64,000 nt of DNA, taken from the human T2T-CHM13v2.0 reference genome, Homo sapiens. How positions within the stretch are numbered: the first letter of the stretch is position 1; the number at the start of each line of letters is the position of its first letter. The notes beneath the pieces are model-generated. The model was not told the origin of the DNA. It searched no databases and saw nothing but the letters and a program-made list of their open reading frames with translations. Where the stretch lies: assembly GCF_009914755.1 (NCBI RefSeq), contig NC_060932.1. One strand, written 5' to 3'. The position numbers and the translations under genes are program-made. Shown piece after piece: positions 1-64,000 of the stretch.

Positions 1-39
1 GACCCTTGATAAGTGTCCACGTCTTCCAATGACCAATTA

Positions 40-390
<351 letters not shown>

Positions 391-1639
391 CGTATTAGCA
401 CTTTTAAATAGCATGTATACATTTTAGCAGGGGTCTTCCAGCAATCAAACCATAAACCCCAAACTGAATCCCTAATGCTGGGATTTCAAGAGCTATGTCT
501 CATGGGGGTGAAACAGTATGATCTGGGCCTGGGACTTTCCAGGTGGACTGCAAAGTATCACCTGGGCATATGGTAACACTTACTTCAATTTGCAGAATGC
601 TTCTCTGCTGGGGAGTTTATGTATTTTATCTCTGTTAATCCTCCTGATTACCCACAAGGGCATGATTATCCCCATTTTACAGCAGAGGAAACGACGTAAG
701 CCCGAGTGGTGGTGAGCAGCCGAGCCGACATTCACACGCAGGTCTTCCTGGCTCCGAAGCTTGTGCTCCTGGGCGTGCTGCCTGGCCCCTCAAGCAGCCT
801 TTCAGGAGTGAGCTCCGTCAGAGGTCTGGGCACTTTCTTTCTTTCCATTTATGTCTATGCCACACTCCCTAACAAACTATGTTATAAACCTCTGCAGGGG
901 ACTGAAGCTTATTCACTGTTTCCTATAGCATCTGTGTTGCTCATAGGTGCACAAGGCATGTGTGATGCATCACCGGATGGCTGCTTAGACATGTGGCTGC
1001 TTGTTTGTTGCAGACATGTACTCTGCATTCAAATGAAATATTTCCGCCATGCCACAAATGCTTGCCAGCAGGTTAGGAACACCTTTCCTATGGCAGATAG
1101 CAATGGGCATCTGTGCGGTCTAATTGTAGTAGGCAAAGTTAGCCACATCAGATACAATTTTAAATTCACCTTTAGGACAATTTTTTCCCTAATGTCCTAA
1201 CCTAATGTCTCTCCAGTCCTGGATCTCTAGGCCCAGACTACTGGGTTAACTTGCCTTAGCCAGAGATCTTTATTTTGTGAGTGACAAAACCCGAACTCAA
1301 ACAAGCTTGCATAAACTGGAGAGCTATTGGCTTTCACAACTGGGAATGACTTGGGAGGCTTGGAGAACTGAAGGAAGAGTTCCTGACCCCAGGGACCTGG
1401 GGATGGAAATGAGGGACCCTACCTGGCAGGACCTTCTCTCCTCTCCACTTGCCAGGTTTTATTTTGTAGACAGGTGACCACATAAGGCAGGAAAGATAGT
1501 CATCTGCAACCCAAAACCTGCCTCCTTGTATCTTAGGATCCCAGAGGAAAGGAGAACAACTCTCCTCCCACTTTGATTTGGGAAATTTGGGGGAAAGGCT
1601 CCAGTTGGCCTGATTTATGTTGGATGCCCACCTCTTGGA

Positions 1640-2170
1640 CCAGTTCATTCACTGTCAATCATTCAACAAATATGAGCAAAAAATGATACTGGGCCTAGCC
1701 CCATGGAGTTCATAATCACTGGGGAGACAAACATAAATCAATTAGCCAGCAAGTGTGAAGCTGCACTGTGGCGAGTGCTTTGCAAAGGAGATAGGTGGTA
1801 CCTGGAGAGTATACATGGAGGATTTGACCTTGGAGGTTGGGAAAAGCTTCCCTAAGGAAATGATGCTTGCACTAAGACAAAAAGGATGAGTTACCTAGGT
1901 GGAGGGTTAGGGAAAGGGCATTTTGGATGGAAGAATCGCTATGCACAAAGCACTATGTTAGTTAATACCAAAAACTGGGGCTGCAAGAATGTCTAGTAGC
2001 TGAAACAGCAGAGAGCAGGACAAGGTGGGACAGGAGAGGCGGGGGGTGTAGTCCACGGGGCTTGTGGGCCACATTAAGGAATTTTGTCTTTATCCTAAGG
2101 CCGTAGGAAGCCAAGACCAAAATTGGGGGTGGGTAAGGTGTCACAATCATATTTGTCCTTTGAAAGAATG
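1640..2170 (-). mobile_element. L2 fragment
   Basis: CATTCAACAAATAT end motif and purine-rich L2-like body (GGAAAAGCTTCCCTAAGGAAATGATGCTTG). Confidence 0.6.
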
Positions 2171-2353
2171 ACTCTATGGCAGGACACGGTGGCTCACACC
2201 TGTAATCCGAACACTTTGGGAGGCCAAGGCAGGTGGATCACCTGATGTCAGGGGTTCGAGACCAGCCTGACCAATATGATGAAACCCTGTCTCTACTAAA
2301 AATACAAAAATTAGCCGGGCATGGTGGCGGGCACCTGTAATCCCAGCTACTCA

Positions 2354-2539
<186 letters not shown>

Positions 2540-4105
2540 TTAGGAGGACACTAACTAAGAAGCCAGATAATAACAGCTGGGACTTGGGTGATTGAGGAGA
2601 TGGACAGGAAAGAGATCCAGGAGGCAAAATTCACAGATCTGGGAGCTTGGATATGGCAGGTAAGGGACAGGATGTTGTCAAGGATGACCTCCAGCTTTTT
2701 AGCTTACACAACAATGTCCAAAGGGATGCAGGACTAAGTTTGGCCTGGCTGGGTCCCATTCTCACCCCTATGGACAGGATCAAGTACTGTGGCTCATTAA
2801 AATTACTGGATTCATGTAGAGTTTGGGAGAGATTTTCTGAAGAGAAGTGGTACTGTTACCAGGAAAAGAGGGATGGGAAAACCACAGCCACTGCAGGGAA
2901 AACATAGAGTGGCCAGTCTCTGGCCACCCTGAGATACTTAGCAGTAAGTGCTACATTTATATTTGCCATTAAACATCAGTTTGCATATGCCACAGGGCAA
3001 GACACCAAAGGTCACGTTCCAGCTGCTTCAGGAGCCCCCTGGGGGAGGTTTCCTGCTGTCAAATTCACTGTCATAAGCACTCGCCAGTAGGGGCACTGTT
3101 ACTCTTCGCAGCCACTTCCCTGGCCCCTGAGGTGGCCAACCAGGTGGCATCTTGGCCCCAGCTTGAGTTGGAGGTTAAAAGGACAGAGAGATTAGTTCCA
3201 ACAGTTTCAGCCAGCCTTGGAAGTGGCAGAATGAGCTACAGTCATACTGCACAGGAACATTTAGTCCTAGTTTTGCATAAAGACCCACAATGCACTCATG
3301 CACTCTTTGGCATTCTTTAAATCTTGCCCCATTGTGACGTGGAGACAAGGATCTTAAGAAGAAAAAATGGTCTTTGTTCATCTTAGGTATTTCTTTCAGT
3401 GGTACCTAGAGGCCATTGGCAAATATGTTCAAATTATAAACCAAAATGATAAGCCAGGGAGGAAGTTAAAAGAATAAGAACTGGTCTTTCAAGGTCCCCT
3501 AAGGTATTCAGCCAAACCGGTTGTCTTAATGACAAAGTAAAAGAAGCCAAACTGCCCAGGATGTTTGTCTAAGAAAATGATAGGCCACTTTTCACATATC
3601 GAGTGACGGATGCAGACTTGCGAGGGTTTGCTAAGTTCTTGTAAAGGGGCAGGGGTGGCTGCAAGTTTCGTCATGCAGAGGATGGATGCAAAGTCAAATG
3701 CTCTATCTAGCAGGTCAATTTGTTTTCTTGCTTGTTTGTTTTTTTTTTCCAAAATACTGTTTAAAAAAAAAATCTGTTGGAAATAGTTTGAGCAGTCAAG
3801 AAAAACAAAAGCAAACTCAGGGAAAGACAATATACTGTCTACACGATACCAAAACAGGAAAGTCCTGGGTATCTGTCACAGAGGTGTAGAATGGCAAATG
3901 GAGCTGGCGTCAATCTCCTCCAAAATGGTGGAAATCCTGGGCTTTTTACTTAATACTTTAGTACTAAGTAAATCGATGGCACCTCCAAGTTGGTGGTTTC
4001 TGTACTTCCTGCAGAACGGGTCTCTGGGCCTGAGCCCACCATCAGGGTTGGCAGCCACCTCCGGGGCGGTGCTATCTTTGCTATGGTATCTCTGCTTAGT
4101 AATAA

Positions 4106-4441
<336 letters not shown>

Positions 4442-5533
4442 TGATCCACCCGCTTCAGCCTCCCAAAGTGCTGGGATTACTGGCATGAGCCACTGTGCCT
4501 GGCTTTTTTTTTTTTTTTTAATTTTGTTTAAATAGAGATGGGATCTCCTTATGTTGCCCAGGCTGGCCTCAAACTCCTGAGCTCAAGCCATCACCCCCCT
4601 CTCGGTCTCCCAAAGCACTGGGATTACAGGCATGAGCCACTGCACCCAGCCTCATCCCCATTTTAACACAAGTACACTGAGCCCTAGCAAAGAGCTATAA
4701 CTTACTGAAAACCCCACAGCTGATAAATGGTGGCACTGGGATTTGAACCTGAGCAGTCTGTTTCCAGAGTCTGCCGGCTGAGCTACTGTGCGAAAACAGT
4801 GCCTTCCAAACATTCTTTTCTACCTTATTGCTCCTTGAATTCTGGCCCTGGCTCCAGTTTGGGGCCAAGCAGAAGATAGGGTTGGTGGGCATGATGGTAA
4901 CAGGGTCTATCTGAAAGTGAGTATTTGGGGCTGGGCGCAAGGGCTGACATCTGTAATCTCAGCATTTTTGGGAGGCTGAGGTGAAAGGATCACTTGAGGC
5001 CAGAAGTTCAAGACCAGACTGGGCAACACAGCAAGATGCCATCTTTAAAAAATAAAAAAAGTAGCCAGGCATGGTGGCATGTACCTGTAGTGTCAGCTAC
5101 TTGGGAGGCTGAGGTGGGAGGATCTCTGGAGCCTGGGAGTTCAAGTGTGCAGTAGGCCACGATTGCACCACTGCACTCATGGAAAGAAGGAAAGAGAGAA
5201 AGAGGACAGGTGTGGTGGCTCATGCCTGTAATCCTAGCAGTTTGGGAGGCTGAGGGGGGCAGATCACATGAGGTCAGGAGATCGAGACCAGCCTGGCCAA
5301 TATGGTGAAACCCCATCTTTACTAAGAATACAAATTAGCTGAGCTTGGTGGCACATGCCTGTAGTCCCAGCTTCTTGGGATGCATGAGTCCCAGCTTTTT
5401 GAGGCACAAGAATTGCTTGAACCCGGGAGGTGGAGGTTGCAGTGAGCAGAGATCGTGATGCTCAGAGAGTGCACTCCACTCCAGCCTGGGTGACACAACA
5501 AGACTCTGTCTCAAGAAAAAGGAAAAAGAAAGA

Positions 5534-5623
5534 GTGCTCACGTTGGCAGCATAGGTACTAAAATTGGAATGATACAGAGATTAGCATGGCTCCTGTGCAA
5601 GGATGACACAAATTCCAAAGCAT
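5534..5623 (+). pseudogene. U6 snRNA retropseudogene (3'-degenerate)
   Basis: GTGCTCACGTTGGCAGCATAGGTACTAAAATTGGAATGATACAGAGATTAGCATGGCTCCTGTGCAAGGATGACACAAATTC aligns to U6 with CpG decay and small deletions; lies in an Alu tail with no PSE/TATA. Confidence 0.92.
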
Positions 5624-5654
<31 letters not shown>

Positions 5655-5785
5655 AAGAAAAGAAAGAAAGAAAGGAAAAGAAAAGAAAAGAAAGAAAGAA
5701 AAGAAAGGAAAGAAAGAAAGGAAAAGAAAAGAAAAAAGAAAGAAAAAAAGAAAAGAGAATGAGAGAGAGAGAGAAAGAAAAAGAG
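5624..5785 (+). repeat. polypurine (GA)n/(GAAA)n simple repeat
   Basis: ~160 nt almost purely A/G. Confidence 0.95.
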
Positions 5786-6023
5786 GGGGTTGAGGTAGGG
5801 GTTTTACATTTGTCCTTCAACTATGGGCTAACCATAGTGACTTCCCTGCTGTCCACATAAGGGTGATTGGTTGTTGTGCCCAGTGTTGGCTGCTGCTGCC
5901 AACAATTTCCCAGTATGCTGAGAGGACACACAGGCTGCTACCAAGTAAGACCAGAGGGGCAGAGACTCTTATAACCCACCCAATAGCTAGCATCTCTTTT
6001 TTTTCCTTAGAAACAGAACATTA

Positions 6024-6360
<337 letters not shown>

Positions 6361-6627
6361 TTAGCTGGGCAATGCCCCCCAACTAAAACACTAGATTTCC
6401 CTGTCTCCTTTGCACGCAGGCATGTGACTAAGCTCTAAACAATGAGACATTAGCAGAAGTGTTCTGAAAGACTTCGGGGATTAAAGGGACCTAACTCAAC
6501 AGGAGGTGAATTCTTTTGCTCCCCTCCTCCTTCCCGATGGCCGAAATGAAACGTGATGGCTAACATGCAACATGACGGCTGACACTCAAATAGCTAGATT
6601 GGACAGTAGAGTCTACTCTGTAGGTGA

Positions 6628-6710
6628 GCAGTGCTTCCAAAGCTTTAAAGTGCATGTGAATCCCCTAGGGATCTTGTTAACACTGCAGACTGATTCAGTA
6701 GGTGTTGGAT
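6628..6710 (+). mobile_element. MER5A-like fragment
   Basis: CAGTGCTTCCAAAGCTT...GAATCCCCTAGGGATCTTGTTAA...GCAGACTGATTCAGTAGGT. Confidence 0.55.
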
Positions 6711-6759
6711 ATGTTTCCTATATTCCCTAGTTCTGTTCATAAAGGCAGCCTAGGTTCAG

Positions 6760-15720
<8,961 letters not shown>

Positions 15721-16927
15721 AAGTATGCCAAGTCTTAGTAATCAGTTTCTAATTTCAGAAATGCATACCCTGAAGAAAAATGGTATCTCATGTTTGAACC
15801 ATTCATTCAAGTATTTACTGAATTCATTCAACAAGTATTTACTGAATGTGCCAAGCAGTAAAGCGAGACAGAATACCCCAGTCATGCCCCTACTCTTAAG
15901 TGCTCTTACAGAGATAGGCCTGGCTCTATGTGTTTTTTCCAATTTTGCTGGAGTCACCTCATCTAGGATCCAAATATCAGGGGTGGGTATCAATGCAAAT
16001 CCCTGAATCATCGTCATTGTTTTTATCATTGTAGTTGTCATTATCGTTGTAGTGTTTTTCTTCTTTAAATAGCAAAACCCCTTCCTAACACTTGAGAAAA
16101 GGTGAATTAAGAGAAACGAAGTTATATGTACCTTTGTTTAAAGTCACGAAGTAGTAGTAATAGCATCCATTTCAAGACATTTCATTTTATGAGGACAGTA
16201 ATTGTTCACATTTTAAGACTTGCTCTGATTTTGCAGAGCTTTTGAAGACATTTTCCCCTTGTTTGGGAATCAATATGAAAACATTGATTGTCCTGCAATT
16301 ATCAATGTTACATTGTCTCTGGAGTTTTTGGCCTTGTTTCAATGCAATAAATCAAGTTGTAGATTGCTGGTGGCCTTAGCAGAGCAATTATCACTGCAGC
16401 ACATAATATCCAGCTTGCTGCCTTATTGTGATTCAGAGACCTAGTCACAAGCTTGCTTTTTGTCTAAGAGCCAACAACTAAAAACCCAAGTTTCCATCAA
16501 CAGAAGGAATAAATTGTGGTATATTCATACATGGAGTACTATGCAGCCACATAGGAGCTAACTACTGCTACATATAATACGGAGTAATCTCAGACATGAT
16601 GTTGAACAAAAGCAGACAAGCACAAGTCAATATGTGTGCATTTATTTATATGAAATTCAAAACAGCTACTACAAATATAGGACATAGGAAGAATGTCTAC
16701 CTTTGGGGAAGGGGGCAAATATTAACTGAGTAGGGACCCAAGGGAGCCCTCTGAGGTACTGGAAATGCTCTATATTTTTATATGAGTGGTTACAGGGTAT
16801 AATCATTGGTCAGGGCCAGGCTCATGCCTGTAATCCTAGCACTTTGGGAGGCCGAGGCGGGTGGATCACCTGAGGTCAGGAGTTTTGAGACCAGCCTGAC
16901 CAACATGGCAAAACCCGGTCTCTACTA

Positions 16928-17047
<120 letters not shown>

Positions 17048-18191
17048 TCACTGTACACCAGCCTGGCGACAAGAGCGAAACTCCATCACACACACAAAAA
17101 ATTAATTAAAAATAAATAAACATTCGTCAAAAATCATAAAGCTGTATCAACTGTATATAAATAATTCAATTAAAATATCATGCATAAAATCTGGGTGTAA
17201 TAAAACAAAGAATAATTTTTTTAAAACCCAAAGCAAGGCAAGGGGTGATGTTACCAAACTGCCATGTATCAGAGATGTGATTAGAAGGAAATCCTTCAAG
17301 GGGAGCTTATTTATGGTACGCTAGATGTCTTCTGGCTCCATTCACACATGATAAATAACACCACCTCTCCAAGTCCACTGGTTTTTTTCTTCAAGGAAAG
17401 AGTTGGAACAGGATCAATGTTTACACTCACATGACACAAAACATCTATGTCATCTCCATCTGAGATCAGATGAAAGCTAAGTTTAAATGACAGTAGTTGT
17501 TATTCATTAATATAATTGGTAAAGAAAATATCAAACATTCTTGTCTGCATAAATAGCAAGACAAAAGCAAAATTAAACAAGTTAATAGCACAGACCCTGA
17601 AGTCAGAGAGCCAGGAGTTCTAGATGGGGCTTTGCTACTTAAGTGGCAGTGTGTGTTGCTTATCTGAAAGAAAACATTACCAATTTGTTGGAAAGTTCTT
17701 CTTTAGCAGTAGTAATCGGTGTTTTATCCAACATATTTCTTAATAACTGTTGAGAAAAGGTTGAGACATCTTCCCAATTGGCACAGAAGTGCAATACAAG
17801 GCCAGAACATTAATTTCACGTTTTATTAAAAATTCATGGTAATTAAAAGGTTTTCGTTAAGTCTATTTATCAATTCTAAGAGAACCTAGAACAGGAATAT
17901 GAACAAGCTCAGCAAAATGATCACAAGGCCACTAAAAGAATGTCTGATATTCCCCAGGCAGTCAAAGATGCTCAAAGGAAGAAAAGTATCCTGACTTAGA
18001 ATTTTATACCCAGCACGGTTAAAGATCTCCTTTTTCTTCTGTTTTTTAACTTTTTTTCTTCTCTTTCAAGACAACTCGTCACTAGGATTCCTTTTCTTCT
18101 AAACAATGACTTTCTCATTCTTTTTGGCTGTCTTAAAATGTGACAACAAAAAAGCATCTTTGCACATTAGGAAGCCGAGGCAGGCGGATCA

Positions 18192-18470
<279 letters not shown>

Positions 18471-18599
18471 TTAATAAACATAAAAATTTGCTGTCTCCCC
18501 ATCCCCCACCTCTCAGACTGAAGGTAGTCCAAGTACCTGAGATTTTATGGAGTTTTACTTTTTTATAGTTTATAGGCAGTTTATGCCAAGCCTAAAAGT

Positions 18600-18830
18600 G
18601 TGAACTCTAGTCTGTATGTAGGCTTGGATTTAAAGCCCAGTTCCACCTCCACTTACTATGTGACTTTGGACAAGTCGCGGTTCAGTTTGATGCTTCAGTT
18701 CCCTCATCTGTAAAATGGGAATATATTACTGAACCAATTTCATAGGGTGGTTTTAAGAATTAAATGATATAGTGCAAGTAAAGAGTTTACTTGTTAAGTA
18801 AACACATACATATACTCAATATTAGCAGTT
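18600..18830 (+). mobile_element. MIR fragment
   Basis: CCACTTACTATGTGACTTTGGACAAGT...CAGTTCCCTCATCTGTAAAATGGGAAT core. Confidence 0.7.
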
Positions 18831-19349
18831 ACAAATGTTAATTCCGAGTTGGCTCTGGTAAATTTTTTAAAAATTGGTTGATTAAAAAACAGGCATATCG
18901 GCCGGGCACAGTGACTCACACCTGTAATCCTAGCGCTTTGGGAGGCCTAGGCAGGATGACTGCCTGAGCTCAGGAGTTTGAGACTACCCTAGGCAACATG
19001 GTGAAACCGTCTCTACTAAAAATACAAAAATTAGCCGGGCATGGTGGCAGGCGCCTGTAGTCCCAACCACTTGGGAGGTGAGGCAGGAAAATCATTTGAA
19101 CCCAGGAGACGGAGGTTGTAGTGAGCGGATATCGCACCACTGCACTCTAACCTGGGCGACAGAGCAAGACTCCATCCCCAAAAAAATCACTACTCTATAC
19201 TTCTAAGAATCTTCTAAGAATCCCTGCTTCTTTTTAGTGCACATGAGCTTGGTTCCTCAGGCAATTATTTTATAATCTTCATTGCTGGCCATAATTGCAG
19301 TGCCACCAAATTACCACTGCATCACAAATGGATTTGTAAAGAATAGTCA

Positions 19350-19685
<336 letters not shown>

Positions 19686-20324
19686 TTAAAAATATTAAGT
19701 TAAAAATTTAAAGGACTTGTTTAGCATATAATCTGGCATTTAATCCATTTTATATTATAACTTTTTATTCTTAATAGTAAAAATGTCTTCTACTGATTTA
19801 AATAGTTTGGGAAATATTAACATTTAGGGGCTGATAAAATAATTTTGAATGTCAGGCTGGCCATCTACCTGGCAATACGAAATAAGCATAATAAAAAATA
19901 TTCCATGTACCACACATTTTTTTTTTACTTGGGGTGGGGTATAGAAACAAAAACCCATCACCAATCATAAATCCATCTGTTCACGTATGCCTTATCAATG
20001 ATCATGTATCTTGTGGGAACTTTCTGAAAAGGACAAATGTTCCAACATGTAGAGCTTTTTCTCTGCAGAAAAAACATCAGAGCTAATCAAAAGCCCATGT
20101 TGTTTCCTTTTCTGGGGATATTGTCAGTAACAAAGTAAATAAATTGCATGTTTTTCTACCTTTTTAGATAATACAATATTTTGCAAACTTGCCATGATTG
20201 TGAGGGTCAAATAAACGAATACTATCTAAAATTTAAAAATTAGGTTATCCTGGCTGGGCGCGGTGGCTCATGCCTGTGATCACAGTACTTTGGGAGGCCG
20301 AGGCGGGTGGATCACCTGAAGTCA

Positions 20325-20570
<246 letters not shown>

Positions 20571-21182
20571 TTACCCTGCAATTCTGCCATGTATCTCCCT
20601 AGCATGTGAAACTAGGTGGTAGAGAAGATACAGCAACAGGAGATGTATCAAAGTGATCTGAGTGTTACAGAAAGTGGTTAACTAAAAACCCTTAAATCTA
20701 ACTTAGTAGAAGACAGGCTATATTTACTGAAGAGGGAGAGTCAGTATGAGGCCTAAAAATAGGAGACAAATAATTCATTGCCAGGCATGATGGCTGACAC
20801 CTATAAGCCCAGCACTTTGGGAGGCCAAGGCAGGAGAATCGGGAGTTCGAGACCAGCCTGGGCAACAGATCAAGACCTCATTTCTACAAAAGTAATAAAT
20901 TAACCAGATGTGGGAGTGTAACTGTAGTCTCAGCTACTCAGGAGGCTAGGCGGGAGGATGGCTTGAGCCCAGGAGGTTGAGGCTGCAGTAAGCTGTGATC
21001 ACACCACTGCACTCCACCCTGGGTGACAGAGCAAGACTCTGTCCCTATAAAAAAAAAAAAAAAAAAATTCATCGGTGTAGGGCCAAGTGCAGTGGCTCAC
21101 ACCTGTAATCCCAGTACTTCAGGAGGCCAGGAGTTTGAGACCGGCCTGGGCAACATAGCAAGACCTCCATCTCTACAAACTA

Positions 21183-21356
<174 letters not shown>

Positions 21357-22402
21357 TCATTCGTGTAGCACTGGCATTGTCCAAAGGTACGTCTGCCCTG
21401 ACTGGTTTATTCAAAGATGTCCCCATGACTGGTTAGGTCTCCTAGCAGAGATCCATGCAGATTATCATAGCTGGACAGTGTTAGGCAGTATATTGACCAG
21501 CTCCACCCATGGTGCTTCCAACTCGGACTTAGGATTTAACTTTGCTTCCATGACAACTTGTCTAGTGCACTCATTAAACGTTAAGTATCCAGATACTCTT
21601 CAAAGTTATATACTTGCTTTCAGCCAGGCATGGTGGCTCATGCCTGTAGTCCCAATACTTTGAGAGACTGCGGCAGGCAGATCACTTGGGGTCAGGAGTT
21701 CAAGACCAGCCTGGCCAACATGGCGAAACTCTGTCTCTACTAAAAATACAAAAATTTTAGCCGGATGTAGTGTTGTGTGCCTGTAATCCCAGCAACTCAG
21801 GAGACTGGGACACAATAATTGCTTGAACTCAGGAGGCGGAGGCTGCAATGAACTGAGATCGCGCCACTGCACTCCAGCCTTGGTAACAGAGCGAGACTCT
21901 GTCTCAAAAACAAAAAACAGACCAAAAAACAAAGCCATATACTTGCTTTAAATGAATAATCTGGGATCACGATTTTAAACCAAAATAATAAGCAATTTTC
22001 AAAGTACTCTCCATTAACATCTCTCACATAACCAAAGATAGCATACTATAAACAAGGCACATTACTTAAGCTTATTTCATCTATGCAAGTCTTAGCATAC
22101 GTGTTGAAACAAAGAAAAGATTCCAGAAGTTTCCAATTAACCATTATACATCTAGTATCCATAGAAAAATGTCACCTGTTAGTTTGTGTCAAAACTGTCA
22201 AATGATGCAGTCATACACATGCTTTAAAAGATACACGGTAGCCCAAAAAATGTCAGTTGTCTTGTTCTGTTTTGCATCTCAAATTCTGCTATGAAACTAG
22301 GAGTTTCAAACAAACCACTGTGGATTATGAACTACGTTATTTACCATATACTACAGTCAGTTCTTTTTACTCATAGCAGTTATGTTCTATGAAATCACCA
22401 TG

Positions 22403-22753
<351 letters not shown>

Positions 22754-22763
22754 TTATTAAATA

Positions 22764-23039
22764 CAGGTTGAGTATCCCTAATCCAAAAAGCTCCAAAACC
22801 CTAAACTTTTGAGTGCTGACATGACACAAGTTGAAAATTCCACACCTGACCTCATGTGATGGGTCAGTCAAAACTTTGTTTCATGCACAAATTTACTGAA
22901 AATACCGTATAAAATTACATTCAGGCTGTAACATGTATGAAATAAATTGTTTAGACTTCAGTCCCGTCCCCAAGATCTCATTCTGTATATGTAAATATTC
23001 CAGAATCCCAAGCATTTCTGAAAAGGGATAATCAACCTG
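22764..23039. mobile_element. Tigger4/MER46-like MITE
   Basis: TIRs CAGGTTGAGTATCCCT / AGGGATAATCAACCTG flanked by TA on both sides. Confidence 0.8.
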
Positions 23040-24992
23040 TACTGACAGGGTTAGGTTCCTGTAAGCCTGTGACATTTCCAGCAATTAATACATGACCTTG
23101 TTTTATGTGTTTGTTAAGATACCTTAATATACATTAATACTGAATTCATGTAACTCATGTCACCCATGCCTGAAAAAAAGCCTCCCTAACATCCATTTTC
23201 TCCAAAAGGCTCATCTCTTCCTTCTTGTGCTAAGGAACACCAGGTAACACTTCTGCGCTATGCTTGGGGGCCATTTTAAACAGCAAAATCCACCCACAAA
23301 AGGCACAAAAATGTCAAGAACATAGCACTCGAGACCATGAAAGGGATACTCGTCTGGGAAGTGTGTTATCAGGTGACGCAAACTTTTTGTTGCTCTGCAC
23401 ACATCCATGAAAGCAGCATGCACACTGATTTGGGGGTTACAAATAAATTTTAGTGAGTAGGCAAATTTGTAAATACGGAATCTGCAAATGAGAATCAACT
23501 GTTTCCTTAATTCCTGCAAGAATCCAAATGCCTACTCCCCAAATCTGTTGGCTCTGGCCACTTAAAGTTTGCTCTATCTGAAAAAGCAGACATTTCAGGA
23601 ACAGATGAATATGACTTATCTTCGAATCTCACAACAAATACTGACTTCCAATCAATCAGCTACCTAACGTATAAAGCTATGAACCCAACCTGGCACTAGA
23701 TTTTGGTGTGTGAACTAGTGTGTGAACTTTATAGATTTGACTTCAAGTGTCTCAAAATAGCCGGCTCTTTTAAAACCTCAAAATTTGAACCATTTTGTAT
23801 TACAATTTTGAAAAAATATGGTGTTTCTCTGCCTTAACACAATGAAGAAAATCTTTCAAAAAAAAAAAATTGTAATGAAGCATCAGCCCCTGAGAGGGTA
23901 TGTCTGTTGTGAGGCAAAATACAAAATGATCAGGATCCCCACTGGATGCACTGTTCTATGCTAAAGGGTAGGAGGGTGGAGTTTGTATTATCTTGAGTTT
24001 CAAAACAAGAAGCCAAAGCGAAAAGCATTCTAGGTACAGAAGCATCACTAGGCTTCATCAGCATTGAGGGCTGCCACTGTCACAAGCTAGGGTTTTGTTT
24101 AGATTTATTTAATCCCGAAGGTTAATAGAATTGTTTGTTTAGCATGGAATGAGATAACCACACGTTTAACTTAGAAAGCTAACTCTAGCAGTAGTCCACA
24201 GAGAATGATCGGTTAGAAATTAAAACTTAAAAGTGTAAACTGCCTGGGTTATCAGTTTTATGCAGATACCCTATACTCCAGGCTAGATCTTCTAAATCCA
24301 TCCTCCTAAAAGAACCCCACATCTTCACCTTTAACAAGTACTTTGGGTATTACACTAAAATTAAGCCACAATCATGAACTACCAAATTAAAGACGTTACA
24401 AGAATAAGGTTTAAAACTAATCATAACTTTTAACACTTTAATATTAAAATCATACCAAAGCCTATCTTATCTACATCCTCTTCAAGAGTAGCTATCATTG
24501 TTTTATATCATGTAAGGGTTTAAGCTAATAATCTCATAGCCTAGAAACCTCAATATAATCATCAACTGGCAGGCCAGGCATGGTGGCTTATGCAGGAATA
24601 AGCCTTATGCTTATGCTTGAGCCCAGGAATTTGAGACCAGCCTGGACAAAATAGGGAGACCCAACCTCTACCCGCAAAAAAAAAAACCCCATAAACTGGC
24701 TTATCTTCAAAAGTGGATGGGTGTCAGTCTTGTACATGAAATATTAAGATCATGTAACAAATACATGTAACAAATTGTTTCAATAATCCGTATGGAAACC
24801 TTAACTCATAAAATGCACTACAGGAATTGTCTTGTGCCTTTTACATAAAACCAATAGACCCCCTGAACTTAACAGTACATTTTTCATAAAAGATTCTTAT
24901 GTCGGCTCAGCACCATTAAGATATTACCTATTTATGCATGGCAATTATAAAGACTTTGAAAAAAAGCAAATCCGTGCACTGTTTAAGGAATT

Positions 24993-24998
24993 TTTATT
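24993..24998 (-). terminator. PABPC1 distal polyadenylation signal AATAAA
   Basis: tttatt on + strand, followed on the - strand by a likely cleavage site ~16-20 nt downstream and a U-rich element (GATTTGCTTTTTTT). Confidence 0.85.
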
Positions 24999-25028
24999 AA
25001 AGCAAGAATTTTATAATCCAAATTACGT

Positions 25029-25085
25029 TTCCTTGCTCAGTTATCAATTCTGTTACTTAAAACAGAACTGACATTCTGAGCTATT
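25029..25085 (-). ncRNA. MIR7705: pre-miRNA-like hairpin in PABPC1 3'-UTR (miR-7705)
   Basis: AAUAGCUCAGAAUGUCAGUUCUGUU-UUAAGU-AACAGAAUUGAUAACUGAGCAAGGAA folds into a long stem; matches my recollection of the annotated MIR7705 precursor. Confidence 0.75.
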
Positions 25086-25489
25086 CCACAGTAAAGAATT
25101 ACAAAATTAAAGAAAGGAATGCTTTAAATTTTTGTACTTTGCTGAAAATTCTTTTTCCCAGGGTCTATAAAACATTAATTTGTTTTTATATTTTACTATT
25201 TTTTTGTGTTTTTTTGTTTTTAAATCAATAAGTAATCTAGGACTAGCATTATGTTTGCTAGACCTGGCATTTGCTCGGTACATAAGGTTCAAAGTTTCCT
25301 TTCCTTTTTTTATTTATTTTATATTTTGCAATGTTTTTTTTCCATAATATTTAAGTTTTTCGATGTTTAGATATTTTTCTTCGGTGAAGCACAAGTTTCT
25401 TTTCATGGTCCCTGATCAATCTGTAAATGTTAAAAAAACAAATTAAGACCAGGACTATCACTTGTCAGTAGCAAATTAAAGCCCTTAGC

Positions 25490-25681
25490 CAAATGCAATG
25501 TGGTTGTTTTTATCCATAGTTTTACTGGAACACAGCCATACCTGTTCATTTGTATACATACTATCTATGGTTGTCTTGACATGGTAACACTGGAACAAGA
25601 TCATTTCAGAGATAACACAGTCCTCAAAGCCCAAAATATTTCCTATCTGGCCCTTTACAAAAAACATTTGCCAATCCCTGG
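25490..25681 (+). mobile_element. MER58-like hAT fossil in PABPC1 intron 14
   Basis: TTTTACTGGAACACAGCCA...AAAATATTTCCTATCTGGCCCTTTACA...TTTGCCAATCCCTG resembles MER58A. Confidence 0.7.
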
Positions 25682-25964
25682 TCCTGATCCTGGCTGCACT
25701 ACTCAATTTCTTGGGAGTGATGAAAGACAGTAGTAGAGACCCAAGGGCACCACCCAAAAAGGAAAGGTAAAACTATGAAAGCCAACCTATGACAGGTCAT
25801 TTTATATATATATTACTATACAAAATCTGGCAGGGCGCAGTGGCTCACGCCTGTAATTTCAAGACTTTGGGAGGCCGAGGTGGGCGGATCACTTGAGGTC
25901 AGAAGTTCCAGACCAGCCTGGCCAACATGGCAAAACCCCAAGTCTAGTAAAAATACAAAAATTA

Positions 25965-26159
<195 letters not shown>

Positions 26160-26358
26160 TTAAAAATCCAACAGTTAACGGGTAAAATTCCTTTAATTCC
26201 TCTATAGTTAGTTCCACTTTTCCTTGAAAAATTAGCAATACATTTAAATGAACTGTAAAATGATCTTTTGCTATGTACATTTCAAAATATGCTCAACAAA
26301 CTTTATAAAAGATGAAGAAAACAAGCTTAAAACAACAAACCAGAGGGAAAAGCTCACT

Positions 26359-26451
26359 TTAAACAGTTGGAACACCGGTGGCACTGTTAACTGCTTTCTG
26401 GGCAGCCTCTTTAGCTTGGTGGGCTTGTAGTACAGCTACAGCTTCATCAAC
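26359..26451 (-). CDS. PABPC1: PABPC1 exon 14, last coding part with TAA stop
   Basis: acceptor CTTTTTTAG|; [30 protein letters not shown]; exon ends 26358 with donor GTGAGC; exon CDS lengths sum to 1911 nt = 636 aa + stop. Confidence 0.98.
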
Positions 26452-26699
26452 CTAAAAAAGGGGAAAACAGATAAACTGGTTCAGGAAAGGAATGGAAATA
26501 AAGAGTTTCATAATGGTAACATACCAATTCCCAACAAAGATAAGTTTCTTCCCTCAAATGAAAGTATAAATTGTTACACTAAACAACTATATCCATTCAA
26601 TTTTGAGTTCTATTACACCACTATTCTAGAATTATGAATCGCTCCCCTGCACTACTCTTTCCTTGTCCTCCCCACACTCGAAAAATATTTCTCTTTCTC

Positions 26700-26925
26700 C
26701 ACTAGAGAAAGCAGCAGCAGTTGAGAGTATGGCTGTTGGAGCTGATGGGATTTGAAGCCAGGCTCTGCCACTTAAGAGCTGTGTGAGCATTTGGCAAATT
26801 ATTCAGCCTGTTTCAGTTTACCTATCTATAAAATGGGGATAAATAGCGCCACAGGTTATTATGCAGACTTTACAACTGTACATGGCTTATATATAACACG
26901 ATGTAAGTGTTCTGTACAATTAAGT
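26700..26925 (+). mobile_element. MIR fragment in intron 13
   Basis: GGCTCTGCCACTTA..AGCTGTGTGA..TTGGCAAATTA...TCAGTTT.CCTATCTATAAAATGGGGATAA core. Confidence 0.7.
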
Positions 26926-26986
26926 CCCCATAAAAAGCCACGTAATAACTGTGTAAGAGGCAACTTGGTAAATAAATTTAAATCAC

Positions 26987-27117
26987 CTTAGAACGGAGTG
27001 ACTCTGGAGACTCGAGCATATGAAGAAGTTCTGAATTATCAATCTCCAACAACATGCCAGTGATTTTACCAGCAAGAGTAGGGTGCATGGCTTGAATAAG
27101 AGGAAACAGCCGTTCAC
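26987..27117 (-). CDS. PABPC1: PABPC1 exon 13 (MLLE domain)
   Basis: acceptor TGTTCCTAG|, donor AAG|GTGATT; [43 protein letters not shown] (KITGMLLE motif); 131 nt. Confidence 0.99.
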
Positions 27118-27649
27118 CTAGGAACAGAAACATTCAAAAACTCCCTTCAATAAAAAAAAGTTTTTAACTGCATTGAATTACCACATTAAACTGGGGTTTA
27201 AGAACCATACTTCTGTCTCACGTATATAATAACCCATAATCCACAATTTCATTATGTCTTCATGGGAAGACAGAATAAAATCTGCCACAAGGCAATTAAC
27301 TCTTGATATTATCAGCTTGCCAATTAAGCAATGTTACCATTAGGTTGTTAAATCGGTGTTCAGGCAAAGTCACAAGTTTTCTTCTCATTTGCTTCAAATT
27401 CCTTCTCTCAAAAATGTAGTGAGGGCCCATGGTGAGTAATGCCCTACTACCCTATTTATTACTAACAATACATTTTCTTATTGGCTTTCCAGTGGTTTTA
27501 ATTAGGCAGACCAACTGTACTGTCATAATCATTCATGCCAATTCAGATCAATTCCACTGCCCTAGCTGTCAATTGATTGACCTAGTGCCTAAGTGATTCC
27601 TATATTTTCTAGTCTTTCTGAACTGACAAGGTGGGACAGAAGTACTCAC

Positions 27650-27734
27650 CCAACATTTGCTTTTGCTCTTGAGGAGGGGCAGATGCCAACATGGAAGCAG
27701 TCAAAGGTTCCTGACCTTGTACATGAACAGCAGG
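27650..27734 (-). CDS. PABPC1: PABPC1 exon 12 (start of MLLE/PABC domain)
   Basis: acceptor TTTCTGTCTAG|, donor TGG|GTGAGT; [28 protein letters not shown]; 85 nt. Confidence 0.98.
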
Positions 27735-27913
27735 CTAGACAGAAAATGAGAACTCTTAAGTTTAAAGCACAGAAAAAGATGGCAAATACAAATAGTCATC
27801 AATGGACATCTGCTGAAGTGGTAGACTTCCATCGAAACATGAGGTGGAGAAGTTGAGTGAGCGAATTAGAAAGAAGCCAAAGTAGTTATTATATACTATG
27901 TATCACAGATACA

Positions 27914-28625
27914 TTTTTTTTCTTTTTGAGATGGAGTCTCACTTTGTCGCCCAGGCTGGAATGCAACGGCACAATCTTGGCTCGCTGCAACCTCCGCCTC
28001 CGGATTCAAGCAACTTTCCTGCCTCAGCCTCCCCAGTAGCTGGGATTACAGGCATGTGCCACCAAGCCTGGCTAATCTTTATATTTTTAGAGCTGGGGTT
28101 TCACCCTGTTGACCAGGCTGGTCTCAAACTCCTGACCTCAAGTGATCCACCTGCCTTGGCCTCCTGAAGTGCTGGGATTACATACAGGTGTGAGCCACCA
28201 CGCCTGGCCCATAGCTACTTGTAATAGTTGTTTCAGACCAGGCGTGGTGATTTAGGATGTGAATTTCTCGCTGCTTGTCCAATTCCAAAAGCGTAAGACA
28301 TTTTACATACTATCATATTAGCAGAATGTTCCAGATAGGCTAAGCTCTCAAGAATCTATCATGCAGCTGTCTTCACATTTTTTCTTTTGAGACAGAGTCT
28401 TGCTGTCACCCAGCAGGGATTACAGCTTGCTGCAGCCTTAAACTCCTGGGCTCGAGCAATCCTCCTGCCTCAGCCTTCCTAGCAGCTAGGACTACAGGCT
28501 TATGCCACCACACCCAGCTAGTTTTCTTTGTGGAGACAGGGTCCTGTATGTTGCCCAGGCTGGTCCCAAACTCCTGGTCTCAAGCAATCTGCCTGCCTCA
28601 GCCTCCCAAAGTGCTGGGGTTATAG
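27914..28625 (-). mobile_element. two minus-strand Alus (AluS ~27914-28209, AluJ ~28380-28645) in intron 11
   Basis: poly-T then GAGATGGAGTCTCAC...; sense to PABPC1. Confidence 0.85.
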
Positions 28626-28711
28626 GTGTGAGCCACTGTGCCCAGCTGTCTTCACACCTTTGATTTCACCCAAGAAATGTGATTTTTATTAAGAAATCAT
28701 TAAATCCATAC

Positions 28712-28866
28712 CTGTTGCATTGTAACTTGTGGCTGTGCATTAAGATGTTGCTGAGGATTGCGAACTCCTGCAGCATATTTATACTGTGGAACGGTGCGGA
28801 CAGCAGGAGTAGCTGCAGCGGCTGCAGCTGCAGGACGTGGACCCATTGTCTGTGTTGATGTGTTAG
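28712..28866 (-). CDS. PABPC1: PABPC1 exon 11 (linker)
   Basis: acceptor TTTTTTAG|, donor CAG|GTATGG; [51 protein letters not shown]; 155 nt; preceding intron only 81 nt. Confidence 0.98.
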
Positions 28867-28947
28867 CTAAAAAATAAGAACATTTTGTATTTTTATCTTG
28901 CTCTTTCAAATTGGTGATCAATTTTTAAAGGAAGGATTAAGACTCAC

Positions 28948-29058
28948 CAACACGCTGTGTTGACATGACTCGTGGAACCTGTGAAGAAGCTGGTCTCATA
29001 GTACTAAATGGTGGTCTAGGAGCAGCTGGGCGGATAGCACCGGGCATATTTTGGAATG
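28948..29058 (-). CDS. PABPC1: PABPC1 exon 10 (linker)
   Basis: acceptor AATGCAG|, donor TTG|GTGAGT; [36 protein letters not shown]; 111 nt. Confidence 0.97.
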
Positions 29059-29263
29059 CTGCATTTTAAAGATGTGAATATACATTAACTGGGAAAACTT
29101 ACTGAGTGAAAAGTGTTTATGCTGTCTTCTTCGATCTGAGGTTTGCATAAAAGACTAAAAAGTGACAAAACTTTTTAAAGCTGAGTCTTAACACTTGCCA
29201 TTTTCCCAGACTCAGAGCATCAATAAGTAAAAACATTAATTCATACAAGGACGAGTACTTATA

Positions 29264-30270
29264 TGTAGGGACCAGCCCCACAGGGTCGGTGGGCTTCTCC
29301 CTGTATGCAGCGACGAGAGAGTGCAGAAATAAAGACACGAGACACAGAGATTTAAAAAAAAAAGACAGCTGGGCACGGGGGACCACTACCACCAAGACGC
29401 GGAGACCAGTAGTGGCCCTGAATGTCTGGCTGCACTGTTATTTATTGGAAACAAAACACAAGGGGCAGGGTAAAGAGTGTGAGTCATCTCCAATGATAGG
29501 TAAGGTCACGTGGGTTACGTGTCCACTGGAGAGGGGGCCCTTCCCCGCCTGGCAGCCGAGGCAGAGAGGGAGAGGAGACAGAGAGAAAGACAGCTTACGC
29601 CATTGTTTCTGCATATTAGAGACTTTTAGTACTTTCACTAATTTACTACTGCTATCTAGAAGGCAGAGCCAGGTGTACAGGATGGAACATGAAGGCAGAC
29701 TAGGAGCGTGACCACTGAAGCACAGCACCATAGGGAGACGGTTAGGCCTCTGGATAATTGCAGGCAAGCCTGACTGATGTCAGGCCCTCCACAAGAGGTG
29801 GAGGAGCAGTCTTCTCTAAACTCCCCAGGGGAAAAGCAGACTCCCTTTCCCGGTCTGCTAAATAGTGGGTGTTTTCCTTTGACACTTACGCTACCGCTAG
29901 ACCTCGGTCCGCCTGGCAACGGGCGTCTTCCCAGACGCTGGCGTTACCACTAGACCAAGGAGCCCTTTGGTGGCCCTGTCTGGGCATAACAGAAGGCTCG
30001 CACTCTTGTCTTCTGGTCACTTCTCACTATGTCCCCTCAGCTCCTATCTCTGTATGGCCTGGTTTTTCCTAGGTTATGATTATAGAGTGAGGATTATTAT
30101 GATATTGGAATAAAGAGTAATTGCTACAAACTAATGATTAATGATATTCATATATAATCATATCTAAGATCTATATCTGGTATAACTATTCTTATTTTAT
30201 ATTTTATTATATTGGAACAGCTCGTGTCCTCGGTCTCTTGCCTTGGCACCTGGGTGGTTTGCCGCCCACA
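29264..30270 (-). mobile_element. solo LTR13 (ERVK class) in PABPC1 intron 9
   Basis: TG...CA termini; reverse strand begins TGTGGGCGGCAAACCACCCAGGTGCCAAGGCAAGAGACCGAG; 1007 bp; perfect 6-bp TSD CTTATA at 29258-29263 and 30271-30276. Confidence 0.9.
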
Positions 30271-30362
30271 CTTATAAATATACCTGAAACATAATCATGA
30301 TAAAATTCTAAGTGCTCCCAGCCTGGCCAACAGGGCAAAATCCCGTCTCTACAAAAAATTTA

Positions 30363-30605
<243 letters not shown>

Positions 30606-30826
30606 TTAAATGGAACGAGACCTTTAAAACTGTGGCCTGACAAAATATGAAATTGGCTGGGTGCCATGGCTCACGCCTGTACTCTCAACACTTTAGGAGG
30701 CTGAGGTGGGCAGATGACCTGAGATCAGGAGCTCAAGACAACCCTGGCCAACGTGGTCAAACCCCATCTCTACTAATAATGCGTAAGTTAGCTGGGCGTG
30801 GTGGCGGGCACCTGTAATCCCAGCTA

Positions 30827-30988
<162 letters not shown>

Positions 30989-31197
30989 CTATTCCCAAAA
31001 CTTTTATAAAGGGAAATCAAACCACTGTAGACATTACTATCTTAGCACTGCTTTTAAATGCTATAAAAATGAACATCCATAACCACAAATTATGTGAAAT
31101 GCAATAGTTAACCTAACATTGACATAGAAGAGCTGATTTACCCAATGTGTTATTTTTAACTCAATCCCCAACCTTAATTAAAAGAAAAAAGACTTAC

Positions 31198-31288
31198 GAT
31201 GAGGTCTGGCACCCTGAGCAGTCCAGCGAGGACTTGGTCTTAGTTGAGCAATTTGGCTAGGAGGATAGTATGCAGCACGGTTCTGAGT
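31198..31288 (-). CDS. PABPC1: PABPC1 exon 9 (Pro-rich linker)
   Basis: acceptor TTTCCCTGCAG|, donor |GTAAGT; [30 protein letters not shown]; 91 nt. Confidence 0.97.
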
Positions 31289-31496
31289 CTGCAGGGAAAA
31301 AAAGCACATGAGTTTATCAGTTGAAGAAAAAAGCAAATAATGCAATAAATTATATGTACTTTTTCAAAACATTTACCAGGACTTCACACTCAAGCATTTT
31401 TTCCTACTCAATCATAATTCCCCTTTCTTAATGTTTCACATTTGCGGGGCGAGGGGCACAAAAAACACTAGAAATGACCAAATACGAAAACCTTCA

Positions 31497-31796
<300 letters not shown>

Positions 31797-32700
31797 CTAT
31801 TAAAAAAAAGAAAAAAAAAGTTAACGTAATGGTAGAATGAGGAGCAAAAAAAGAGCGTTACAATTTAGACAATTATAAATCACTGAATCAAATAACTAAA
31901 CCCTGTTAATGCTTAATCATCTTGTATTCACCCATTGAGTTCACAATTTTTCCTTAATACCCAATTATTAAGGGCAAACTACACATATGCATTACCCTAG
32001 CCAGGTCAGAGAACTGACAGAAGTGAAGGCTGCACAGAAACTTTTAAAGATTTTAGATACTGAATTTGATTGGATTTTCAATATTGAAATTTAATTATCT
32101 AAATAAATACATCCCAGGCCTACTAAATTGACTTTTGGGCACCACTGGAAGCATTTCCCAATTAAATTTTGACTATTCTAACAATTCAAGCTGACAAGAT
32201 GCCTCACTATGCCTTTGAGAAAAAAAGTAGTTGAATCTTACAATACCCACATCTTAAAATAAAAGTTTTTACATTCAAGAGCAGAGGATCCATAAATATT
32301 ACGGTATAAAGAACACTCAAGAGGAAGGTTCTTCTAAAATTGATTGCAAAGACCTTTTAAATGAGCAATGAAGACTTGCAAAGAACCACTCGCTAGGCCA
32401 GCAATATATATAAGCATGCTATAAAACTACATTAACAGTATGCGAGTGGCATAGGAACAAACGGTAATAAAACAGAGGCCAGAAATATACCCAAGCAATT
32501 ATGGGAATTCACTGTGCTAAAGTTAACATTTTAAAGTACTGGGGAAAAAGGACTTTGGGCTACTCAATACATGACACACTGGGACAAATGAAAAAATGTA
32601 GAACTCTTAATTCACATTACATTGAAAAATCTTAAATGCCAGGTAGATTCTGAATCTGAACATAGAATGTAGAAATAGAGAGAAAACCTTTCTAAGATGA

Positions 32701-33025
<325 letters not shown>

Positions 33026-33134
33026 TCAAAAAAATAAAACAAATGTTCCCTTAATCAATAAAAAGACAGACAACCAGCCAGGCACGGTGGCTCACGCCTG
33101 TAATCCCAACACTTTAGGAGGTCACCTGAGGTCA

Positions 33135-33341
<207 letters not shown>

Positions 33342-33367
33342 TTAAAAAAGACAAAAAAAAAACACCT

Positions 33368-33453
33368 CATAAGTTTAAGAATTTGTGTTGCACTGCATTA
33401 AAAGCATTCTTGGGCCGCATGTGGCCTGCAAGCAGCGGGTTGGACAAGCTTGG
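33368..33453 (+). mobile_element. MER30-like 3' fragment in intron 7
   Basis: AGTTTAAGAATTTGTGTTG...GGGCCGCATGTGGCCTGC...GGGTTGGACAAGCTTG. Confidence 0.6.
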
Positions 33454-34394
33454 CTTAAGCCCAGGAAAGGCTGAGGCTGCAGTGAGCTGTGATTGTGGCA
33501 TGCCCCTGCACTCCAACCTGGGCAACATAATGAGATCCTGTCTCAAGAAACAGAAAAACATGCATGCTTCATACATTCAAAATATGCTGATGCACAACAC
33601 TCAATTTAAACAATATCCAGGGAACACACTGAAGACAAAAACATTCAGGAATAAATTCTATCGTACTCCAATACTCTTACATAAAAAGCATAATCTGAAA
33701 CACAAGACAACCATGGCACTTCCATCTTACTTGTATTCAACCACCTTTCCCCTAACATTTCCTCACTCTCACAGAAGCTTCCTCGGACTTGCCAGGAAAA
33801 GCTGACTAGAAAGATCAGCCACAGCGTCATTCCAGTTCAGTTGAGTTGTAATTTTTTTCTATGCACTCTTCCCCAACCCCAGCAAAATTATGTATGCACA
33901 AAACCTTGCATATAGGGGGACTCTTGGCCCACGGATGCTAGACAAAAACATCTAGAAGAGAACTTCTTAAATCAAGATTTCAGAATTTGTACTAGAATAC
34001 TACTGCTTTGTTTCTTAATCTCTGATTTCAAATAAAAGAAAATATGATCTCTATTCTTACTGCTAGGGGGCAGGGGAGGGAACTGGGGCTTGACTACCCA
34101 GAATGAATTGTAGAAATGAATAAACAGATCAGAACTATAGTAACAATTATAAGTCCCTAATAAATTGCTTGCTTTAGCAAAATGACTAGTTGTTGGAATA
34201 GTGCATATCATGTGAGGATATCAGCCTTCCTTAGCAAAGAGTTCAGTGCTTGCCATTTTTAAGTTAACCATTAGGCTATGACAACCAGTTCAAATGTGAA
34301 TTTAAGTTTTAGAAGTAACGAAGCAAACACCTCTCTAGTGGCTATAATAATACAAAATTTATATACATATATCTACATGTATGAATTTTTACTA

Positions 34395-34523
<129 letters not shown>

Positions 34524-34708
34524 CTAAAAAGAAGAAAAGAAAACTATAGAAAAAGAAAACCATGGTGGTACCTAAGTACATCGGGTCTATTATTTTACCC
34601 CATATTTCTTCTCCTATTCCCCTCTCAAACCCTCCAGCTACCTGGAAGTAACTGAAATCAACGTAAAATAGGTTTCCTCATCCCTGTCTTATTTTGGTTG
34701 TTCAATTA

Positions 34709-34888
<180 letters not shown>

Positions 34889-35097
34889 TCACAAAACTTT
34901 CAACTTACAGTTCATTTCCTTAACAGTTAAGACAAATTTGTTAAGTCACAAAAGCTAAAGACAAACCCATCCCAAAATCTCAAGGTTTTGGGACAATATA
35001 GGTTACCAATTTATACTCTCAAACCTAATGCATAAAATGCAAATAACTGAAAATATAAGAACATGTCAAATAGCTATTAGTATGCACATAGACTTCA

Positions 35098-35262
<165 letters not shown>

Positions 35263-37505
35263 TTACATAAATCAAAGATATTCCATACAACATTCACGTT
35301 ATACATTTCAAATTTCAACATACAAAGCCATGAAAAAAATTTCAAAGCTCCGTAACTTGACTCCTCCCTCCCAGCCTTCTATGCCCCAGGTAGGTATACT
35401 TTTCCATTGAAAGACCTTTTATTATTAAGAAGGTAAACACCTTCCCTCCCCTGAAGGATTCCTCCTTCCATTTAAGGAGGTACACTTTAAACGGCTGTAA
35501 AAAGTTTTATTCTCAGCTCTAGCACAAAAGAGTTGCATTTTTTACCCAATAATTTGATTTTTTCCCTTTTCTATAGAGACAGTATATCATTCCATTGCCC
35601 AGGCTGAAGTGTAGCAGCACAATGAATAAGCTCACTTTAACTCAACTCCTGGGCTCAAGTGATCCTCCTGCCTCAACTTACCAAGTATCTGGGACTACTG
35701 GCCCACATACCACCATGCCTGGCTAATTTATTTTTTGTAGAGATAGGGTCTTGCTATGTTGCCCGGGCTAGTCTAAAACTTGTGGCTTCAAGTATCTTCC
35801 CTCTTTGACCTCCCCAAGCGCTAGGGTTACAGGCATGAGCTATTGTGCTAAGACCAATTTGATTTTCTTTGTATCAATTAAGAAACAAGTATTTATTAAG
35901 CCTTGGCCTACCCGACTTTCAACAGGAGTGGAAGGAATACATAGTTGGACTCTTTGGTAAGACATAGGTAATACAGGAATTTGAAAGACAGGGAAAAAAA
36001 AATTCTTTTTAAAGACACAGGTGAACTACCTGGAAGAGGAAGCATTTATTTCTGAAGACATGTTTTCCCCTAACTCCCTCTAAAGTAGGAGAGACAGGTA
36101 ACTGAGGCGGGTGGTATCTCAGGCAAGTGGGGCAGAAAAGGTTAAAAATCACATTTGATTACAGAAATTTAGAAGATGTATGGGCCAAGGCAGATTTTCT
36201 TCTGAATGTGCCTCTCTCCTGAGGCCAAAGTCAAGAAAATATGACATATTCACATATTTGTGGTCAACTTATGCAGCATTACTCATACGGTAGGTAGTTA
36301 ACATCAACTTTTACAAATAGCTTCTAATTAAAAGACATTAAGAAGCATGACAGTTGAAATATATAAAAGGCAGTAGCTAAATTTGGGGGTTGAGATGTAA
36401 ACATGATGTCACTTTCTATGTTTTATATCATCTATCTTTGTGCAAAATGGTACTTTTTTGCTCTAGTGGAGGGCTTGATGTGACATGCTAGCATGGCAGT
36501 AAGATATTAGATTTCCTGGCCAGGCACAGTGGCTCACACCTGTAATCCCAGCACTTTGGGAGGCCGAGGTGGCTGGATCACTTGAGGTCAGGAGTTGGAG
36601 ACCAGCCTGGCCATCACGGTGAAACCCCGTCTCTAATAAAAATACAAAAATTAGCTGGGCATGGTGGCGCACACCTGTAATCCCAGCTACTCAAGGTAGA
36701 GATAGGAGAACTGCTTGAACCCGGGAGGCGGAGGCTACAATGAGCCGAGATCACGTGACTGCACTCCAGCCCGGGTGACAGAGCAAGAGTCAAAAAAAAA
36801 AGTATCAGATTTCCTAATTCTTTATTATTTGACATATTAAAAAAAGCAAGACACCTCTAAGTTCAACACAAAATGCAAAGGGTGGGGTCAAGCAAATCAT
36901 CTGCACATGAACACTTAAAAGTTATTTTATCTGTTATACCCCTACCTAAACTAAGGCTGGTTTGTGCTTCATCAATTTCAAGTTTTATGAAGTTATTTTT
37001 AAATGCAGGAAATAAGTACTTTGAATCACTGGAAAATCTGAATTTTTGGTTTCATCGCTGAAAGTCATTGTTTTAAACTGCTCAAACATGATGTTACTTA
37101 GACTGACCAGCTTTATTGTTCTATGAGACTGCATTCCACTGTAGGCTGGCTGTGTCAAATATATGCTTCTGATGACATGGGATCTCTAATTACACACACA
37201 CACACACACACACACATATATCTCCAGCCTCTTAATGTAGTAAAATATTTTAAAATCTGTTCTAATTACTTAGTCATACCTTACTGTGCTAATCTAATGC
37301 TATTAACCTTTAACCTGGATAGAATTCTATTTATTTGCATTATACTACTTTGTAGTGTAATAGATGGCCAGCAGCTTAATTCAAATAACCACAAATATTT
37401 TAAAGTACCATGTAAGTCTAATTTTATTGACTTTTTTAGTATAAAGTAATAGCTAAAATTAACACTGAGCACTAATTCAGAGCTTTGTGTGTAAAAATTT
37501 AATTA

Positions 37506-37709
<204 letters not shown>

Positions 37710-39051
37710 TTAAGTAAGCCTGATGGTTGGTTTTGTTACTGTTAATGAGAATATTCAGAATCCCTAATAAAAAGCACACTACAAAATAGAAATAGGGCCA
37801 TAATTTAAGATATGACACCATGAAATATATGAATAAGCCTCTAACTACAATCACAAAAAAAAAACCACTTCTTTTAATACACACTTCTCTTCTCTAGCTA
37901 ACCTAGGGTTAAAGGGATCACTCCCATCAATACAAATGAGTGGAAGTGCATGTGTACCATGCCAATAAAAAGACCTCTATCAAATTAAAAAGCTTTCATC
38001 GTCATTTTAAAGTGGCGCTTGCGCTTTCTTTGCCATCTCCTAGAATAAAAATTTAAACTTCCCAATCGTGTACTCTAACACACAACAGCCTGACATAACT
38101 GCAGCATTTTCAACAAAATGACACTAAAACTTAATTTTTTCTGAATATAACAGTAGTAATTCAGAACAAGGATCACTGGGCTAGGCAGTGGCTCACACCT
38201 GTAATCCCAGCACTTTGCAAGGCCAAGGTGGGATGATCACTGGAGGCCAGGAATTCGAGTTCAGCCTAGCCAACATGGTGAAACTGTCTCTACTAAAGTA
38301 CAAAAATTAGTTGGGTGTGGTGGTGTACACCTGTAATCCCACCTACTTGGGAGGCTGAAGCACGACAATTGCTAGAACCCGGGAGGCAGAGGTGGCAGTG
38401 AGTAGATTGCACCACTGCACTCCAGCCTGGGCAAGAGAGCAAGACCATGTCTCAAAAATATAAAAAGAACAACGATCACTGAAGAAAAAAAGGTAGCACA
38501 TGTGTCATAGCATATTATAATACACAGCAAAGCAGAAGGAAAAACCATCTTACATAATCTCACCCTAGTCATCTAAATTTCCTTATCTCTAACCCAGCTT
38601 TAGAATAAAAAGTAAAATAAAAATAATTTCCTTATCTCTCCACAAAATATGGTTGGTCTTCGCTATGCTATTAGTTTCATAAATGTTCTCAAAGGGAGCG
38701 TATTTCATTGTGACCATCACTTTCTGCTTTGTAAATAATGCTGCAACTTTTTTAAGAGACAAGGTCTTGCTATTTTGCCCTGGCTGGAGTGTAATAGCTG
38801 TTCACAGGCACAATCACAACACACTACAGCCTTGGCTCAAGCATCCTGCCTCAGCTTCCCAGTGGCTGGGAATAAAGGCACACTGCAGTAAAGCTGAAAC
38901 TTTATGAAAGACACTTTGTGTATTTCTTCTTAGGACAGTTACAAATTTCCAAAAGAGTTATATCACTTTTACTCAAAACAGCAACATATCATTCTTTTCT
39001 GGATCCTGCCAGTGTTGGGCTTGCTTTTTTTTCCTCCTAAAGCCCTGGTAA

Positions 39052-39243
<192 letters not shown>

Positions 39244-39826
39244 TAGTAGAGACGGTTTCTCCATGTTGGTCAGGCTGGTCTCAAACTCCCAACCTCAGGT
39301 GATCCGCCCACCTCGGCCTCCCAAAGTGCTGGGATTTACAGGCATGAGCCACCGCGCCCGGACTTGTGAGTAATGTATGTCTCTCATTTTACAGTACATA
39401 AAAGCAAATTACTTTGAGTTTCCTCACCTATAAAATGGGTTAATTTAACCAGTACCTCAAGAATTATGAATATTAGGTTTGTCTGAATTCCTGATTTTTC
39501 ACTAATGCACTCATTTTGAAAAAGCTACATTTTTCTGTTTACTTATCTTCTGTTTTCCTTTTGGCATGAATGTTAATTATATTAAACCTGTTATTTGTAT
39601 GTTACACTTACTGTGTAGAAAATTCAATTGTAAAAATCAAGATTAGCTTATTAATTTTCACTCCAGTACAACTACATGAATTTTTGTTATTCATCTTTAA
39701 AATGTTTTTATTCTTTTATCTTATGTGCATCTAACTTCTCCCTGACAAATATTAACTTAAAATGAATGGATTTGGAATTATTAAAAATAAGATTCAAAAT
39801 ATGATTAGCTAGATATTTATAACTTA

Positions 39827-39943
<117 letters not shown>

Positions 39944-40093
39944 CTAGGGAAAAACATATACCCATTTTTCTTTATTTGCTATTGATTTAACATTTGTTCA
40001 GTGTTGAGAGACAATCTGTTAGCCATCTAACCTGGATATTTGTGAAATAAAGATATCCATTACTGCACAGTTCCTATTTCAAGCACTAAACTA

Positions 40094-40369
<276 letters not shown>

Positions 40370-43187
40370 TCAAAATTTTTGCTGGCTACTTAAGATTATA
40401 TAAACTATGGTGACTGGAGTGGGAGGACACATGGTCTCACAGTTGAACGCTTCCTCTTTAAGCTTCAAGATGGCTAGACCTTTCAAGTATCACACACTAG
40501 TGTGGGACCTAAGTTGTATAAAGCAAAGACAAATACCAGAAGCCCCCGAAATTTCTCACATATAAAAGAATTCCATATTGCTAATAATTAATAAATTCTT
40601 GACGCAATCTCTCGCCTTAATTGCCATTAAATCTAAAGCACTTTTTTTCCTAGTTATCAAAATCCAAATTCCTTCACATACAATCTGTTTAATAAGCAGT
40701 ATAAAAGACATTACGCAACAGATTTATCTACAAGCTGGAAGTAGTTTATAGATTTAAATATTTTAACTTCTTCCCAACTACTTGCTAAAATTGGTCATTT
40801 CATTGCTAATAACTAACAATATTATATGAAAACTAGTCCATTTCCTAAAAAATGAAAGTTTCTTAATTATTGGGGGGAGGGAGGGTTTCAGTGATTCATG
40901 GCACAACTTCCATTTAAGAAAATGAAAGGCTAGACCAAGATTTGAATCATGCTTTCAAAAGCTAATGTGAAGTTAGACATGTTTGGTTTCATAATCACAG
41001 AATTTTAAAAACACCAGGTCTGCAATATTCAGAAATCACCATTAACGCTCTCTTGACACATACAATCAATTTCACTTTAGATCGCTGATTTTCTTAACAA
41101 CTGATTTAGTTATTTCTGAATACTGCTAGAAAATTTCAAAATCTACAATTAATTTCAGGATCTATAAAGGATTGAATTATGTATACCTGTACCATTAAAG
41201 GCTCTAAATGAAATAACACATCCTTAAATAAAAAGACTAGTCCCCGAAGAGAGGGAAAACGGTCCCTTTTAAGCCCTGAAACAATTCCTACAAATTCCAT
41301 GCCAATGTAAATTTAAAAGTTATTGACAGGATGAATTTTCCGGCCACCTCTTTTTTTATAAATGAAAGTTCCAGTTTCTAGAATATAGTGATAATCAGCT
41401 GTTAGCTCATTATCAATTGACCACACCTACTCAGCTTCCCTAGTTTTTTTTTTTTTTTTTAGCTGACTTTGCTTGAGCTATTTTTCAATGAGTCACCTCT
41501 TCCTATGAAATTGAAAACTGGTCACTTTCAGAAGCTATTCTGCCTATCAATGTAGCAATAAGTTTTTAAAAAAGAACAAGAAATCCACTTAAGTAATTAA
41601 TTGGATAGTAAATTGTACATACAGAAACTAGACAAATGGAAAACTGCCATATTCTTTTCAGTAGTTAGGGTACTGGTCTACTGGTACAGACTGATAATAT
41701 ATACTGTACACTGTAACCACGGCAACCTGAAGTTCAACTCTTCGAATCCCAAGAAATGTAAAAATTGTTTTTTGGATTTAAAAACGTTAAGCTGAGAAAG
41801 AGTAACACTTTCAAGTTTTCATTTTGTGGTCTCTAGAATTCATTCCCATGTTTTCTCCACCAACTCTTAGGTTGTGATAACCTGCCCCAAAGTTATCTAC
41901 CCCCATCTGACATGCATTGATACATCCTGCCTAAGGTTGACAAGAACTGTTATGAAGTGACATTTGGAGTTACTGCTTACAGAGCAAAAGGGCAGGAAAC
42001 CTGCAGTGCAGTTTTACAACTTCTGGCTCTGTGTCACTCAATATTCTGCTTCCAAAATCAGTATCAACTTTACACAGTGAAGAGCTGATCAGTAACCTAA
42101 GTTCTACTGAATGAATGTTAATAGGAGCTTAAATTCCACCCTTAAGGCCTTTTCTAATAAAAATGAATTCTTCATATTTCGATTATTTGACATGTATTCA
42201 AGTGGCCAGCCTGTAGGGGGGGAAAAAGGCAAAATTGGGCCGTAAAATGGAATTAAGCTGACTTCTCAAAGCCAATTGATCTAAAGACAAATCCTAGCAA
42301 CTCAACAGACCACAGATATTATCTGTTTACAAAATTGTGTTTCTGTTAACTGTTTAGCTTCAAAATAAAAGCACAAAGTTAGCTGCATTTCCCCCATAAA
42401 TTTCAAGCTCAATTTAATCTCCGTTATTTTGTACTCAGTCATTTCCCAAGATTTACAGGTATCATGGGCCACTTTTAAAAATAAAAGAGAAACTTGAACT
42501 TCTTGCATGCTACAGATAAGACTGGTCCAGTTGGAATTACACTAAAGTAACATTTTATAGCCAAAGTTGACTATTTTATAAAGAAAAGCCCCTCAAAACG
42601 ACAGGAACTATTTCAGAAGGTAACATAATATACTCGAAAACCACCAGTACTGTGAATCTAAGATAAAATTTGACTAAAAATGGTCTAAGTTGCCTGAGAA
42701 AACTGGCCTTCAAAGTGGTCGGCTGCCACATCCCCTCCTCCCACTCTGCCCTTTTAATGTTAGAGAAATGCTTGATCTAGGGGAAACCCCAAATGCATGT
42801 CTCCGGTAAATTCCATTCCTAGATCCATCAGTCACTGATGAGTTCTGGGAAGTGGACTCACAAGCCTGAGGACCACCACCACACCACACATCGCCACAGG
42901 AACTTTATCCTAAGGCCTGGTGGCTCCCCCAGGCGACTGGGCCAGGAGCAGGAGCAGAAGCAGGCCTCGGGCCTGCGAGGTTACAGGGTTCAACACGTGG
43001 TATTTTTCGAGCACAGAACTGCACTTCCTCCCCAGGCTGGGGCGCCGGCAGGAGCTCCGGGTGGTGGGAGCGCCTCCACCTCTTACCCACGAAAGGAGCT
43101 CAGCGTTCAACGCCCCAGAATCCCGGGGCCACTGGCGGGAGCGCCGCGGAGGAACCGAATCTCACCCACCCTCCCGGCGCGTCATCA

Positions 43188-44148
<961 letters not shown>

Positions 44149-44169
44149 CACCGCCTCCTGCACCCTCTA

Positions 44170-44201
44170 CTTATACCCCGCGCCGCACTCGCCCCGCCCC
44201 C
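44170..44201 (-). promoter_or_regulatory. TATA-like box (TATAAG, 44170-44175) with adjacent GC box
   Basis: cttata on + strand ~27-30 nt upstream of the TOP start; GGGGCGGGG just upstream. Confidence 0.75.
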
Positions 44202-45927
44202 GCGCGTCTGACGCCAGGGCCCCTACGCGAGCGTCAGCGCCGGAGTAGGAGGAGACGCGGAGGCCAGGGGGAGGAGGGAAGAGAAAACAGGAGGAAAGAG
44301 CAGAGAGGAAGGGAGAGGTGGCGGCGGTGGAGGCTGCGGTGTGGGGGTGGGGCTCGGGCGAAGGGGCGGGGCTTTTGCGCAGGCGCCGCGGCCGGGGAAG
44401 CGGAGCCCGCGCTGCGTCGCGTCCGTGGGGGTGGGGAGGACGGCTCGCGGGCGGTCCTCGGGGGTGTTGGCTGAGGCGTCCCCGCCTTCCGCCCCGCCCG
44501 CCCCTGCCTCCACCAGGAGGAGCGTTAACCCGTCACCGCGGCGGTGGGCGGTGCAAAGGGCTTCCGGGTTCCTCCGCGCTAACCACCCCCCACGTGCGCG
44601 GCCGCCTGTGGCCTCTTCCCGCTGCGGCCGGCCCGGCTCCTCTAGCCCCAGCTCCGGGGGACGCCGGGCACGGGTGAGCGGGCGTGGTCCCCTCCGGGCC
44701 CGGTTTCCGAAACGTGCGTAGATGGAGCCAGCGTGGCCCCCTGCTCTCTCCTACCCGGACCGCACTACGAGTCCCAGCCGGCACCGCCGCCACGCGCGTC
44801 GGCCGCAGAAGCGGTGCCTGCTGGGAGCTGGAGTCCCCAACGGCCGCGGCGCTCGCTGACACCAACTGGCTGCGCGGGTCCTGGCCGCCCGCTCCGGGAC
44901 CCCCCAACCGTCCTGCGCGCTGGACCCCGGCACCGCTGGAGCTCCCGGCGCGGGGTTGGGGGGCAGGGAGAGAGAGGGGAGGGCCCCTCGGGTTCCTCGT
45001 CCTCTTCTTTTCCAGCCCGACCCTCCTCCGTGTCTTCACTGGACGTTGTCGTTGGTCAAAGTGGCTTTAATTTGGGATAGCTGTGTTGGGGGTCTTTGGT
45101 CACTTCTTACCTTAAGGTGCTAGGCTGGAATCATTGATTTGTGCTGCTTCTGCCAGACATTTCTTGGCGATAGAAACCAGGAGTGGAGAAAAGTGAATGT
45201 TTTTCCTGAAAGTACGGGTTTGTCACAATCACTACTATATGGCACCACAGCCCTGCAACCAGACAAAATTAGGAATAGTCTAAAACAACGTCCTTATAAA
45301 TAACTAAAACAATTCTGCACATTAGTAGTGGGTTTTAATAGGAATGCTAAATTTAACGAATTGATAGTAATAAAAACCGGCTCTAGGAATGACATTAAAT
45401 CAACATACAAATTCCACTCGAAAGTAGTAAAGTGCTTTTACAGTTTTTAAAGCACTCGCGTAAACATACTATCATTTGTTCCTGAGAGCAATCTGGTGTG
45501 GGAGGTGGAGCAAGTAGTAATAATTTTACTTTACTGTTACAGGAACAGTCTCAAAGAAGTTAAATGATTGCCCAATTTATTCCTTAATTCAATAAACTTT
45601 AATGGATGTCAACTGTATTGCTAGGTGTGGAATTAAGTACTTTATATCTTGTCTCATTTAATTAGAATTTAAACCAGTGGAATCCCACATAAATACTATT
45701 TTGCTCCTATTAAAAAGAGGATAAAATGTGACCGGGCGCGGTGGCTCACTCCTGTAATTCCAGCACTTTGGGAGGCTGACGCACGCTGATCACTTGAGGT
45801 CAGGAGTTCGAGACCAGCCTGGCCAACATGGTGAAACCCCGTCTCTACTAAAAATACAAAAAGTAGCCAGGCGCGGTGGCTCACGCCTGTAATCCCAGCA
45901 CTTTGAGAAGCCAAGGGGGGCAGATCA

Positions 45928-46161
<234 letters not shown>

Positions 46162-47256
46162 TTAGGCTTCCAGGGCAGCTTGACAGGCAGTGATGCCCTG
46201 GATGGTAAATGGAAGCATTCTCATCACTAGAAAAGTATATTAGTGCTTTGTAGGTGAATACATAGTTTGGGAAGGGAGCCAGTCATCAGGACGTCTATGC
46301 AGCTGTGGCTCTTGCACTTAGTAGATGTCATTGTCATATTTTATGGAGGTACAGTTGAGTATGTGCAAGGGAAAGTAGAAGCAAAGTCCATACCTGAGGA
46401 CAAGGAGCTGCTATTTAATAGAATAGGAGAGAGAGTCAGAGCCCAGGAGGAAACAGGAGTGGGATCTGGAACTGAAACCAAGAACCTGTTCCCTTGATCC
46501 ATCAATCACCTCTTTTTATTTCCAGCCAGCTGCTTTCGCTCAGATCAGAAACTGGTCAATTCAGATCAAAAAGAAAACAAACCAATCTTCTCTTAATGAC
46601 ATATTCCTCTCTCATTCACTTTTTTTTCATAGCCAAGCTTTTCATTTCTGCTTTCTCTCTCCTTAGTTCCTCAACACTACCGTATGACTTCCAGCTGCAC
46701 TCAAATTGCCCCATCAACAGTTGCCAATGATCCCTGTTCTATTTGACAAATCCAATGGACTTTCTTCAGGTCCATTTTACTGGACATCTGCAGAGTTTGA
46801 CACTGTTTTCCTCCCTCTCTTTTGTCACACACTCTCTTGGCGTCTGGGCTACACTTTCCTGGTTCTGCCTCTCAGATTCTTCCTCCTCTCTGCCAGTAAC
46901 TTATCATTCCCTGACCACCAGGTAGGATTGGGCACCCTTCCTTTGGTTTTTCCCCTGCCCCCCGCCAACCCTGCCACTACATTTACTACGTTATATCAAA
47001 ATAGTGTGTTTATGAGCGATCTCCCAAAATAAGTTGTAAGCGCCAAAAGAAGGCTTATGTCATGTTTATCTGCATCCCAACCATCTACCGTGAAGCCTGG
47101 CACACTGAGGGTGTATTTTTTCTTTTTAAACCTAACTTCAGGGAGAGGGCCAGCTAGGCCTTGTAGACTGACCATATAGGATGAGGGTTAGTTGGGAGGT
47201 CTCAACCTGATGGTCACATGGGCACCTAGGGCCGTGTTCACCTCCAGACTGCTTGG

Positions 47257-47504
47257 CCTGCTGCAGCATGTTACCTCTCAGCTCCACAAGCTGTTTCGGG
47301 GAGCGCTTCCTGACATGCTGGTTGGGCTCTCATTTCTAGTGCTGGAAGTAGTGGACTTTTAGTACCCCAAATCAGGCAAGCAGGGACAAGCAAGGACTCC
47401 TGGACAACAGGAGTTTCTGGACCTCCAAAGCTGAGGACGCTGTATGGTGGTAATCCCACTAATGTTCTGAGACCCCTTTTTGATGTTAGCAGTCTGATTG
47501 CTTG
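47257..47504 (+). repeat. long non-Alu inverted repeat, arm 1
   Basis: reverse complement of 48362-48616, e.g. TTCTGGACCTCCAAAGCTGAGGACGCTGTATGG vs CCATACAGCGTCCTCAGCTTTGGAGGTCCAGAA. Confidence 0.97.
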
Positions 47505-48361
47505 TGATAGAGGTAATTAAGGCTACGAATAAAAGGCAGAAGATGAAATATTTGTTGATTCCTTTTGCCTTTTTGATTCACTACTCTCATTTTTCTCTCC
47601 TATCATTTTTTTTTGTCTTAAAAAATGTGCTGTCTATGTTTATCTGGCTTGCCTGTGTTTATCTAATTTTAGATTGCAAGCTGTGGGACAGAATAATGTC
47701 TTTATATGTGCAGCATCTCACTGTGGGTGCCTAAGAATATCTAATGACATTAAAGTCATTCAATTAACCTGTTTTTATTTAATGAGTAAACTGTAAAGTT
47801 CTCCAGAGAGCTTATTCACTTGAACTTCACTAGCAATTTATAAGTAATTTTCAGGTTATATCCAGGATACATTCAGAATATATCCAGGATAATTTATAGT
47901 ATCTTGTGTAATGTATGTAAGATAACCTGGCCTTTTAAGATCTTTAGGTAATATAGAGAGATTTATTTGAAATGGATAATAAGTGTATTCGTTGAGAACA
48001 GATCCCTCTCAATTGAAGGGGTATACTTTCTGTAGATCCTTGAAATAGAAAAAATATTATATGACGTCTGTGATAAAATCAAAACTATGCAATGTTTCAG
48101 AAGATGAGCTTCCCACTTAATTGGTTTGCCAGGTTGGTGAGGAACATAACACCTACTCAGATTTGCAAATTGTCATGCCCATGATCAGAGGAATTCCTAT
48201 AATGAGACTCACTTAGAGTTTATGTTTTCTTCCATACGCATTGCATATTTTTCTCATACCAACCAAGAATGAAGAAAGGAATTTATATGAGTTTGAAATG
48301 GGGTCCTGTTTCTAGATTGTGTGTCAGATGTTGTAAGCTGACATTAGTTCTGAGAAAATGG

Positions 48362-48616
48362 CGAGCAATCAGACTGCTAACATCAAAGAGGGGATCTCAG
48401 AACATTAGTAGGATCACTGCCATACAGCGTCCTCAGCTTTGGAGGTCCAGAACCTCCTGTTGTCCAGAAGTCCTTGGTTGTCCCTGCTTGCCTGACTTTG
48501 GGTACCAAAAGTCCGCTACTTCCAAGCTCAGCACTAGAAATGAGAACCCAGCCAGCGTGTCAGGAAACGCTCCCTGAAAGAGCTCCTGGAGTTTAGAGCT
48601 AACATGCTGTGGCAGG
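48362..48616 (-). repeat. long non-Alu inverted repeat, arm 2
   Basis: hand alignment to arm 1: about 26 substitutions and two indels (6 nt, 1 nt) over ~250 nt. Confidence 0.97.
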
Positions 48617-48831
48617 ATCAAGGGTCATAAGGTCAAGGGTCATAAACACAGACTCAGAAACACAGAAACAATAATGGGAAAAAAATGTAGTTAGTGATTT
48701 TGTTGTAGAAGACAATAAGAGAAATCTCAAAATACTAAGGTTTGTTACAAGGTGCTTTTCTAATGGCATAGCCATCTATGTTAAACCAGTGTAGTTGTTA
48801 TAATGATTGTTCAATATAACAGGGATACTAC

Positions 48832-49504
<673 letters not shown>

Positions 49505-49861
49505 TATATGTAAATTTTAATAGCATAATGTACAGCGCTACCACTTATCGAATACCTCTTATCTCTCTCTATTACCACACATCAATTGATTTGGTAGATA
49601 CCAAGTTCAAATGTGTGACAGAAGTATTAAGCAGAGACATACACAGGAGGCTGGGGAGGGGCAAAAATAAAAGAGACATACACATGCAGACACATGAAAG
49701 AGATACAACTGTTACTGTCCTAAACTAATTTAGAGAACAGAAAAATGCAATGACCCCATTGAGACAATATTAAATATTAGATGCATAACAAAAAAACTCC
49801 CAAGAGGGGTCACAGTGAGAATATTCTTGCAATGGGTCATATTCTAGGACCACTGTTCTTA

Positions 49862-50290
<429 letters not shown>

Positions 50291-50687
50291 TCACACCTGT
50301 GAACCCAGCACTTTGGGAGGCCGAGGTGGCACAATTGCTTGAGGCCAGGAGCTTAAGACCAGCCTGGGTAGCACAGTGAGACCTCATCTCTACAAAGTTA
50401 AAACAAAACAAAACAAAACAAAGCCAGGTGCTGTGGTGTGCATTTGTGGTCCCCACTACTGGGAGGCTGAGGCAAGAGGATCACTTGAGCCAGGGAGGTT
50501 GAGGCTGCGGTGAGCTGTGATTGTACCACTACACTCCAGCCTGGGTGACAGAGTGAGACCCTGTCTCTAAACAAACAACAAAAAGATATAAAGAAGGACA
50601 AAAATACTTTTCAGGTAAATAGAAGAAATTTTAATTTTATTAAGAGCTAATATTAATGGAGCATGGATATTTATTGAACCTGGATAA

Positions 50688-51089
<402 letters not shown>

Positions 51090-52118
51090 TAGTAGAACAA
51101 CTTTGATTCAAACACAGGCAGTGCAAATTTCAAAGGATCTCTTTGATGTGGGAATGACAGGGGGCAGAACAGTACTTGGAATAAGGAAAGGAAAGGGCAT
51201 TGTAAGGTGGAAGAAATAACATCAGGAATGTGGTGGAGGTGGGCATAAGCAGCATGTGTTGAAGGGATGATGATCCCTTGGCTGAAACAGGGTGAATAGG
51301 AGGGCATAAAGGCAGGCGGGAGAGGAGGCAAGTATGGTAAACAATAGATTAGGGCTCGAATGAAAAGGGAACACAGGATCTAAACTTTTGGCTTTCAGGT
51401 TTCTTCCAAAAGGTAATTCCAGTGGTGGTGTAAAAGTACTGGATTTGAAAGATGAGAGCCAAAGGAAGACCAATTGAGATATTCTTGGAAATGGCCTCAC
51501 TTTCATCTTCCTGGAAGTCGAAGAAACAAGTTCCTAACTGTCTAATGAAAAGCAGCACAACAGTTTTATTCAGGAAGACTAATTTTTTTCCTATAGTAAA
51601 TCTTTAAAAGAATTTATTGTGTAGCTCTTTAAAGACATTGAATTATATAAGTCAATTATTCATTCACTACAAATCAAATGCTTTTTAGGCCTACAGTGTG
51701 AGTTGTTATAAATGTTGTTATAAAACATTAAAACCACTGAAGTGTCTGCCCTTATGGAGCTTACTTTCTAGAGAAATTGTCTAGGGCAGTTGTCTTAAAT
51801 AGTGATTTTTATTTTTATTTGTTTTTATATTCTATTTTTTTCTGCAACAAAAGCCACATTCAAGTGATTGTTTTTAATGCAAGAACAATTTTTTTGTCAA
51901 CTCTTTCCTTTTTCTCTCTCCCCTTTCCTTTCCTTTCCTCTTCTTTCCTCTCCTCTCCCTTCCTTTCGAGACAGGGTCTCACTCTGTTGCCCAGGCTGGA
52001 AATGCAGTGGCACAATCTTGGCTCACTGCAGCCTCCACCTTCCAGACTCAAATGATCCTCCCAATTCAGCCTTCTGAATAGCTGAGATTACAGTTGAGTG
52101 CCACTACGCCCAGCATAA

Positions 52119-52534
<416 letters not shown>

Positions 52535-52605
52535 CTAAATTTAACATAAAGCTTACGAAATCTACAGAAACTGATGGTGGTGCACCCTTTAGGCAACATA
52601 TCTCA

Positions 52606-53777
<1,172 letters not shown>

Positions 53778-54777
53778 TCATCAGAATTACCTCAAGTTAC
53801 CTACATTATACCATTTCCTTGTCATGAATAATTTTGGAACATTGTTCATTTCCTTTCATATGAAAATCTATTTTTAAAAGATAATGTGAAGGTAGCCTAT
53901 CTGCCATTTAACTATTGATAAGATAATTTGCATTTTTTAAAAATCCTAGCCTCTCAAGAGAAAAATGGAGAAGCTGAAAGCCATTCCCATCTAAGAACTC
54001 AGAGGTGTCAGTTGTTTGCCTGCCGACGCTCTCATGTGAACTAAGAGAATGGAACCGGACATTCGTGAAGTGCTCAGTAAGCAAACAAAACGAAGACTTC
54101 TTGTGAGGGACAAAATCATTGGTTTGGTCACCTTAGTGAGATGCATTTTAAGAGAAAAGCAAAGAATTTTAATGTTATTCAGTAGTTTTATTGTTAGTAT
54201 TAATAATTGCATTACTATTTCATGCTTTTTTCTATTGCCAAATAAAAGAAATAAGGGATTATGCTAACTTTGTTAAGAATTTAACATTTTTTAGAGTGAT
54301 AATTCAGTGTTTCATTGAGTTATAAAGAAAGAGAAATATAATTATAACTTGGAAGAAGAATAAAAAATTGGAGTAGACATGCAGTAATGAAAGAACTAAG
54401 TTGAAAATGTTCATACAAACTAACAACACTTAATAAAATATGTCTTTTCTAACTTTGTTCAATGAAATTGCCAAGGAGCAATATTACACCACCAAAATGA
54501 GCCTGATCATATGCACTCCTGCTGGCTAAATTTTGAGGTCTAAAACCATTTTTCACTTAAAGGAACCAACACACCTCAGAAAAATGGCTGATTCCATGTC
54601 TGGGTCTAGGGAAGCACAGGTGAGTCTTGGAACATTTTGTTTGGGCCAGAAGGCAAGTACTTTCTAAAAGTAATGGTGTTGGGGCCTGGCATGGTGGTTC
54701 ACACCTGTAATCCCAGCATTTTACAGCTCGCCTGTAATCCCAATCCCAGGCCAAGGCAGGAGGATCATTTGAGGTCA

Positions 54778-55053
<276 letters not shown>

Positions 55054-55907
55054 TTAATGGGACACGCATTGACTAGATTCTGTTAAACTGTGTATCAAAA
55101 GGAAAATGATGACTATAGTTAGTTGAAATGCCTTAAGTAAGGAGGTGATGAATTCATAATGATAGCAAAAATGAGATAAGTCGATGAATTGTACTAAAGA
55201 AATTGAATATATCAATCTCATTATTTACCCTGTTATCATGTTAGTACTACTGACTCATTTATTGAGTCAGTGCAGATACCAAATTCAGTAAATAACAAGT
55301 ATGTTAATTTTAAGTTTACATTGAGAAAAATAGTTCTTTAACTCTTAGGCTATAATACCTGTGTCTACTAGTGCAAACCGCTTTTTTTGTAGTGACGAAA
55401 TTATTTGTGTATGTAGGCACCTTCCCAGTGTATCCCTGCCTGCCTTAGAAATTGAATACCGAGGGTTTTGATTGCACCTCAAAATGTCATTTTAGTGAAT
55501 CATCTCAGGAAAACTGGCGTTGGAATATATTCGAATTTGTTTCAGTCAACTAAGTTTTGTTTTATTTATGTATTTATTCTGAGATGGAGTCTTGCTCTGT
55601 TATGCAGGCTGGAGTGCAGTGACTCACTGTAACCTTTGCCTCCTGGGTTCAAGTGATTCTCCTGCCTCAGCCTCTTGAGTAGCTGGAATTACAGGTGCAT
55701 GCCACCATACCTGGCTAATTTTTGTATTTTTAGAGACTAGGTTTCACTATGTTGGCCAGGCTGGTCTGAAACTCCTGACCTCAGTTGATCTATCTGCCTC
55801 AGCCTGTCAAAGTGCTGGGATTACAGGTGTGAGCCACCGCGCTCGGCCTATCAAATAAATTTTAAGAGGCAGTTTATAACTCTGGTGGTATTTTGTTTAA
55901 GTATATA

Positions 55908-56125
55908 GCAGGCTGTTCAATAGAACTTTCCATGATGATGAAAATATTGTATATCTGTGCTGACCAATATGGTAGCCATTAGTCACATGTAGCTAACGGT
56001 TACTGAACACTGAAATGTGGCTACTGTGACCAAGAAACTGAATTTTTAGTTTAATTTCATTTAATTTAGATTTAAAGTAAAATAGACACATGTGGCTAAT
56101 GACTAATGTATTGAACAGTATAGGT
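55908..56125 (+). mobile_element. MER3-like hAT fossil
   Basis: CTGTTCAATAGAACTTTCCATGATGATGAAAATATTGTATATCTGTGCTGACCAATATGGTAGCCA...CACATGTGGCTA. Confidence 0.75.
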
Positions 56126-58196
56126 CTAGATTTTCAGCCACTTTTAATTTTTTTTTAGAGACAGGGTCTCAATCTGTTGTCCAGGCTGGAGTGCTGTGGT
56201 GTGATAATAGTTCACTGCAGCCTCAAACTCCTGGCTCCAGCAATCCTCCCACTTCAGCCTCCCAAGTAGCTGGGACTACAGGCTTGTGCCACCATGCCCG
56301 GCTAATTTTAAAGTTTATTTGTAGAGATAGGAGGTCTTCCTATGTTGCCCAGGCTACTCTAGAGCACTTGGCCTCAAGAGATGCCCCTAAAGCTCTGGGA
56401 ATATATGCCTGAGCCACTGCACTGTTCTATTAAGCCTCCTTCAAATTAGATGGTTTTTCCTCAGTGTGACCTCTTGAGAAAAAAAAAGAAAAAGAAAAAG
56501 AAAACATAAAAACAAAAAAATAGATGGTTTACCCATTGATGCAAATTTCTTCTCACCAATTCTGGAAGACTGTCCATTTTCTTTCAGATAAGGATCTATA
56601 TTGAAAAAATTTAGAATTTATTGTTTGAATAGGTAAATTCATATTGTTTCAGAACACTAAAATGACAAAAAGATGTATGGTAAGAATTATCTCCCATCCT
56701 ATCCCTCAGCTACCCAGGTCTCTTCAGCATAGGTGTGACCGATGTTACCGGTTTCTTACATATCCCAAAGACACTTTATGCATTTACAAGTAATGTTAGT
56801 ACTTCACTGTTGTTCACGAGGCATTTTTAATTCCTCTTAACATATTTTAAGGGTCACTTTATATCAGTTCATCAACTGTCTCCTTCCTATGACTGTGTAG
56901 TCTTAAGAATCTGTTTTAAAAGATACCTGAAGGTGGCTTGTCTGCCATTTTGACAGTCAACGAGATAACTTGCATTTGAAATGTTAAAAATCCTAATTTT
57001 GACCAGGCACAGTAGCTCACCCCTATAATCCCAGCACTTTGGGAGGCCAAGGCAGGAGGATGGCTTAAAGCTAGAAGTTTGAGACCAGCCTGGACAACAT
57101 AGTGAGACCCTGTCTCTACAAAAAATAATTTTTAAAAAATCATAATTTCATAAGACAGGTAATGATAACAGCAAGTAGAGCCTGTGACAGCCCCTACTTG
57201 GTGCACCCTGCCCATATGCAGGAAGCTCGCATTTCAAAATACCTAGTCCTTTTTCTTTTCAAAACTTGTATTTTGGGGGCCGGGCTTGGTGGCTCACACC
57301 TACAGTCCCAGCACTTTGGGAGGCCAAGGTGGGCAGATGACGTGAGGTCAGGAGTTCAAGACCAGCCCGGCCAACATGGTGAAACCCCATTTCTACTAAA
57401 AACACAAAAATTAGCTGGGTCTGGTGGCAATGCCTGTAATCCCAGCTACTCAGGAGGCTAATGCAGGAGAATCACTTGAACTCAGGAGATGGAGATTGCA
57501 GTGAGCCGAGATCGCACTGCTGCACCAAAACAAACAAACAAACAAACAAACAAACAAAAAACTTGTATTTTGAACAAAATCTAGTCAAGTTTTGTGAAGT
57601 GATCCAAGATATTATAATGATAAATATGACTGTTTAAAAAATAACACAATTTAAATTTCAGTAATATGTAATTTCCTTTAGTGGTTTTCCATTGCACAAA
57701 GAATAACATCCAAACTCCTCCCCAAGGCTCACCAAGCTTTGTGTGATCTGACTCCAGACTTCTTAATCAGGAGGCTCCAGCCACATAGACCTCTTAGCAC
57801 AGCCAGCTCTTTGCTGCCCTAGGGCCCTTGTACTCACTCTTCTCTCAGCTGGCATGCTCCCTCCTGGGCTCCTGTGCCTCTCTACTTCATCCTCCATCCT
57901 GGCTGGCACAGTGGCTCATACCTGTAGACCCAGCACTCTGGGAGACCAAGGAGGGAGGATTGCTTGAGCTCAGGACTTTGAGACCCACCTGGGCAACACA
58001 GCAAGACCTTGTCCTTACTAAAATTTGGAAAAATTAGGCTGGGCACAGTGGCTCACACCTGTAATTCTAGCCAAGATGGGCAGATCACTTGAGGCCAGGA
58101 TTTTGAGACCAGCCTGGCCAACATGGTGAAACCCCATCTCTACTTAAAATACTAAAATTAGCTGGGTGTGGTGGCACACACCTGTAGTCCCAGCTA

Positions 58197-58301
<105 letters not shown>

Positions 58302-59259
58302 TCAAAAAATTTAAAAATTTTCTTAAAAATTTAAAAAAGTTAGCTGATTGTGGTGGCATATGCCTTTAGTCCCACCTACTTGGGGGATTGAAGCAGGAGG
58401 ATCACTTGACCTTGGGAAGTTGAGGCTGCAGTGAGCCTTGATCATGCATGCCACTGCACTCCAGCCTGGACGACAGAGACCCTGTCTCAACAAAAAAGAC
58501 ACCCTCATTGATGTCTTCCCTAAATATGCCCTCCATAGTCCTCCCCACCCAGTCCCTATACTGCTTTCTTCATAGTACTTAACTATAATCTGTAATTATT
58601 TTGTTTATTTAATGCTACTTATCTGATTGAAATACAAGATCCCTGAGAACAGGAACTTGAACTGTCTTCACTGGTATGTCTCCAGGGCCTAAAACAGAGC
58701 TTGGTATATAGTTGGTATACAGCTAATATCTGCTAAACCAAAAAAGGTTGAATAAGCAAATTTGAATGCATTTCAAATATAGGATCAGAACTTGGGGGAA
58801 TTTGGACAAATGTTATGCTTTTCAAATATTCCCTCATAATTAAACAAACATAATGAATTTCATAGAAACAGTGATTTATGTGAGGTTTTTGATTCATTAG
58901 CATCTATCTGGAGTCCTATTAACTTGTTTTGTAAGTCAGAGACATTCAGTATGTTTGAATCACTAGGCTGCTTGCTCTGCTGTGATTGCTGTTTATGAAG
59001 TGATGCTGCTTATGCCATAATGTATGTGCTCTTCATCTTATAATCTTGTTGAATCACTAAGCTGACACGCATTGGTCTCTTAGTCAACATTTATTAGTCA
59101 AGTGCTTACCTTGTCATTACTAAGAAATACGTGGTGGCTCATGCCTGGAATCCCAGCACTTTGGGAGGCTGAGGCAGGAGGATCGCTAGAGTCCGGGAGT
59201 TGGAGACCAGTCTGGGCAACAGAGTGAGACCTTGTCTTTACAAAAAATAGACAAAATTA

Positions 59260-59508
<249 letters not shown>

Positions 59509-59752
59509 TTAGGAGACCTAAGTTGCCTAGGCTCGTCTCAAACTCCTGGCCTCAAGTGATCCTTCTATCTCAGCCTCTCAAAATTCTGGGATTACAGGTA
59601 TGAGCCACTGTGCCCATTCTGCAAAGTTTCTATTGTCAATTTATTTGATCTTCCCAGGCCCCCTACTGTGTAAAGCATTTTATGGCCATTTTACTGGTGC
59701 GGTTACTGGAACTTAGGAGGGATTAAATTTTGGTGGTAAAACTCTTCTCTAA

Positions 59753-59899
<147 letters not shown>

Positions 59900-60199
59900 T
59901 GAGACTACAGGCACTTTTGTATTTTTAGTAGAGATGGGGTTTCACCATGTTGGCCAGGCTGGTCTTGAACTCCTAGCCTCCAGTAATCCACCTGCCTCGG
60001 CATCCCAAAATGCTGCGATTACAGGCATGAGCCACCGTGCCCAGCCAAAAACTTTATATAGTCTTTTAAGGAAACAATACATATGCAAAACCAAAGACAT
60101 TGTTGCAGAATAATATAAACACGTGGACATTAATTACCGAAATGTATACTGATGCCAAGGAGATTGTGAATTGTTTATAGCCAAACGAGATCTAGTATA

Positions 60200-60960
60200 A
60201 AGTGTGGGAAGAGGTGAGTGTTTAACAGGGTTTGGAAGAAAAGGAAGAAACCAGAGTTGAGGGGTGGGAAACAAGAGGGGTCAGAGCTTTCCAGACAGAG
60301 GAAATGGACTATAGAAAGATATGTGTGTAGGCACAACGGCATTGGAGAATGGGACCAGCAAATTAGCTTGACAAAAACAGAGGGGTCCCATCAAGAAATA
60401 ATAAAAGATGAAGATTAAGAGTACCCCTATTGGTGAAAACGTTTGGATAGCAAAAGGAGCTTGGGTTTTATTTGACAGACATTGGGGAGCCCATAAACGT
60501 CTATGCAAATACAAATTAGAGGCGAAAACAAAGTTTGATGGCTCTTGTGGGAGCTCTGTGTGGAATGAACTGCAGCAGGAGAAATTGACAGAAGACTGCT
60601 GCAGTAATCCTGGCATAAGGTAACATGGCCATAGCTGATGGTGGTGACTGAGGAAATTGGAGCAAAGTGGACCCAGCATGAAAGGCTCGTCAGGACTGAC
60701 TGATGGATTTAGAGTAAAAGAGAAGGAGAGGAAAGAGTGAAAAAATGACTGGAAGGTGACCAGCCTGTTGTATTGGGCTGATTATGGTGCAATAAACACA
60801 TTATTTATGACAGGAAGCCTTTTGGCTGAGGCCAAGAATAGAGAGATGGGGATGAGGAAGTGATGAGCTAAGTTTTTGAAATGCAAAGTTGAAGATGAGG
60901 CAAGGATGTTCAATTGCAGGTCTGTAGGCAACTGGAGAAACAAGTCTGGAGAGAAGGTAA
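60200..60960 (-). mobile_element. L2 fragment
   Basis: L2-like motifs (GACTGCTGCAGTAATCC, AAGTTGAAGATG, CTGGAGAGAAG). Confidence 0.5.
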
Positions 60961-61847
60961 GAAGTCAGAGTTTGTATTGTGTCATTCTGATTAGCCTCTG
61001 GCTCGCCTTCCCAACTCTGCACACTTGCCGCCTATTCACCCAACTCAAATGCACTTTTCTTGGACATTTACTATTAGGAAGAATTTACATTTATAGATTT
61101 GGATATTTCCTGGTGAACTTTCTCTATGGTAGCATTAAAAAGAAAGATAAAAATAAAAGACTTTAAAAACTCATTAGAACTTTTCACGCTGAAATGATTA
61201 TTTAGAAGTTACTTAGGGGCCAGGTACGGTGGTTCATGCCTGTAATCCTAATATTTTAGGAGGCCGAGGTGGGCAGATACCTTGAGGTCAGGAGTTCGAG
61301 ACCAGCCTGGCCAATGTGGTGAAACCCCATCTCTACTAAAAATACAAAAGTTTAGCTGGGCATGGTAGCGTAATCCCAGCTACTCGGGAGGCTGAGGCAG
61401 GAGAATCGCTCTGAACCTGGGAGGAGGAGGTTGCAGTGAGCCAAGACTGTGCCACTGCACTCCAGCCTGGGCGACAGAGCAAGACTCCATCAAAAAAAAA
61501 AAAAAAAGTTACTTGGGGCTGGGCACAGTGGCTCATGCCTGTAATCCCAGCACTTTAAGAGGCCCAGGCAGGTGGATCACTTGAGCTCAGAGTTTGAGAC
61601 CAGCCTGGGCAACATGGAGAAACCCTGTTTCTGCCAAAAAGAAAAAGAAAAAAAAAAGCAGGTGTGGTGGCGAGTGCCTTCTGTCCCAACTACTCAGGAG
61701 GCTGAGGTGGGAGAATCACTTGAGCCTGGGAGGTGGAAGTTGCAGTGATCCGAGGTCCACTCCAGCCTGGGTGACAGAGTGAGACCCTGTCTCAAAAAAA
61801 AAAAAAAAAAGTTAAAAAGTTACGTTGTTTTTTTTTAATTATTTTTT

Positions 61848-61969
61848 AAGGATGGTCAGATGCCACGAAGTAGGTGGCAATGCCTTAACTGTATGTGTGT
61901 TGTCAGGCTTGAGGGCCTCTTTCATCCTTGTCAAGAGTTGTGCCAATTTTCTCTCCTTTCATACAACAT
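61848..61969 (-). pseudogene. U6atac snRNA retropseudogene, near full length, with A-rich tail
   Basis: reverse strand ATGTTGTATGAAAGGAGAGAAAATTGGCACAACTCTTGACAAGGATGAAAGAGGCCCTC...TTAAGGCATTGCCACCTACTTCGTGGCATCTGACCATCC matches U6atac; followed by an A-rich tail (61828-61847). Confidence 0.92.
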
Positions 61970-62270
61970 TACTTGGGTTTTTAAAAATTAATATTCACTA
62001 CTTTCACATTTAAAATCTCAAGCTTTTACATTAAACATTTCCATTTTATTATGCTATTTATAAATCTAACAAACAATGTCTGAGCCACTTGGTTAATCAT
62101 TTTAAACATTTTACATTGCATTTATTAATTTAAAAATTTGATTATTTTTTCAAATACATCAATTTTCTGATTAACACACTTTTCCAAATTCTTAAGGAAT
62201 TCTCATTAAACAAATACATTAAACTAATACATACAGTAAGTTGTAATTTATCTTAAAAGTTCTAAAATAG

Positions 62271-62589
62271 GGCCGGGTGCGGTGGCTCAAGCCTGTAATC
62301 CCAGCACTTTGGGAGGCCGAGGCGGGCGGATCACAAGGTCAGGAGATCGAGACCATCCTGGCTAACATGGTGAAACCCGGTCTTTACTAAAAATACAAAA
62401 AATTAGCCGGGCATGTTGGTGGGCGCCTGTAGTCCCAGCCATTCAGGAGGCTGAGGCAGTAGAATGGCGTGAACCCAGGAGGCGGAGCTTGCAGTGAGCC
62501 GAGATCGCGCCACTGCACTCCAGTGTGGGCAACAGAGTGAGACTCCGTCTCTAAAATAAAATAAAATAATACAATAAAATAAAAAATAA
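62271..62589 (+). mobile_element. AluY element
   Basis: AluY diagnostics (GAGATCGAGACCATCCTGGCTAAC, GAATGGCGTGAACCC, GCGGAGCTTGCAG); 16-bp TSD AAAAGTT(C/T)(T/C)AAAATAG with one mismatch. Confidence 0.92.
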
Positions 62590-64000
62590 AAAAGTTCCAA
62601 AATAGTATATAAACTTTTAAAAGATTTTAAAATTATAATAAAAAATCTACATCAGCAAGTTATATACTTTAAACCAGCATTGCAAAGTTAATTTTAATTT
62701 TTTTTTAAAGATGGGGTCTTGCTATGTTTCCCAGGTTGGTCTCAAACTCCTGGGCTCAAGCAATCCCCCTGCCTCAGCCTCCCAAGTAGTAGGGACTACA
62801 GGTGTGTACCATCATGCCTGTGCAAGGTTAATTTTTAGACACTTTAGTAAACATTAAAAGTATGTCTAGGCAGGAAAAGACACTTCTCAAAAGAAGACAT
62901 TAACGCAGCCAACAAACATATGAAAAAAAGCTCAACATCATTGAGCATTAGAGAAATGCAAATTAGGCCGGGTATGGTGGCTCACACCTGTAATCCTAGC
63001 ACTTCTGGAGGCCAAGGCAGGTGTATCACTTGAGGTCAGGAGTTCGAAACCAGCCTGGCTAACCTGGTGAAACCCCATCTCTACTAAAAATACAAAAAAT
63101 TAGCTGGATGTGGTAGCGCGCGCCTGTAATCCCAGCTACTCAGGAATCTGAGGCAGGAGAATTGCCTGAACCCAGGAGGCGGAGGTTGCAGTGAGCCAAG
63201 ATAGCGCCTTTGCACTCCAGCCTGGGCAACAGAGTGAGACTCCATCTCAAAACAAAAAAGAAAAACAAAAAACACCATGAGGTTTGATTGCCTTCGTTAT
63301 ATCTCTATGTAATTCTAAATCTTCCCAGGATTAAGAGATGCATATCCACTAAAAAAAAAATTATGTCATCCCAAGCAAATCTAGGAATACCTTCCCAAGG
63401 AATGATTTGGTTTACCTTCTTGGCTGGAGGTTTCTATATGGTCAGAGTTCCTTGGCCTCTGTGTCTCTGATTCTAGCTTCCTCTCTACTGGGCATCCCAA
63501 GGGAAGGGGGCTCAGCTTTCTCTACTCGAGTGGAATTGGCCAGACTCCAGTTCTGCACCTTCTTTCTCACCACCCCCTTAGAGACTGTTCCTTCCCTCAG
63601 GATTCCAGTATGCTCAGGAAGCCTCTGGAGGCCCTGACCTCCTGCCTAAGGACCTGTTCTAGGTCAAGTGTAGTTGATGACCCATTACAACCTGAACCTC
63701 TTCCACCCTTCATCACCTGTAGTGGGGAGAAAAAGTATATTGTTAAGATTAAAATCTGCCAACAGAACTCCTCTTAGGAGAAAGAACTGTCTTTACCTGA
63801 AGAACTAGATTTAGCAAAGCACTCTCACAGGCCATTTTGGTTGTCCAAAGGCAGTCCTGACGGGATGGCAGGAATAAGTTAGGAGTAAAATAGTGGACGC
63901 AATAAATTTTCAATTCCAGAGGACAGTCTGAGAGGAAAAAGGAGAAAAATTAGAGTGAATGGGGAGGGAGAGAAGTCAAGCTCTGAGGATAAGGTAGGTG

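What the first reader, a model, noticed from the sequence alone, without database searches (positions are those of the whole stretch)
47257..48616. ~250-bp unique-sequence inverted repeat 3-4.5 kb upstream of PABPC1: candidate long-hairpin (dsRNA) locus
Seen: 47257-47504 and 48362-48616 are reverse complements, ~89% identical by hand alignment, with an 857-nt spacer. The longest perfect duplex is 33 bp (47415-47447). The arms are not Alu, L1, MIR or any repeat I recognise, there is no TSD at the outer ends, and ~250 bp is much longer than the TIRs of the common human Tigger, hAT and mariner fossils. Of about 26 substitutions, ~11 would be G-U wobbles in a plus-strand RNA, ~8 A-C mismatches and ~7 transversions, so the strand bias is weak. 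Known: duplexes of this length are substrates for ADAR (A-C mismatches are favoured editing sites), Dicer (endo-siRNA) and PKR/MDA5. Inference: an endogenous hairpin-RNA gene next to a translation-control gene, or a local inverted duplication whose arms are homogenised by gene conversion.
Basis: partly seen in the sequence, partly recalled or inferred. Interest (0 to 1): 0.82.

Follow-up and report, generated by a model that had tools for sequence, protein, structure and literature searches.

The report
Old local inverted duplication near PABPC1
A real 246-base inverted repeat of unique DNA lies 3 to 4.5 kb upstream of human PABPC1, but it looks like an old, one-off copying accident that has decayed neutrally, not like a hairpin-RNA gene.

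Summary
Arms 47257-47502 and 48364-48616 are reverse complements: 221 of 246 aligned columns are identical (89.8%), with two indels and an 861-nt spacer.

The DNA is unique. Each arm finds only itself and its partner in the 3.1-Gb T2T genome. Spacer and flanks find only themselves. Same-length pieces of masked repeats give 3537 and 5127 candidates. That excludes a pair of interspersed repeats. A transposon is unlikely: no target-site duplication, no other copy, no Pfam match.

Divergence looks neutral:
- K2P is 0.11.
- 7 of 14 ancestral CpG copies have decayed, against 18 of 232 other columns.
- Mismatch density is not significantly uneven, and the 33-bp perfect run is what chance gives.
- Neither RNA strand is favoured.

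There is no Rfam match, no RefSeq transcript in the hub table, and no second genomic copy to act as a target.

Best reading: one inverted duplication by template switching or break repair, roughly 25-55 Myr ago, with no evidence of function. I could not test transcription, editing, small RNAs or orthologues.

The parts
47257..47502 (.). Left arm of the inverted repeat (246 nt, 50.8% GC), continuous in base composition with the left flank
   Evidence: Alignments. The genome search finds only itself and the right arm. GC profile, GC count.
47503..48363 (.). Spacer, 861 nt, AT-rich (33.3% GC), single-copy. It holds poly(A) hexamers on both strands, many T runs and a small 11/22-nt tandem array at 47850-47891.
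   Evidence: The genome search finds only itself at E up to 10. Composition, hexamers and T runs, tandem array. No Pfam family reaches its cut-off in the two spacer frames scanned.
48364..48616 (.). Right arm of the inverted repeat (253 nt, 51.0% GC), a GC-richer block between the AT-rich spacer and an AT-rich right flank
   Evidence: Alignments. The genome search finds only itself and the left arm. GC profile.
47247..47255 (+). First copy of a 9-nt direct repeat with one mismatch. The second copy, at 47496-47504, spans the inner end of the left arm. It may be a microhomology or junction trace if the left arm is the derived copy, but it is weak.
   Evidence: An equally good repeat turns up for 112 of 1500 random 246-nt segments, so it is not significant.
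48618..48645 (+). A 13-nt unit present twice at a period of 15, directly abutting the outer end of the right arm, followed by a period-14 array at 48640-48666. This looks like slippage at or beside the junction.
   Evidence: Read from the sequence. Tandem Repeats Finder reports the period-14 array. Any link to the duplication event is inference.

Best explanation
This is a single, local inverted duplication of about 250 bp of unique intergenic DNA. One arm is the original sequence. The other is a reverse-complement copy laid down 861 bp away in one mutational event. The likeliest cause is a replication error in which the polymerase switched to the opposite strand and back, or microhomology-mediated repair of a break. 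From recalled primate substitution rates, the event dates to roughly 25-55 million years ago. Both copies have since drifted apart as neutral, germline-methylated DNA. If an RNA ran through both arms it would fold into a duplex of about 246 bp, but nothing in the sequence shows that such an RNA is made or selected for. Shown: the repeat, its uniqueness, and the neutral-looking substitution pattern. Inferred: the mechanism, the date, the lack of function, and which arm is the copy (unresolved).
For: (1) Uniqueness. The left arm gives 2 of 2 first-look candidates, itself and the right arm, and the right arm likewise. The spacer gives 1 of 1, the left flank 46300-47256 gives 1 of 1 and the right flank 48617-48832 gives 1 of 1, all at E up to 10 except, which ran at the default E 0.001. 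Controls with the same tool: a masked 847-nt repeat gives 18417 candidates, with scored matches at 66-92% identity, the long (about 440-630-nt) ones at 73-78%. Two 248-nt pieces of masked repeats give 5127 and 3537 candidates, with scored hits at 72-96%. A repeat family with even modest similarity would therefore have been seen. (2) No coding origin. A protein-level search with the 81-aa open frame over the left arm scored 16 candidates; only the frame itself and the right arm are significant, and the other 5 listed rows have E from 0.59 to 8.7. None of 6 translated frames reaches a Pfam cut-off. (3) Neutral decay. K2P is 0.1107 with 18 transitions to 7 transversions. Of 25 mismatches, 7 sit at inferred ancestral CpGs. 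Of 14 CpG copies, 7 have decayed, against 18 of 232 non-CpG columns. Two indels accompany the 25 substitutions. CpG observed/expected is 0.16-0.23 over the repeat, against 0.86-1.01 in the PABPC1 CpG island. (4) No sign of constraint or conversion. The change-point test on mismatch density gives p = 0.17, and the longest perfect run of 33 matches the chance mean of 34. G-U-compatible transitions are 10 on the plus strand and 8 on the minus strand, p = 0.81. Duplex energy is equal on both strands. (5) Template switching is a documented source of reverse-complement copies and hairpins in primate genomes (passages read in PMC7954356, and PMC10710096).
Against: No other species could be examined, so the predicted one-armed state in outgroups is untested. 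Date and direction rest on inference. The template-switch events described in the passages I read are short-range ('tens to hundreds of nucleotides' of vicinity; most inferred microinversions are under 15 nt). A 246-nt copy placed 861 nt away is at or beyond the long end of that class. Junction evidence is weak and the two clues on direction conflict. Base composition makes the right arm look like the inserted block. The only flanking direct repeat, 9 nt with one mismatch, brackets the left arm and is no better than 7.5% of random segments. A post hoc split gives 13 of 71 against 12 of 175 mismatches between the outer and inner parts of the arms (Fisher p = 0.010); it does not survive the permutation test, but a more recent partial conversion is not ruled out. 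Absence of function is argued from sequence and from a RefSeq table only. I could not look at RNA-seq, editing or small-RNA data.
Confidence: 0.72

Rival explanations
1. The duplication is older than the arm divergence suggests, and occasional gene conversion between the arms has kept them about 90% alike. This is the second half of the reader's inference.
For: The outer 71 nt carry 13 mismatches and the inner 175 nt carry 12 (post hoc Fisher p = 0.010). The innermost 30 nt are 97% complementary (I10). A gradient of this kind could be left by a conversion tract that started near the spacer.
Against: When the split point is searched for properly, 17% of random placements of the 25 mismatches give as strong a contrast. 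The longest perfect tract, 33 bp, is exactly what random placement gives. From recall, not tested here, that is well below the length of uninterrupted identity that mammalian homologous recombination usually needs. Both arms show independent CpG decay at the same ancestral sites, at 47262/3 and 47448/9. Those sites have therefore not been converted since.
Confidence: 0.1
2. It is a functional long-hairpin RNA locus. A Pol II transcript through both arms folds into a duplex of about 246 bp that ADAR edits, that Dicer cuts into endo-siRNAs, or that dsRNA sensors read.
For: The fold is very strong on either strand: -429.6 and -427.4 kcal/mol for the arms, z = -42. In the minimum-free-energy fold of the whole 1360 nt, 231 (plus) and 220 (minus) arm-to-arm pairs form. 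Its length, its 33-bp uninterrupted stretch and its roughly 90% pairing fall in the range that the dsRNAscan preprint associates with edited dsRNAs: median 31 uninterrupted bp, median 144 bp for edited non-repetitive ones (PMC11838218, section 7). The PABPC1 CpG-island promoter lies 2.3-3 kb away and could in principle send upstream antisense transcription this way.
Against: The hub's RefSeq table has no gene between 44145 and 61848. No Rfam match falls in 47257-48616: 0 of 13 matches at E up to 1 in 46500-49500 lie there. Canonical poly(A) hexamers lie between the arms on both strands (plus 47528 and 47749; minus 47774, 47778 and 47962). T4+ runs in the left arm and spacer rule out a Pol III hairpin transcript. 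The substitution pattern is what neutral methylated DNA gives, with no strand preference. No second copy exists anywhere in the genome or in the PABPC1 body, so there is no extended-complementarity target in trans. The same preprint reports that most predicted dsRNAs are unedited (section 6), and that most long, highly paired ones, 88% of which are intergenic, are unedited, likely for lack of transcription (section 10).
Confidence: 0.06
3. It is the fossil of a non-autonomous DNA transposon with about 250-bp terminal inverted repeats, present as a single surviving copy.
For: The architecture fits: two long terminal inverted repeats around a short non-coding core, 1360 bp in all. From recall, the arm divergence would place it near the last wave of DNA-transposon activity in primates.
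Against: There is no target-site duplication of any common length at the outer ends; the scan found at best 4-5-nt exact matches, and those lie partly inside the arms. No other copy or fragment exists in 3.1 Gb, although copies of a family active so recently should be about 90% identical to this one and the tool finds 72-83% copies of other repeats. No transposase remnant was found.
Confidence: 0.04
4. The arms are two independently inserted copies of a known interspersed repeat in opposite orientation.
For: This is by far the commonest source of inverted repeats in human DNA. At least three of the other 24 pairs shown among the window's 38 pairs of 120 nt or more are Alu-like where I looked, around 46000 and 48833-50000. 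I did not check them one by one.
Against: Each arm has exactly two matches in the genome, both at this locus, against thousands of candidates for same-length repeat controls. At 90%, this pair is more complementary than the other 24 pairs shown (76-86%).
Confidence: 0.01

Closest known systems
Template-switch mutations and small-scale MMBIR/FoSTeS inverted duplications in primate genomes (Loytynoja and Goldman 2017, PMC5453318, search listing only; Walker et al. 2021, PMC7954356, passages; Monttinen et al. 2023, PMC10710096, passages)
   Same: One event writes a reverse-complement copy of nearby unique sequence. This creates an initially perfect inverted repeat and a potential hairpin, which then picks up point mutations.
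   Different: The described events are mostly tens of nucleotides long and lie close to their template. Here the copy is 246 nt and sits 861 nt away. The ancestral state is not available, so the four switch points cannot be reconstructed.
Non-repetitive predicted dsRNAs of the human 'dsRNAome' (dsRNAscan, Andrews and Bass preprint, PMC11838218; sections 5, 6, 7, 9, 10 read)
   Same: It is an inverted repeat outside annotated repeats, within a 10-kb span, and far above their score threshold, so it belongs to the class that scan catalogues. By the hub's RefSeq table it is intergenic, like 88% of that preprint's long, highly paired dsRNAs, which the authors report as mostly unedited.
   Different: It is longer than their medians for non-repetitive dsRNAs (75 bp unedited, 144 bp edited). 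It is shorter and less well paired than their 'long, highly paired' class (over 300 bp and over 96% paired).
Hairpin endo-siRNA loci of mouse oocytes and fly hpRNA genes
   Same: They too are a long inverted duplication able to give one intramolecular dsRNA.
   Different: As I recall them, those loci are inverted copies of gene or pseudogene sequence and silence the parent gene in trans. Here no parent or target sequence exists elsewhere in the genome, and no expression evidence is at hand.
Inverted Alu pairs, the usual human dsRNA and ADAR substrate
   Same: Arm length (about 250-300 nt), spacing of a few hundred nt and identity of 76-90% are similar. Such pairs lie right next door at 48833-49500.
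   Different: The arms are unique sequence from one duplication, not two retrotransposon insertions.
Non-autonomous DNA transposons with long terminal inverted repeats
   Same: Long inverted termini around a short non-coding core.
   Different: No target-site duplication, no second copy and no transposase trace.

Membership tests
Pair of interspersed repeats (Alu, L1, MIR, LTR, DNA element) | Many dispersed copies of the arm sequence elsewhere in the genome | tested here: not met
   Each arm has 2 of 2 candidates, both at this locus. Same-length repeat controls give 5127 and 3537 candidates.
Long-TIR DNA transposon or MITE | Terminal inverted repeats at the very ends of the element | tested here: met
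   Arms 47257-47502 and 48364-48616 are 89.8% identical.
Long-TIR DNA transposon or MITE | Target-site duplication flanking the outer ends | tested here: not met
   The scan let boundaries move by 12 nt either way and tried lengths 4-12. It found only 4-5-nt exact matches that lie partly inside the arms.
Long-TIR DNA transposon or MITE | Other copies of the family, or a transposase remnant | tested here: not met
   Searches find no other copy. None of 6 frames gives a Pfam hit above its cut-off. No long open frame lies in the spacer.
Local inverted duplication by template switch or MMBIR | A reverse-complement copy of nearby single-copy sequence at the same locus | tested here: met
Local inverted duplication by template switch or MMBIR | Microhomology or small duplications at the junctions | tested here: inconclusive
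   A 9-nt direct repeat with one mismatch brackets the left arm, but 112 of 1500 random segments do as well. A 13-nt tandem duplication abuts the right arm, and its link to the event is unproven.
Local inverted duplication by template switch or MMBIR | An ancestral, outgroup state with one arm only | not testable with these tools
   No other vertebrate genome is held. The own-genome tool states that it 'has no relatives here'.
Hairpin RNA or endo-siRNA gene | A long intramolecular duplex is possible | tested here: met
   -429.6 kcal/mol, z = -42, and 231 arm-to-arm pairs in the full-length fold.
Hairpin RNA or endo-siRNA gene | A transcript spanning both arms, and small RNAs from the stem | not testable with these tools
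   No expression data are held. The hub's RefSeq table has no gene here. Poly(A) hexamers and T runs lie between the arms.
Hairpin RNA or endo-siRNA gene | A target gene with extended complementarity in trans | tested here: not met
   No other match in the genome (at E up to 10) or in the window at word size 7.
ADAR-edited dsRNA (editing-enriched region) | Clustered A-to-I sites on both arms | not testable with these tools
Known RNA family (Rfam), including miRNA precursors | A match to a curated covariance model | tested here: not met
   0 of 13 matches at E up to 1 fall inside 47257-48616. All 13 lie at 48833-49500 and all are below their gathering scores.
Large genomic palindromes or segmental inverted duplications | Arms of several kb or more with very high identity (criterion recalled) | tested here: not met
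   Arms are 246-253 nt at 89.8%. The homology does not extend into 60-nt flanks on either side.

The most novel reading that the evidence does not exclude
A single template-switch event in an early anthropoid created, out of unique DNA, a 246-bp hairpin module just upstream of the PABPC1 promoter. Read-through upstream antisense or enhancer transcription would make it a primate-specific, non-repeat dsRNA that ADAR edits or Dicer processes. That would be a long-hairpin counterpart of the de novo miRNAs that template switching is reported to create.
Probability: 0.05. Interest if true: 0.55.

Novelty: new member of a known kind. Interest (0 to 1): 0.2.

Why it matters
As it stands, it matters little. 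It is one more non-repetitive inverted repeat of the sort that genome-wide scans already catalogue, and it shows no sign of selection.

It has some value as a clean, datable example of a medium-sized (about 250 bp) inverted duplication of unique sequence. That size sits between the short template-switch events of tens of nucleotides and the kilobase-scale inverted duplications studied in disease.

If it were transcribed, it would be a rare non-Alu, non-LINE source of long dsRNA in human cells, beside a highly expressed gene. That would interest people who study ADAR, MDA5 and PKR self-tolerance. Public RNA and comparative data could settle this quickly.

Tried and rejected
- **Interspersed repeat or transposon origin.** Rejected on copy number (with controls), on the absence of a target-site duplication and on the absence of coding remnants.
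- **Coding-exon or pseudogene origin.** The left arm is open for 81 aa on the minus strand and the right arm for 71 aa. The protein-level genome search found only the two arms, with the other 5 rows at E of 0.59 or more, and Pfam found nothing. Rejected.
- **Known RNA family.** Rfam gave nothing in the repeat.
- **Similarity to PABPC1 or anything else in the window.** Sensitive blastn found none.
- **Gene-conversion signature.** The post hoc contrast (p = 0.010) did not survive a change-point permutation (p = 0.17).
- **Conserved perfect core.** The 33-bp run equals the chance expectation.
- **Strand bias as a sign of RNA-level selection.** G-U-compatible transitions are 10 against 8. With CpG sites excluded they are 3 against 8, in the opposite direction. 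Neither is significant, the first by a binomial test (p = 0.81), the second by my own estimate, not computed in a call.
- **Target-site-like 9-nt repeat around the left arm.** Not significant.
- **Profile search of the genome.** I built model R1 from the two arms, but the own-genome tool does not accept models. Copies more diverged than about 70% could therefore escape.
- **Supplementary tables of the dsRNAscan preprint.** Closed, so I cannot say whether the locus is already listed there.
- **Literature.** Nothing on an inverted repeat or an antisense or divergent transcript upstream of PABPC1: 9 unrelated papers and 0 papers. The phrase search also found none.
Full report
**What is there.** The window is T2T-CHM13 chr8:101,804,001-101,868,000. 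The finding corresponds to chr8:101,851,257-101,852,616.
- A gapped local alignment of the left region against the reverse complement of the right region gives arms 47257-47502 (246 nt) and 48364-48616 (253 nt). Of 246 aligned columns, 221 are identical (89.8%).
- There are 25 substitutions (18 transitions, 7 transversions) and two indels of 6 and 1 nt (same result with MAFFT).
- The spacer is 861 nt (47503-48363).
- The homology stops sharply: it does not extend into the 60-nt margins given to the aligner.
- The gap-free repeat finder sees the same structure in three pieces (I1, I4, I10).
- It is not chance. The arm-to-arm match has E = 3.7e-82 against 3.1 Gb. As RNA, the two arms cofold at -429.6 kcal/mol, against -166.7 +/- 6.2 for 60 dinucleotide shuffles, z = -42.

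**Is it a repeat?** No.
- The window's own whole genome can be searched. The left arm gives two first-look candidates, itself and the right arm. The right arm gives the mirror result.
- The spacer, 957 nt of left flank and 216 nt of right flank up to the next Alu each find only themselves, even at E up to 10.
- The tool warns that it skips very common words and scores only the best candidates, so I ran controls. A masked 847-nt stretch (13493-14339) gave 18417 candidates, with scored matches at 66-92% identity, the long (about 440-630-nt) ones at 73-78%. Two 248-nt pieces of other masked stretches, the same length as an arm, gave 5127 and 3537 candidates, with hits at 72-96%.
- A family whose copies resembled the arms even at 75% would therefore have shown up.
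- Two independent insertions that are still 90% alike would have to belong to a young family whose other members would be about 90% identical too. There are none.
- A profile search, which would reach further, is not accepted by the own-genome tool. Very old, very diverged relatives therefore cannot be excluded, but they could not explain two arms that are 90% identical.

**Is it a transposon, a pseudogene or an RNA gene?**
- No direct repeat of 4-12 nt (at most one mismatch allowed from 8 nt up) flanks the outer ends of the arms; with the boundaries free to slide by 12 nt, the scan lists only 4-5-nt exact matches that lie partly inside the arms.
- The spacer is only 861 nt, is 33% GC and has no long frame.
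- None of six translated frames reaches a Pfam cut-off.
- The arms happen to be open in one frame (81 aa on the left arm, 71 aa on the right). A protein-level search of the genome with the 81-aa frame scored 16 candidates. Only the frame itself and the right arm were significant; the other five rows listed had E between 0.59 and 8.7.
- Rfam, with permissive filters, gave 13 matches at E up to 1 in 46500-49500. None lies in 47257-48616. All lie in the Alu cluster at 48833-49500, and all are below their gathering scores.
- A sensitive blastn (word size 7) of arms and spacer against the whole window found no other similarity for the arms and only three chance-level scraps (E = 0.44) for the spacer. 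Nothing matched the PABPC1 gene body.

**How have the arms diverged?** The pattern is what unconstrained, germline-methylated DNA gives.
- Kimura distance is 0.1107.
- Seven ancestral CpGs can be inferred from the pair. Of their 14 copies, 7 have decayed to TG or CA. That accounts for 7 of the 25 mismatches, whereas only 18 of 232 non-CpG columns differ.
- At two sites (47262/3 and 47448/9) both arms lost the CpG independently.
- CpG observed/expected over the repeat is 0.16-0.23, against 0.86-1.01 in the PABPC1 CpG island at 43500-44999.
- Transitions that would read as G-U wobbles number 10 for a plus-strand RNA and 8 for a minus-strand RNA (binomial p = 0.81). With CpG sites removed, the count is 3 against 8 the other way.
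- The duplex energies of the two strands are -429.6 and -427.4 kcal/mol. No strand is favoured.
- Mismatches look denser in the outer 71 nt (13) than in the inner 175 nt (12), with post hoc Fisher p = 0.010. When the split point is searched for in random placements, 17% do as well.
- A perfect run of 33 or more occurs in 49% of random placements. There is therefore no significant trace of a conversion tract or of a protected core.
- Two indels beside 25 substitutions is also, from recall, an ordinary neutral ratio.

**Date (inference).** Half of 0.11 is about 0.055 substitutions per site per arm. With primate neutral rates as I recall them (about 1-2.2e-9 per site per year), this is roughly 25-55 million years, in the early anthropoid period. 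It is similar to what I recall for human-New World monkey divergence per lineage. I ran no call for these rates.

**Which arm is the copy?** This is unresolved.
- The GC profile shows the left arm (about 51% GC) continuing a 48-57% GC left flank. The right arm is a 51% GC block between a 28-42% GC spacer and a 30% GC right flank. That makes the right arm look like the inserted piece.
- Against that, the only flanking direct repeat brackets the left arm: 9 nt with one mismatch, at 47247-47255 and 47496-47504. This could be a return-switch microhomology. However, 112 of 1500 random 246-nt segments have one as good.
- A 13-nt unit present twice (48618-48645) and a period-14 array (48640-48666) abut the outer end of the right arm. 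These could be slippage scars of the same event or unrelated.
- An outgroup sequence would decide at once.

**Mechanism.** The best-supported reading is a single replication or repair accident that wrote a reverse-complement copy of nearby unique DNA.
- Template switching is documented in great-ape genomes as a source of inverted repeats and of complete hairpins in one step (passages of PMC7954356; PMC10710096). Microhomology-mediated break-induced replication has been proposed for related small rearrangements (PMC8755829, passages).
- The caveat is scale. The events in those papers are mostly tens of nucleotides, so this one (246 nt, 861 nt away) is a long example or belongs to the small end of the MMBIR/FoSTeS range.

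**Does it do anything?** Nothing in the sequence says so.
- The hub's RefSeq table lists no gene between PABPC1 (ending at 44145) and 61848, and no functional element beyond 45272.
- Any Pol II transcript would meet canonical poly(A) hexamers in the spacer before reaching the second arm: on the plus strand at 47528 and 47749, on the minus strand at 47962, 47778 and 47774. Hexamers are common in AT-rich DNA, so this is only a mild argument.
- Pol III would be stopped by T4+ runs in the left arm and spacer on the plus strand, and by a run in the right arm and others in the spacer on the minus strand.
- No second copy exists for siRNAs to act on.
- The dsRNAscan preprint (PMC11838218; sections 5, 6, 7, 9, 10 read) shows that such loci are a catalogued class. 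It predicts 5.1 million dsRNAs and about half a million non-repetitive ones, of which 4,597 are edited. Another section of the same text gives about 2 non-repetitive dsRNAs per Mb; the two figures do not agree and I quote both.
- In that preprint, non-repetitive dsRNAs have median lengths of 75 bp (unedited) and 144 bp (edited). Of its long, highly paired dsRNAs, 88% are intergenic and 74% are unedited, which the authors attribute to lack of transcription. This locus is longer than those medians but below their 'long, highly paired' class.
- I could not check their table.
- With an 861-nt spacer, cruciform extrusion or replication hairpins are not expected (recalled knowledge). The repeat is therefore unlikely to be a fragile site either.

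**Literature on the locus.** Full-text searches found nothing relevant. PABPC1 with 'inverted repeat', 'upstream' and 'hairpin' gave 9 papers, all unrelated by title and abstract. PABPC1-DT, PABPC1-AS1 and the antisense and upstream phrases gave 0 papers.

**Verdict.** The interpretation as a hairpin-RNA gene is not supported by anything testable here. The locus is a new member of a known kind and of low interest unless expression data say otherwise.

**Not done.** Cross-species alignment, a Dfam search, and RNA, editing, small-RNA and population data.

Noticed in passing
window 48618-48666: Two small tandem duplications sit directly outside the right arm: a 13-nt unit present twice at a period of 15 (48618-48645), then a period-14 array of 1.9 copies (48640-48666). 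They may be slippage scars at the duplication junction.
   Followed up: partly
window 47247-47255 and 47496-47504: A 9-nt direct repeat with one mismatch brackets the left arm, and its second copy spans the arm's inner boundary. 112 of 1500 random segments do as well, so it is only a weak hint that the left arm is the derived copy.
   Followed up: yes
window 47850-47891: A small tandem array in the spacer: period 11 with 3.6 copies, or period 22 with 1.9 copies.
   Followed up: no
window 48833-49500: A cluster of Alu-like elements in both orientations lies immediately downstream. It includes inverted pairs 154-409 nt apart, one 66-nt stretch being 95% complementary. Rfam gives only sub-threshold, apparently Alu-derived hits there (SRP, MIR8562, mir-3135, mir-1268). 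If this region is transcribed at all, these are the more usual dsRNA source.
   Followed up: partly
window 47274-47516 (-) and 48381-48596 (+): The same reading frame is open right across both arms (81 and 71 aa). It has no relative in the genome beyond the two arms and no Pfam match. I read it as chance in 51% GC sequence.
   Followed up: yes
window 43500-44999: A CpG island (65-75% GC, CpG observed/expected 0.86-1.01) covers PABPC1 exon 1 and extends about 850 nt upstream. CpG observed/expected falls to 0.6 by 45000 and to 0.16-0.25 from 46500 to 48499, so the inverted repeat lies outside the promoter island.
   Followed up: partly
PMC11838218, sections 6 and 9: The dsRNAscan preprint gives 'around half a million' non-repetitive predicted dsRNAs in one section and 'around 2 per megabase' in another. 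These figures do not agree, so its density should be quoted with care.
   Followed up: no
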